A program made the position numbers and the translations under genes. The notes below the pieces were generated by a model, which was not told the DNA's origin, ran no database searches, and worked only from the letters and a program-made list of their open reading frames with translations. This document shows positions 1-11,181 of a stretch of 11,181 nucleotides of DNA, piece by piece. How positions within the stretch are numbered: the stretch's first letter is position 1; every line of letters starts with the position of its first letter. This DNA comes from a virus, in the UHGV virus genome UHGV-0130923; one strand, written 5' to 3'.

Positions 1-1
1 G

Positions 2-124
2 CTGTACGTTTCGCCGATTGTTTCCGGTGAGGTTATCCGTTCCCGTGGCGGCTCCACCTCTGAATTTACGCCGGGATATGTCAAACCCAAGCACTTAGCA
101 TGGCTTTCTGAGGCTTTCGTGTAG
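2..124 (+). CDS. E: Lambda E-like major capsid protein, N-terminal-side fragment of the helper prophage gene (runs off the window start, interrupted by the island)
   Basis: Frame starting at nt 2 reads LYVSPIVSGEVIRSRGGSTSEFTPGYVKPKH, then nine unrelated residues (LAWLSEAFV) and a TAG at 122-124. The conserved part matches lambda gpE residues ~52-82 as I recall them. The reading frame changes character exactly at the direct repeat. Confidence 0.8.
   Translation: MYVSPIVSGEVIRSRGGSTSEFTPGYVKPKHLAWLSEAFV
84..93. other. attL core: left copy of the 10-bp direct repeat AACCCAAGCA
   Basis: Identical 10-mer at 84-93 and 10843-10852, each sitting on the K-P-K-H codons of the split capsid gene. An integrase gene begins ~160 bp inside the left copy. 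Confidence 0.75.
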
Positions 125-202
125 TTGCTGGTTTTTACACTTAATCTTTTGATAATAAAGAATAAGTTTATCTGGTGCTTTCACTGAATTTTCCTCGTTA
201 TC

Positions 203-241
203 TGTGTGTTGCAATCATCTCTGTATTGCAGCTTGTATTGC
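203..241. promoter_or_regulatory. attL arm-type repeats (putative integrase arm-binding sites) overlapping the int leader
   Basis: TGTGTTGCAA (205-214), TGTATTGCAGC (223-233) and TTGTATTGC (233-241). The same TGTATTGCAGC / ATGTATTGCAAC motifs recur at 10745-10769 just inside the right end. Confidence 0.5.
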
Positions 242-256
242 TTTTTGGGGCTAAAA

Positions 257-1492
257 ATGGCTGGCGAGAACAAACTGAGCGACAAAGCGCTTAAAGGATA
301 TCTGGGGAAACCCAGAGAAAAGCAGATCACCATTGCTGATGGAAAGGGGCTTTCTATTCGTGTGAGTACTAAAGGGGCTGTGAGCTTTGTTTTCTTCTAC
401 AGGTTAGCAGGTGGCCGGGCTGCTCCGGTCTGGCTAACGTTGGGTAAATATCCTGATATGTCACTCAAACAGGCAAGGGAAAAGCGCGACGAGTGCCGTG
501 GTTGGTTGGCTGACAAACGTGATCCGCGTATCCAGATTAAGATTCAGGCTGAAGAACGCTTAAAGCCGGTTACAGTGGAGGATGCACTAAATTACTGGTA
601 TGAAAATTACTGTAAGGTGCGTCGTAAAACTCATGCTGTAACGCTTGGCAGATTTCGAAAGCATATCTTTCCCTATATCGGTCATTTGCCCGTAAATGAC
701 ACTCACCTATATGAATGGCTGGACTGTTTTGACCGAATTAAACGTAATGCACCAGTTATGGCGGCGTATGTTTTTTCTGACACTAAATTAGCTCTTCGTT
801 TTTGTCGGGTACGCCAGTACGCGACGTGTGATGCTTTAAAGGATTTGCGCATGAGTGATGTGGGGCAGATTGCAGGTAAGCGGGATCGGGTTCTGGATGA
901 AGCCGAACTCGGCCAGCTCTGGAAGGCAATTTTTGTCGAGCCTGATTTAAAACTAATGTCTGAATACACGCGAAAAATGTTTGTGCTTTGTACAGTATTT
1001 GGATGTCGAATGAGTGAAGCCCGATTATCAGAATGGAGCGAATGGGATCTCGAAAGTTGGGTTTGGACTGTACCAAAAGATCACTCAAAAACTGGTGTTG
1101 AAATCGTCAGACCAGTACCTGAAATTCTACGACAGTGGGTAACGGATGTTCACGAAGAGACAAAACATACTGGTTATGTGCTGGGAAGTCTGCGAATTAG
1201 AGAAAGCGTAAGCAAGATTGGGGGGAAAATCGGTAAACGTTTGGGCCATGAAAAACAATGGTCACTACACGACCTTAGAAGAACGCTATCTACTCATCTA
1301 AGTGATCTCGGTGTTGAATTTTATGTAGTAGAACAACTGTTAGGCCATGCGCTACCTGGCGTGGCAGGTGTTTACAACCGGAGTAAGTTTATGGCTAAAA
1401 AACTGGATGCTCTGGAACTCTGGACTACATATCTCAATAGCATCGCAGGTGCTGATTCAAAAGTGACAATCCTCAAACAAAAGGTTGGTTAA
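257..1492 (+). CDS. int: Tyrosine site-specific integrase, P4-like family
   Basis: ATG at 257 gives MAGENKLSDKALKGYLGKPREKQITIADGKGLSIRVSTKGAVSFVFFYR, a typical P4-type integrase N-terminus. The C-terminus has HDLRRT, LLGHA and GVYNRS, consistent with the catalytic R/H/R/Y signature. The track start at 206 is a GTG extension through the arm repeats and is not preferred. Confidence 0.85.
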   Translation: MAGENKLSDKALKGYLGKPREKQITIADGKGLSIRVSTKGAVSFVFFYRLAGGRAAPVWLTLGKYPDMSLKQAREKRDECRGWLADKRDPRIQIKIQAEERLKPVTVEDALNYWYENYCKVRRKTHAVTLGRFRKHIFPYIGHLPVNDTHLYEWLDCFDRIKRNAPVMAAYVFSDTKLALRFCRVRQYATCDALKDLRMSDVGQIAGKRDRVLDEAELGQLWKAIFVEPDLKLMSEYTRKMFVLCTVFGCRMSEARLSEWSEWDLESWVWTVPKDHSKTGVEIVRPVPEILRQWVTDVHEETKHTGYVLGSLRIRESVSKIGGKIGKRLGHEKQWSLHDLRRTLSTHLSDLGVEFYVVEQLLGHALPGVAGVYNRSKFMAKKLDALELWTTYLNSIAGADSKVTILKQKVG

Positions 1493-1493
1493 C

Positions 1494-1721
1494 ATGAAAA
1501 AAATGGCAATTGTTGATAAAAAGGGTCTGGAGTACATTCCTAACATTGACCGAATGATCCGTGAGAAAGAATGTCGGGAGCTAACCACTCTTGCGAACAG
1601 CACACGCTGGAAGCTGGAGAAGGAAGGAAAATTTCCTAAGCGGATCAAGATTGGTTCCACTGCTGTTGCATATCGTCTTTCAGAAGTGCAGGCATGGATT
1701 CGAGGTGAGTGGGTAGTTTAA
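1494..1721 (+). CDS. alpA: AlpA-family helix-turn-helix protein (putative excisionase or transcriptional regulator)
   Basis: ATG at 1494 lies 2 nt after the int stop with AAGG ~10 nt upstream. The product contains ELTTLANSTRWKLEKEGKFPKRIKIGSTAVAYRLSEVQAWI, which fits the AlpA/Xis-like HTH pattern. Confidence 0.65.
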   Translation: MKKMAIVDKKGLEYIPNIDRMIREKECRELTTLANSTRWKLEKEGKFPKRIKIGSTAVAYRLSEVQAWIRGEWVV

Positions 1722-1746
1722 ATTATCTCAGAATAAAATATTATGA

Positions 1747-1782
1747 ATTACTGATTTGAGAATTTGTACTCAAATCAGTAAT
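1747..1782. terminator. Bidirectional intrinsic terminator hairpin between convergent genes
   Basis: 14-bp perfect inverted repeat ATTACTGATTTGAG / CTCAAATCAGTAAT (1747-1760 and 1769-1782) with an 8-nt loop and AT-rich flanks. It sits between the end of the plus-strand alpA-like gene and the end of the minus-strand membrane-protein gene. Confidence 0.6.
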
Positions 1783-1821
1783 AACATTCTTTATAAGAGA
1801 TTAAATCCAAATAAAGAGTAA

Positions 1822-2328
1822 TCATATACCGGGGTGCATTGCATCCCACTGAATATGCTGATGTTTTTTTTCTGTTTCTATCCTTTTTTCAATAAGTTGT
1901 TGTATATTTTTACAGTACAATTTGTGTGTGATGTTATTATCGTAAGCCTGATATAGCAACGTCAATGTTGATGCTATGAAACATGCAGAAAGAAAATGAA
2001 CTAGTACATGTGAGCGTTTTTTGGTTGTCCATGATGCATTCGCTTGTGAAATATAAATCATTCTGAGAATGATAATGATGATAGACAGTAACAGACCACT
2101 CAATAAAATAAGTATTGGGTTTGCGTATTTAATTAATGGTTGAGAGCAAAAAACTATTATAGCTCCTGTGACTGCGTATGAGAAAAAGGAGTAATTAAAC
2201 TTCTTACTCCTTCTCTCAAGTATTTTAATTTCATCTTGTGTGGGGGTTTTAGATGCCTCTAATATAAGTTTATTAAATGTTTCTGTTATCTTGTTTTTTG
2301 TGTTTGTGGCTATTTTTTTTAGATTCAT
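1822..2328 (-). CDS. Hypothetical membrane protein, about three predicted transmembrane helices (AT-rich accessory cargo)
   Basis: 168-aa ORF with a AAGGGAG ribosome-binding site upstream of the ATG. Hydrophobic stretches FFSYAVTGAIIVFCSQPL, ILILLSGLLLSIIIIIL and VLVHFLSACFIASTLTLL. The gene and its flanks (about 1722-2640) are visibly more AT-rich than the rest of the island. Confidence 0.55.
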   Translation of the reverse strand: MNLKKIATNTKNKITETFNKLILEASKTPTQDEIKILERRSKKFNYSFFSYAVTGAIIVFCSQPLIKYANPILILLSGLLLSIIIIILRMIYISQANASWTTKKRSHVLVHFLSACFIASTLTLLYQAYDNNITHKLYCKNIQQLIEKRIETEKKHQHIQWDAMHPGI

Positions 2329-2678
2329 AGCATTCTAACTCCCTTAACTTATTTATTACTTTCTCTTTATGATAAGAGAGGGGAATGACTTGGTAAAGTG
2401 ATTTGTCATTAATAATGATAATCCTTGCGATAAATATTTCTGCAAGTTATTTACCTGTTTGTTGCTATCTTGTTAAGCGTTGGGTGTGGTTTATGTTTGG
2501 AGCGACTTTATTTAATCGTGATTTTATGGATTTATATTTATATCCTGTAAGATAAGCGCATGTTAGTTCAGGAGTAGTGTCAGATAAAATTATTCGGAGT
2601 AGAACTACCTTTTCTGTTTATTGCCAGTATTTACATAGCAATGCGCCGTAGTTACTCACATCACGGCGCTGATACTAA

Positions 2679-2981
2679 TTATTCAGATTCTTTGGCTTTA
2701 CGCCGCTGGAGTTCTTCACGAGCGACGGCTACGAGTTGCCCGATTTCCTCCGCTGCCTTGATGCCGATTTGTTCGACCTTAGCTAAGGCATCCAGTGAAG
2801 ACACGAGGGGATTTTCTCCGCTTCCTTCTGCCTGGCGGCGGGCGATCTCACCGCGCATGGCGGTTACTATGAATCCGGCGTTGCTTTCGCCGTCCAGTTT
2901 TACGGATTCCATGCCCTCCATAACATCGTGGGGAACCCTGATCGTTGTCATTTGCGATTTTGCATTTTTGTATACAGACAT
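2679..2981 (-). CDS. YlcI/YnfO-family (DUF3950-like) small protein, candidate island regulator
   Basis: 100-aa ORF. The segment TTIRVPHDVMEGMESVKLDGESNAGFIVTAMRGEIARR parallels the pattern of E. coli prophage YlcI (IRFPNQMIEQINIALDQKGSGNFSAWVIEACRRR) as recalled from memory. It is transcribed divergently from the plus-strand operon. Confidence 0.55.
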   Translation of the reverse strand: MSVYKNAKSQMTTIRVPHDVMEGMESVKLDGESNAGFIVTAMRGEIARRQAEGSGENPLVSSLDALAKVEQIGIKAAEEIGQLVAVAREELQRRKAKESE

Positions 2982-3001
2982 AGTTAATCACCAATTTGTT
3001 A

Positions 3002-3104
3002 TGTGTATATCACTATACACAAAAGTGAGATATAAAAACACTTGCAATGTATATCACCACAATATAATGTATATCTCACATTATGGTCGCTATGTATCTC
3101 ACAA
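3002..3104. promoter_or_regulatory. Divergent promoter/operator region with repeated TGTATATC(A/T)CAC-like sites
   Basis: Inverted repeat TGTGTATA-TCAC-TATACACA at 3002-3021, with related copies at 3026-3035 (inverted), 3048-3059, 3068-3081 and 3092-3104, in the AT-rich gap between the two divergent genes. Confidence 0.5.
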
Positions 3105-3189
3105 TGATCGATTCATAAAAACGACGAAACCCGGCAGTGCGCGAACACTAACCGGGCTTCTAACCAAACCGTTAAACGAGGTAACGATT

Positions 3190-3555
3190 ATGGCTGGAAC
3201 ACAGCATACCCAAACTCACCCTAAATTTATATACACCTTTGTGGCACTACACCACGACCGCATGGCAGATGGAGCAACTACGGTACATGTTGCCGCTGAC
3301 ACGCTGGTTGATGCCCGCAAGATGGTTAAGGAGATGGGCTATACTGCGGCTTTCTGGAAAGGGCGTGAAGAAAACACGCTGTTTATTCAGAAATGCGAAA
3401 ACAATTTCATCTGGCGTTTTATCGCCCTGAGCACCGCACAACCACGCGTAATACACATCGTGGCCACCAGCGAACAGGAAGCCCGCCAGCAATCCCCGGC
3501 TGGTTGCGTGATGGTATTCGCCGCCCGTATTCGTCAGGAGGTATGCCGTGCTTAA
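3190..3555 (+). CDS. Hypothetical protein, first gene of the plus-strand early operon
   Basis: ATG at 3190 preceded by GAGGT at 3179-3183. This is the in-frame internal start of track ORF 2641..3555, whose upstream part overlaps the opposite-strand gene and the operator region. Confidence 0.5.
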   Translation: MAGTQHTQTHPKFIYTFVALHHDRMADGATTVHVAADTLVDARKMVKEMGYTAAFWKGREENTLFIQKCENNFIWRFIALSTAQPRVIHIVATSEQEARQQSPAGCVMVFAARIRQEVCRA

Positions 3556-3733
3556 AACCTTCCGTGTATTTGCCCGAGCGGTTAACCCACGAGGCCACAC
3601 AATTGGTATCACTCAGAACGTGAAGGCTGTTAATGTTCAGACGGCTATTGCTGCGGTGAGAAGCGAATCATCAGAATATGGCTTATCACAAGTTATTATT
3701 TCAGCAGTGTATGAATTAAAAGAGGTGCATTAA
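3548..3733 (+). CDS. Hypothetical small protein
   Basis: GTG start at 3548 with a strong AGGAGG at 3535-3540, overlapping the upstream stop (translational coupling). Confidence 0.45.
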   Translation: MLKTFRVFARAVNPRGHTIGITQNVKAVNVQTAIAAVRSESSEYGLSQVIISAVYELKEVH

Positions 3734-3924
3734 TGCAGGAAATTACATTACACGAAGCCGCTGAACGTGCGCACCAGACAGAGATTATTTGCCGCCTTCT
3801 TGAGGTATACCCGAACAAAATTACAGATGCTGATATATCCGCACTGGCGAGCCTACTGGCGCGTCTCTCTGGAGGGGTGGCTGCGTGGTTGCAGGAAGAG
3901 GAAGAAAAACGCAATGAGCAATAA
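3733..3924 (+). CDS. Hypothetical small protein
   Basis: ATG overlaps the previous stop (TAATG) with AGAGG upstream; 63 aa with an acidic C-terminus. Confidence 0.45.
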   Translation: MQEITLHEAAERAHQTEIICRLLEVYPNKITDADISALASLLARLSGGVAAWLQEEEEKRNEQ

Positions 3925-4156
3925 CAAACGCGTAATTTGCGAATTGAATGAACTCACACAAAGCGCAATATCTTACAACAATGCCGTAAGTGAGATTATT
4001 AACGTCTGGTTTGAATCGCTGACAAATTACGAGCGTGACGAGTCAACGGCAAGATTAACCTTTGCCATTTCTGAATTACTGGATATTTCCACCAGCAAGA
4101 TAAACAGAGCATTAGAAAAAATTCACGAATTAAAACACCACACAAACGGAATTTAA
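3914..4156 (+). CDS. Hypothetical small protein
   Basis: Internal ATG at 3914 (MSNNKRVICELNELTQ...) with a purine-rich GGAAGAGGAAG upstream, overlapping the previous gene by 11 nt. The upstream part of track ORF 3767..4156 is Arg-rich and embedded out of frame in the previous gene, so it is not preferred. Confidence 0.4.
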   Translation: MSNNKRVICELNELTQSAISYNNAVSEIINVWFESLTNYERDESTARLTFAISELLDISTSKINRALEKIHELKHHTNGI

Positions 4157-4160
4157 TTAT

Positions 4161-4340
4161 ATGGGAATGAAAAATACTGGTGTTAATGCCAGCGGCCCCG
4201 CTCGTCCTGAATTTATGAACGGCGATATTTACCGTGATAAATACGGCGGCACGGTAACGATTAAAGGCGTGGCAGAACGGCGTATCACTTACCGCTGTGA
4301 AGGCACGGGCAAACATCCAGAAAATGAAAAACATGCTTAA
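4161..4340 (+). CDS. Hypothetical small protein (59 aa, just below the track cutoff)
   Basis: ORF MGMKNTGVNASGPARPEFMNGDIYRDKYGGTVTIKGVAERRITYRCEGTGKHPENEKHA fills the gap before the primase gene on the same strand. No clear ribosome-binding site. Confidence 0.3.
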   Translation: MGMKNTGVNASGPARPEFMNGDIYRDKYGGTVTIKGVAERRITYRCEGTGKHPENEKHA

Positions 4341-4358
4341 CGGATTCAGGGGGCAAAA

Positions 4359-6110
4359 ATGAAGAGCGCACCGAACCTAAAAAAACAGCCGCGCGACAAG
4401 ATGACAGAAGTTATTATTTTTGCGGGTAGTGATGCGTGGAGCCATGCGAAAGAGTGGCAGGAATGGGCGGGTAAACATATTGCCGCCGACGATGTGCCGC
4501 CTGTCGTGCTGGCTGATGAGCAACTGAAAAATATCACCGATTACCGGATCATTGATGAAGATCGTCAGTGTGTGCGTGTTTACCGCGCAGGACATATCAC
4601 AGAGCACAGCATGACGCAGATTGTTACGTTACTGGCTGTGGCTGGAGTGAAGACCGTACACGAATACGCGGGGATTACTGACACCAGCCCCGTGGATTTA
4701 TCCGACCAGTTGCCGCGACTCAAAGAGGAATGCGAGCGTGGGGAAAGTCTGGTGCTTAATCTTCCGACGAAGCAAAAGGCGCAACTTTCACAGATGGCAG
4801 ACAGTGAACGTGCACAACTACTTGCCGATCGCTTTGATGGTGTGTGTGTTCATGCAGAAAGTGAAATCGTCCACGTATGGCGCGGCGGGGTATGGTGTCC
4901 GGTCAGCACAATGGAGCTGAGCCGCGAAATGGTGGCGATCTATTCAGAGCACAGGGCCACATTCAGCAAGCGTGCAATTAATAACGCCGTGGAGGCGTTA
5001 AAAGTTATTGCCGACCCCATGGGGGAGCCGTCCGGTGATTTGCTACCGTTCGCCAATGGTGTGCTTGACCTGAAAACGGGGGAATTTTCCCCGCACTCGC
5101 CGGAGAACTGGATCACCACGCACAACGGCATTGAGTACACGCCACCAGCACCAGGGGAGAACATCCGCGACAACGCGCCAAACTTTCATAAATGGCTTGA
5201 TCACGCAGCCGGAAAAGACCCACGCAAGATGATGCGTATATGTGCCGCGCTGTACATGATTATGGCGAACCGGTACGACTGGCAGATGTTTATTGAGGCC
5301 ACCGGAGACGGCGGGAGCGGAAAGAGTACATTCACGCACATAGCCAGCCTTCTGGCAGGGAAACAGAACACGGTAAGCGCTGAAATGACTTCGCTTGATG
5401 ATGCTGGTGGGCGTGCTCAGGTTGTCGGGAGTCGTCTTATCGTCCTGGCTGACCAGCCGAAATATACAGGCGAAGGCACGGGCATCAAGAAAATCACGGG
5501 CGGCGACCCCGTGGAAATAAACCCGAAATATGAAAAGCGTTTTACGGCGGTAATCAGGGCGGTGGTGCTGGCTACCAACAATAACCCGATGATATTCACC
5601 GAACGGGCCGGAGGTGTGTCACGTCGTCGCGTAATTTTCCGCTTCGACAATATCGTTAGCGAGGCAGAAAAGGACAAGGATTTACCGGAGAAGGTCGCGG
5701 CTGAAATCCCCGTGATTATCCGCAGATTGCTGGCAAACTTTGCTGATCCAGAAAAGGCGCGACATTTGTTGATTGAACAGCGCGACGGTGAAGAAGCACT
5801 GGCGATAAAGCAACAGACGGATCCGGTTATTGAGTTTTGCCAGTTTCTGAATTTTCTGGAGGAAGCGCGCGGCCTGATGATGGGTGGCGGTGGCGATTCC
5901 GTGAAGTACACGACCAGAAACAGCCTTTACCGCGTCTATCTGGCGTTTATGGCATACGCAGGCAGAAGCAAGCCGCTAAACGTGGCTGATTTCAGCAAGG
6001 CCATGAAGCCAGCGGCGAAAGTTTACGGATGTGAATATATAACGCGCAGGGTTAAAGGACTTACGCAAACCAATGTGACAACAACAGAGGATTGCGACGC
6101 GTTTTTATAA
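4359..6110 (+). CDS. Primase-helicase family replication protein (P4 alpha C-terminal / D5-like NTPase)
   Basis: 583 aa with a Walker A P-loop GDGGSGKST and a downstream hydrophobic strand ending in acidic residues (RLIVLADQP), Walker B-like. AGGGGG ribosome-binding site before the ATG at 4359. An iteron array lies immediately downstream. Confidence 0.75.
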   Translation: MKSAPNLKKQPRDKMTEVIIFAGSDAWSHAKEWQEWAGKHIAADDVPPVVLADEQLKNITDYRIIDEDRQCVRVYRAGHITEHSMTQIVTLLAVAGVKTVHEYAGITDTSPVDLSDQLPRLKEECERGESLVLNLPTKQKAQLSQMADSERAQLLADRFDGVCVHAESEIVHVWRGGVWCPVSTMELSREMVAIYSEHRATFSKRAINNAVEALKVIADPMGEPSGDLLPFANGVLDLKTGEFSPHSPENWITTHNGIEYTPPAPGENIRDNAPNFHKWLDHAAGKDPRKMMRICAALYMIMANRYDWQMFIEATGDGGSGKSTFTHIASLLAGKQNTVSAEMTSLDDAGGRAQVVGSRLIVLADQPKYTGEGTGIKKITGGDPVEINPKYEKRFTAVIRAVVLATNNNPMIFTERAGGVSRRRVIFRFDNIVSEAEKDKDLPEKVAAEIPVIIRRLLANFADPEKARHLLIEQRDGEEALAIKQQTDPVIEFCQFLNFLEEARGLMMGGGGDSVKYTTRNSLYRVYLAFMAYAGRSKPLNVADFSKAMKPAAKVYGCEYITRRVKGLTQTNVTTTEDCDAFL

Positions 6111-6120
6111 TTTTAGACAA

Positions 6121-6353
6121 AAGCCCTCTACCTCCTCTACCTAAAGAAAATAAATATATATTATTCAATATGATAAGCAGGTAGAGGGCTAGGTAGAAGG
6201 CAAATAAAAGCCCTCTACCTCCTCCACCATGATTAAGGTCATTTGTGAGGGGCGGGTAGAGGATGGGTAGAGGGCCCCGAAAGCCCTCTACCCATCTGAA
6301 AGCCGCGCCATTACTGACCTGAAAGATGATTAGGTAGAGAGGTAGAGGAGGTG
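6121..6353. repeat. Iteron array, putative island origin of replication
   Basis: About 11 copies of CCTCTACC / GGTAGAGG in alternating orientation (for example 6124-6141, 6180-6200, 6210-6227, 6254-6274, 6284-6293, 6333-6351), with an AT-rich stretch at 6142-6180, directly after the primase-helicase gene. Confidence 0.65.
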
Positions 6354-6396
6354 CACCACATTTCAAAACTTTTTAAACGAGGGGGTAAAAATAAAA

Positions 6397-6654
6397 ATGC
6401 ACACATCAGGAAAACTGAACAAACATATAAAGCCACATTACCGCGCCCTTGATATGGCTGAACACTGGCTAAGGGTGGCGATTAAGGCAATAGATCGCAA
6501 CGCCGGGGAAGGATACGCGAAAGCACATCCCGAACTGATAAGCGCATTCATGACAACGGCGGCTGCAAACTTTGCCACGCTGACCGAACGGGAGATTGCC
6601 GAAGCGGAGGAAGTGACAACCATCAATATTAAGTCCGGAGAGCAGGCAGCATGA
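6397..6654 (+). CDS. Hypothetical protein
   Basis: 85-aa ORF with GAGGGGG upstream; its stop overlaps the start of the SSB-like gene (ATGA). Confidence 0.45.
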   Translation: MHTSGKLNKHIKPHYRALDMAEHWLRVAIKAIDRNAGEGYAKAHPELISAFMTTAAANFATLTEREIAEAEEVTTINIKSGEQAA

Positions 6655-7073
6655 CGGCGCAAATATCAGTTTACGGGAGGTTGGTGGACGACCCGCAGAC
6701 AAAACAGACCAGCAAGGGCATCCCCATGACGCTGGCGCGTATGGCGGTATCACTGCCCTGCAGTCAGTCGGATGACGGTCAGGCGACGATGTGGTTATCT
6801 GTCCTGGCGTTTGGCAGACAAGCCGACACGCTGGCAAAGCATCACAAAGGCGAACTCCTGAGCGTGGCGGGTAACATGCAGGTGAGCCAGTGGACTGGAC
6901 AGAACGGTGAAACGCGGCAGGGCTGGCAGGTTATCGCAGACAGTGTAATCAGTGCCAGAACGGCGCGACCGGGCGGCAAAAAAGGTCAACAGGGCCAGGC
7001 TACTGACGCACTGAACAGGGCAAAACAACAGTCGGGGAATGATGATCCGTACGGCGATAATATACCGTTTTAA
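6651..7073 (+). CDS. ssb: Single-stranded DNA-binding protein-like (OB fold with an acidic C-terminal tail)
   Basis: 140 aa. The N-terminus ISVYGRLVDDPQ and the spaced W/G/F pattern resemble SSB OB folds, followed by a Gly/Gln-rich linker. The C-terminal DDPYGDNIPF resembles the E. coli SSB tail DFDDDIPF. Confidence 0.6.
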   Translation: MTAQISVYGRLVDDPQTKQTSKGIPMTLARMAVSLPCSQSDDGQATMWLSVLAFGRQADTLAKHHKGELLSVAGNMQVSQWTGQNGETRQGWQVIADSVISARTARPGGKKGQQGQATDALNRAKQQSGNDDPYGDNIPF

Positions 7074-7090
7074 ATTCTGAAAATAAAAAA

Positions 7091-7119
7091 ATGCCGGAAG
7101 AAAATAGATTTTCCGGCAT
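7091..7119. terminator. Hairpin at the boundary between the replication and capsid modules
   Basis: ATGCCGGAA / TTCCGGCAT 9-bp stem with an 11-nt loop. The A-run before it means the U-tract is on the minus strand, so as an intrinsic terminator it would act on leftward transcription; for the plus strand it is only a hairpin. Confidence 0.35.
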
Positions 7120-7290
7120 GCTACATAAATCCCGACCAAAGGAAGTAAATACATTAACACGAATTATCAGCACTGAAGTTGTCACGGCAGATTTTATACA
7201 ACATTGCACTTGGTTGCATGTATTCGCATAGCAAATATCGGTGATAGCATATATCCACAATCATTTTTAATGAATGCAAAGAGGATGCGT

Positions 7291-8331
7291 ATGGTTGATT
7301 TATATTCGCCTGCCCAGCTTGTGCAGGTGGCTAATGCTGAAGATGTGCAAAAAAAATTAAATGCGTTGTTTACCAGTTTGTTTTTCACTCGCTCGGTAAT
7401 GTTTGAATCGAGAGACATTATTCTTGATACGATCGACGATCCAAATATCCCGATCGCGGCGTTTTGCTCTCCTATGGTGGGCAGTAAGGTTTCACGAGAT
7501 GAGGGATACGAATCAAAGACAATTCGTCCAGGCTATATGAAGCCGAAAAGCAGCATTGATCCAAATAAGTTAGCTGTGCGCCCTGCGGGTGTATCACCTG
7601 AGCAATACAATGCTTTTGGAGCGCGTAATATTAAAGTTAAACAGGCGATTGTAAATCAGGCTAAAGCTATTCGTGCACGTATTGAATGGCTTGCCGTTCA
7701 GGCAATCACAACGGGGAAAAATATCATTGAGGGCGATGGTATTGAACGTTATGAGCTGGACTGGAATATTAAACCACAAAATATCATCACTCAGTCTGGC
7801 GGTGCTGAGTGGTCAGGTAAGGATAAAGAAACTTTTGATCCAAATGATGATATTGAGAGCTACGCAGAATTTAGTGAGGGCGTCACTAATATCATCATTA
7901 TGGGCGGTAATGTATGGAAGAAATACCGTTCATTCAGAGCGATAAAAGAGGCTCTGGATACCCGTCGTGGTTCTAATGCCGAACTGGAAACGGCCCTTAA
8001 AGACCTTGGTGATTCGGTGAGTTTTAAAGGGTATATGGGCGATGTTGCGATTGTTGTATACAGCGGGCGTTATACCGACGAGGACGGAACTGAAAAACAT
8101 TTCCTTGATCCTGATTTGATGGTGCTTGGCAATACGGCTCTTCAGGGGATTGTCGCCTATGGCGGTATTCAGGATCCGGAGCTAATCCGAATGGGGCTGA
8201 CTAAAGCCGAACTTGCACCGAAAAACTATATTGTGCCTGGTGATCCGGCTATTGAATATGTGCAGACACATTCAGCACCACAGCCAATACCGGCCCGCAT
8301 CAATCGTTTTGTTACCGTTCGCATTGGCTAA
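7291..8331 (+). CDS. Island-encoded divergent homolog of the lambda major capsid protein gpE
   Basis: ATG at 7291 with AAAGAGGA upstream. The product aligns with lambda gpE along its length: ITQSGGAEWSGKDKETFDPNDDIESYA vs ITQSGGTEWSKRDKSTYDPTDDIEAYA, TRRGSNAELETALKDLG vs TRRGSNSELETAVKDLG, GDVAIVVYSG and MVLGNT shared. It is far more divergent than the flanking helper fragments. Confidence 0.85.
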   Translation: MVDLYSPAQLVQVANAEDVQKKLNALFTSLFFTRSVMFESRDIILDTIDDPNIPIAAFCSPMVGSKVSRDEGYESKTIRPGYMKPKSSIDPNKLAVRPAGVSPEQYNAFGARNIKVKQAIVNQAKAIRARIEWLAVQAITTGKNIIEGDGIERYELDWNIKPQNIITQSGGAEWSGKDKETFDPNDDIESYAEFSEGVTNIIIMGGNVWKKYRSFRAIKEALDTRRGSNAELETALKDLGDSVSFKGYMGDVAIVVYSGRYTDEDGTEKHFLDPDLMVLGNTALQGIVAYGGIQDPELIRMGLTKAELAPKNYIVPGDPAIEYVQTHSAPQPIPARINRFVTVRIG

Positions 8332-8340
8332 GGGGGAGCA

Positions 8341-8682
8341 ATGGCTACTCATTACACTGAACTCATGGCTGGCACTGAAGCACTGGTGACTACGCTGGGG
8401 ATATTTTCAGCTAATAAAGGGGTAATTCCTGCATTTACGCCACTGATGCAGGAAGATGCAACAGGTGCACTGGTGGTATGGGATGGTTCGAGCGTAGGTA
8501 AAGCGGTTTATGTTTCCGCTGTACAAATCGACACCGCGAAAAAAACACAGGCTCAGGTCTATAAGACAGGTGTCTTAAATGTTGATGCTCTGAACTGGCC
8601 TGAGTCTGTAAAAGAACTGTCAGTAAAGATTGCAGCGTTTGTTGGCTCAGGTATTTCTGTTCAGCCGCTGGCTCGTGTGTAA
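8341..8682 (+). CDS. Island-encoded homolog of the lambda head decoration protein gpD
   Basis: 113 aa with an AAGGGGGAG ribosome-binding site. TPLMQEDATGALVVWDGSS...YKTGVLNVDALNWPE...AAFVGSGISV parallels lambda gpD TPLMLDTSSRKLVAWDGTT...YKSGTFRYEDVLWPE...TAFAGTAISIV. Confidence 0.8.
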   Translation: MATHYTELMAGTEALVTTLGIFSANKGVIPAFTPLMQEDATGALVVWDGSSVGKAVYVSAVQIDTAKKTQAQVYKTGVLNVDALNWPESVKELSVKIAAFVGSGISVQPLARV

Positions 8683-8693
8683 AGGGGGATACA

Positions 8694-9077
8694 ATGCAGA
8701 ATCTTTACAATGACCTTAAGCCAATTGCCGAAATGATGTATCCGGATCCAGCAGTAGAGGAATTAAAGGCTATTGCTGACAAAATGCGTTTAAGCGAGCG
8801 TCTTGTTGATATGAATCAGGTGATGGAACTTACAACCCTGAGTCGTCGTACACTGCTAAACCTTGAAGCACGTGGAGAGTTCCCCGAACGCGTGCAGGTT
8901 ACGGAAGGGCGTAAGGCCTGGTATTTAAGCGAAGTGATCGACTGGATAAACAATATTCCGCGCGCTTCTGAATATTGCCGCGTACCTGTCCCAAAAAAGC
9001 CAGATGCGGCGCTATGCCTCAAGATTGAGCGTGTACGCCGCAATGCGCGGGATGGTCGCTATAAGCTGATTGGTTGA
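8694..9077 (+). CDS. Second AlpA-family HTH protein, directly upstream of cos
   Basis: 127 aa with an AAAGGGGGA ribosome-binding site. Contains MELTTLSRRTLLNLEARGEFPERVQVTEGRKAWYLSEVIDWIN, an AlpA-like motif. Co-oriented and tightly spaced with the E and D homologs. Confidence 0.6.
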   Translation: MQNLYNDLKPIAEMMYPDPAVEELKAIADKMRLSERLVDMNQVMELTTLSRRTLLNLEARGEFPERVQVTEGRKAWYLSEVIDWINNIPRASEYCRVPVPKKPDAALCLKIERVRRNARDGRYKLIG

Positions 9078-9103
9078 TGAAATTAGGGCCCGTTCTGGCT
9101 GGC

Positions 9104-9167
9104 GGGTCCTTTCCGGCGATCCGACAGGTTACGGGGCGGCGACCTCGCGGGTTTTCGCTATTTATGA
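9104..9167. other. Lambda-type cos site (cosQ-side sequence, cosN GGGCGGCGACCT at 9134-9145, first cosB element)
   Basis: GGGTCCTTTCCGGCGATCCGACAGGTTACG-GGGCGGCGACCT-CGCGGGTTTTCGCTATTTATGA matches the lambda genome ends as I recall them (right end ...CCGACAGGTTACG, left end GGGCGGCGACCTCGCGGGTTTTCGCTATTTATGA...). Sequence after 9167 no longer matches lambda cosB. A Nu1-like gene follows ~150 bp downstream, as in lambda. Confidence 0.8.
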
Positions 9168-9293
9168 GCATTTTTAGGGGACTGGTGGTGGTTTTGTTGT
9201 TCGCTATATCTGTATGAATAATAAGAGAAAAACACAATCAACACACCAACCTGAAACAGTAATTAAGTTGTGGTATCAATGAAATTGCACCTG

Positions 9294-9821
9294 ATGAACA
9301 AAAAAAACATGGCAAAAAGTTGCCGTGTAAGCGCCACTGCGTTCGATAAGTGGGGAGTGATTCCCGTCGAGCGTAAGGGCCGCGAGGCGTTTTATGATGT
9401 CGCCAGTGTAATAGATAATCGGGTTAACAATGCAATCAGCCAGATTACAAACGAAACGGGCGAGATTGATGATGATGAACTCCTACGAGTCAGGATCAGA
9501 TTGCTGACAGCACAGGCAGAGGCGCAGGAGCTTAAAAACGAGCGCGAACGCGGCGACGTTATTGATACAGCGTTTTGTATATACGTGCTTTCAAAACTGG
9601 CGAGTCAGATTTCTTCAATCATGGACAGCCTGCCGCTTGCCATGACAAGGAAGTTTCCCGACATGAAGCCGTCTATGCTGGATGGACTGAAAAAAGAAGT
9701 TATCAGAGCCTGTAACGCATGCGCAAAACTTGACGAAAACATACCGCTGATGCTGTCCGATTATCTGATGGAAACTGCCGGAAACGTACCGGATAAGTTG
9801 CAGCTGAATAAAGATAAGTAA
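9294..9821 (+). CDS. Nu1-like terminase small subunit
   Basis: LTAQAEAQELKNERERGDVIDTAFCIYVLSKLASQISSIMDSLPLAMTRKFP...LDENIPLMLSDYLMETAG parallels lambda Nu1 LTRAQADAQELKNARDSAEVVETAFCTFVLSRIAGEIASILDGLPLSVQRRFP...LDELIPGLLSEYIEQSG. Start chosen at ATG 9294 (MNKKNM...) by analogy with Nu1 MEVNKKQ; ATG 9279 and GTG 9270 are alternatives. Confidence 0.75.
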   Translation: MNKKNMAKSCRVSATAFDKWGVIPVERKGREAFYDVASVIDNRVNNAISQITNETGEIDDDELLRVRIRLLTAQAEAQELKNERERGDVIDTAFCIYVLSKLASQISSIMDSLPLAMTRKFPDMKPSMLDGLKKEVIRACNACAKLDENIPLMLSDYLMETAGNVPDKLQLNKDK

Positions 9822-9832
9822 CGTAGTACGCT

Positions 9833-10114
9833 ATGACTGAATCCGAAATACTGCGATTAATCCGCCGTGCTTGTGGAATCAGCAAGCAGCATGACGAACA
9901 GGCCACGCAGCCGGACAGCGTGATCGCCGAAAATTACGCGCGTGTTGTTGCTGATGTGATGCGCCGTGATGGTATTGAGCTTAACGGCGTGGATATGCGC
10001 GACATACGGATCAGATTCCTTGAGTTGCTGGCATACCGTCGCCGTTCTCAACAACGAAGGGAGAGCGCGAAAAACACTTATCAGTGGAAGAAGCCGGAAC
10101 GGTTGCGGCGGTAG
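9833..10114 (+). CDS. Hypothetical Arg-rich small protein, possibly a vestigial terminase large subunit (gpA) N-terminal fragment
   Basis: 93-aa ORF immediately after the Nu1-like gene, where gpA begins in lambda. Weak resemblance of SEILRLIRRACGIS...AENYA to gpA N-terminus SQVNRLRHFVRAGLRS...ADANYY; the remainder is Arg-rich. Weak ribosome-binding site. Confidence 0.3.
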   Translation: MTESEILRLIRRACGISKQHDEQATQPDSVIAENYARVVADVMRRDGIELNGVDMRDIRIRFLELLAYRRRSQQRRESAKNTYQWKKPERLRR

Positions 10115-10744
10115 ATTCCTGATATTCAGGAAAACCACGAATCCGGGGGTTTTACTGGCGCGGTGTACACGGTGGAACGTATAGCGTTACCTGACTTATT
10201 GCATTGTAAAAAGTTGAAAGGCACGGCCTGTAAGATGGGATGTTGTGAGTAGTTTAAAGCTACCCGCAAATTCTTTCGTTGTGCTGGCACAGGCGGTTAA
10301 ACCGTCGGTAACTGGATAATCCCCACTGGGGGAAAAGCTGGCTACATCCCTCACATCTGAGGACTGATAACGCAAAATTGCGTTGGCTGGCAGAGTGCAA
10401 ATTTGCACGATGGCCTAACCCATTGATTCTTTCGAAAACCCCCATTGGGGGAGAACGGGGGAATAAACCTGACTCATTGATTTTTCCACAATCCTTAATT
10501 TGAGGAAGCTGGATAGTTGCACTACCCAAAAAGTGCAGTACCCACATAGCTGCTTAATAGCGTTTATTTTTTCCGCACACCTCAAATCTGAGAAGGCCGG
10601 AATGATGACATGGCAGGATTATGATTCCTTGATTTCAAGGAGTCCTCCAGTGTGAAAATGAAATTATCTGGGCTGGTGGGTGAGTTGCTGATCTGCAACT
10701 CGGCTATGAAACTTAATAATCGAACAGCATGTAAATTCATTTCT

Positions 10745-10769
10745 GTGTATTGCAGCATGTATTGCAACA
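10745..10769. promoter_or_regulatory. attR arm-type repeats (putative integrase arm-binding sites)
   Basis: TGTGTATTGCAGC (10745-10757) and ATGTATTGCAAC (10758-10769), the same motif family as at 205-241 in the left end. Confidence 0.5.
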
Positions 10770-10842
10770 TAGTCATTCTGGTAGAGATTATGCTCTATTT
10801 TTCCTCTTATATCATTCACATACTTACGTCATTGACTCATGT

Positions 10843-10852
10843 AACCCAAGCA
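10843..10852. other. attR core: right copy of the 10-bp direct repeat AACCCAAGCA
   Basis: Identical to 84-93; the capsid reading frame resumes immediately (P-K-H-E-V-N-P-Q). Confidence 0.75.
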
Positions 10853-11181
10853 TGAGGTGAATCCGCAGATGACCCTGCGTCGCCTGCCGGATGAAGATCC
10901 GCAGAATCTGGCGGACCCGGCTTACCGCCGCCGTCGCATCATCATGCAGAACATGCGTGACGAAGAGCTGGCCATTGCTCAGGTCGAAGAGATGCAGGCA
11001 GTTTCTGCCGTGCTTAAGGGCAAATACACCATGACCGGTGAAGCCTTTGATCCGGTTGAGGTGGATATGGGGCGCAGTGCGGCGAACAACATCACACAGT
11101 CCGGTGGCACGGAGTGGAGCAAGCGCGACAAGTCCACGTATGACCCGACCGACGATATCGAAGCCTACGCGCTGAACGCCA
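10845..11181 (+). CDS. E: Lambda E-like major capsid protein, distal fragment of the helper prophage gene (runs off the window end)
   Basis: Frame from 10845 reads PKHEVNPQMTLRRLPDEDPQNLADPAYRRRRIIMQNMRDEELAIAQVEEMQAVSAVLKGKYTMTGEAFDPVEVDMGRSAANNITQSGGTEWSKRDKSTYDPTDDIEAYALNA, which continues lambda gpE from residue ~80 as I recall it. An in-frame TAA at 10842-10844 immediately precedes it. Confidence 0.8.

What the first reader, a model, noticed from the sequence alone, without database searches (positions are those of the whole stretch)
1..11181. Satellite-like island integrated inside the major capsid gene of a lambda-like prophage
Both window edges are one capsid gene split at the K-P-K-H codons (about residues 79-82 of gpE), and the ~10.76 kb insert is bracketed by a 10-bp direct repeat (84-93 and 10843-10852) with a P4-family integrase just inside the left copy. 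The left fragment ends in nine junk residues and a stop, so the helper cannot make full-length capsid protein while the island is in place. The only difference at the two core edges is a silent His codon (CAC vs CAT), so precise excision would restore an intact capsid gene. This would be an active-lysogeny-like switch in which a satellite sits in, and conditionally inactivates, an essential structural gene of its own helper. P4-like integrases usually target tRNA genes, which makes this target unusual.
Basis: partly seen in the sequence, partly recalled or inferred. Interest (0 to 1): 0.95.

Follow-up and report, generated by a model that had tools for sequence, protein, structure and literature searches.

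The report
Known satellite embedded in prophage capsid gene

Summary
Window 1-93 and 10853-11181 are the two halves of a lambda-type major capsid gene (gpE). They are split at K-P-K-H by a 10,759-bp island flanked by the 10-bp repeat AACCCAAGCA. Joining 93 to 10853 restores the open frame, and the flanks are contiguous in many lambdoid phages.

Tommasini, Mageeney and Williams (2023, PMC10111431) described "helper-embedded PICIs". Their prototype, 11capE of E. coli NRG857c, uses this same site (E:Phage_cap_E:80) and the same identity block. They reported 201 instances at this site and measured excision after mitomycin C.

The window's integrase is 99.5% identical to the prototype's, and the attP arm motif lies at the published spacing. 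In 5,426 complete E. coli genomes I found 173 with this left junction and 3,104 with the empty site.

What differs is modest. This copy has a swapped replication module. In place of the prototype's truncated Nu1 and defence cargo it carries a full-length diverged small terminase (38.5% identical to the helper's Nu1) next to its own cosB. The same satellite body also occurs at chromosomal sites with other integrases.

Verdict: real, well read, already known.

The parts
1..93 (+). 5' part of the helper prophage major capsid gene (lambda gpE homolog). The window begins at about residue 51; the gene is cut after K-P-K-H.
   Evidence: Translation; 97-98% DNA identity to capsid genes of lambdoid phages.
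84..93 (+). attL core, AACCCAAGCA (10-bp identity block).
   Evidence: It is the same identity block listed for the E:Phage_cap_E:80 group in the paper's supplement.
94..123 (+). Island-derived tail fused to the truncated gpE: nine residues, LAWLSEAFV, then a stop.
222..241 (+). Doubled TGTATTGC motif (attP arm site, P' side). It starts about 132 bp downstream of the core centre.
   Evidence: The spacing matches the 132 +/- 2 bp reported in PMC10111431.
257..1492 (+). Tyrosine integrase of the HE-PICI clade (411 aa), co-oriented with gene E.
   Evidence: Pfam Arm-DNA-bind_3 3.7e-19 and Phage_integrase 1e-16. 99.5% aa identity to the 11capE integrase.
1494..1721 (+). AlpA (excisionase/activator family), 75 aa.
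   Evidence: Pfam Phage_AlpA 2.8e-15. 100% identical to 11capE AlpA.
1747..1782 (+). 14-bp-stem hairpin between convergent alpA and the reverse cargo ORF; terminator-like.
   Evidence: This is a consensus scan only.
1822..2328 (-). Cargo ORF (168 aa) with a strongly hydrophobic segment, in an AT-rich stretch (GC 0.32). Function unknown.
   Evidence: No PHROG or PADLOC hit. Hydropathy and GC. 86% identical to the equivalent ORF of 11capE.
2679..2981 (-). YlcI/YnfO-family small protein (100 aa), divergent from the early operon.
   Evidence: phrog_6522 1.7e-61. RefSeq name of the homolog.
3001..3103 (+). Array of ATGTATATCWCA-like repeats in the divergent regulatory region; putative operators.
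   Evidence: Six of the window's seven matches (two of them overlapping) lie here, against a chance mean of 1.87 for the whole window.
3190..3555 (+). Icd-like protein (121 aa).
   Evidence: phrog_1743 2.3e-29. RefSeq name of the homolog.
3548..4340 (+). Four small conserved PICI ORFs (61, 63, 80 and 59 aa), the last with DUF4222.
4359..6110 (+). Primase/helicase-type replication protein (583 aa).
   Evidence: Pfam D5_N 1.4e-16 and DUF5906 3.9e-10. 82.6% identical to the EcCICFT073 primase and 48.7% to the 11capE primase.
6119..6352 (.). Iteron array (GGTAGAGG x8, both orientations): putative origin of replication.
   Evidence: chance mean 0.17.
6397..6654 (+). Conserved 85-aa PICI ORF.
   Evidence: phrog_1231 3.2e-48. 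80% identical to the EcCICFT073 homolog.
6651..7073 (+). Single-strand DNA-binding protein.
   Evidence: Pfam SSB 2.7e-16.
7291..8331 (+). The island's own major capsid paralog (346 aa).
   Evidence: Pfam Phage_cap_E 4e-41. PDB 3BQW 3.9e-121 and lambda gpE 5e-77. 42% identical to helper gpE. It lacks the attB sequence.
8341..8682 (+). The island's own head decoration paralog (113 aa).
   Evidence: Pfam HDPD 4.4e-15. PDB phage 21 SHP and lambda gpD. 38% identical to helper gpD.
8694..9077 (+). Second AlpA-family wHTH protein (127 aa).
   Evidence: Pfam Phage_AlpA 1.4e-08. PDB 8C3T AlpA 1.6e-10.
9102..9174 (+). cos site (cosQ/cosN region, including GGGCGGCGACCT) shared with the helper. Sequence downstream (about 9175-9278) is an island-specific cosB region.
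   Evidence: 97% identity to the helper cos over 73 bp only. Alignment.
9279..9821 (+). Full-length diverged small terminase subunit (Nu1 family, 180 aa).
   Evidence: Pfam Phage_Nu1 2.1e-24. phrog_57 2.3e-51. 38.5% identical to helper Nu1 with a conserved C-terminal half.
9833..10114 (+). Conserved 93-aa PICI ORF.
   Evidence: phrog_1561 1.3e-53. 73% identical to the ORF downstream of rppA in EcCICFT073.
10746..10765 (+). Doubled TGTATTGC motif (attP arm site, P side). It ends about 81 bp upstream of the core centre.
   Evidence: The spacing matches the 81 +/- 2 bp reported in PMC10111431.
10843..10852 (+). attR core, AACCCAAGCA.
10853..11181 (+). 3' continuation of helper gene E, from residue 83 (EVNPQ...) to the window end.

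Best explanation
The window holds a helper-embedded phage-inducible chromosomal island (HE-PICI) of the published E:Phage_cap_E:80 group. It is integrated by its own tyrosine integrase into codon ~80 of gene E of a lambda-like prophage and points the same way as the late operon.

Shown by sequence:
- While the island is in place, the helper can only make an 82-residue gpE fragment.
- Recombination within the 10-bp core restores gene E exactly.

Shown experimentally for the near-identical prototype (not for this copy):
- After SOS induction the whole prophage-plus-island composite excises and replicates.
- The island then excises precisely about an hour later.

Inferred:
- Helper late transcription reads from E' into int-alpA and times the island's excision.
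- The island replicates from its iteron origin using its own primase and SSB.
- Its DNA is cut at a cosN shared with the helper. Specificity comes from its own cosB and its own Nu1-type small terminase, which would pair with the helper's large terminase.
- It leaves in virions built from helper portal, protease, tail and possibly its own gpE/gpD paralogs.
- Four island units (43 kb) would fill a lambda-sized head.
For: Site and restoration.

Same family as the prototype: integrase 99.5%, AlpA 100% and capsid 98.6% identical to 11capE. The attL sequence matches entries in the paper's supplement, with the same identity block aacccaagca. The doubled TGTATTGC motif lies at -81/+132 from the core centre.

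Helper context: a full lambdoid Nu1-A-W-B-C-D-[E']-island-['E]-FI-FII-Z-U-V-G-T-H order in L001, L004, L005 and L008. L005 is 99.9% identical to the whole window.

Experimental excision and delayed timing: PMC10111431.

PICI identity: the int-alpA / regulatory / primase-ori-SSB / late-zone order matches EcCICFT073, with primase 83%, SSB 73% and ORF93 73% identity.

Packaging module: cosN shared with the helper for 73 bp and then divergent. Full-length TerS with a C-terminal half conserved with Nu1.

Size arithmetic.

Population: 173 occupied and 3,104 empty sites among 5,426 genomes.
Against: - No infectious helper or satellite particles could be detected from the prototype strain, so transfer is unproven.
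- Some helpers are visibly defective: there is a portal pseudogene in L001 and a truncated island remnant in L006. Some copies may therefore be stranded.
- In the related EcCICFT073, deleting the capsid and decoration paralogs changed neither transfer nor interference, and packaged DNA was phage-sized. The role of these genes is therefore unknown.
- Read-through transcription from the late operon has not been measured. A strong hairpin follows alpA.
- Promoter and terminator scans were no better than shuffled sequence.
- Only 422 bp of the helper is in the window itself.
Confidence: 0.88

Rival explanations
1. The island is a stranded, dead-end insertion. It landed in gene E of a prophage that is now decaying, and it no longer acts as a regulated switch or moves between cells.
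For: The portal pseudogene in the helper of L001. The truncated remnant in L006. The paper notes that many helpers look truncated and that no plaque-forming units were recovered.
Against: All island ORFs in the window are intact. Both att cores and both arm motifs are intact. The near-identical copy L005 has full-length helper head and tail genes on both sides. The prototype excises precisely on induction. The junction is found in 173 genomes from many hosts.
Confidence: 0.15
2. The island mainly serves the bacterium as a prophage lock. By splitting the capsid gene and carrying variable defence cargo, it lowers helper phage output and protects the population. Its own transfer would be secondary.
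For: While the island is integrated the helper cannot make gpE. Sister islands carry HEPN/DUF262, DUF2971 or abortive-infection genes in the variable ends. Related PICIs interfere with lambda.
Against: This copy has no recognisable defence gene. Excision restores gene E, so the block is temporary. The island keeps a complete cos-terS packaging module, which only makes sense for its own transfer.
Confidence: 0.2
3. The island's gpE and gpD paralogs build small, satellite-sized capsids (as Ccm does for SaPIbov5), excluding the helper genome.
For: Full-length capsid and decoration homologs, diverged to about 40% from the helper's. Pasteurella PICIs that encode a capsid homolog make small heads.
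Against: In EcCICFT073, which has the same gene pair (55% and 54% identity), all packaged DNA was phage-sized and deleting either gene had no effect. There is no island portal, scaffold or protease. Four island units fit a normal lambda head.
Confidence: 0.2
4. The split capsid gene is an assembly or chimera artefact.
For: None found.
Against: The same junctions occur in 173 (attL) and 45 (this attR variant) complete genomes. An independent assembly is 99.9% identical. Junctions were verified experimentally in the prototype.
Confidence: 0.01

Closest known systems
Eco567.11capE, the prototype helper-embedded PICI of E. coli NRG857c (Tommasini, Mageeney and Williams 2023, PMC10111431)
   Same: - Same integration site (E:Phage_cap_E:80) and the same 10-bp identity block.
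- Same orientation in the late operon.
- Integrase 99.5%, AlpA 100%, capsid 98.6% and decoration protein 100% identical.
- Same doubled TGTATTGC arm motifs at the same spacing.
- 98% DNA identity over window 1-3309 and 94.5% over 6444-9174.
   Different: - Replication module swapped: primase only 48.7% identical.
- After cos the prototype has a helper-like cosB, a 64-aa Nu1 remnant and HEPN/DUF262 cargo. This copy has its own cosB, a full-length Nu1-family TerS, a 93-aa ORF and about 700 bp of non-coding DNA.
- The prototype's cosN differs at several positions.
EcCICFT073, the model Gram-negative cos PICI (Fillol-Salom et al. 2018, PMC6092414; 2019, PMC6739421)
   Same: - Same four-zone order.
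- Primase 83%, ORF85 80%, SSB 73% and ORF93 73% identical.
- The same capsid and decoration paralog pair (55% and 54%).
- cosN shared with lambda but a different cosB.
- Lambdoid helpers.
   Different: - EcCICFT073 sits at a chromosomal site next to roxA/ycfD, not in its helper.
- Integrase only 45% identical.
- Packaging is redirected by RppA (144 aa), which binds the helper TerS. This island has no Rpp homolog and instead has a full-length TerS in the same position.
Chromosomal PICIs L003 (next to rcnR-rcnA) and L007 (allantoin locus), found here
   Same: 97-98% DNA identity to window ~3495-10127/10486. That stretch covers the same primase, SSB, capsid, decoration protein, AlpA2, cos and TerS.
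   Different: Different integrases (406 and 409 aa) and att sites. They are integrated in the chromosome, not in a prophage.
Satellite phage P4
   Same: A related integrase type (Arm-DNA-bind_3 N-terminal domain; a sister clade according to PMC10111431). A D5_N/primase-type replication protein. An AlpA/Vis-type regulator. Dependence on a helper's morphogenetic genes.
   Different: P4 integrates in a tRNA-Leu gene, exploits P2 rather than lambda, and resizes capsids with Sid and Psu. None of these is present here.
Active lysogeny / regulated gene integrity elements (for example phi10403S in Listeria comK, or skin and SPbeta in Bacillus sporulation genes); recalled from general knowledge and cited in PMC10111431
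   Same: A mobile element splits a gene without carrying a replacement segment. Precise excision at a defined time restores the gene.
   Different: Here the interrupted gene belongs to another mobile element (the helper phage), and the benefit is presumed to go to the satellite rather than to the cell.

Membership tests
Helper-embedded PICI (HE-PICI), site group E:Phage_cap_E:80 | [quoted passage not shown] | tested here: met
   Both flanks are gene E on the + strand, and int, alpA and the primase are on +. The full late operon surrounds near-identical copies.
Helper-embedded PICI (HE-PICI), site group E:Phage_cap_E:80 | Insertion at codon ~80 of the Phage_cap_E profile, with the identity block aacccaagca (or agccgaagca). 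| tested here: met
   The split falls at K79-P-K-H82 of gpE with core AACCCAAGCA. This is the same block as in the paper's supplement.
Helper-embedded PICI (HE-PICI), site group E:Phage_cap_E:80 | Integrase belongs to the HE-PICI clade / cap_E subclade. | tested here: met
   99.5% aa identity over 411 residues to the prototype 11capE integrase. No tree was built.
Helper-embedded PICI (HE-PICI), site group E:Phage_cap_E:80 | Doubled motif tgTGTATTGCantgTGTATTGCa, 81 +/- 2 bp upstream and 132 +/- 2 bp downstream of the attP centre. | tested here: met
   Half-sites at 10746-10753 and 10758-10765: the doubled motif ends about 81.5 bp before the core centre. Half-sites at 222-229 and 234-241: the doubled motif starts about 131.5 bp after it.
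Helper-embedded PICI (HE-PICI), site group E:Phage_cap_E:80 | No replacement segment in attP, so the target gene is disrupted until excision. | tested here: met
   At attL, gpE runs into nine unrelated residues and a stop.
Helper-embedded PICI (HE-PICI), site group E:Phage_cap_E:80 | Precise excision after helper induction, later than helper excision. | not testable with these tools
   Shown for the prototype by qPCR and deep sequencing. Not measured for this copy.
Gram-negative PICI (Fillol-Salom 2018) | About 10-15 kb island with int, alpA, primase-type replicon with its own ori, no lysis or tail genes, and a cos site. | tested here: met
   10,759 bp. Gene content. Iteron array. cos.
Gram-negative PICI (Fillol-Salom 2018) | Helper-dependent induction and high-frequency transfer in helper virions. 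| not testable with these tools
   Not shown even for the prototype: no plaque-forming units or particles were recovered.
Rpp-type packaging redirection (Fillol-Salom 2019) | Encodes an Rpp homolog (about 144-153 aa wHTH protein) that heterodimerises with the helper TerS. | tested here: not met
   No BLASTP similarity between any late-zone ORF and the 144-aa ORF at the rppA position of EcCICFT073. No PDB hit to RppC (6HLK/6HN7) from the TerS-like or AlpA2 ORFs. The identification of that 144-aa ORF as RppA rests on its length and position only.
Capsid-forming PICI (cf-PICI) | Encodes a complete head module: capsid, portal, protease/scaffold, head-tail adaptors, TerS and TerL. | tested here: not met
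   Only capsid, decoration and TerS homologs are present. There is no portal, protease, TerL or connector.
P4-like satellite | Core genes psu, delta, sid, alpha, epsilon/cnr, with a P2-type helper. | tested here: not met
   None of these families was detected in the Pfam or PHROG scans. Only the integrase type, the AlpA-type regulator and the D5_N primase domain are shared.

The most novel reading that the evidence does not exclude
The most novel reading still open concerns the variant, not the insertion itself, which is published.

This variant has replaced Rpp-type hijacking with a self-sufficient specificity module: its own cosB plus a full-length Nu1-type TerS that keeps the TerL-binding half. 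Together with its own gpE/gpD paralogs, that would make it independent of exactly the helper products it disables or competes with (gpE while integrated, Nu1 during packaging).

If so, it would be an intermediate between classical PICIs and capsid-forming PICIs. The same body also moves between embedded and chromosomal lifestyles simply by swapping the int/attP module.
Probability: 0.3. Interest if true: 0.4.

Novelty: already known. Interest (0 to 1): 0.3.

Why it matters
The biology is striking. A parasite of a virus hides inside an essential structural gene of that virus, so the virus cannot build heads until the parasite has left. This gives cis-coupled timing, passive co-replication and guaranteed co-inheritance.

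All of this was laid out in 2023, including this exact site, so the window adds another member rather than a discovery. Its residual value has three parts:
- It is a clean, intact example, with a near-identical copy (L005) flanked by full-length helper head and tail genes.
- It is a natural variant pair with the prototype (own TerS and cosB versus helper-type cosB and truncated Nu1). That pair could be used to test how embedded satellites obtain packaging specificity.
- It shows that the same satellite body switches between embedded and chromosomal integration by module exchange.

Tried and rejected
- Rpp hypothesis. I suspected the Nu1-like ORF or the second AlpA-like ORF was an Rpp homolog. 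PDB sequence searches and direct BLASTP against the 144-aa ORF at the rppA position of EcCICFT073 found no similarity, so I rejected it. The ORF is a genuine full-length TerS homolog.
- Immunity RNAs. The paper reports P4-type immunity RNAs (Rfam C4/isrK) in some HE-PICIs. An Rfam scan at E<=1 found none here. It found only a sub-threshold symR-like hit and two spurious microRNA hits on the iteron array.
- Promoter and terminator scan. It gave no more sites than shuffled sequence and was not used as evidence.
- Defence cargo. PADLOC found nothing in the unknown ORFs.
- Recent capture of helper genes. Rejected for this copy: the island's capsid, decoration and TerS genes are only 38-42% identical to the helper's.
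- Small-capsid model. Downgraded because of the EcCICFT073 deletion and DNA-size data.
- Phage records. None in the INPHARED collection contains the island, so I found no evidence that the composite is packaged as one genome.
- Scripting slips. My first regex for the doubled motif was too strict and printed nothing, so I took positions from the half-site matches. My first locus comparison read a multi-record file as one subject and had to be redone.

Full report
**Observation**

Reading frame 2 of window 1-93 gives LYVSPIVSGEVIRSRGGSTSEFTPGYVKPKH, which is lambda gpE up to His82. It then runs into nine unrelated residues (LAWLSEAFV) and a stop. Window 10853-11181 continues EVNPQMTLRRLPDEDPQNLADPAYRRRRIIMQNMRDEELAIAQVEEMQ....

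The 10-mer AACCCAAGCA occurs at 84-93 and 10843-10852, and the two junctions share nothing beyond it. Joining 93 to 10853 yields one open gpE frame.

In sequenced lambdoid phages (PhiR70_1, Stx1a phages, HK629/HK630, mEp332 and others) the two flanks form a single 422-bp match inside the annotated major capsid gene at 97-98% identity. So the flanks are one gene, and empty sites exist.

**What the insert is**

The 10,759-bp insert encodes, left to right on the + strand:
- a tyrosine integrase with the Arm-DNA-bind_3 N-terminal domain
- AlpA
- an AT-rich cargo stretch with a reverse-strand 168-aa hydrophobic ORF
- a reverse YlcI/YnfO-family gene, facing an Icd-like gene across a repeat-rich regulatory region
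- several small conserved ORFs
- a D5_N/DUF5906 primase
- an iteron array (GGTAGAGG x8)
- SSB
- a gpE-family capsid protein
- a gpD-family decoration protein
- a second AlpA-family protein
- a cos site
- a Nu1-family small terminase
- a conserved 93-aa ORF

This is the gene order of Gram-negative PICIs. Direct comparison with EcCICFT073 (L009) gives primase 83%, ORF85 80%, SSB 73%, ORF93 73%, capsid 55%, decoration protein 54% and integrase 45% amino-acid identity.

Around near-identical copies of the island lies a complete lambdoid late operon: Nu1, A, W, B, C, D, then the split E, then FI, FII, Z, U, V, G, T, H and onward. Locus L005 (GCA_051784605.1) matches the whole window at 99.9%.

**It is already published**

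A literature search returned Tommasini, Mageeney and Williams, NAR Genomics and Bioinformatics 2023 (PMC10111431). They describe an 11-kb island, Eco567.11capE, in E. coli NRG857c. [quoted passage not shown] They found 201 instances at this site and 491 HE-PICIs at 14 late-gene sites.

After mitomycin C they showed three steps by qPCR and deep sequencing: precise excision of the composite at 1 h, its replication, and then precise excision of the island at 2 h. They discuss the arrangement as "regulated gene integrity" that serves the satellite, and they propose late-operon read-through into int.

Their supplement lists the identity block aacccaagca for this group. It also contains attL sequences that match the window's over the 163 bases shown.

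**Membership tests**

| Feature | Result |
|---|---|
| Integrase vs 11capE | 99.5% identical |
| AlpA vs 11capE | 100% identical |
| Capsid vs 11capE | 98.6% identical |
| Decoration protein vs 11capE | 100% identical |
| Doubled TGTATTGC motif, P side | 10746-10765, ending ~81 bp before the core centre (paper: 81 +/- 2) |
| Doubled TGTATTGC motif, P' side | 222-241, starting ~132 bp after the core centre (paper: 132 +/- 2) |

The island's own capsid gene reads ATGAAGCCGAAAAGCAGC at the homologous position, so it lacks the attB core. This fits the paper's remark that self-integration is prevented. All sequence-testable defining features are met. Only the excision behaviour could not be tested here.

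**Frequency**

I used junction-spanning queries against 5,426 complete E. coli genomes.

| Query | Genomes |
|---|---|
| attL junction | 173 |
| This particular attR variant | 45 |
| Uninterrupted site | 3,104 |

An assembly artefact is excluded. No record in the phage collection contains the island.

**How this copy differs from the prototype**

DNA identity to 11capE is 98% over window 1-3309 and 94.5% over 6444-9174. The replication module is replaced (primase 48.7% aa identity), and the right end is different.

The prototype has a helper-like cosB with recognisable R-type repeats, a 64-aa Nu1 remnant, and a reverse HEPN/DUF262 pair. The paper accordingly says it "lacks terS".

The window shares only 73 bp with the helper cos. 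That stretch is the cosQ/cosN region and includes the GGGCGGCGACCT cohesive end. The sequence then diverges completely into its own cosB region, followed by a full-length TerS (phrog_57, 2.3e-51, covering 2-174 of 180 residues).

This TerS is 38.5% identical to the helper Nu1 along its whole length. Conservation is strongest in the C-terminal half. From general knowledge of lambda, that half carries the region that binds the large terminase gpA. It shows no similarity to the 144-aa ORF at the rppA position of EcCICFT073, nor to RppC in the PDB.

The paper's main text and the supplements held as text do not mention Nu1. The same cos-TerS module is present in chromosomal PICIs (below), and RefSeq annotates it as a terminase small subunit.

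**Module exchange**

The identical primase protein is found in three settings:
- embedded in gene E (L004, L005, L008)
- in PICIs at ordinary chromosomal sites with different integrases: L003, beside rcnR-rcnA, and L007, in the allantoin locus
- in a truncated remnant (L006)

L003 and L007 share window ~3495-10486 and ~3495-10127 at 97% and 98%. The embedded lifestyle therefore depends on the int/alpA/attP module (roughly window 94-3494 plus the right arm), attached to a common satellite body.

**Mechanism**

*Shown by sequence.* The helper can make only an 82-residue gpE fragment while the island is in place, and core recombination restores the gene.

*Shown experimentally for the prototype.* Excision is precise and delayed after induction.

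*Inferred.*
- Q-dependent late transcription enters int-alpA.
- Replication proceeds from the iteron origin.
- Packaging starts at the shared cosN, with specificity from the island's cosB and TerS acting with the helper's TerL.
- Heads, connectors and tails come from the helper.
- Four island units equal 43.0 kb, or 0.89 of a lambda genome. This fits the finding that EcCICFT073 DNA in particles is phage-sized.

The role of the capsid and decoration paralogs is open. In EcCICFT073 their deletion had no effect on transfer or interference. In an island that disables gpE they could matter more, as the paper also suggests.

**Caveats**

- Transfer has never been demonstrated. The authors could not obtain plaques.
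- Some helpers are defective (the portal pseudogene in L001), so some copies may be stranded.
- The window contains only 422 bp of the helper.

**Verdict**

I rate it as already known, with modest residual interest in the TerS/cosB variant and the module swapping.

Noticed in passing
window 3001-3103: A cluster of ATGTATATCWCA-like repeats lies between the divergent YlcI/YnfO-like and Icd-like genes. Six of the window's seven matches (two of them overlapping) fall here, against a chance mean of 1.87 for the whole window. It looks like an operator array for an unidentified island regulator.
   Followed up: partly
window 3123-3195 (-): A sub-threshold Rfam hit to the SymR antitoxin RNA (35 bits against a gathering score of 61; E=0.0011). 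It lies antisense to the ribosome-binding site and start codon of the Icd-like ORF. It could be a cis-antisense regulator of a cell-division inhibitor, or just a terminator hairpin.
   Followed up: no
window 6119-6352: A dense iteron array: eight exact copies of GGTAGAGG in both orientations, against a chance mean of 0.17, plus longer AAAGCCCTCTACC repeats. It lies just downstream of the primase gene and is presumably the island origin. It also produced two spurious microRNA Rfam hits.
   Followed up: partly
window 1741-2680: An AT-rich stretch (GC 0.32, against 0.46 for the island). It holds a reverse-strand 168-aa ORF with a strongly hydrophobic segment and no PHROG or PADLOC match. Sister islands carry DUF2971 at this position (L008), so it is a variable cargo slot.
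   Followed up: partly
L003 6242-15759 and L007 6518-15756: PICIs at chromosomal sites (beside rcnR-rcnA, and in the allantoin locus). They share 97-98% identity with window ~3495-10127/10486, including the identical primase protein, but have different integrases. The embedded and chromosomal lifestyles differ only in the integration module.
   Followed up: partly
L002 (NRG857c 11capE) about 9190-9215, against window 9130-9155: The prototype's cosN region differs from the lambda-type cohesive end at several positions (GGGGCGTCAGGCGCGCAG against GGGGCGGCGACCTCGCGG), while its cosB resembles the helper type. The window shows the opposite pattern. I did not compare it with the prototype's own helper cos.
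   Followed up: no
L001 15550-17151: In E. coli GN06489 the helper prophage that carries a 95%-identical island has a portal gene annotated with an internal stop, and it sits among DLP12-type genes (emrE, ybcK, rusA). That helper is probably defective, leaving its island stranded.
   Followed up: no
L006 about 6774-12439: A truncated copy of the island (window 1131-6797 only, 99.8% identical). It is flanked by lambdoid early/lysis genes on one side and ymg genes on the other. The integrase is not called as a gene, and the capsid, cos and terS genes are absent. This is a decayed remnant.
   Followed up: no
window 10115-10842: About 730 bp at the right end has no convincing ORF and no Rfam match, apart from the arm-site motif at 10746-10765. 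Parts of it (about 10369-10509) recur unannotated in other E. coli genomes. Its function is unknown beyond serving as the attP arm.
   Followed up: no

What the first reader, a model, noticed from the sequence alone, without database searches (positions are those of the whole stretch)
1722..2640. AT-rich cargo locus with an uncharacterised membrane protein
This stretch is visibly lower in GC than the rest of the island, is set off by a strong bidirectional terminator, and is the only minus-strand block besides the YlcI-like gene. It encodes a ~168-aa protein with about three transmembrane helices. Phage satellites are known to carry anti-phage or superinfection-exclusion genes at variable hotspots, so this is a candidate; the function is unknown.
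Basis: inference. Interest (0 to 1): 0.55.

Follow-up and report, generated by a model that had tools for sequence, protein, structure and literature searches.

The report
Orphan membrane gene in satellite hotspot
This AT-rich stretch is a swappable cargo cassette in a known kind of E. coli phage satellite; it carries an uncharacterised small inner-membrane protein that may block other phages, but nobody has tested that and this copy has lost its conserved tail end to a frameshift.

Summary
Window 1722-2640 has 30.8% GC, against a minimum of 40.7% in any other 919-bp window. It carries a minus-strand ORF with three hydrophobic helices and a stable hairpin between the convergent alpA and this ORF.

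The island is a helper-embedded PICI satellite, a described kind, inserted in the major capsid gene of a lambdoid prophage. The slot after alpA is a true hotspot. Among 18 islands with near-identical int-alpA, homology breaks at 1700-1726 and at least 9 different contents follow, including a TIR protein (PDC-S35) and putAbiC. About 39% of such islands (68 of 175 genomes) carry this gene.

Two corrections:
- The 168-aa ORF is an A7-to-A8 frameshift allele of a 178-aa protein, and it loses two of the six invariant residues (F159, C164).
- The protein belongs to a tiny orphan family: 10 hits among 1.8 billion representatives, and none in Pfam, PADLOC, PHROGs or PDB. Members also occur as opposite-strand morons in prophage head operons.

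My best guess is an envelope-acting superinfection-exclusion protein. That is inferred, not shown. This is an ordinary kind of locus holding an uncharacterised gene.

The parts
1494..1721 (+). alpA (AlpA-family excisionase/regulator). This is the conserved left flank of the hotspot; homology among sister islands ends at 1700-1726.
   Evidence: Pfam Phage_AlpA 3.1e-15; breakpoints from blastn against 17 islands; start taken from the RefSeq annotation of L001.
1747..1782 (.). Perfect 14-bp inverted repeat with an 8-nt loop, between the convergent alpA and the cargo ORF. It is a probable terminator and travels with the cassette.
   Evidence: dG -16.7 and -17.2 kcal/mol; z -4.6 and -5.2. It lies to the right of the homology breakpoint.
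1822..2328 (-). Cargo ORF as it stands in the window: 168 aa, three TM segments. The last 14 residues come from the wrong frame.
   Evidence: The exact 168-aa sequence occurs on 32 contigs, against 508 contigs for the main 178-aa allele.
1791..1871 (-). Ancestral C-terminal coding segment, now out of frame. It encodes the conserved NISIFSGMQCTPV...NLL tail; the ancestral TAA stop lies at 1791-1793.
   Evidence: Alignment with the L001, L007 and L009 copies; invariant F159 and C164; stop checked.
1864..1871 (.). T8 homopolymer (A8 in the coding sense) where intact alleles have A7. This is the frameshift site.
   Evidence: The diverged copy in L012 also has A8.
2339..2397 (-). Putative expression signals of the ORF: -35 TTTACC (2397-2392), -10 TATCAT (2374-2369) and Shine-Dalgarno AAGGGAG (2345-2339), 10 nt before the ATG at 2328.
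   Evidence: Consensus scan, 9 of 12 matches; sequence read. These are consensus matches only, not shown to function.
2329..2678 (.). AT-rich (0.34 GC) non-coding spacer between the YlcI-like gene and the cargo ORF. It has no credible ORF and no Rfam match.
2643..2669 (-). G+C-rich hairpin just downstream of the YlcI-like stop codon, a possible terminator. It coincides with the GC step at about 2640.
   Evidence: dG -14.3 kcal/mol.
2679..2981 (-). 100-aa YlcI/YnfO-family (RHH-like) gene, leftward member of the divergent regulatory region. This 100-aa version accompanies the cargo ORF in all five cassette-bearing islands examined.
   Evidence: NCBIfam NF041551 8.5e-20; phrog_6522.
3190..3555 (+). 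Icd-like gene, the conserved right flank. Homology with islands carrying other cargo resumes at 3137-3160 or at 3408.
   Evidence: RefSeq annotations of sister islands; blastn; start mapped.

Best explanation
SHOWN. The stretch is a self-contained, horizontally exchanged cassette: hairpin, ORF, AT-rich promoter spacer, and usually a 100-aa YlcI-like gene. It occupies the variable accessory slot between alpA and the regulatory/replication module of a helper-embedded PICI satellite. That satellite sits inside the lambda-E-like capsid gene of a lambdoid prophage.

The ORF is a real gene for a protein of about 178 aa with three membrane helices. It belongs to a very small orphan family found in other satellites, as opposite-strand morons in prophage head operons, next to an integrase remnant, and once in a chromosomal context. 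The window copy is an A7-to-A8 frameshift allele that replaces the conserved C-terminal 24 residues.

INFERRED. Topology is N-terminus in the cytoplasm, loop 1 (QPLLKYxNP) outside, loop 2 (K/R-rich, no acidic residues) inside, and a C-terminal domain of about 50 aa in the periplasm. The two invariant cysteines (C139, C164) there would form a disulfide.

The gene is probably expressed from its own promoter in the lysogen. The most likely function is superinfection exclusion: it acts at the inner membrane and periplasm to stop an incoming phage genome from entering, analogous to P22 SieA or HK97 gp15 but not homologous to them. The divergent patch at codons 78-119 between alleles may set specificity. 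The frameshifted window copy is probably inactive.
For: Hotspot:
- Left breakpoint at 1700-1726 in 17 of 17 sister islands; right breakpoint at 3137-3160 or 3408.
- At least 9 different contents in the slot, including TIR/PDC-S35 (6.9e-67) and putAbiC (2.8e-16).
- 68 of 175 int-bearing genomes carry the ORF locus.
- The same cassette sits on at least 3 backbones, and the same backbone carries different cassettes.
- The second slot holds PD-T4-2, AbiJ and PDC-S31.

Real gene and family:
- phmmer against 1.84 billion representatives gave 10 hits, 28-35% identical and 161-175 aa.
- Invariant residues are P71, G78, C139, Q143, F159 and C164.
- AF2 with 13 sequences gave mean pLDDT 81.8.

Moron behaviour:
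- P0016 and P0019 lie on the opposite strand between a Mu-F-like head gene and the next head gene in siphophage-type prophages.
- P0009 is in the same zone of another capsid-gene-embedded satellite.
- In 8 of the 9 homologue loci measured, and in the window, the gene is well below its surroundings in GC (0.27-0.39 against 0.43-0.55); in the ninth, a 2-kb contig, there is no dip.

Topology: loop 2 has 1-5 K/R in all 13 members and no acidic residue in 12 of them. The Cys pair lies in the net-neutral C-terminal segment.

Own signals: promoter-like site, Shine-Dalgarno sequence, flanking hairpins.

Allelic patch: 39 of 43 nucleotide differences fall in codons 78-119, with 19 nonsynonymous codons.
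Against: - No phenotype data exist, and no homology was found to any known exclusion or defence protein. PADLOC, PHROGs, Pfam, NCBIfam and PDB were all negative for all 13 members. hhalign against SieA and gp15 gave probability 0.2%.
- Several slot occupants are also of unknown function, so association is weak evidence.
- One homologue (P0010) sits in an apparently ordinary chromosomal neighbourhood.
- Frequent frameshifted or truncated alleles of 168, 130, 110 and 97 aa could mean the gene is dispensable or decaying.
- Topology and the disulfide are predictions only.
Confidence: 0.33

Rival explanations
1. Abortive-infection membrane effector. The protein sits inert in the inner membrane. On infection it oligomerises or opens, collapses the membrane potential and kills the cell before phage release, as proposed for RexB, AbiC-like proteins and 2-TM effectors.
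For: The same slot holds putAbiC in sister islands and the second slot holds AbiJ. The protein is all-helical and multi-pass, with long helices extending from the membrane. Weak sub-threshold hits of a few members to 2-TM effector families: DUF4231 in 2 members (E 0.021) and Saf_2TM in 1 member (E 0.038). Frequent inactivating alleles would fit a costly or toxic gene.
Against: There is no sensor domain and no partner gene; the gene stands alone in its prophage and other contexts. The most conserved parts are predicted to face the periplasm, not the cytoplasm where infection would be sensed. BLASTP against the island putAbiC gave E = 2.7. No PADLOC hit for any member.
Confidence: 0.2
2. An accessory moron unrelated to phage defence, for example immunity to a pore-forming bacteriocin, envelope-stress tolerance or a host-colonisation factor. 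It is carried by satellites and prophages as lysogenic-conversion cargo.
For: Small multi-pass inner-membrane proteins encoded on the opposite strand with their own promoter are also typical of pore-forming-colicin immunity genes (general knowledge). One homologue lies in a chromosomal metabolic neighbourhood and another next to umuDC and an Imm42-like gene. The helper prophage itself carries the serum-resistance moron iss. There is no defence-family match.
Against: The slot and its twin at the 3' end are dominated, where annotatable, by defence-type genes. No Pfam colicin-immunity or other family match at E <= 1 was shared by more than 3 of the 13 members.
Confidence: 0.2
3. A satellite or helper life-cycle function, such as lysis timing (holin or antiholin-like) or interference with the helper, rather than cargo.
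For: It is a three-TM protein of small size. It lies in what Tommasini et al. call the dynamic regulatory ('Bro') zone. In L018 the homologue is the leftward gene facing the replication operon.
Against: It is absent from about 61% of islands with the same int-alpA, and those islands are otherwise complete. The predicted N-in, C-out topology with a 45-aa basic N-terminus is the opposite of class I holins. No endolysin or spanin gene is adjacent. It also occurs outside satellites.
Confidence: 0.07
4. A decaying, functionless remnant. The window copy, and perhaps the E. coli lineage of the gene in general, is a pseudogene kept only by hitch-hiking in the cassette.
For: The window allele is frameshifted and loses F159 and C164. 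Multiple other truncated forms exist. In one complete genome the locus is not annotated as a gene at all (H22).
Against: The intact 178-aa allele dominates: 508 contigs against 32 for the main forms. It is 97-99.9% conserved across 67 complete genomes on different backbones. The family keeps invariant residues at 25-35% identity and gives a confident fold.
Confidence: 0.1

Closest known systems
Helper-embedded PICIs (HE-PICI), Phage_cap_E site group (Tommasini, Mageeney & Williams 2023, PMC10111431)
   Same: The island matches the described organisation. It is integrated inside the lambda-E-like capsid gene of a lambdoid prophage. It has an int+AlpA zone, then a dynamic zone, then a primase/SSB replication zone, then a late zone with captured capsid, decoration and Nu1-type TerS genes.
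   Different: That paper describes the second zone as dominated by Bro-network proteins and immunity RNAs, and does not discuss defence cargo. Here the zone holds a membrane-protein cassette plus a YlcI-like gene. No Bro-N domain and no Rfam C4/isrK match was found.
Accessory and defence hotspots of phage satellites (P4 hotspot, Rousset et al. 2022, PMC9122126; PICI accessory positions, de Sousa et al. 2023, PMC10085698)
   Same: It is a fixed position bounded by conserved genes with rapidly exchanged, AT-rich content, including known defence genes. [quoted passage not shown] Those are exactly the two slots seen here.
   Different: The occupant here is not a recognised defence system, and no activity has been shown.
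P22 SieA (superinfection exclusion, 164 aa)
   Same: Similar size, and multi-pass hydrophobic by inspection of the translated sequence. It is a single gene on the opposite strand to the neighbouring late genes, with its own promoter.
   Different: No detectable homology (hhalign probability 0.2%; tblastn of three family members against 50,697 phage records found nothing). SieA lacks the conserved Cys-pair C-terminal motif.
HK97 gp15 moron (superinfection exclusion)
   Same: It is annotated as a moron product, with a putative terminator just downstream, inside a late structural operon. That it is an inner-membrane protein blocking DNA entry is from general knowledge. The moron position resembles that of family members P0016 and P0019 in prophage head operons.
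   Different: gp15 has 62 aa and lies on the same strand as the tail genes. No homology was found.
putAbiC (PF16872) membrane Abi proteins
   Same: An alternative occupant of the very same slot, on the same (minus) strand downstream of a YlcI-like gene.
   Different: No sequence similarity, and no member of the family hits PF16872.

Membership tests
Helper-embedded PICI (HE-PICI), cap_E site group | Integrated within a late gene (major capsid, lambda E cognate) of a prophage | tested here: met
   Window 1-94 and 10831-11181 align to the 5' and 3' fragments of the split capsid gene in five annotated genomes. The translation reads ...GYVKPKH | PKHEVNPQMTLRRLPDEDPQ... across a 10-bp core, AACCCAAGCA, at 84-93 and 10843-10852.
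Helper-embedded PICI (HE-PICI), cap_E site group | Inward-pointing tyrosine integrase followed by AlpA | tested here: met
   Pfam Arm-DNA-bind_3, Phage_integrase and Phage_AlpA.
Helper-embedded PICI (HE-PICI), cap_E site group | Replication zone (primase/D5, SSB) followed by a late zone with captured late genes | tested here: met
   D5_N, DUF5906, SSB, Phage_cap_E, HDPD and Phage_Nu1.
Satellite defence-hotspot cargo | Fixed position between conserved flanks, with different gene content in closely related elements | tested here: met
   Breakpoints at 1700-1726 and at 3137-3408. At least 9 contents in 18 islands. 68 of 175 genomes carry this one.
Satellite defence-hotspot cargo | Known defence genes among the alternative occupants | tested here: met
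   PDC-S35/TIR 6.9e-67; putAbiC 2.8e-16. Second slot: PD-T4-2_A/NsnA, AbiJ, PDC-S31.
Satellite defence-hotspot cargo | The gene itself confers phage resistance | not testable with these tools
   Needs cloning and a phage challenge.
Known defence-system proteins (PADLOC-DB v2) | Match to a defence-protein HMM | tested here: not met
   No hit at E <= 0.1 for the window protein. No hit at E <= 0.01 for any of the 13 family members.
P22 SieA family | Sequence or profile homology to SieA | tested here: not met
   hhalign probability 0.2%. tblastn against all phage records found no match.
HK97 gp15 family | Sequence or profile homology to gp15 | tested here: not met
   hhalign probability 0.2%.
putAbiC / AbiC-like (PF16872) | Pfam PF16872 domain | tested here: not met
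   No hit in any member. BLASTP against the island's putAbiC protein gave E = 2.7.
SLATT / SAVED-fused 2-TM effector domains | Consistent profile match across the family | tested here: not met
   Only 2 of 13 members touch DUF4231 (best E 0.021) and 1 of 13 touches Saf_2TM (E 0.038), all below the curated thresholds.
Class I holins | Three TM helices with N-out, C-in topology and a place in a lysis cassette | tested here: not met
   The 45-aa N-terminus carries 11 K/R and loop 2 is basic, which predicts N-in, C-out. No endolysin or spanin gene is in the island. Topology is a prediction.

The most novel reading that the evidence does not exclude
The 178-aa protein founds a new family of single-gene, envelope-acting anti-phage proteins shared between satellites and temperate phages. 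In this reading, a disulfide-bonded periplasmic C-terminal domain plus the conserved TM1-TM2 loop block genome entry of competing phages, the recombining patch at codons 78-119 sets specificity, and the A7/A8 tract acts as an on/off switch.
Probability: 0.2. Interest if true: 0.55.

Novelty: new member of a known kind. Interest (0 to 1): 0.33.

Why it matters
If the intact allele protects against phages, it would add a small, single-gene, membrane-level defence or exclusion family that current defence catalogues do not detect. It would also show that the first dynamic zone of helper-embedded PICIs is a defence hotspot, not only a regulatory zone.

In practice, the list of at least nine slot occupants gives a short set of candidates for functional screening; five have no family or defence-model match. 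If there is no phenotype, the locus is just one more uncharacterised AT-rich moron.

Tried and rejected
1. Family libraries. Pfam, NCBIfam, PHROGs and PADLOC gave nothing above threshold for the window protein or for any of the 13 family members. The only hits were sub-threshold TM-compositional ones (DUF443, tandem five-TM, EcsB).

2. Solved structures by sequence or profile: nothing.

3. Structure prediction. AF2 with 6 close sequences failed (pLDDT 44). With 13 diverse sequences it worked (pLDDT 81.8).

5. Wider sequence searches. tblastn of three members against 50,697 phage genomes found no match. The species-representative genome scan found no relatives. The P0009 allele is not present in complete E. 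coli genomes.

7. Toxin-antitoxin pairing with the YlcI-like gene. Rejected as a general model, because homologues in other contexts stand alone. Within E. coli the 100-aa YlcI-like gene does co-travel with the cassette.

8. Rfam scan of the whole window: no RNA family.

9. Literature search for the RefSeq protein accessions: nothing.

Full report
1. WHAT IS IN THE SEQUENCE

The window is a 10.8-kb phage satellite flanked by the two halves of a lambda-E-like major capsid gene. On the plus strand it encodes:
- a tyrosine integrase (257-1492) and AlpA (1494-1721);
- an Icd-like protein (3190-3555) and several small ORFs;
- a D5-type primase (4359-6110) and an SSB (6651-7073);
- its own E-family capsid protein (7204-8331) and a D-type decoration protein (8341-8682);
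- a second AlpA-like protein (8694-9077) and a Nu1-type small terminase (9270-9821).

Only two credible genes lie on the minus strand: the target ORF (1822-2328) and a 100-aa YlcI/YnfO-family gene (2679-2981; NF041551, 8.5e-20).

2. CHECK OF THE OBSERVATION

The stretch 1722-2640 has 30.8% GC. None of the 8426 other 919-bp windows falls below 40.7% (mean 48.0%, sd 2.9), so the dip is real and large.

The ORF has three hydrophobic segments at about 46-62, 71-93 and 108-127.

Between the convergent alpA and the ORF lies a perfect 14-bp stem with an 8-nt loop (1747-1782). Its free energy is -16.7 and -17.2 kcal/mol on the two strands, and no shuffle of the 101-nt context folds as well. It is A+T-rich, with 4 G-C pairs. 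The scan called it a terminator on the plus strand only, so 'strong bidirectional' is generous.

A second hairpin (2643-2669, -14.3 kcal/mol) follows the YlcI-like stop codon and marks the GC step at the right edge of the finding. Upstream of the ORF are a promoter-like site (TTTACC-17-TATCAT, 2397-2369) and a Shine-Dalgarno sequence (AAGGGAG) 10 nt from the ATG. These are consensus matches only.

3. THE WINDOW COPY IS A FRAMESHIFT ALLELE

Database homologues from E. coli are 178 aa and identical to the window protein only up to residue 154. At the DNA level the window has A8 (T8 at 1864-1871 on the plus strand) where the copies in L001, L007 and L009 have A7. The ancestral TAA stop is at 1791-1793, 8 nt from the hairpin.

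The exact 168-aa sequence is on 32 contigs from several sources, and the main 178-aa allele is on 508. A diverged copy in strain DSM 103246 also has A8. The frameshift is therefore a circulating or recurrent allele, not a one-off error. Homopolymer miscalls cannot be excluded for individual assemblies.

Other truncated forms of 130, 110 and 97 aa also exist.

4. THE ISLAND AND THE SLOT

Every related island fetched from complete E. coli genomes lies in the same place: inside the major capsid gene of a lambdoid prophage, in the order rrrD-rzpD-iss-ylcI-nohD-terL-W-portal-S49 protease-D-[capsid 5' fragment]-island-[capsid 3' fragment]-FI-FII-tail.

The window ends align to those capsid fragments, with a 10-bp core (AACCCAAGCA) at 84-93 and 10843-10852. 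This is the 'helper-embedded PICI' of the Phage_cap_E site group described by Tommasini, Mageeney and Williams (PMC10111431). That paper defines four zones: integration, a dynamic 'Bro' zone, replication, and a dynamic late zone.

The finding lies in the second, dynamic zone.
- The int-alpA module occurs in 175 of 5426 complete E. coli genomes at 96% identity or more. The 919-bp locus occurs in 68 of them.
- Against 17 islands, homology stops at window 1700-1726 in every case. It resumes at 3137-3160 or at 3408, except in the four that carry the same cassette.

Slot contents in the 18 islands (including the window):
- the 178/168-aa membrane protein (5 islands);
- a TIR protein matching PADLOC PDC-S35 at 6.9e-67 (2);
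- putAbiC, PF16872 (2);
- DUF2971 plus a SWIM protein (3);
- proteins of 305 aa (2 islands), 265, 273, 241 and 467 aa with no family and no PADLOC match, some accompanied by SWIM or HicB-like genes.

All these fillings are AT-rich (0.35-0.38 against about 0.49).

The cassette is 97-99.9% conserved yet sits on at least three different replication-module backbones, and near-identical backbones carry different cassettes. Exchange is therefore by recombination in the conserved flanks.

A second variable slot, between terS and attR, holds PD-T4-2 (DUF262/NsnA plus HEPN), AbiJ, PDC-S31 and unknowns in sister islands. De Sousa et al. already state that PICI accessory genes lie at exactly these two positions (PMC10085698). 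The hotspot is real but is not a new concept.

5. THE PROTEIN

No Pfam, NCBIfam, PHROGs or PADLOC family matches above threshold.

An exhaustive phmmer search of 1.84 billion cluster representatives found only 10 proteins. Apart from the E. coli alleles these are 161-175 aa and 28-35% identical.

In the 13-sequence alignment six residues are invariant: P71, G78, C139, Q143, F159 and C164. Conserved motifs are QPLLKYxNP between TM1 and TM2, and HDxYCxxLQ...EKNS(S/T)IFNNMxCR in the C-terminal part. The window allele has lost F159 and C164.

None of the 13 members hits PHROGs, PADLOC or PDB. None is found in 50,697 deposited phage genomes.

AF2 with the 13-sequence alignment gives mean pLDDT 81.8 and an all-helical model: helices 3-26, 31-66, 71-94, 100-147 and 152-161. 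Fold searches return only generic helical hairpins.

Charge distribution is consistent across the family. Loop 2 carries 1-5 K/R in every member and no acidic residue in 12 of the 13, and most N-termini are net basic. The C-terminal 43-65 residues are about neutral and hold the invariant Cys pair. From the positive-inside rule, and from the fact that stable disulfides form in the periplasm, I infer N-in and C-out with a disulfide-bonded periplasmic C-terminal domain. This is a prediction.

6. WHERE THE RELATIVES LIVE

- P0009 (35% identical) lies in the same zone of another satellite that is also embedded next to a capsid-gene fragment (L018).
- P0016 and P0019 are opposite-strand insertions between a Mu-F-like head gene and the next head gene in siphophage-type prophages, which is the classic moron position.
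- P0011 lies beside a 200-aa integrase fragment, umuDC and an Imm42-like gene.
- P0010 lies in a chromosomal neighbourhood of metabolic genes.
- P0012 lies among unannotated small genes.

Except in one 2-kb contig where there is no dip, the gene is markedly AT-rich relative to its surroundings, and it always stands alone. The family behaves as a mobile single-gene accessory module, not as a satellite core function.

7. AN ALLELIC PATCH

The two main E. coli alleles differ at 43 of 537 nucleotides. Of these, 39 fall in codons 78-119 (second half of TM2, loop 2, first half of TM3), with 19 nonsynonymous and 6 synonymous codon changes. The remaining roughly 800 bp of the cassette differ at only a handful of sites.

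This looks like a short recombination tract from a diverged homologue, possibly kept by diversifying selection. The substitutions are not adenine-specific, so a DGR is not indicated.

8. HOW IT MOST LIKELY WORKS

Shown: it is hotspot cargo, a real membrane-protein gene, mobile between satellites and prophages, and frameshifted in this window.

Inferred: it is expressed from its own promoter in the lysogen, and its conserved face is periplasmic. The architecture and genomic behaviour resemble known superinfection-exclusion morons such as P22 SieA (164 aa, opposite strand, own promoter) and HK97 gp15. There is no homology to either.

I therefore rank the explanations as follows:
- envelope-level block of phage genome entry: about 0.33;
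- abortive-infection membrane effector: 0.20;
- non-defence accessory function such as bacteriocin immunity: 0.20;
- decaying remnant: 0.10;
- satellite or helper life-cycle role: 0.07.

9. NOVELTY AND VERDICT

The satellite type, its embedding in the capsid gene and the existence of accessory slots are all published. New here are:
- this particular slot of cap_E HE-PICIs is documented as a defence-type hotspot with at least nine fillings;
- the occupant belongs to a tiny, unannotated three-TM family with an invariant Cys pair, shared with prophage morons;
- the window copy is a homopolymer frameshift allele.

This is a reasonable candidate for a functional screen, but its function is unknown and its scope is modest. 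I rate it a new member of a known kind, with interest about 0.33.

Noticed in passing
window 1-94 and 10831-11181; att core at 84-93 and 10843-10852: The whole island is inserted inside a lambda-E-like major capsid gene of a lambdoid prophage, with a 10-bp direct repeat (AACCCAAGCA) at both junctions. All 17 sister islands in complete E. coli genomes are in the same site. This matches the published HE-PICI cap_E group.
   Followed up: yes
window 9102-9174: A 72-73-nt segment just upstream of the satellite's Nu1-type terS is 96-97% identical to the sequence upstream of the helper prophage's own nohD/Nu1 gene (for example L002 1685-1757). It is probably a cos or terminase-recognition site copied from, or shared with, the helper.
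   Followed up: partly
window 10115-10842: The second accessory slot, between the phrog_1561 ORF and attR, holds PD-T4-2 (HEPN+DUF262), AbiJ, PDC-S31 or unknown genes in sister islands. In this window it has no gene that was given a family assignment. The full 731-bp stretch occurs in only 5 complete genomes.
   Followed up: partly
window about 10369-10507: A short element of about 70-140 nt inside the empty second slot recurs at 81-97% identity in about 525 E. coli genomes, including 78 plasmid sites, mostly unannotated. There is no Rfam match. It may be a small repeat or miniature mobile element.
   Followed up: no
window 2090-2215 (codons 78-119 of the cargo ORF): The two main alleles of the cargo gene differ at 39 nucleotides within this roughly 125-nt patch (19 nonsynonymous codons) and are almost identical elsewhere. 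This suggests a recombination tract or diversifying selection over TM2, loop 2 and TM3.
   Followed up: partly
window 6119-6141 and 6206-6228 (weaker copy at 5918-5940): A 23-nt direct repeat (AAAAGCCCTCTACCTCCTCTACC, 96% identical copies 87 nt apart) lies in the intergenic region just after the primase gene. These are candidate iterons of the satellite replication origin.
   Followed up: no
window 218-241 and 10742-10765: A 24-nt direct repeat (92% identical) lies just inside each end of the island, upstream of int and before attR. These are possibly arm-type integrase or AlpA binding sites.
   Followed up: no
window 2679-2981: The YlcI/YnfO-like gene here is a 100-aa version. It accompanies the membrane-protein cassette in all five carriers examined. 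Islands with other cargo have 59-64-aa YlcI-like or HicB-like genes at this position, so the leftward regulator is itself part of the exchanged segment.
   Followed up: partly
L013 5115-5912, L014 5146-5967, L015 5174-5899, L017 5138-6541, L005 9740-10657: Five alternative occupants of the same slot (265, 273, 241, 467 and 305 aa) have no Pfam or PADLOC match. They are further uncharacterised candidates from the same hotspot.
   Followed up: partly

Follow-up and report, generated by a model that had tools for sequence, protein, structure and literature searches.

The window analysed here is a single stretch of 11,181 nucleotides (UHGV virus genome UHGV-0130923). Its two ends (positions 1-94 and 10845-11181) are the halves of a lambda gpE-like major capsid gene, broken at ...GYVKPKH / EVNPQMTLRR... 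by an inserted island of approximately 10.76 kb. On either side of the island is a copy of a 10-bp direct repeat, AACCCAAGCA (84-93 and 10843-10852), which was recognised by reading the junctions directly; a repeat search for att repeats of at least 14 nt found none. The gene order of the island is integrase, Icd-like region, Pri-Rep, the repeat array considered here, an 85-aa ORF, SSB, E-like capsid, D-like decoration, AlpA-like regulator and TerS. The features surrounding the array and its upstream gene are as follows:

206-1492, tyrosine integrase
6397-6654, plus strand, conserved 85-aa ORF (phrog_1231), found at the same position in loci L001-L011 and L139
6651-7073, plus strand, island SSB (Pfam SSB, 2.7e-16; TIGR00621, 60.5 against a cut-off of 53.95)
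9134-9145, exact lambda cosN (GGGCGGCGACCT), upstream of terS and with lambda-like flanks (9122-9170)
9270-9821, TerS

The capsid gene halves at the window ends, in combination with the 10-bp repeat, place the island in the capsid-gene group of helper-embedded PICIs reported by Mageeney et al. 2023 (PMC10111431). More specifically, the window represents an EcCICFT073-type Gram-negative PICI embedded in the capsid gene of a lambdoid prophage (published as "HE-PICI"). The island brings capsid and decoration genes of its own, which are E-like and D-like, respectively. Based on the exact lambda cosN and the lambda-like flanks upstream of terS, it is presumably packageable by a lambda-type terminase. 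The SSB-like gene that the first-pass annotation had placed downstream of the array is an SSB by its Pfam match and by a TIGR00621 score above cut-off. Small regulatory RNAs have been reported in the Icd-like zone of P4 and of PICIs, and the Icd-like region of the window resembles the SymR antitoxin sRNA at 3123-3195 on the minus strand, with an Rfam score below threshold (35.3 bits against a gathering threshold of 61; E = 0.0011). All Rfam matches in the window were sub-threshold, including two plant or animal miRNA families that fit the inverted repeats of the array.

The array starts 13 bp past the stop codon of Pri-Rep (6110) and ends 49 bp short of the next gene. It consists of 11 iterons within 6125-6348, lying in both orientations (GGTAGAGG/CCTCTACC), eight of them exact and three with one mismatch:

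6125-6141, minus strand, iterons 1-2 (at 6125 and 6134, both exact GGTAGAGG, reading CCTCTACC on the plus strand), bordering the AT-rich stretch on its left
6142-6178, AT-rich spacer (86% A+T), candidate DNA-unwinding element
6180-6199, plus strand, iterons 3-4 (at 6180, exact GGTAGAGG; at 6192, one mismatch, GGTAGAAG), right flank of the AT-rich stretch and inverted relative to iterons 1-2
6212-6228, minus strand, iterons 5-6 (at 6212, exact GGTAGAGG; at 6221, one mismatch, GGTGGAGG)
6255-6273, plus strand, iterons 7-8 (at 6255 and 6266, both exact GGTAGAGG), beginning of the right half, which resembles P4 crr
6285-6292, minus strand, iteron 9 (exact GGTAGAGG)
6296-6316, non-iteron block CTGAAAGCCGCGCCATTACTG, with a column identity of at least 85-97% across 73 distinct E. 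coli-type origins
6333-6348, plus strand, iterons 10-11 (at 6333, one mismatch, GGTAGAGA; at 6341, exact GGTAGAGG)

With ">" denoting CCTCTACC on the plus strand, the array reads >> (6125, 6134), AT-rich stretch (6142-6178), << (6180, 6192), >> (6212, 6221), << (6255, 6266), > (6285), 40-bp spacer, << (6333, 6341). Searched on both strands with up to one mismatch, GGTAGAGG matched 17 times in the 11-kb window, compared to 4.47 +/- 2.06 expected matches, and this count was reached by none of 200 shuffles. Eleven of the 17 matches fall in 6125-6348, and a scan of the whole window revealed no exact copy outside the array. Consistent results were obtained for the exact 7-mer GGTAGAG, with 10 matches against 0.61 expected, nine of which lie inside the array; five copies of the iteron extend to GCCCTCTACC. 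The array is single and contiguous, no second iteron cluster being present elsewhere in the window. The initial count of about 11 copies, in both orientations and arranged around an AT-rich stretch, was thereby confirmed.

Tandem iterons are spaced by 8-12 bp, i.e. about one helical turn. The two inverted iteron pairs (1-2 and 3-4) bracket the least stable 30-mer of the entire 11 kb (6142-6171; nearest-neighbour dG of -26.4 compared to a mean of -40.0, sd 3.9). Matches to the DnaA box and to the IHF site occurred at chance level over the window, and none was located among the iterons. The 40-bp spacer in the right half contains the 21-nt block CTGAAAGCCGCGCCATTACTG, which fits neither of these two consensus sequences.

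The gene directly upstream of the array (4359-6110) encodes a 583-aa "DNA primase family protein", a D5/SF3 helicase-type initiator (D5_N, DUF5906, TIGR01613) that we refer to as Pri-Rep. Its domains are:

4359-4778, plus strand, N-terminal domain (aa 1-140), Toprim-fold remnant and hypervariable allele region
4812-5816, plus strand, SF3 (D5-type) helicase core (Pfam D5_N, 1.4e-16; DUF5906, 3.9e-10; TIGR01613 above cut-off)
5817-6092, plus strand, C-terminal origin-binding domain (aa 487-578), a winged helix matching 1KA8

Residues 225-431 of Pri-Rep match the SaPI5 PriRep helicase 7OLA (E = 3.9e-14), and residues 487-578 match the origin-binding domain of P4 alpha, PDB 1KA8 (phmmer E = 2.8e-7; residues 2-92 of 100). 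For the latter domain, an AF2 model of low confidence (pLDDT 55.8) predicts the secondary structure H2-H3-beta-hairpin. The alignment behind this prediction was shallow, as the search for homologous proteins yielded near-identical E. coli proteins only. Two residues discussed below, A543 (5985-5987) and S546 (5994-5996), map to the start of the predicted helix 3.

The N-terminal domain is the most variable part of Pri-Rep, with 20-35% identity between alleles and no more than 89 representatives among 1.8 billion proteins. A profile search of this domain against PDB sequences returned nothing significant, so that a fold search was needed. In Pri-Rep, A22 and AGH stand where the structure would place the Toprim Glu and DxD: where P4 has the motifs LWIAEG and LAADRD, the Pri-Rep family has IIFAG and YRAGH, which are devoid of the conserved acid. 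Pri-Rep has no zinc finger. The name "primase" traces to TIGR01613, whose span corresponds to the helicase. Judging from these motifs, Pri-Rep is a helicase and origin binder with a degenerate Toprim domain and probably no active primase. Pri-Rep may thus have lost primase activity, in which case these satellites, unlike P4, would depend on host DnaG. The first-pass annotation had described the upstream gene as a primase-helicase initiator; the SF3 helicase initiator stands (D5_N, TIGR01613), whereas the primase label is doubtful given that the Toprim acids are gone. Thousands of E. coli proteins bear the same "primase" annotation, on which the degenerate Toprim domain casts doubt.

The model Gram-negative PICI, EcCICFT073, provides an experimentally characterised relative of this module. 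Its Pri-Rep is 83% identical to that of the window and nearly identical outside the N-terminal allele region, and the 288-bp region following its pri-rep gene aligns position for position with the window array. Fillol-Salom et al. 2018 (PMC6092414) reported that a pri-rep-ori segment of EcCICFT073 drives plasmid maintenance, and that deletion of either pri or ori abolishes it. The gene that we located in EcCICFT073 corresponds to the published pri, since the delta-pri primer (PMC6092414) contains the first two CFT073 iterons. Like the window, EcCICFT073 has its ori directly 3' of pri-rep, with 11 iterons built on a TCTACC core, an AT-rich spacer, the CTGAAAGCCGCGCCATTACTG block, and an orf and ssb downstream; the organisation of the island is also the same, including an E-like capsid gene (c1499) and a D-like decoration gene (c1500). 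The two islands differ in iteron dialect (CC.TCTACC in the window, CTGTCTACC in EcCICFT073), in the helix-3 residues of the initiator (A543/S546 versus N/G), in the orientation of one iteron (>> AT << >> versus >> AT < >>>), in the N-terminal allele of Pri-Rep, and in location, EcCICFT073 residing at a chromosomal site near roxA and pepT rather than in a prophage capsid gene. The comparison with origins of related islands, which the first-pass annotation had proposed, thus revealed a shared layout and, in the EcCICFT073 ori, a positional homologue. The window array displays the features of a PICI origin, i.e. a position 3' of pri-rep, inverted iterons across an AT-rich stretch, an initiator combining SF3 helicase and winged helix, and homology to a validated origin. 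It belongs to a class that has been described and tested, in a relative with an 83% identical initiator, and the location of PICI origins 3' of pri-rep is a published defining feature.

Conservation of the array was evaluated on 126 loci. Of these, 120 came from IMG/VR, where they were retrieved with a pattern located at the conserved 3' end of the intergenic region; the others were E. coli and Shigella loci. The set contains 74 distinct intergenic sequences, and 73 of them entered the alignment. A protein scan of genome contigs gave four loci, three of them useful, and no DNA match to the origin was found in the phage collection. Across the 73 distinct aligned sequences, the six-base cores TCTACC/GGTAGA show an invariance of 97% or more, while the spacers drift; the AT-rich stretch stays AT-rich in all relatives. 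The CTGAAAGCCGCGCCATTACTG block is near-invariant in the 73 distinct E. coli-type origins, irrespective of dialect, and is absent from the origins of Serratia, Morganella, Ant (see below) and P4.

Two iteron dialects are found in E. coli, CC[C/A/T]TCTACC and CT[G/A]TCTACC. The CC-type is that of the window and occurs also in O157-type cf-PICIs (L002, for example) and elsewhere; the CT-type is found in EcCICFT073, Nissle, Shigella and GN06489. The discriminating base is C in 82% of 358 sites of the one class and T in 94% of 445 sites of the other, and the switch is concerted, all eleven sites of an origin changing together. Moreover, the dialect tracks the helix residues LNVA[D/E]FSKAM versus L[N/S]VN[D/E]FGKAM (A543/S546 versus N/G) in 73 of 74 distinct loci. 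Alignment with 1KA8 and the low-confidence model place both residues in the first turn of the helix preceding the beta-hairpin wing. The one mismatch is L046 (IMGVR_UViG_3300029303_000153), in which A..S helix residues are paired with T-type CTGTCTACC iterons and a T-type C-terminal tail. On account of this pairing, the two residues may not be the sole determinants of specificity, or L046 may be defective: either the locus arose by crossover and has a crippled replicon, or it is evidence against a deciding role of the two residues in specificity. The association of helix and dialect could also reflect plain linkage, the two lying less than 200 bp apart, together with shared ancestry. Yeo et al. 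in 2002 reportedly modelled the P4 origin-binding domain on RFX1, in which the wing rather than helix 3 is said to read the major groove. Because the model is of low confidence and an RFX1-type wing would read the major groove, we infer the role of A543/S546 rather than assign it.

The closest whole-island relative, L001 from E. coli GN06489, is 100% identical to the window over 4550-4900 and 80-90% identical over 4950-6100; identity drops to 44-65% in the array and returns to 99-100% from 6379 onwards. Given that both flanks are 99-100% identical to L001, the helicase, the binding domain and the origin (4950-6370) were exchanged as one cassette. Pairs of islands of the same dialect and of mixed dialect within one genome were both seen, in four genomes only, a number too small to bear on incompatibility. 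The two dialects may represent orthogonal replicon specificities that are set by A543/S546 versus N/G and swapped as a cassette. Such a two-residue, one-to-two-base specificity switch would offer researchers working on satellite replication a simple test case.

Next to the PICIs, P4 provides a more distant term of comparison, for which we used the features annotated in GenBank NC_001609. In this record the alpha gene is directly followed at its 3' end by crr, with ori at a distance of about 4.5 kb; the type 1 repeat TGTTCACC makes up both elements. Read in the alpha sense, the P4 ori is arranged as >> [35 bp AT-rich] < [18] >>> and the crr unit as < >>> [35-40] <<. The left half of the window array is colinear with the P4 ori, including a conserved CA.TA in the AT-rich spacer that both have in common, and the right half (6255-6348) is colinear with the P4 crr unit. 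CT-type E. coli origins, including that of EcCICFT073, show the exact P4 ori pattern, from which the window type deviates by one flipped iteron. Similar to the window, P4 has an initiator that joins an alpha-type origin-binding domain (1KA8 match) to an SF3 helicase. However, ori and crr of P4 are about 4.5 kb apart and the crr unit is duplicated, whereas the two halves in the window are contiguous and each present once, so that the window origin is not bipartite. P4 alpha further possesses a zinc finger and an intact Toprim primase, neither of which is recognisable in the sequence of the window Pri-Rep.

The window iteron CCTCTACC matches P4 TGTTCACC at 4 of 8 positions and does not qualify as a type 1 iteron. 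The first-pass annotation was thus correct in stating that the motif differs from the P4 iteron, yet the motif is a diverged version of it. Relatives with 42-52% protein identity keep the window layout with other iterons, namely CTGTTCAC in Serratia (L013), TGTTCAT in Morganella and GTGTTCACC, the P4 iteron, in vB_KppS-Ant. The last of these, an induced element of 16.5 kb (L017; LR881103.1, 'Escherichia phage vB_KppS-Ant'), is recorded as a phage; with genes for an integrase, Pri-Rep, capsid, portal and terminase it looks like a capsid-forming satellite. Its origin combines the unaltered P4 iteron TGTTCACC with the layout of a PICI and for this reason constitutes a link between P4 and PICI origins. 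Since CTGTCTACC, TGTTCAT and TGTTCACC all occur in relatives whose origins have this layout, the window motif is a diverged member of the P4 iteron lineage, and a homologous domain is predicted to bind it.

The enterobacterial PICI origin may accordingly be a compact fusion of the separate ori and crr of P4, with the compact form probably being ancestral. The three linked readings, i.e. a compact ori-crr fusion, orthogonal dialects specified by two residues, and the loss of primase, are put forward jointly as a tentative proposal, with the odds somewhat against all of them holding together. The 2018 PICI description (PMC6092414) treated PICI origins as unrelated to P4 ori/crr, a statement that is qualified by the colinearity of the two. 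The resulting link of PICI origins to P4 ori/crr is a useful side result for the study of satellite replication. Three modest additions, namely the P4 ori/crr colinearity, the dialect switch at two residues and the degeneracy of the Toprim domain, were not found in the literature consulted.

Origins of SaPIs share the general architecture of the window array. SaPI Rep proteins bind 6-12 iterons 3' of rep by means of a C-terminal winged helix and load themselves (PMC9371898). As in the window, SaPI origins are located directly 3' of rep and have an AT-rich centre with at least two opposed iterons on each side (PMC9371898), and their initiator combines an SF3 helicase with a winged helix at the C-terminus, in line with the match of the window core to SaPI5 PriRep 7OLA. 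In contrast to the window, SaPI iterons are 5-6 nt long and unrelated in sequence, the primase is active and either separate or fused, and there is no crr-like second half. Iteron plasmids of the pSC101, R6K, RK2 and P1 type also have initiator sites beside an AT-rich unwinding element. Their iterons are, however, direct repeats of 17-22 bp, compared to repeats of 8-10 bp in both orientations in the window, which sets the array apart from the plasmid class; they moreover use a tandem-winged-helix Rep without helicase and rely on DnaA boxes and DnaB loading, while the initiator encoded in the window is itself the helicase.

Together, these data indicate that 6123-6348 is very probably the vegetative replication origin of an EcCICFT073-type Gram-negative PICI. 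The self-contained replication module that had been proposed at the outset is supported by the 1KA8-type initiator, the positional homology with EcCICFT073, the colinearity with P4 ori/crr and the conservation of the array. In annotating a helper-embedded PICI, the array can be used to locate the replication module and to tell the origin apart from the cos site.

It is conceivable, though unlikely, that the array is a true origin by descent that is no longer used, the island being copied passively by replication of the helper prophage. The location inside a lambdoid capsid gene would suit such passive copying, as would the behaviour of 11capE, a capsid-gene-embedded PICI for which attP:attB was near 1 in two of three induction repeats, denoting little post-excision replication, and 1.6-1.9 in the third (PMC10111431). 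These ratios suggest that autonomous replication of embedded islands may be weak under those conditions, and our most serious reservation is that the origin may contribute little in the embedded configuration. However, the 11 iterons, the helicase motifs and the SSB are all intact in the window, and the iteron cores are strongly conserved among the 73 distinct sequences, which derive from embedded as well as chromosomal islands. Furthermore, the fact that helicase, binding domain and origin were swapped as an intact cassette implies that the replication module is under selection.

The array might alternatively serve as an operator, its repeats being bound by Pri-Rep or a different regulator to control transcription of the operon downstream (orf85, ssb and the capsid genes) rather than to start replication. 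Initiators of iteron replicons often autoregulate, and the array fills the only sizeable intergenic gap of a unidirectional operon, just upstream of a conserved ribosome-binding region. Yet neither a sigma-70-like promoter nor a terminator was found in 5900-6700, the repeats are arranged colinearly with those of P4 ori/crr and of the EcCICFT073 ori, which has been tested, and a stretch of minimum stability placed between inverted iterons is a feature of origins. An operator function in place of replication is therefore quite improbable, while a regulatory side-role beside origin function is possible.

That the repeats form a packaging recognition site (cosB- or pac-like) for the small terminase of the island is highly improbable. 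The island does encode a TerS, and terminase sites are often repeated, but the exact lambda cosN lies outside 6111-6360, just upstream of terS, on which ground the packaging site was rejected, and the iteron dialect tracks the initiator binding domain and not TerS. Finally, although the minus strand has an open frame of 101 aa across the region (6061-6366), the chance that the repeats arose by coincidence, by low complexity or as a by-product of this ORF is negligible, because no shuffle reached the observed count, the frame is not conserved (broken to at most 50 aa in T-type relatives) and hence rejected, and the layout is kept out to Serratia and Morganella.

For the array as a replication origin, we infer from its structure, conservation and homologies how binding, melting, helicase loading and priming may proceed. 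After induction, Pri-Rep would bind the eleven CCTCTACC iterons through its C-terminal P4-alpha-type winged helix, and the inverted iteron pairs around 6142-6178 would set helicase oligomers face to face across the AT-rich stretch. This stretch would then melt, allowing the SF3 helicase to load itself in the manner of SaPI Rep proteins and of P4 alpha, a helicase that self-loads at its origin. The island SSB (6651-7073) would coat the single strands. As the Toprim domain of the initiator is devoid of catalytic acidic residues, primers would most likely be supplied by host DnaG, and the host polymerase would copy the island. The copies would later be cut at the lambda-type cos (9134-9145) and packaged. 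The crr-like right half (6255-6348) would probably act as a cis-acting enhancer or as a second loading platform, an element that P4 keeps 4.5 kb from its ori.

The phrog_1231 ORF is always located between origin and ssb, and overlaps the start of the latter. This 85-aa ORF may be a further component of the replication module.

Follow-up and report, generated by a model that had tools for sequence, protein, structure and literature searches.

A PICI-type capsid and decoration gene pair in an island embedded in a lambda-like prophage gene E

Described satellites and the island in the window

Enterobacterial PICIs usually carry a lambda-type pair of capsid and decoration genes (Fillol-Salom et al. 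2018, PMC6092414). The SatelliteFinder model of PICIs is composed of five core components, including a capsid gene (PMC10085698), which removes the novelty that the initial annotation of the locus described here had implied for its capsid pair. One integrase clade places PICIs inside the late genes of prophages, most often gene E (Tommasini, Mageeney & Williams 2023, PMC10111431). The helper-embedded PICI (HE-PICI) Eco567.11capE from E. coli NRG857c was shown to excise and replicate, and virions were not detected from its helper (PMC10111431). Induction by a helper phage and high-frequency transfer with it were shown for EcCICFT073 (PMC6092414). The cf-PICIs, such as EcCIEDL933, have their own HK97-fold capsid and small terminase and need helper tails (Alqurainy et al., 10.1101/2022.09.08.507074). 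Satellite homologs of the helper major capsid protein are also present in SaPIbov5 (Ccm) and Pasteurella PmCI172, where they are linked to small capsids.

The window, the whole stretch of DNA analysed here, comprises 11,181 nucleotides of the virus genome UHGV-0130923. It contains an island that splits a lambda-like gene E at codon ~80-82, and has the following features:

1..93, + strand: helper prophage lambda-type E, 5' fragment, codons ~52-82 (...GYVKPKH); 91/93 nucleotides identical to lambda E, translation equal to gpE
84..93: attL identity block AACCCAAGCA, read directly; the sole stretch common to both junctions
222..241, + strand: doubled motif TGTATTGCA(GC)TTGTATTGC beside attL, probably an arm-type site for the integrase, from motif counting
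257..1492, + strand: tyrosine integrase (Pfam Arm-DNA-bind_3 and Phage_integrase)
1494..1721, + strand: AlpA-family regulator/excisionase adjoining the integrase (Pfam Phage_AlpA, 3e-15)
4359..6110, + strand: primase/replicase (Pfam D5_N, DUF5906, Pox_D5)
6651..7073, + strand: single-strand DNA-binding protein (Pfam SSB, 3e-16)
7291..8331, + strand: major capsid protein of the island (346 aa), of the PICI type within the lambda gpE family, from profile match, alignments, AF2 model and dN/dS
8341..8682, + strand: head-decoration protein of the island (113 aa), of the PICI type within the gpD/SHP family, from profile match, alignments and dN/dS
8694..9077, + strand: second AlpA-like helix-turn-helix protein, 127 aa (Pfam Phage_AlpA, 1e-8; PHROG 2790, 2e-48; PDB 8C3T)
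9102..9174, + strand: island cos core, with the exact lambda cosN GGGCGGCGACCT at 9134-9145, from alignment to helper and lambda cos
9279..9821, + strand: Nu1-type small terminase, 180 aa (Pfam Phage_Nu1, 1e-24)
9833..10114, + strand: conserved 93-aa protein (PHROG 1561; 73% identity to the final gene of EcCICFT073)
10746..10769, + strand: doubled motif TGTATTGCAGCA/TGTATTGCAACA near attR, read as a motif
10843..10852: attR identity block AACCCAAGCA, from junction comparison
10853..11181, + strand: helper E, 3' continuation from codon 83 onward, from alignment to lambda E

The island unit measures 10,759 bp and occupies positions 84-10852 of the window, between the 10-bp repeats. The flanks at 1-93 and 10853-11181 join in frame into 422 nucleotides of lambda E, of which 411 (97.4%) are identical, with two amino-acid differences; the helper copy is near-identical to lambda, as had been claimed. 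Excision of the island would restore the helper reading frame exactly. The + strand carries both E fragments and every main gene of the island, which is thus co-oriented with the late gene that it interrupts. In close relatives, a complete lambda-like head and tail module surrounds the island. The window contains three copies of TGTATTGCA, all adjoining the att sites, with 0.18 expected by chance. A doubled motif unique to HE-PICIs is mentioned in PMC10111431. No sigma-70-like + strand promoter and no convincing terminator were found at 6900-10900, which would fit transcription in one long operon. The Rfam scan returned nothing above the gathering score, and one symR-like match below it.

Judged by its gene content, the island is a Gram-negative PICI, and the capsid and decoration genes are those of its 'late zone'. 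All five SatelliteFinder components are present, namely an integrase at one end, an AlpA-type regulator, a primase-replicase, a capsid homolog, and a small terminase. The scanned ORFs contain no tail, holin, portal, or head-tail connector gene, and the length of 10,759 bp falls within about 10-20 kb. In agreement with the initial annotation, neither Pfam nor PHROG identified a portal, protease, or scaffold gene among the annotated-size ORFs, and the same scans detected no large terminase, connector, or tail gene. Outside the scanned set are two small ORFs, an Icd-like one, named from the RefSeq annotation of a homologous locus, and one at ~3925-4156. Several other small ORFs are also present in the island.

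The comparison of sequences places the island in the published HE-PICI family typified by Eco567.11capE, and its class is therefore already known. It lies inside a prophage late gene E at codon ~80, at the site named E:Phage_cap_E_80, with a short att block and in the orientation of the helper gene; its assignment to the HE-PICI integrase clade follows from 98.1% nucleotide identity to 11capE over the integrase-bearing left 3.3 kb (window 1-3306). The two elements agree in their site in lambda-type E, their 10-bp block, their orientation within the late operon of the helper, and the AlpA-like gene after D. Their E proteins are 99% and their D proteins 100% identical. However, window positions 3306-6444, which contain small genes and the primase, are not alignable to 11capE by megablast. 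The right ends also differ. That of the window island consists of cos, the Nu1-type small terminase, and the 93-aa gene, whereas 11capE, described as lacking terS (PMC10111431), carries there a gene for 64 aa together with a DUF262/HEPN pair on the reverse strand.

The island cos core matches the helper cos of locus L001 at 71 of 73 positions, with cosN the same in both, and the lambda left end at 39 of 41. Unrelated sequence occupies the position of cosB downstream of it. The small terminase is 38% identical to lambda Nu1 over its full length, with the C-terminal half aligned as well. A location of cos in the non-coding right end (9800-10860) was considered and rejected, as this region gave no BLAST match to the helper or lambda cos, and cos was instead located at 9102-9174, upstream of the small terminase.

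EcCICFT073 (PMC6092414) carries a homologous pair, c1499 and c1500, likewise placed behind the replication genes with E first and D second. Both elements share the series E, D, one gene, Rpp or small terminase, and 93-aa gene. EcCICFT073, however, is integrated at a chromosomal site adjoining phoQ, and has the 144-aa Rpp, which bears no similarity to the window small terminase, in its place. A 68-aa ORF over the start of E and a 137-aa gene after D are present in EcCICFT073 and absent from the window island. The cf-PICIs differ further, since they have genes for portal, protease, head-tail adaptor/connector, and large terminase, and form complete small heads, whereas the window island lacks these genes.

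Capsid and decoration proteins of the island

The initial annotation had described full-length, diverged homologs of lambda gpE and gpD in reversed order, and the alignments bear this out. Island E aligns with lambda gpE from end to end, with 146 of 348 positions identical (42%, E=5e-87). It matches Pfam Phage_cap_E (PF03864) with E=4e-41 and 141.6 bits, against a curated cut-off of 22.9, and the PHROG 'major head protein' with 1e-88. The identity of island E is 55% to c1499 of EcCICFT073 and 99% (341/346 aa) to E of 11capE. An AF2 model, computed from an alignment that omitted the lambda gpE row, has a pTM of 0.81. Its TM scores are 0.90 to the c1499 crystal structure (PDB 3BQW) and 0.84-0.86 to lambda gpE, so that the structural check proposed earlier gave a gpE-like fold for E. 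3BQW is the top match of island E in both sequence and fold.

In an alignment of 57 PICI-type and lambda-type sequences, with island E as the first row, island E has the invariant residue at all 37 invariant columns. Divergence from lambda is greatest in the N-terminal 165 and the C-terminal 60 residues. The residues ~166-255 are as conserved between island E and lambda-type E as they are within PICIs. The equivalent of lambda W308 is a tyrosine in nine of nine window-type sequences. An origin of the center of island E (residues 166-285) by recombination from lambda-type E was considered and rejected, because the three clades are near-equal there (0.52-0.58) and a slight excess of similarity is limited to residues 211-255. 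The center is thus treated as a conserved core common to the family, rather than as a recombination tract.

Island D matches Pfam HDPD (PF02924) with 4e-15 and 56.3 bits, against a cut-off of 29.1, and the PHROG 'head decoration' with 1e-25. It is 38% identical to lambda gpD over 78 aa (E=6e-17) and 54% identical to c1500, and has sequence matches to solved structures of SHP and gpD. The D genes of three loci that share the RefSeq accession of 11capE D have no nucleotide differences from the island gene. The protein has a clade-specific N-terminus and a C-terminal SVQPL extension.

The two genes are separated by 9 nucleotides, and a ribosome-binding site, GGGGGAG, precedes D. Both ORFs are intact, with no frameshift and no internal stop, and together with the profile matches this speaks against decayed remnants or a lack of homology. 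The products belong to the protein families of lambda gpE and gpD and the phage 21 SHP and share their folds, by model for E and by sequence match to solved structures for D. They differ from the lambda proteins in their 42% and ~38% identities, in clade-specific termini of E and D, in the absence of portal and protease genes ahead of them, and in gene order, as lambda has D (5747-6079) before E (6135-7160). Both are probably working structural proteins, where E would be a lambda-type HK97-fold shell subunit and D the trimeric cement, which in the case of lambda binds only to expanded, DNA-filled heads.

A satellite lineage of the pair

The order E then D is preserved in PICIs at 15 of 15 loci examined from the group with at least 50% identity, the window included. 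The order D then E was found in all five phage or prophage head modules examined. No capsid protein more than 42% identical to island E was found among 50,697 phages. The homologs of island E form an identity ladder from 99 to 50%, followed by a gap down to 43% or less, and PICI-type E proteins form a single split in the neighbor-joining tree, apart from one chimeric sequence. These comparisons show that the pair is a lineage of its own, specific to satellites, in which the order E then D is fixed whatever the integration site of the PICI. Since the identity to any phage E is at most 42%, the lineage is old.

Conservation of the pair and of its fixed order extends over at least four named genera, Escherichia, Salmonella, Edwardsiella, and Serratia; Cedecea and Scandinavium are named as sources of further homologs. 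E has a dN/dS ratio of 0.03-0.13 and D one of 0.12, in comparisons with dS of up to 1.35. Both genes are under strong purifying selection. The clade-specific regions of E and D match each other, and these conservation patterns suggest that the two proteins are co-adapted.

Some sister PICIs have a gpC-like S49 protease gene added after D. The window-type module lacks this protease, as well as the small ORF that overlaps the start of E in c1499-type PICIs. The PICI proteins of 137 aa (EcCICFT073) and 143 aa encoded after D gave no Pfam match and no significant BLASTP match that would identify them as Nu3-like scaffolds; the one sign was a 14-residue motif (E=0.016), and a scaffold identity is at most a tentative lead. 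The chimeric sequence, a lambda::island E, occurs in one metagenome scaffold (L018). Its junction has no full-length match in 5,426 complete E. coli genomes, and this singleton is a rare recombinant or else an artefact of assembly.

Possible role of the pair

All DNA packaged by EcCICFT073 was phage-sized, and the removal of c1499 or c1500 left its transfer and its interference with lambda unchanged (PMC6092414). The phage-sized DNA would fit full-size heads. Our literature search on the function of c1499 and c1500 found nothing later than the 2018 paper. The pair is kept under strong purifying selection across genera, yet its knock-out in EcCICFT073 has no laboratory phenotype.

We hypothesize, with a probability of about 0.55, that the pair provides a co-adapted shell and cement for lambda-size heads built on the helper portal and scaffold, and is redundant with helper E and D in the laboratory. 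Because the island lacks portal, protease, and scaffold genes, any shell of island E would have to use the helper portal, protease/scaffold, large terminase, and tails. In the late phase of the helper, the co-directional island genes would be transcribed. Island E, by itself or in mixture with helper gpE, would then assemble on the helper portal and protease/scaffold into lambda-size heads. These would be filled from the island cos by the island Nu1-like small terminase and the helper large terminase; island D would then cement them, and helper tails would be attached. Four island units amount to 43.0 kb, or 89% of the lambda genome. E is most diverged from lambda in its N-terminal and C-terminal parts, and D differs at both termini. 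Island D therefore probably binds only to lattices with island E in them, and this would account for the constant company of the two genes. That a decoration protein is obligatory speaks for a function in heads that are filled and expanded. The proposed role relies on redundancy with helper E and D under laboratory conditions, because the deletion of c1499 or c1500 had no effect.

The initial annotation had connected the island pair to the disruption of helper E. The presence of an own capsid gene next to a split helper E in the window, at the commonest HE-PICI target (PMC10111431), would suit the carriage of E, and of D, specifically to compensate for the interrupted gene. However, the same module (98.9% nucleotide identity) is present in PICIs at roxA/phoQ, related copies are located at tRNA-Pro and fis sites, and the pair also occurs in PICIs that are embedded in a portal or terminase gene and have helpers with intact copies of D and E. 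The pair was found in 397 of 5,426 complete E. coli genomes and the capE junction in 173, so that at least 224 of the 397 pair-bearing genomes lack this junction. Since the module resides at ordinary chromosomal sites and with helpers that have intact D and E, its distribution indicates that the pair is not a replacement evolved for a broken helper E. Moreover, helper D is undisrupted, yet the island always carries D; helper E is restored upon excision; and the lineage is old. Compensation is therefore very unlikely, and largely refuted as the reason for the existence of the pair, although it could be a side benefit. A pair newly captured from a helper, and decaying or functionless, would accord with the proposal that PICI late genes were captured from helpers (PMC10111431) and with the absence of a phenotype in the EcCICFT073 knock-outs. 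This reading is already refuted by the dN/dS values, by ORFs that are intact at every locus examined and of fixed order in at least four genera, and by the lack of a phage source closer than 42%.

We consider it unlikely that satellite-specific shells, maybe of smaller T number and with one or two island genomes, are built from island E and D with no other helper parts than portal, protease/scaffold, large terminase, and tails; the smaller capsid suggested by the initial annotation is at odds with the phage-sized DNA of EcCICFT073 and its neutral deletions. That island E, like Ccm, forces T=3 or T=4 shells for one or two island genomes and excludes the helper genome is quite improbable. There are precedents in SaPIbov5 Ccm and PmCI172, as quoted in PMC6092414, for capsid homologs that go with small heads, and the island brings along both a cos site and a small terminase of its own. 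Volume scaling from lambda by T^1.5 gives capacities of ~13.6 kb for T=3 and ~20.9 kb for T=4, of which one unit (10.76 kb) would fill 79% and two units 103%, respectively, but four units also fit a lambda-size head, and the size arithmetic hence does not discriminate. Pfam and PHROG recognized no size-determining scaffold in the island. EcCICFT073 with lambda produced phage-sized DNA only, and its authors ruled out size redirection (PMC6092414), although island E is only 55% identical to c1499 and the result need not transfer. It is likewise doubtful that island E or D, or both, act outside productive particles as poison subunits on the heads of the helper or other lambdoid phages. PICIs commonly interfere with capsid assembly, and mixed capsomers are conceivable given the conservation of E residues ~166-255. 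The interference by EcCICFT073 was not relieved by the deletion of c1499 or c1500, but Rpp suffices by itself to block lambda and could hide a contribution of c1499. Poisoning would leave unexplained both the S49 protease of the sister modules and the obligatory pairing with D, whose lambda counterpart acts solely on heads that are expanded and filled.

The initial annotation had independently met two published facts, the capsid pair of PICIs from 2018 and the embedding in prophage late genes from 2023, and the link that it drew between them fails. The additions made here are modest: a satellite-specific lineage, its fixed reversed order, the matching clade-specific regions of E and D, the protease-extended relatives, and an obligatory decoration protein. 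They justify targeted experiments but leave the overall picture as it was. If satellite-specific shells were formed after all, an abundant PICI class would be a 'partial capsid-former', between classical PICIs and cf-PICIs, and the sister elements with the S49 protease would be further steps along the same path. The homology of helper and satellite E might also permit the exchange of capsid segments.

The island within the helper capsid gene

In the window, a lambda-type major capsid gene (E) is interrupted by a 10,759-bp phage-inducible chromosomal island (PICI). Spliced together, the helper E flanks at 1-93 and 10853-11181 form one continuous reading frame of 422 nt of lambda E (codons ~52-192), 411 of which are identical to lambda, with two amino-acid differences; the initial annotation had rightly called the split gene near-identical to that of lambda. 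The sole sequence common to both junctions is AACCCAAGCA, a 10-bp block found at 84-93 and at 10843-10852, and loss of the island would therefore give back ...GYVKPKHEVNPQ... exactly. A doubled motif, TGTATTGCA, adjoins both att sites: at 222-241 it lies ~130 bp in from attL, and at 10746-10769 ~80-95 bp in from attR. Its exact copies, three versus 0.18 expected, are probably arm-type integrase sites, and the doubling fits the 'doubled DNA motif' of helper-embedded PICIs (HE-PICIs; Tommasini, Mageeney and Williams 2023, PMC10111431). The main island genes all lie on the + strand, and all five PICI core components of the SatelliteFinder model are present.

Features of the island, in window coordinates
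257-1492, +, integrase
1494-1721, +, AlpA
1750-2600, low-GC stretch (32% GC) holding a reverse-strand ORF
1822-2328, -, ORF of 168 aa, hydrophobic by appearance
reverse strand, YlcI/YnfO-like gene (YlcI name from RefSeq annotation of homologous loci)
Icd-like gene (name from the same source)
several small genes
4359-6110, +, D5-type primase
6651-7073, +, SSB
7291-8331, +, E-like gene (346 aa)
8341-8682, +, D-like gene (113 aa)
8694-9077, +, second AlpA-like protein
9102-9174, cos core, with lambda cosN at 9134-9145
9279-9821, +, Nu1-type small terminase
9833-10114, +, conserved 93-aa gene

The 168-aa reverse-strand ORF probably represents accessory cargo that separates the integration zone from the regulatory zone. 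At 3123-3195 on the - strand, immediately upstream of the Icd-like gene, there is a sub-threshold Rfam match to the SymR antitoxin RNA (35 bits, E=0.001; gathering score 61), which could be a chance match or a small regulatory RNA as reported for PICI regulatory zones. The ~730 bp at the right end of the island (10115-10842) hold no convincing ORF or family match; relatives carry variable cargo at this position, a DUF262/HEPN pair in E. coli NRG857c and a TIR-domain gene in IAI39.

The 73-bp cos core surrounds an exact lambda cosN, GGGCGGCGACCT, and matches the helper cos at 97% identity. Unrelated sequence follows at the expected position of cosB, and after the core comes a full-length homologue of Nu1, 38% identical to the lambda protein in an alignment that runs through the C-terminal half. 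We propose that this island-specific small terminase may recruit the large terminase of the helper to the island cos; a small terminase as an alternative to Rpp has already been noted in some PICIs (Fillol-Salom et al. 2018, PMC6092414). The module of cos, small terminase and 93-aa gene occurs in 265 of 5,426 E. coli genomes.

Capsid and decoration proteins

The E-like protein matches Pfam Phage_cap_E (4e-41), and its full-length alignment with lambda gpE shows 42% identity (E=5e-87). The D-like protein matches HDPD (4e-15); over a stretch of 78 residues it shares 38% identity with gpD, and it is nearer to SHP of phage 21. The genes run E then D, the reverse of the lambda order, and the island ORFs scanned include no recognisable gene for a portal, protease, scaffold, large terminase, connector or tail. 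The initial description of full-length, diverged gpE and gpD homologues, unaccompanied by a recognisable portal, protease or scaffold gene, is thus borne out, with significant homology to both families in profile searches. The genes are not decayed remnants: in a comparison of five loci, E has a dN/dS of 0.03-0.13 and D one of 0.12, at dS values up to 1.35.

The AlphaFold model of E (pLDDT 80, pTM 0.81) has as its top structural match the crystal structure 3BQW (TM 0.90), titled 'putative capsid protein of prophage (E. coli CFT073)', followed by structures of lambda gpE (TM 0.84-0.86). Island and lambda-type E diverge mostly in residues 1-165 and 286-346 (30-40% identity), and the centre, residues 166-285, is conserved family-wide. 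PICI-type D proteins have a common N-terminus of their own and are extended at the C-terminus by SVQPL. In E, residue 313 (nt ~8227-8229) is equivalent to W308 of lambda gpE; it is tyrosine in 9/9 window-type sequences, tryptophan or tyrosine in the c1499-type, and tryptophan in all 22 of the 22 lambda-type sequences. In the crystal structure 7SJ5, W308 has been changed to alanine. Two database proteins, P0005 (463 aa) and P0068 (470 aa), contain Phage_cap_E and HDPD domains in a single chain and look like E-D fusions; as the source of each is one short Logan contig, they may be read-through or assembly errors.

Lineage and distribution of the E-D module

No phage capsid protein among 50,697 phage genomes is more than 42% identical to island E. 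In a search of 5.8 billion proteins, homologues range from 99% down to 50% identity and then drop to at most 43%. All 15 upper-group loci examined, the window counted, are PICIs with E then D, and the D-then-E order, downstream of portal and protease, holds in each of the five phage or prophage head modules examined. A neighbour-joining tree separates PICI-type and lambda-type E cleanly but for one chimeric sequence. Late genes in general have been explained by capture from helpers (PMC10111431). The pattern of this lineage points instead to a single old acquisition retained in satellites; repeated recent capture from helpers would not fit it.

A 4.4-kb metagenome scaffold (L018, 2801-3829) carries an intact chimeric capsid gene of lambda-type residues 1-~222 and island-type residues ~223-346, the latter with three mismatches to the window in the last 354 nt. 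Helper portal, protease and D lie upstream, island D and an AlpA-like gene downstream, and the crossover falls inside the 17-nt identical run CTGGATACCCGTCGTGG. A search of 5,426 complete E. coli genomes did not find the chimera, which is therefore either an artefact of assembly or a rare recombinant between helper and satellite. In two sister PICIs, a gpC-like S49 protease (413-430 aa) and a 143-aa gene lie directly 3' of D (L015 9418-11083; L016 6252-7968); this extended head module is intermediate between the island content and capsid-forming PICIs.

The E-D module occurs at various sites. A 98.9% identical version (nt) lies in a PICI between roxA and phoQ, and an 84% version at tRNA-Pro. 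E. coli has the c1499-type at the roxA/phoQ site and Salmonella at a different place in the chromosome, and versions of Serratia and other enterobacteria lie at fis. An Edwardsiella PICI with E-D sits inside a prophage portal gene, with helper D and E intact (L009 1-625, 10908-11681), and another inside a large-terminase gene, with helper C, D and E kept (L016 9140-9982). The pair occurs in 397 of 5,426 complete E. coli genomes and the capE left junction in 173. Carriage of E-D and targeting of E are therefore two independent properties, which coincide here. This distribution contradicts replacement of the disrupted helper protein, inferred in the initial annotation, as a rationale for island E. 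The composite is decaying in some genomes, yet island E and D are intact (L001 11550-13151; L004 936-2452 and 5984-7804): in GN06489 the helper portal has an internal stop, and in IAI39 the prophage has lost its left part, an IS3 element splits the integrase and a stop codon falls within the primase.

Published relatives and function of the pair

Both the element and its capsid/decoration gene pair are already described in the literature. The type HE-PICI, Eco567.11capE (11capE) of E. coli NRG857c, carries a 10-bp identity block at its att sites; a further 201 instances share its E site, which is named Phage_cap_E_80 (PMC10111431). The left 3.3 kb of the window is 98.1% identical to 11capE (nt), E is identical at 341/346 residues, and the D gene has zero nucleotide differences from those of three loci with the same protein accession as 11capE D. 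At the right end, 11capE has a DUF262/HEPN pair where the island has cos, small terminase and the 93-aa gene; because the right ends differ, the statement that 11capE lacks terS (PMC10111431) agrees with its presence here.

In EcCICFT073, the model PICI of CFT073, c1499 is the capsid and c1500 the head decoration gene (PMC6092414). Island E is 55% identical to c1499, D 54% to c1500 and the terminal 93-aa protein 73% to its counterpart, with gene order unchanged. One difference is RppA in place of the small terminase, and comparison of the two found no similarity. The c1499-type PICIs also have a conserved 68-79-aa ORF ending at or overlapping the E start codon (L013 463-669; equivalents in L006, L008, L009 and L014-L016), which tblastn did not find upstream of window E, in 7074-7290.

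The experimental record on the pair is that of EcCICFT073 only; we found no later functional work on c1499/c1500 in the literature. Deletion of c1499 or c1500 neither relieved lambda interference nor altered transfer by resident prophages, and packaged DNA was all phage-sized, from which the authors ruled out size redirection (PMC6092414). The initial annotation had suggested a smaller capsid matched to the island genome. By our own T^1.5 scaling, T=3 and T=4 shells would hold ~13.6 and ~20.9 kb, fitting one or two island units, and small capsids are conceivable, if improbable, for this version, which is only 55% identical to c1499; the sole relevant data, those of EcCICFT073, nevertheless argue against them.

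Strong purifying selection, the retained fold, family-invariant residues and the obligatory partner D argue for E and D as genuine structural proteins. In lambda, heads must have expanded and filled with DNA before gpD acts on them, and island D is conserved and co-varying, which argues that lattices with island E would undergo packaging. This favours a productive shell role over that of a pure poison. We hypothesize that island E and D build lambda-size heads, or take part in them, on the portal and protease/scaffold of the helper, redundancy being the simplest reading in keeping with the null knock-outs. Four island units amount to 43.0 kb, 89% of the lambda genome.

Follow-up and report, generated by a model that had tools for sequence, protein, structure and literature searches.

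The window analysed here, the whole 11,181-nt stretch of the virus genome UHGV-0130923, holds an island of 10.76 kb between two halves of a lambda-type major capsid gene E (Table 1). Bases 2-94 (...LYVSPIVSGEVIRSRGGSTSEFTPGYVKPKH) translate into the N-terminal part of a lambda-type capsid protein E, and this left fragment, ...EFTPGYVKPKH, enters the island sequence as LAWLSEAFV*, a foreign tail of 10 codons followed by a stop. The E reading resumes at bases 10845-11180 as PKHEVNPQMTLRR... / PKHEVNPQMTLRRLPDEDPQ..., and joining of the two halves in silico across the shared 10-mer gave one uninterrupted lambda-E-type frame. The sequence-only reading, which was made from the letters of the window without database searches, had placed the cut in the helper capsid gene at GYVKPKH, and both the translation and the restored frame bore this out. 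The integrase, alpA and primase genes are co-oriented with the helper E.

Table 1. Features of the 11,181-nt window, in order of position
Feature	Position	Strand	Evidence or remark
Helper prophage major capsid gene, 5' fragment (lambda E type), end ...GYVKPKH	1-93	+	Translation
attL identity block AACCCAAGCA	84-93	+	Probable strand-exchange region: first 7 nt (84-90)
Doubled motif tcTGTATTGCagctTGTATTGCt (P' arm)	220-242	+	131.5 nt from att centre
Tyrosine integrase, HE-PICI clade	257-1492	+	Pfam Arm-DNA-bind_3 and Phage_integrase
AlpA regulator/excisionase	1494-1721	+	Pfam Phage_AlpA 2.8e-15
AT-rich variable cargo ORF, 168 aa	1822-2328	-	Differs among related islands
Divergently transcribed ORF, 100 aa	2679-2981	-	Equivalent in L001/L073 annotated YlcI/YnfO family
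Primase/helicase (D5_N, DUF5906, Pox_D5)	4359-6110	+	Pfam
Iteron cluster	6119-6352	.	AAAGCCCTCTACC x3 and inverted GGTAGAGGGC copies
Single-strand DNA-binding protein (SSB)	6651-7073	+	Pfam SSB 2.7e-16
Island's own major capsid homolog (Phage_cap_E family)	7291-8331	+	Pfam 4e-41, phrog_29 1.2e-88
att-equivalent codons GYMKPKS (codons 81-87 of ORF 7291-8331)	7531-7551	+	Alignment
Head decoration protein homolog (lambda D family)	8341-8682	+	Pfam HDPD 4.4e-15, phrog_49
Second AlpA-like HTH protein	8694-9077	+	Pfam Phage_AlpA 1.4e-8, phrog_2790, PDB 8C3T
Lambda-type cohesive-end sequence (cos), GGGCGGCGACCT	9134-9145	+	Sequence match
Terminase-small-subunit-like (TerS-like) protein	9279-9821	+	phrog_57 2.3e-51; 'terminase small subunit' in L001
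Conserved 93-aa protein, phrog_1561, function not known	9833-10114	+	PHROGs
Doubled motif tgTGTATTGCagcaTGTATTGCa (P arm)	10744-10766	+	81.5 nt from att centre
attR identity block AACCCAAGCA	10843-10852	+	Flanks CTCATGT ... GCATGAG, near-perfect inverted repeat
Helper capsid gene, 3' part (start), PKHEVNPQ...	10845-11181	+	Cut off at window end

The DNA of the helper 5' fragment was matched in 3207 E. coli genomes, with 95.7-100% identity to 'major capsid protein' genes among the matches listed. In E. coli GN06489 (L001), the same junctions were found within a complete lambdoid late operon in the order Nu1, A, W, B, C, D, split E, FI, FII, Z, U, V and onwards, and in E. coli NRG 857C (L073), too, this junction lies inside a full lambdoid late operon. 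The portal gene of the GN06489 helper prophage (15550-17151 of L001) is annotated as a pseudogene with an internal stop; this helper may be defective and its satellite stranded, like many of the helpers surveyed in PMC10111431.

Within the island, the stretch of about 1722-2650 has a GC content of 0.32-0.36 and looks like an accessory-gene hotspot. The 168-aa cargo ORF appeared hydrophobic by eye, gave only a weak DUF443 match and possibly encodes a membrane protein; related islands list other genes, e.g. a DUF2971-domain gene somewhere in the islands of some relatives. The divergent 100-aa ORF had no Pfam match. A weak symR-like Rfam match (3123-3195, minus strand) lies in the divergent regulatory region, with the YlcI/YnfO-like ORF on one side and the Icd-like ORF on the other; its score of 35 bits (E = 0.001) is below the gathering score of 61, and it is probably due to chance. 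The permissive-threshold Rfam scan returned nothing above the gathering scores, giving besides the symR-like match only two spurious miRNA matches on the iterons, and it did not find the C4/isrK immunity RNAs that have been reported for some helper-embedded PICIs (HE-PICIs). The iteron copies of AAAGCCCTCTACC are spaced 73-87 bp apart in a cluster between the primase and SSB genes, and since this position agrees with the PICI ori location in PMC10111431, the cluster is the probable replication origin of the satellite.

In the late part of the island, positions 9103-9174 matched the region upstream of the helper small terminase gene in NRG 857C at 94%, which is consistent with packaging by the helper cos machinery. 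The TerS-like protein had no match among PDB sequences and the sole PDB match of the second AlpA-like protein was the AlpA entry; neither could be equated with the published Rpp proteins by these searches. Between the last conserved gene and attR, about 730 bp (10115-10842) contained no convincing ORF. Only the last ~100 bp of this region is accounted for, by the P-arm motif, and the attR-proximal sequence varies among relatives.

A capsid-forming PICI (cf-PICI) carries a complete capsid and packaging set, i.e. portal, protease/scaffold, head-tail connectors and large terminase together with the capsid protein. The island falls short of this set: it has capsid, decoration and TerS-like genes only, and among the 17 of its ORFs that were compared with either Pfam or PHROGs, no portal, protease or TerL gene was seen. 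The window is an HE-PICI of the "11capE" type, site group E:Phage_cap_E:80, which was defined with 201 elements by Tommasini, Mageeney & Williams (2023, NAR Genom Bioinform 5:lqad036; PMC10111431). The same paper described Eco567.11capE, an 11-kb PICI inside the E-type capsid gene of an E. coli NRG 857C prophage, showed its excision experimentally after mitomycin induction and already reported the "10-bp sequence identity block" of 11capE. It also gave an HE-PICI-specific doubled motif, tgTGTATTGCantgTGTATTGCa, whose copies flank the attP centre, 81 ± 2 bp upstream of it and 132 ± 2 bp downstream, and both doubled TGTATTGC motif copies in the window fit these spacings. The integrase gene has 99.6% nucleotide identity with the NRG 857C 11capE integrase, its placement in the HE-PICI clade being based on Pfam domains and nucleotide identity. 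As in HE-PICIs, the attL/attR identity block is short (10 bp) and is not accompanied by a replacement sequence for the gene that is targeted. HE-PICIs are organised in four ordered zones (Integration, Bro, Replication and Late), of which the first, third and fourth are present here; the second zone has the AT-rich, putatively membrane-encoding ORF, the YlcI/YnfO-like ORF and the Icd-like ORF, and no Bro-N domain was detected by Pfam in the ORFs scanned, which included part of the small ORFs.

The 10-mer AACCCAAGCA had been noticed only at the two att sites, and this held: an exact search located it at 84-93 and 10843-10852, and the exact and one-mismatch check found no further core copy in the island. 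Two exact copies compare with 0.04 expected by chance, and none of 200 shuffles gave two or more, so the two att copies are a real direct repeat. In the one-mismatch search, 0.82 matches were expected, att sites included, and no extra copy appeared; that a third copy is missing from 10.7 kb is what chance would give and carries no statistical weight.

This 10-mer is one allele of the att block in the 11capE-type family. Across more than 70 relatives the block varies allelically as A[A/G]CC[N]AA[G/A]CA, and the commonest allele, AGCCGAAGCA, is also present in lambda E (nt 235-244). The base to the left of the block was always different between attL and attR. At eight loci, position 8 was G in attL, as in every island, and A in attR, reflecting the AAA lysine codon of the helper. 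The variants at the left base and at position 8 would confine strand exchange to the first seven bases of the block, where it probably takes place, this placement resting on natural variants that later homologous exchange between prophages could also produce. The flanks of the attR 7-mer, CTCATGT and GCATGAG, form a 6/7 inverted repeat and are candidate core-type sites of the integrase, with the helper GCATGAG as the putative B' core-binding site. At eight loci (L005, L012, L014, L017, L018, L038, L039 and L040), the att alleles differ between attL and attR at positions 2 and 5 (AACCC versus AGCCG), which could be explained either by integrase tolerance of two overlap mismatches or by post-integration homologous exchange between lambdoid prophages.

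The question whether related islands always target this block of E codons was raised in the sequence-only reading and can be answered with yes for this integrase subclade. Relatives of the integrase (83-100% protein identity) were taken from IMG/VR, which gave 68 loci, from species-representative genomes, which gave 3 in a scan that used peptide patterns of close relatives and a single genome for each species, and from E. coli genomes. Of 73 sources, the window and 72 loci, 67 have an E fragment ending in ...GY[V]KPK immediately upstream of int, and in most of the remaining six, the contig begins at or inside int. The loci are not phylogenetically independent, and many of those from IMG/VR come from closely related E. 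coli isolates. The integrase was present in 175 of 5426 complete E. coli genomes, and the attL junction in 174. Sister integrase subclades use 13 other late-gene sites, a group with a very similar integrase sits in tRNA-Phe, and off-target integrations have been reported for HE-PICI integrases (PMC10111431). In L004 (Kluyvera sp. 142359), the C-terminal 110 integrase residues alone were matched (89%), with neither an E fragment nor an island capsid detected; this relative may be truncated or chimeric and sit elsewhere.

The island's own capsid homolog scored 141.6 bits with Phage_cap_E (PF03864), for which the gathering cut-off is 22.9, its residues 12-343 covering profile positions 4-327 of 329, and its PDB matches included 3BQW (3.9e-121) and lambda gpE 7VI9 (5e-77). 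The sequence-only reading had pointed to the codons in this gene that correspond to the cut in the helper. Their sequence, GGCTATATGAAGCCGAAAAGC, indeed encodes GYMKPKS, inside RPGYMKPKSSID, and lacks AACCCAAGCA. The positional equivalence was confirmed by a global alignment with a full-length helper E rebuilt from L001, which carries the commoner att allele: no gap falls between residues ~55 and ~100, and PGYMKPKSS lines up with PGYVKPKHE.

In register with the att block, the island has AGCCGAA at 7541-7547. The commonest att allele starts with these same 7 nt, and the overlap allele of the window itself, AACCCAA, differs from them at 2 of 7 positions; AGCCGAA is also found at three other places in the island. 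The constant difference is in the right flank, where the helper has GCATGAG and the island AAGCAGC, with 0/7 matches, and it is fixed by the amino acids, HE in KPKHE and SS in KPKSS. As the capsid codes for KPKSS and not KPKHE, the full att block cannot occur there. Scanning the island with a 21-nt attB model gave a best match of 15/21 and none that was convincing, and the capsid site itself matched the attB 21-mer at 10/21 for the allele of the window and at 12/21 for the commonest allele.

Taken with the wider distribution of this capsid, we read 7531-7551 as an ordinary stretch of an HE-PICI capsid gene and the absence of the 10-mer as a by-product of deep divergence and modular inheritance, with a probability of about 85%. 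Long divergence had been offered as the second of two explanations in the sequence-only reading, and it is well supported by the capsid identities, the codon use and the satellite-specific lineage. The island capsid and the helper E have 42.8% protein and 50% DNA identity, and the same codon is used at 39% of the identical residues. Over the att-equivalent 30 nt, 17 positions match, compared with a gene-wide mean of 15.0 ± 3.8, a count that was made with the commoner-allele helper and that the allele of the window would lower by two; the att-equivalent stretch is therefore not unusually diverged. In a search of 50,697 records, all 437 phage capsid matches to the island capsid were below 60% identity, with at most 44% among the matches listed (best 42-44%).

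The same capsid is also found in satellites that are not inserted in E. A chromosomal PICI in E. coli SLK172 (L074, roxA/phoQ site) has an integrase with 45% identity and a capsid with 99.4% protein identity, and another in strain 1296KP (L075, cspD/clpS site) has an integrase with 42% identity; both share the capsid-decoration-AlpA-like-TerS-like module with the window, and their capsid peptide IRPGYMKPKSSID is identical. The capsid-decoration module was found in 395 E. coli genomes and the integrase in 175. Helper-embedded and chromosomal PICIs exchange this late module. In the chromosomal PICIs the same peptide goes with integrases that do not target E, so the capsid trait is not tied to the E-targeting integrase; the att-equivalent sequence is inherited with a lineage of satellite capsids that travels between islands as a module, and was not shaped by that integrase.

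A different explanation would be that the island capsid formerly had a usable att site, or would drift to one, and that the site has been kept different by selection against intramolecular recombination between attP and a pseudo-attB. [quoted passage not shown] However, divergence in the att-equivalent region is no higher than elsewhere in the gene, and the missing 10-mer is what chance predicts for 10.7 kb. The synonymous positions are not kept different either: the K-P-K codons drift (AAG/AAA, CCG/CCC/CCA) while the peptide IRPGYMKPKSSID stays invariant, and the capsid 7-mer is equal to the own att 7-mer in 27 of 64 relatives. The sequence also does not track the E-targeting integrase, being present in the chromosomal PICIs above. 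Selected avoidance of the att site is thus not supported and we regard it as unlikely. The invariance of KPKSS could in principle reflect selection of some kind, for which structural constraint is the simpler reading.

The relationship could also run in the other direction, with the integrase clade having settled on the KPKHE block because helper and satellite capsids differ irreconcilably there at the protein level. If this were true, the satellite would carry a capsid homolog and yet attack the copy of the helper, with KPKSS as part of a self/non-self discrimination; we consider this very doubtful.

That the AGCCGAA site in the capsid gene serves as a weak secondary site, at least in relatives with an AGCCGAA attP, seems highly improbable. 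The 7-mer is in register with the att block, only 30 of 21,458 island positions match the attB 21-mer of the AGCCGAA allele as well as this one does, and off-target integrations have been published for HE-PICI integrases. However, the right flank has no match, the overlap in the window differs at the two positions given above, and the 7-mer is repeated at three further places. No island rearranged in keeping with such recombination was found among the 72 related loci, which have lengths of 10.3-11.3 kb and an intact capsid gene wherever its sequence is present. A recent capture of the island capsid from the interrupted helper gene was rejected, as the two are 43% identical and the att region is not specially diverged.

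Divergence and modular inheritance remain the preferred reading. The tyrosine integrase of the satellite inserts the element at codons ~79-82 (KPKH) of the helper lambda-type E, which would stay split until the satellite excises. The attP would consist of the 7-nt overlap, the flanking core sites and the doubled arm motifs on either side. The satellite capsid, from the same Pfam family as E and about 43% identical, belongs to an old satellite-specific lineage, and its att-equivalent site is most probably inert and unusable by the integrase, as it lacks the putative right-hand core site and, in the window, differs at two overlap positions too. Inertness would be beneficial, because an active capsid site, being direct with attP, would lead to recombination that splits the excised circle, but there is no indication that selection favoured it.

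It is plausible that the satellite capsid blocks self-insertion as a consequence of its sequence, as the sequence-only reading had proposed. The basis given there, the difference in the 10-mer, is weak, because K-P-K differs synonymously from allele to allele and in 27 of 64 relatives the capsid has the 7-mer of the island's own att site. The point that the island capsid lacks the att sequence was already known: the capsid homologs were compared in Figure 1A of PMC10111431, where the conclusion on self-integration was drawn, and the picture of a satellite that keeps its helper's capsid gene hostage until excision was likewise described in 2023. What is added here is the allelic nature of the att block, the probable exchange in its first 7 nt, the discrimination by the right flank and a capsid lineage common to chromosomal PICIs. 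These refinements would be useful for the design of att-site assays and for island annotation, and leave the overall picture unchanged.

Compared with the EcCICFT073-type chromosomal PICIs (Fillol-Salom et al. 2018, ISME J, PMC6092414; 2019, Mol Cell, PMC6739421), the window has the same int-alpA genes, regulatory zone, primase-SSB genes and late genes with cos. The chromosomal PICIs differ in that they occupy chromosomal sites, have integrases 42-45% identical to that of the window, leave the helper gene uninterrupted and are without the doubled TGTATTGC motif (none in L074). Lambda gpE (PF03864; PDB 7VI9) is of the same type as the helper gene in the window, and the island capsid belongs to the same Pfam family with about 42-43% identity, gpE having KPKHE where the island capsid has KPKSS.

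Another of the closest known systems is the 11capE element of NRG 857C. It occupies the same codons in a capsid gene of the lambda E type and has the att allele AACCCAAGCA, its capsid segment ATTCGTCCAGGCTATATGAAGCCGAAAAGCAGCATTGAT is identical, and it has the doubled TGTATTGC motif at equal spacings. The two elements differ in the primase region of the window (about 3550-6440), which had no BLASTN match in NRG 857C, and downstream of cos, where the window has the TerS-like and phrog_1561 genes (9279-10114) and the compared region of NRG 857C (19776-21750 of L073) has HEPN and DUF262 genes on the other strand. The published 11capE was described as being without terS (PMC10111431), and the region after cos looks like a second variable cargo slot.

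Follow-up and report, generated by a model that had tools for sequence, protein, structure and literature searches.

How can a phage satellite that carries a lambda-type cos site and a small terminase gene, without a gene for a large terminase, bring its DNA into phage heads? Lambda terminase is the textbook model of cos recognition, E. coli PICIs mobilise virulence and defence genes, and the Rpp adaptor is, to our knowledge, the only characterised route by which a cos-type PICI takes the lambda packaging machine. The question is raised by a stretch of viral DNA of 11,181 nucleotides (UHGV virus genome UHGV-0130923), the whole of which is referred to here as the window. The window contains a helper-embedded PICI of the 11capE type, 10,759 bp in length, which lies inside the capsid gene E of a lambda-type prophage. 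A PICI embedded in its helper prophage's capsid gene is an already published configuration (PMC10111431), and the att identity block of the E_Phage_cap_E_80 helper-embedded PICIs has been published by Tommasini, Mageeney and Williams in 2023 (PMC10111431), whose collection comprises about 200 capE and about 290 other helper-embedded PICIs. In the whole window this block, ARCCSAAGCA, has two matches, both at the att positions.

84..93, plus strand: attL identity block AACCCAAGCA, a match of ARCCSAAGCA, identical to the published E_Phage_cap_E_80 HE-PICI att block.
10843..10852, plus strand: attR identity block AACCCAAGCA, where the helper E gene picks up again (PKHEVNPQMTLRRLP...).

To the left of attL lies an N-terminal fragment of the lambda-type capsid gene E of the helper, and the flanks of the window, whose translation is lambda-type gpE, share 97-100% identity with the E genes of helper prophages. 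The closest complete genomes match the window at 95% identity over 98% of its length and carry the element inside the major capsid gene of a lambda-like prophage, with the terminase, portal, protease and D genes upstream and the FI to tail genes downstream. In one of these loci (L001, 95% identical), as in other relatives, the RefSeq annotation shows a split capsid gene. Such embedding leaves no ambiguity as to which helper and satellite belong together, and the island is co-oriented with the prophage capsid gene E. The PICI core genes int, alpA and primase are present and unidirectional, and tail and lysis genes are absent, as judged from Pfam matches and the RefSeq annotation of L001. The first part of the island comprises int, an AlpA-type helix-turn-helix regulator (annotated in L001), an Icd-like gene, a primase gene and SSB, while the late part comprises a capsid E homologue, a homologue of decoration protein D, a second AlpA-like gene, cos, the small terminase gene (hereafter terS') and a 93-aa ORF. 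The largest ORFs encode a D5-type primase (583 aa), an integrase (428 aa) and the capsid-E homologue (375 aa), and therefore the island has no large terminase, as the preliminary description had stated; neither a large terminase gene nor any TerL-sized ORF was found in the island from the ORF list, Pfam profiles and the RefSeq annotation of relatives. In embedded relatives, the TerL gene of the helper lies about 13 kb upstream. The features of the late part on which the following argument depends are these.

8694..9077, plus strand: second AlpA-like regulator (PF05930, E=1.4e-8; phrog_2790, E=1.8e-48), directly upstream of cos.
9103..9133, plus strand: cosQ-containing segment CGGGTCCTTTCCGGCGATCCGACAGGTTACG, left of the nick site at lambda spacing, with 1 mismatch to lambda and no indel.
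9134-9145, plus strand: cosN cohesive-end sequence GGGCGGCGACCT, unchanged in lambda, in phage 21 and in the closest relative's resident helper.
9146..9167, plus strand: right flank of cosN CGCGGGTTTTCGCTATTTATGA, at the position of the lambda I2 region, helper-like, with the cosN-to-R3 spacing kept without indels.
9184..9198, plus strand: candidate R3', GGTGGTGGTTTTGTT, at bp 51-65 counted from the left cohesive end, where TerS' is proposed to bind.
9243..9251, minus strand: candidate R2', GGTTGGTGT, which repeats part of R3' in inverted orientation 59 bp downstream, with an AT-rich spacer between the two.
9279..9821, plus strand: terS' (180 aa), a full-length Nu1-family small terminase gene (PF07471, 87 bits; phrog_57, 2e-51).
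9833..10114, plus strand: 93-aa ORF, phrog_1561 (function unassigned; E=1.3e-53), the right boundary of a swappable cosB/specificity-gene cassette.

The second AlpA-like gene occupies the same position in E. coli, Enterobacter and Citrobacter islands, and belongs to a late module E'-D'-AlpA'-cos-terS'. A promoter and terminator scan of 8300-10900 revealed no promoter upstream of terS', which is consistent with read-through late transcription and not diagnostic of it.

The cos site of the island consists of a part held in common with lambda and a part that is not. In ungapped comparisons with circularised lambda, 64 of 65 positions are identical from 9103 to 9167 (-31 to +33) and 71 of 78 from 9103 to 9180, while identity falls to 28/63 over the 63 bp after 9180 and is 8/29 upstream of 9103 (-31). 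BLASTN of 9000-9900 against 50,697 phage records gave this cos block of about 75-80 bp as the sole match, in 100 lambdoid records. The cosQ-containing segment, whose assignment as such rests on published lambda cos anatomy (PMC9026076), is kept in every island and helper cos site aligned, and cosN is altered (GGGCGTCAGGCG) in a sub-lineage of related capE islands, the helpers of which keep the canonical form. The preliminary description had proposed that the 12-nt cohesive end and its flanks match lambda and that divergence sets in where lambda has its Nu1-binding elements, and both statements were borne out, the drop in identity falling at the place of lambda R3-I1-R2-R1. Because cosQ and cosN are kept at exact spacing, the gpA/TerL of the helper could be expected to nick and to terminate at the island cos.

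Beyond this block, the island does not possess a lambda-type cosB, the R3-I1-R2-R1 array that has an IHF site and R boxes of the CGTTTCC type. Within 9146-9300 there is no CGTTTCC/GGAAACG, the core of the lambda R boxes, the IHF consensus (at most 1 mismatch) is found neither in the diverged cosB (hereafter cosB') nor between R3' and R2', and inside terS' the R core has no remote copy in the style of N15 rR2. Relative to lambda or N15, the stretch from cosN to +47 is free of indels, and therefore R3', at bp 51-65, falls in the same place as the R3 elements of lambda and N15, which lie at bp 50-65 and bp 48-60 from the left end, respectively (PMC9026076). The pattern GGTKGKKGT has two matches in the 11-kb window, which are R3' (of which GGTGGTGGT is a stretch) and R2', and the geometry of the pair resembles lambda R3-I1-R2. 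R3' is identical in all E. coli islands with terS' at any integration site (capsid E, portal B, cspD/clpS, rcnR/thiM), and it reads AGGTGGTGGTGTTGTT in the capE islands of Enterobacter and Citrobacter, where both flanks have diverged. This conservation across genera contrasts with a dS of about 1.0 in the adjacent coding region within E. coli. R2' is kept in E. coli and Citrobacter and is weaker in Enterobacter. To judge from these alignments, cosB' is a structured and conserved element and not random sequence.

The protein encoded directly downstream proved to be a Nu1-like small terminase, as had been claimed. Its match to the Pfam family Phage_Nu1 (PF07471; E=1.4e-24, 87 bits against a cut-off of 30) spans profile positions 33-162, and the phrog_57 (terminase small subunit) match covers residues 2-174. 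Family alignments and the RefSeq call in relatives place the start codon at ATG 9279 (MKLHLMNKKN...), not at GTG 9270. From N- to C-terminus, TerS' comprises a DNA-binding domain of N15 type, a central domain that is conserved, a C-terminal domain that is allelic and a tail extension of 13 aa. It aligns end to end with lambda Nu1, including the C-terminal 40 residues, with a 13-residue deletion in the linker and the 13-residue C-terminal extension as the differences in length. Identity to Nu1 is 36% in the DNA-binding domain (lambda 1-55), 29% in the linker (lambda 56-84; 61% when partitioned as 69-99), 56% in the central self-association region (lambda 85-140) and 39% in the gpA-binding tail (lambda 141-181). 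Thus, the earlier proposal that the C-terminal region is the best conserved part holds for the central region and fails for the gpA-binding tail, which is conserved about as well as the DNA-binding domain. In the gpA-binding segment, lambda and phage 21, themselves not interchangeable, are 31-32% identical. The central region is 54% identical to that of the third-type TerS, and a tail motif, (I/L)PxxLxxY(I/L), is common to TerS', lambda and the third-type TerS. An AlphaFold model of TerS' is of low confidence (pLDDT 64.7), its N-terminus showing a beta-alpha-alpha-beta-beta-alpha order of winged-helix topology at pLDDT 70-79. Foldseek of the model against the PDB yielded nothing significant, with weak MerR-like winged-helix matches at E>=0.16, and a PDB sequence search with TerS' gave no relevant match, the RppC/TerS entries included.

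The closest sequenced phage TerS is N15 gp1, at 47.6% identity. The DNA-binding motif AFDKWGV-PVE-GRE-FYDV is common to TerS', N15 gp1 and the TerS of the helper at one locus (L012), and the DNA-binding domain of TerS' is about 60% identical to those of the N15 type and of this helper. On the DNA side, R3' matches the R3 core of N15 and of the L012 helper, GGTTGTTGTTTAAT, at 10 of 14 positions, and the cosB of this N15-type helper comprises three perfect GGTTGTTGT boxes in direct, inverted and direct orientation. Because the DNA-binding motif and a related cosB are shared with N15 gp1 and the L012 helper, the DNA-binding domain of TerS' together with R3' is best classified, by sequence, as a diverged member of the N15 recognition type, not as an invention of the island. 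TerS' nonetheless forms its own clade, with 75-95% identity within E. coli and about 60% in other genera, and no sequenced phage TerS exceeds 48%. The island family has a near-invariant N-terminus, while the last 50 or so residues occur as two alleles in E. coli and a third in other genera. Pairwise dN/dS is 0.15-0.22 for the whole gene, 0-0.09 for the DNA-binding domain and 0.12-0.32 for the C-terminal domain, so that all domains of TerS' are under purifying selection (omega 0.02-0.32 across the domains). The 180-aa ORF is intact in every locus read, at no fewer than four integration sites (E, portal, cspD/clpS, rcnR/thiM) and in three genera, and never occurs with an island terL; the module is also found in non-embedded chromosomal PICIs.

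What the cassette is likely to do is indicated by the place that it occupies. In the E. coli PICI EcCICFT073, the order of genes is capsid, D, a small gene, cos1, rppA (L009:2660-3094) and the 93-aa ORF, and its cosB with rppA has been experimentally shown to redirect packaging (PMC6739421), as Rpp binds the helper TerS and redirects it to the PICI cosB (PMC6739421; PMC9026076). The cosB' and terS' of the present family fill the exact slot of this cosB and rppA, with breakpoints at cosN+40 and at the start of the 93-aa ORF. Two islands (L008 and L014) follow EcCICFT073 at about 92% identity until 40 bp beyond the first base of the cohesive end, then pass into cosB' and terS', and return to homology from the first codon of the 93-aa ORF. 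In these islands, cosB' travels with terS' and not with the left flank, and at the R3 position the EcCICFT073 cos1 reads GGTGACACCACCACC, as against GGTGGTGGTTTTGTT in the island. Read from these breakpoints, the swapped cassette is exactly a DNA site and its putative reader. Because cosB' and terS' replace the characterised cosB-rppA cassette in the same slot, a packaging-specificity function is strongly argued for. Of 5426 complete E. coli genomes, 181 carry the terS' cassette, all matches listed being annotated as terminase small subunit, and 97 carry the rppA cassette at a threshold of >=80% nucleotide identity. Strains with the window's own cassette include GN06489 and FDAARGOS_1296 (NZ_CP070066), the latter matching 9160-9830 at 100% identity.

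Taken together, we consider it probable, if by a modest measure, that the cassette is a PICI packaging-specificity module which steers the TerL of the helper onto island DNA via TerS' and cosB'. The retained cosQ and cosN would supply the nicking and termination site of the helper, whose Nu1-binding cosB would have been replaced by the compact N15-type cosB', R3' with its inverted R2'. The winged-helix N-terminus of TerS' would bind cosB' at R3'/R2', while its Nu1-like central and C-terminal domains would assemble with the helper TerL. It would then be replicated concatemers of the island, and not the DNA of the helper, that are cut at cosN and enter heads derived from the helper, with the retained cosQ serving termination. 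Such a takeover is plausible rather than demonstrated: TerS' would have to bind the gpA of the helper, and it is from the organisation of the locus that we infer DNA binding at R3', recruitment of TerL and any effect on the helper (interference). Weighing against the reading are the 39% identity of the gpA-binding segment to that of lambda, C-terminal alleles that do not follow helper TerL type, the missing IHF consensus between R3' and R2', and the low confidence of the structural model with its lack of significant Foldseek matches. Deposited sequences of packaged island DNA were uninformative in this respect, since none of the 40 loci in IMG/VR starts or ends at cosN or has terminal repeats, most of their ends being cuts made by prophage prediction.

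The shared slot also invites the explanation that TerS' works in the manner of Rpp, as an adaptor or poison that forms hetero-oligomers with the Nu1 of the helper via the central domain. The mixed complex would lose its affinity for the helper cosB and gain affinity for cosB', while the helper Nu1 would make the contact with TerL. The location is that of an Rpp gene, since terS' lies right after the PICI cos, is paired with a non-helper cosB and replaces rppA in the identical slot, and Rpp acts through TerS binding (PMC6739421). In addition, the similarity between TerS' and phage TerS is greatest in the central region (56% with lambda, 54% with the third type). Phage TerS types, however, resemble one another to the same degree there, with 58% identity between lambda and 21. 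Identification of TerS' as an Rpp protein was rejected, given that BLASTP returned no alignment with RppA at E<=100. Such a lack of detectable similarity counts against the adaptor explanation as well, as does the finding that Rpp binds the N-terminal domain of TerS by an unrelated dimerisation domain (PMC6739421). The C-terminal domain of TerS', which would be needless for an adaptor, is under purifying selection (omega 0.12-0.32). The same domain was also considered as a sign of TerL contact, on the idea that its allele would track the TerL type of the resident helper, and this was rejected in a comparison of a small sample of loci that are not independent. The first four embedded pairs of allele and TerL agreed, and later type-2 alleles in lambda-type helpers broke the pattern: the type 1 allele always occurs with a lambda-type terminase, while type 2 is found both in helpers of the third type (L008, L012) and in those of lambda type (L017, L020, L022). 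Absence of co-variation is what would be expected if TerS' makes no contact with TerL, and this lends the adaptor explanation some weight. On balance, we regard it as unlikely.

A second explanation, which we judge to be quite unlikely, is that the module was passively captured as cos and gene 1 of an N15-type lambdoid phage, so that TerS' would be redundant or a spare and no redirection would take place, the captured module giving the island a cos site usable by N15-type helpers. Helper-embedded PICIs do take up late genes of their helpers (PMC10111431), and the slot of the related island Eco567.11capE holds a clear remnant of capture, a lambda-type cosB with a truncated nu1. The N15-type helper of L012, with its related DNA-binding domain (about 60%) and related cosB, shows a possible source. 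Yet TerS' stands apart from every sequenced phage TerS (<=48%), its C-terminal extension is specific to the island, purifying selection on the gene is strong, and the R3' core departs from the N15 type at 4 of 14 positions and is nevertheless kept across genera. Capture alone also sits poorly with the helpers in which the islands reside. Six of eight embedded loci are in lambda-type helpers (one of these with a 21-type DNA-binding domain), one is in a helper with another DNA-binding type, and L012 is in the N15-type helper; the TerS of one helper (L015) is a natural chimera of a 21 N-terminus and a lambda C-terminus. At seven of the eight, to judge by sequence type, the helper terminase should be unable to read cosB', and only the L012 helper has a related N15-type domain.

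Finally, it is very improbable in view of the selection data that the cos-like sequence and the gene are decaying remnants in an island that spreads passively with the composite prophage, for although a related capE sub-lineage has an altered cosN (GGGCGTCAGGCG) where its helpers are canonical, and the exemplar composite yielded no detectable virions (PMC10111431), cosN is canonical in the window, dN/dS is 0.15-0.22 with the 180-aa ORF intact in every locus read, R3' is conserved across genera, and the module also occurs in non-embedded chromosomal PICIs, which are incapable of passive spread.

Steering of the helper TerL by TerS' and cosB' thus remains the preferred reading, with a qualification as to how private its specificity is. 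N15-type lambdoid helpers have a similar cosB and a similar DNA-binding domain, so that with a helper of this type the specificity of cosB' may not be private. The preliminary description had taken cosB for the island's own; it does differ from that of the lambda-type helper, but the N15-type pair of domain and site is present in lambdoid helpers too. It had likewise described the architecture as that expected for hijacking gpA. The anatomy and spacing observed here, with a cosQ and cosN of helper type, a different cosB, an own Nu1 homologue and no TerL, are real, conserved, under selection and related to a known cassette, while the expected C-terminal conservation and co-variation with TerL type did not hold.

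Satellite-encoded small terminases, PICIs with a conserved cosN and a divergent cosB, and helper-embedded PICIs are all already known. terS is a recognised PICI core component in SatelliteFinder (PMC10085698), some GN PICIs carry a terS homolog (PMC6092414), and the principle of a conserved cosN with a different cosB is known in E. coli PICIs via Rpp (PMC6739421). In the literature, in which coverage of subscription journals was thin and an earlier description is possible, we found no account of cos PICIs in which a TerS of the lambda/N15 type, paired with an R3-type cosB of its own, takes the place of Rpp. The cassette suggests a second route into the lambda packaging machine, about twice as frequent in complete E. 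coli genomes, in which a private small terminase and a private cosB are combined with the nick site of the helper. A broader reading, which we hold tentatively and place somewhat short of probable, is that the interval from cosN+40 to the 93-aa ORF is a hot-swappable packaging-specificity cassette of enterobacterial PICIs with at least three fillings. TerS' would then be a small terminase of a cos-type satellite, the first of its kind, and the commoner solution in E. coli. These fillings would be cosB with rppA, an adaptor that needs the helper TerS; cosB' with the full-length N15-type terS'; and a helper-type cosB with truncated nu1. Under this broader reading, TerS' would form a chimeric holoenzyme directly with the large terminase of the helper, and the helper Nu1 would be dispensable. 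The family also constitutes a natural experiment on which TerS residues set cosB specificity, since R3' can now be set beside the lambda, 21 and N15 types, and on the permissiveness of the TerS-TerL interface.

Compared with systems already described, the cassette combines features that have so far been met separately. In the lambda/21 terminase specificity chimeras of the Feiss laboratory, TerS is reportedly modular, the N-terminal domain determining cosB specificity and the C-terminal domain TerL specificity; those modules belong to autonomous phages, whereas the island module is on a satellite without terL. N15 gp1 resembles TerS' in its DNA-binding motif and in an R3 equally far from cosN with a related core, and differs in that TerS' has a shorter linker, R16/T20 (in alpha1 and at the first position of alpha2) in place of G/Q, and the 13-aa C-terminal extension; as in phages generally, the gene of N15 gp1 is followed by its own terL, unlike terS', which is followed by the 93-aa ORF. 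The island Eco567.11capE (Tommasini, Mageeney and Williams 2023) shares the integration site, att block, backbone and late module up to the AlpA-like gene. In its slot, the cosN is a variant, the cosB is of lambda type, nu1 is truncated to 64 aa and HEPN/DUF262 genes are present, and this exemplar has been explicitly described as being without terS (PMC10111431), in contrast to the canonical cosN, cosB' and full-length terS' of the window. The cos1-RppA redirection system of EcCICFT073 (Fillol-Salom 2018/2019; Murialdo and Feiss 2022) has the same late module of capsid E', D', small gene, cos, specificity gene and 93-aa ORF, and in both the cosQ and cosN are identical to those of lambdoid helpers, the cosB is unrelated to that of the helper, and the specificity gene is directly downstream of cos. 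RppA (144 aa), unlike TerS', has only the winged helix in common with Nu1, without the central and TerL-binding parts; Rpp needs the helper TerS, whereas TerS', which has all the Nu1 domains, may not. The TerS_S of SaPI1 and SaPIbov1 is likewise a satellite TerS homologue without TerL and with its own recognition site, and embodies the same concept of redirecting the helper TerL (PMC6092414). Those islands, however, package by headful (pac) and their TerS folds are unrelated, while here the cos is of lambda type, the helper nick site is retained, and only cosB and the DNA-binding domain have been exchanged. On the best explanation, the cassette would be the functional equivalent, among cos phages, of the strategy that SaPIs follow with their small terminase, and would offer a way other than the Rpp adaptor of EcCICFT073.

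The entire island lies, in the same orientation, within gene E, the lambda-type major capsid gene of a helper prophage, whose flanks occupy 1-93 and 10843-11181 of the window. Because it is both inserted in and co-oriented with helper gene E, the island is a helper-embedded PICI, and not the free-standing element of the preliminary description. The island, which interrupts helper E, carries its own homologues of E and of decoration protein D.

Features of the window
84-93 and 10843-10852, att blocks, island ends within helper gene E
~2679-2981, minus strand, YlcI/YnfO gene (RefSeq annotation of relatives)
~3190-3555, Icd-like gene (RefSeq annotation of relatives)
7291-8331, island-encoded homologue of the lambda E capsid protein (PF03864, 5e-41)
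8341-8682, island-encoded homologue of decoration protein D (PF02924, 4e-15)
8694-9077, second AlpA-like regulator, directly upstream of cos (phrog_2790)

The AlpA-like gene is kept together with the late module across three genera, and its product may activate the late operon or may act at cos. A 304-aa ORF listed mechanically at 2641-3555 is probably an over-extension, as RefSeq relatives annotate the YlcI/YnfO and Icd-like genes there instead.

Small terminases are modular, as illustrated by the lambda-type helper prophage of locus L015, in which a natural chimera joins a phage-21-type DNA-binding N-terminus to a lambda-type C-terminus; the island TerS' exploits this modularity too. In relatives, the position directly after the terS' slot is a hotspot for accessory or defence genes. 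Positions 10115-10842 of the window contain no convincing gene.

Features of related loci
L015 5118-5663, chimeric small terminase gene, adjoining lambda-type TerL
L018 (NRG857c) 25279-27253, HEPN+DUF262, after terS' slot
L012 21352-22113, abortive-infection gene, after terS' slot
L023 (Enterobacter) 10559-11916, FRG+DUF3892, after terS' slot
L012 19919-20120, L017, L020 and L018 25034-25290, altered cohesive end
L008 11808-11884 and L009 3264-3340, inverted second cos copy

In one sub-lineage of capE islands the cohesive end is changed to GGGCGTCAGGCG, and the helper prophages of the same islands retain GGGCGGCGACCT. The altered end occurs with either cosB type, lambda-type in NRG857c and cosB' in L012, L017 and L020, and it could mean that cos has been disabled or that the ends have acquired a new specificity. 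In some islands a second cos copy, inverted, separates the specificity gene from the 93-aa ORF; the copy in L009 presumably corresponds to the published cos2 of EcCICFT073. No second copy is present in the window.

Follow-up and report, generated by a model that had tools for sequence, protein, structure and literature searches.

The island and its right end

The window, that is, the whole 11,181-nt stretch of UHGV-0130923 that was analysed, is a satellite island within the major capsid gene E of a lambdoid prophage. Nucleotides 153-245 of gene E match window positions 1-93, nucleotides 236-574 match positions 10843-11181, and the two halves of the gene flank the island. The island is a helper-embedded PICI, inserted in gene E and co-oriented with it, and its published type is that of the cap_E site (Tommasini, Mageeney and Williams, 2023, PMC10111431). 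The halves of gene E, the gene order and a doubled TGTATTGC motif are all present in the window, the gene order being an inward-facing tyrosine integrase with AlpA, a primase and replication zone, and a late zone with captured capsid genes. Pfam matches were obtained for the integrase, AlpA, a D5_N/DUF5906 primase and Nu1; the island is also annotated with capsid and decoration genes, and a second AlpA-like gene and a Nu1-type small terminase were found in it. Integrase and AlpA, primase, captured capsid genes and the TGTATTGC doublets at their published positions are shared with the PICIs of PMC10111431, whereas the modules described below are not specific to that integrase clade.

The packaging and replication sites of the satellite lie away from its right end. 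First, cosN is an exact copy of lambda GGGCGGCGACCT at 9134-9145, directly upstream of terS, and nothing within three mismatches of cosN occurs in 10115-10860. Second, the origin is made of GGTAGAGG/CCTCTACC iterons clustered at 6111-6360, on which ground a second origin or cis-replication site in the right end was rejected; only a single GGTAGAG was found by eye near attR (10781-10787). The right-end region is thus not the place of cos or of the origin.

It is a non-coding spacer that separates orf93, the last gene of the late operon, from attR (Table 1). An earlier reading of the letters without database searches, hereafter the sequence-only reading, had described it as non-coding up to 10744; non-coding it is, from the orf93 stop codon on to 10842. 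The same reading saw no convincing ORF, in agreement with our searches, where no ORF of the region had a Pfam or PHROGs match. The longest minus-strand ORF (95 aa) differs from its counterpart in L012/L015 at three residues within about 30 aligned, and the only DNA changes seen in it, read by eye on the alignment, are non-synonymous; on this ground, and for the lack of Pfam and PHROGs matches, a hidden gene was rejected. The outer ~250 bp (~10600-10842) is the attP arm. The published attP motif, tgTGTATTGCantgTGTATTGCa, occurs doubled, 81 bp upstream and ~132 bp downstream of the attP centre (PMC10111431), and the arm sites anticipated near attR are found here as a TGTATTGCA doublet that is distinct from the palindromes. 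The main text of PMC10111431 does not mention non-coding or intergenic DNA, palindromes or hairpins, and its two uses of 'terminator' concern other regions.

Table 1. Features of the right end of the island, from the stop codon of orf93 to attR (window coordinates).
Feature	Position	Strand	Remarks
orf93 stop codon TAG (10112-10114) and decayed IHF site of the first module, TATCAGGAATCTA	10112-10132	IHF site on -	one mismatch
7-3-7 inverted repeat TTCCTGATATTCAGGAA	10116-10132		junction of the mutated first module with the KilA-N-like patch
KilA-N patch	10128-10186	+	88% identical to an internal coding segment of HK620 hkbK; frameshifted here
A-tract/hairpin/T-tract	10131-10153		inside the KilA-N-like patch; common to hkbK
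TTGCATTGTAA	10199-10209		degenerate copy of palindrome TTGCATTGCAA
P1-type antirepressor coding patch	10238-10275	-	95% identical; motif KNLRVALNYSQ; gene relic
Degenerate module: palindrome TCCCCACTGGGGGA (10320-10333) abutting TAACTGGATAA	10309-10333	-	spacer lost
Palindrome CCTCACATCTGAGG	10349-10362		no IHF partner; kept in L002, L006, L007, L013, L018
rha-type palindrome AACGCAAAATTGCGTT	10369-10384	-	IHF half deleted here
Perfect 14-bp palindrome GTGCAAATTTGCAC	10395-10408		stand-alone
Module M1: IHF consensus AATCAATGGGTTA (10416-10428), 10-nt spacer, palindrome CCCCCATTGGGGG (10439-10451)	10416-10451	-	intact
Module M2: IHF-like AATCAATGAGTCA (10470-10482), 9-nt spacer, palindrome TCCTTAATTTGAGGA (10492-10506)	10470-10506	-	slightly decayed
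Direct repeat TGCACTACCCA / TGCAGTACCCA	10518-10544	+	among the loci aligned, only in E-site islands
Degenerate third unit containing CCTCAAATCTGAG	10568-10605	-	nhmmer E=0.045
Palindrome TCCTTGATTTCAAGGA	10626-10641
Near-perfect 20-bp palindrome GAGTTGCTGATCTGCAACTC	10682-10701		central GATC
Doubled motif TGTATTGCAgcaTGTATTGCA, attP arm-type sites	10746-10766	+	second copy ~206-245
att identity block (attR) AACCCAAGCA	10843-10852	+	10 bp; second copy 84-93; gene E resumes

Palindromes and the module they belong to

Short palindromes are about five times commoner in the region than in shuffled sequence. Counting stems of at least 5 and loops of at most 4, 15 matches (about 9 distinct) occur in 10115-10744, against 3.3 ± 2.0 in 1000 dinucleotide shuffles (P<0.001), and other 630-bp segments of the same sequence away from the region hold 0-5. 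The perfect 14-bp palindrome and the 7-3-7 inverted repeat (TTCCTGA-TAT-TCAGGAA) named by the sequence-only reading lie exactly where it had placed them. The two words that it took for copies of CCCCA(C/T)TGGGGG, CCCCACTGGGGG (10321-10332) and CCCCCATTGGGGG, both exist, but the latter has 13 nt, so that they are not the same word. Likewise, the two arms of its direct repeat were found, TGCACTACCCA at 10518-10528 and TGCAGTACCCA at 10534-10544, with a start one base later than reported; among the loci aligned, this repeat occurs only in islands using the E-gene site. Four further palindromes had been missed (AACGCAAAATTGCGTT, CCTCACATCTGAGG, TCCTTGATTTCAAGGA and GAGTTGCTGATCTGCAACTC). The last one is frequent in its perfect form among the other satellite loci that were fetched, with 54 matches, counted strand by strand for a self-complementary word, and its distance from the integrase motif varies.

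On sequence grounds, the right-end palindromes form one family of modules of about 50 bp, most of which are eroded here. On the minus strand a module begins with a perfect palindrome, whose sequence varies, and a gap of 8-11 nt, in most cases 10, separates it from the IHF consensus WATCAR-N4-TTR; alignment of relatives reveals tandem units of 51-54 bp. The suggestion that the region holds sites for a regulator or a host factor fits this arrangement, with a putative IHF site of perfect consensus on the minus strand (10416-10428) 10 nt from a perfect palindrome. Defined strictly, namely, as a perfect palindrome (stem of at least 5) that ends 8-12 nt before WATCAR-N4-TTR on the same strand, the window has one module, M1, against 0.03 expected in shuffles, and all others are decayed. 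The E. coli and prophage DNA nearby (36 kb) has no strict module, and 10.7 kb of HK022 has exactly one, inside roi.

The decayed units can be understood by comparison with their relatives. M2 has one base wrong in each half, namely, TTR to TCA in AATCAATGAGTCA and one mismatch in TCCTTAATTTGAGGA. The TAACTGGATAA element is a truncated IHF-type site, by comparison with type-b modules (CCCATTTTTGGG..TATCAACCAGTTA), and the IHF half missing beside AACGCAAAATTGCGTT is TATCAGCAAGTTA in L006, L010 and L011. In L006, TTGCATTGCAA comes after an intact rha-type module. The 14-bp palindrome GTGCAAATTTGCAC is never found 7-13 nt from an IHF consensus in IMG/VR, and it was rejected as a module with an IHF site of its own; in alignment with rha codons (CGTGCAA...ATTGCAAAC) it shows internal deletions, and it resembles a deletion derivative of them. 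The 7-3-7 repeat is created by fusion of the mutated first module to the KilA-N-like patch. Both of these features look like by-products. Decay of most modules in this copy speaks against strong local selection, and against the docking function discussed below.

In other satellites the modules form arrays. The 238 modules that we collected come from 97 distinct contexts and represent 36 different palindrome strings, or about a dozen core types, with gaps of 8-12 nt, mostly 10; loci L116-L185 were found by module patterns, so that counts from them are biased. The satellite gene orf93 is carried by 83 of 100 module-bearing loci, and in 82 of these 83, opposite-strand modules are found at most 1.5 kb downstream of it. 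Arrays comprise 1-6 co-oriented modules, with spacing peaks at 54 and 48 bp, and the palindromes vary from unit to unit (CCTGCATTGCAGG, TCCTCAAATTGAGGA, CCCCCAATGGGGG, CGCAATTTTGCG, CCCATTTTTGGG, CAGCCGTTGGCTG, TTCGCCGCTGGCGAA and others). In most sister islands the first IHF site is intact and overlaps the end of orf93, whose TAA stop codon supplies the TTA of the consensus; the palindrome, at a distance of 10 nt, is of one of several types.

Conservation of the right end is a mosaic rather than uniform. Of 5426 complete E. coli genomes, only 5 contain the whole 771 bp. Many islands share positions 10128-10508 at about 97% identity, the core at 10369-10440 is more widespread still, and 545 genomes have at least a piece of the region; one first pattern scan of genome contigs gave no match for the core pattern. 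The region is 81% identical to L006, compared with 85-99% at 4-fold sites of neighbouring genes, and 92-98% identical to L010/L013, compared with only 86-87% for the adjacent orf93. This mosaic is a further point against docking.

At the position of M1, dyad symmetry survives complete replacement of the sequence. Among loci that were chosen by a neighbouring pattern excluding the palindrome, and that have ten distinct versions of the segment, pairing is kept in 95% of cells, compared with 75% in shuffles (0/500); two-sided changes occur in three of the six stem pairs, and slid controls give 32-47%. The IHF consensus is kept in 13 of 13 distinct sequences, where W, N4 and the spacer vary.

Stems that vary while pairing is kept are also what structure-only elements show, and the palindromes could act as RNA hairpins in transcripts, that is, as terminators, insulators or 3'-end stabilisers, ending the late operon on the plus strand or stopping leftward transcription short of attP/int or of flanking genes. 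The array does start at the stop codon of the last late gene, minus-strand RNA of modules that have TTTTCGAAAG as spacer would form a hairpin and then run into UUUU, and perC islands have units just downstream of a minus-strand perC gene. Moreover, the A-tract/hairpin/T-tract at 10131-10153 is, from its anatomy, likely to be the intrinsic terminator of the late operon; a stricter scan does not call it. However, the T-run occurs in only some spacer types and is absent from ATTGTGGAAG, TTATCGGGAA and CCGTCGGGAA; the terminator scan returned two sites in 9800-11000 against 0.8 expected, one of them inside orf93, so that only 10408-10425 falls in the region, the sites at 10131-10153 and on the minus strand of M1 fitting loosely; fold z-scores of the region as a whole are modest (-2.4 and -1.7); and the window has no minus-strand gene to the right. 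Hairpins in RNA would also leave unexplained the invariant IHF consensus at a fixed distance, and we regard this explanation as improbable.

An extension of the attP arm, in which the palindromes and the IHF site are accessory intasome sites for integration and excision, can be judged from the distribution of the modules. The region adjoins attR, IHF is a usual cofactor of tyrosine integrases, and WATCAANNNNTTR has a single further exact match in the window, at 142-154, in the part of the attL arm that separates the att core from the arm-type doublet. M1, however, is about 425 bp from the crossover, against about 81 bp for the published arm motif, and modules are also found inside phage genes. 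Furthermore, sister satellites occupy the prophage portal gene and sites next to clpS, next to thiM and near dinD, and therefore the conserved part is not tied to one integrase. Modules shared by islands with such different integrases and targets, the E gene included, make an arm function very improbable.

A sigma-54 promoter at 10384-10399 (TGGCTGGCAGAGTGCA, GG-N10-GC, found by eye) was rejected, given three mismatches at moderately conserved positions, the lack of an activator gene and IHF sites on the wrong side.

Kinship with phage rha and roi genes

Three short patches of the region match coding sequence of phage Bro-network genes: hkbK at 10128-10186 (plus strand), a P1-type antirepressor at 10238-10275 (minus) and roi at 10464-10515 (minus). 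Nucleotide matches to roi were significant in blastn/tblastn, and every module type has its homologue in one short stretch of a Phage_pRha gene (roi or rha), the allele differing from type to type. The module of HK022 roi reads CTGCATTGCAG, 11 nt and then AATCAATGATTTA, and its satellite counterpart CCTGCATTGCAGG, 10 nt and then AATCAATGGGTTA; M2 is 85% identical to the roi coding segment PQIEDCGRINGLG. Such modules recur in phage genes. First, 79 of 80 roi genes, retrieved by protein similarity, carry CCTCAAATTGAGG and the IHF consensus at the same codons. Second, CCCCCAATGGGGG modules lie within roi-like genes (pRha and ANT domains), and a module homologous to M1 within those of L122, L126, L130, L132 and L133. 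Third, AACGCAATTTTGCGTT modules lie within classical rha genes (pRha and ORF11CD3 domains), and the AACGCAAAATTGCGTT palindrome is also found inside those of L149, L153 and L181. The place of the module in the pRha domain is constant among Stx-phage roi, HK022 roi and classical rha.

Palindrome types can be set beside the 'RH..V' helix that is encoded with them, namely, KRHDNVKRTIE with CCTCA, SRHDKVKQSIE with CCCCC, SRHSNVKVSID with CTGCA and KRHxDVLRA with ACGCA. In these sequences, each palindrome type goes with its own version of the helix, in a comparison of four lineages only, a number that counts against the docking reading.

The internal site of HK022 roi has the same architecture as the satellite modules and belongs to the same sequence family, and Stx-phage roi and classical rha genes carry other palindrome types of that family. 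Each phage gene, however, has a single module, which lies on the sense strand within the coding sequence, whereas the satellites, which alone have arrays, hold 1-6 modules of mixed type as non-coding DNA in an element that lacks a pRha gene. Indeed, Pfam and PHROGs searches found no pRha gene in the region or elsewhere in the island; the two helper prophages inspected have no annotated pRha or roi gene, and the Rha-family gene of the L002 island has no such module. Accordingly, the island's or the helper's own Rha was rejected as the binding partner. The absence of such a gene from the island and, as annotated, from these two embedding helper prophages also weighs against docking. A strictly autoregulatory Roi operator lies inside the gene of its own binder, and the region has no pRha ORF.

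Fragments of this kind may be non-functional debris, namely, pieces of Bro-network genes (KilA-N, P1-type antirepressor, rha/roi) left by cycles of capture and deletion at a variable right end, the palindrome-plus-IHF segment being a recombination or template-switch hotspot of pRha genes whose scars pile up and are shuffled. PICI late zones capture genes and then lose them, and Bro-network genes swap domains (PMC10111431). The three patches are coding sequences of three phage genes in both orientations and out of frame, most modules in the window are decayed, identity is a mosaic that falls locally below the neutral sites of neighbours, and the 14-bp palindrome has the look of a junction left by deletion within rha codons. 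In Xanthomonas, moreover, the palindrome stands exactly on the boundary between a roi-like reading frame and unrelated GC-rich DNA. Nevertheless, neutral decay does not yield new perfect palindromes 10 nt from an intact IHF consensus in dozens of lineages, and the units have one orientation, a common trimmed length of ~50 bp and an anchor point at the stop codon of orf93; Xenorhabdus even keeps the unit, with the same flanks, as stand-alone non-coding DNA. On balance, we consider debris to be a possible but somewhat unlikely origin of the whole pattern.

The match to roi bears as well on a small regulatory RNA gene, for instance a C4/CI/IsrK-like immunity RNA or an antisense RNA to helper roi/ant mRNAs. 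A plus-strand transcript of 10464-10515 would be about 85% complementary to roi mRNA, and immunity RNAs are known inside Bro-network genes of satellites. The small RNA proposed in the sequence-only reading nonetheless finds no relevant Rfam match, whether at E<=1 over the window or at E<=10 over the region, no suitably placed promoter-like site and no promoter/terminator pair; the fold z-scores are those already given, and what is conserved is dyad symmetry with an IHF consensus, not one extended fold. We hold such an RNA to be extremely improbable.

A possible docking array for IHF and phage regulators

HK022 Roi is reported to bind a site in its own gene that adjoins an IHF site, and the rha genes of phi80 and P22 reportedly depend on IHF. 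The titles of two studies state that Rha/Roi inhibit phage growth in IHF mutants (Henthorn and Friedman, 1995; Clerget and Boccard, 1996, J Bacteriol 178:4077), and, as described in one citing paper each, Roi is DNA-binding and the Rha domain is a winged helix-turn-helix. The reading we tentatively prefer, at somewhat less than even confidence, is that the modules may be a DNA-level docking array for IHF and Rha/Roi-type phage proteins. IHF would bind its consensus and bend the DNA, the palindrome beside it would be bound by a Rha/Roi-type winged-helix protein, as a dimer, that a co-resident or incoming phage supplies, and the array would be a multi-specificity platform for docking or titration between the late operon of the satellite and attP/int. 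In favour of this reading are the architecture and rarity of the modules, their abundance and diversity, their association with satellites, the upkeep of dyad symmetry and IHF consensus, the homology to phage genes and the pairing of palindrome type with helix version. With only M1 intact and M2 nearly so, any activity in this window would therefore be weak.

The arrays might also have a decoy or sensor role, satellites collecting binding sites for phage regulators. In its broadest form, which we find rather doubtful, enterobacterial phage satellites would keep combinatorial arrays of operators with IHF sites, copied from the internal sites of many Rha/Roi regulators, as multi-specific decoys or sensors that titrate or detect the regulators and IHF of an active phage, coupling excision, late transcription and interference to the identity of that phage.

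Known arrangements resemble a docking array of this kind in part. The RIP/RIB elements of E. coli BIMEs are REP palindromes flanking an IHF site, and the Correia elements of Neisseria are comparable. Like the modules, they are short extragenic units of palindrome and IHF site, often at the 3' ends of operons. The satellite units, in contrast, derive from a phage gene segment, belong specifically to satellites and phages, and combine palindromes of varying sequence with a fixed distance of 10 nt. Identity with REP/BIME elements was rejected, since the region has no REP-like match. The lambda cosB has an IHF site, I1, and lambda attP has arm sites and H sites. The R elements of cosB are bound by TerS (PMC6739421). 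In cosB and attP, as proposed for the modules, sites for specific proteins are interleaved with IHF bends to give a higher-order complex; in contrast, the cosN of the satellite is 1.3 kb away and its array is independent of integrase type. Plasmid centromeres like F sopC are tandem units of ~43-54 bp, each with an internal palindrome. They have one palindrome for one protein, whereas the satellite units each differ and come without partition genes; for this variety of palindromes, a centromere-like array was rejected.

Both this kind of satellite and the arm motif have been published, and a literature search for the module sequences found nothing; arrays of different pRha-derived modules in satellites appear to be undescribed. 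Even if they are only recombination scars, the arrays mark a precise hotspot of ~50 bp inside pRha genes, and such a hotspot would help to explain domain swapping in the Bro network. Known cross-talk between satellites and helpers is described as trans-regulatory, the products that either partner encodes acting on its counterpart (PMC10111431). If the docking reading is true, a cis-acting DNA array with binding sites for a whole family of phage regulators would offer satellites another means of sensing or blunting phages, and it would give a concrete role both to the poorly understood Rha/Roi family and to the long 'empty' right ends of PICIs.

Gene E, the helper and the replication and packaging sites

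The island interrupts the lambdoid major capsid gene E, parts of which remain at window positions 1-93 and 10843-11181, and it lies in the same orientation as that gene; it is a helper-embedded PICI, a type already described (PMC10111431). In strain FDAARGOS_1296, which has the same island, IS66 is inserted in the primase gene and the helper portal gene contains an internal stop. Directly 3' of the primase gene lies the satellite origin of replication, in which the iteron occurs at least 12 times around the AT-rich stretch. The cosN site, in turn, follows the second AlpA-like HTH gene (8694-9077) and precedes the gene for the Nu1-type small terminase (9270-9821).

Coordinates of features in the window and in relative loci fetched for comparison (L numbers)
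Feature	Position	Orientation	Description
Origin of replication	window 6111-6360	both	iterons CCTCTACC/GGTAGAGG around AT-rich stretch
cosN	window 9134-9145		GGGCGGCGACCT, exact match to lambda cosN
orf93	window 9833-10114		phrog_1561
Hairpin	window 10131-10153; L003:1501-1560; L006:4452; L007:5021		AAAAACCAC-GAATnn-GTGGTTTTT
Near-palindrome	window 10682-10701		GAGTTGCTGATCTGCAACTC, 20 bp, central GATC
CCCCCAATGGGGG module	L267:480-515; L268:137-172; L266:933-968		two Xenorhabdus genomes and Xanthomonas hortorum

orf93 and the IHF modules

In most sister islands the TAA stop of orf93 also supplies the TTA with which the first IHF consensus overlaps it, and for this reason the gene and the array of modules (palindromes each followed by an IHF consensus) look like a fixed pair. 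A tblastn search with orf93 against 50,697 phage records gave no match. As for the modules elsewhere, the CCCCCAATGGGGG module is stand-alone non-coding DNA in the two Xenorhabdus genomes, one of which has a Q-like gene nearby, and in X. hortorum a truncated roi-like reading frame has it at its 5' junction. In a PerC-type PICI near dinD (L002:12001-12382 and 13340), modules lie on either side of the antiterminator Q gene, both on the strand opposite to it.

Other elements of the right-end spacer and the Bro-network genes

Many of the other satellite loci fetched contain the GATC-centred palindrome in its perfect form, at varying distances from the integrase motif. By eye, TGGCTGGCAGAGTGCA (10384-10399) matches a sigma-54 promoter in its GG-N10-GC spacing, with three mismatches to the consensus; these bases are nearly invariant in the loci that bear the conserved core, which were picked with an overlapping pattern, and no activator gene lies nearby.

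The hairpin is common to satellite non-coding ends and to HK620, where it lies within the coding sequence of hkbK, a KilA-N gene; it is a second cis-like element inside a Bro-network gene. Within ORF 2641-3555, which in part matches a gene that carries the annotation Icd-like in relative locus L001, Rfam returned a weak SymR-like match on the minus strand (3123-3195; 35 bits against a gathering score of 61, E=0.0011). This segment might encode an RNA of the immunity type, belonging to the Bro zone.
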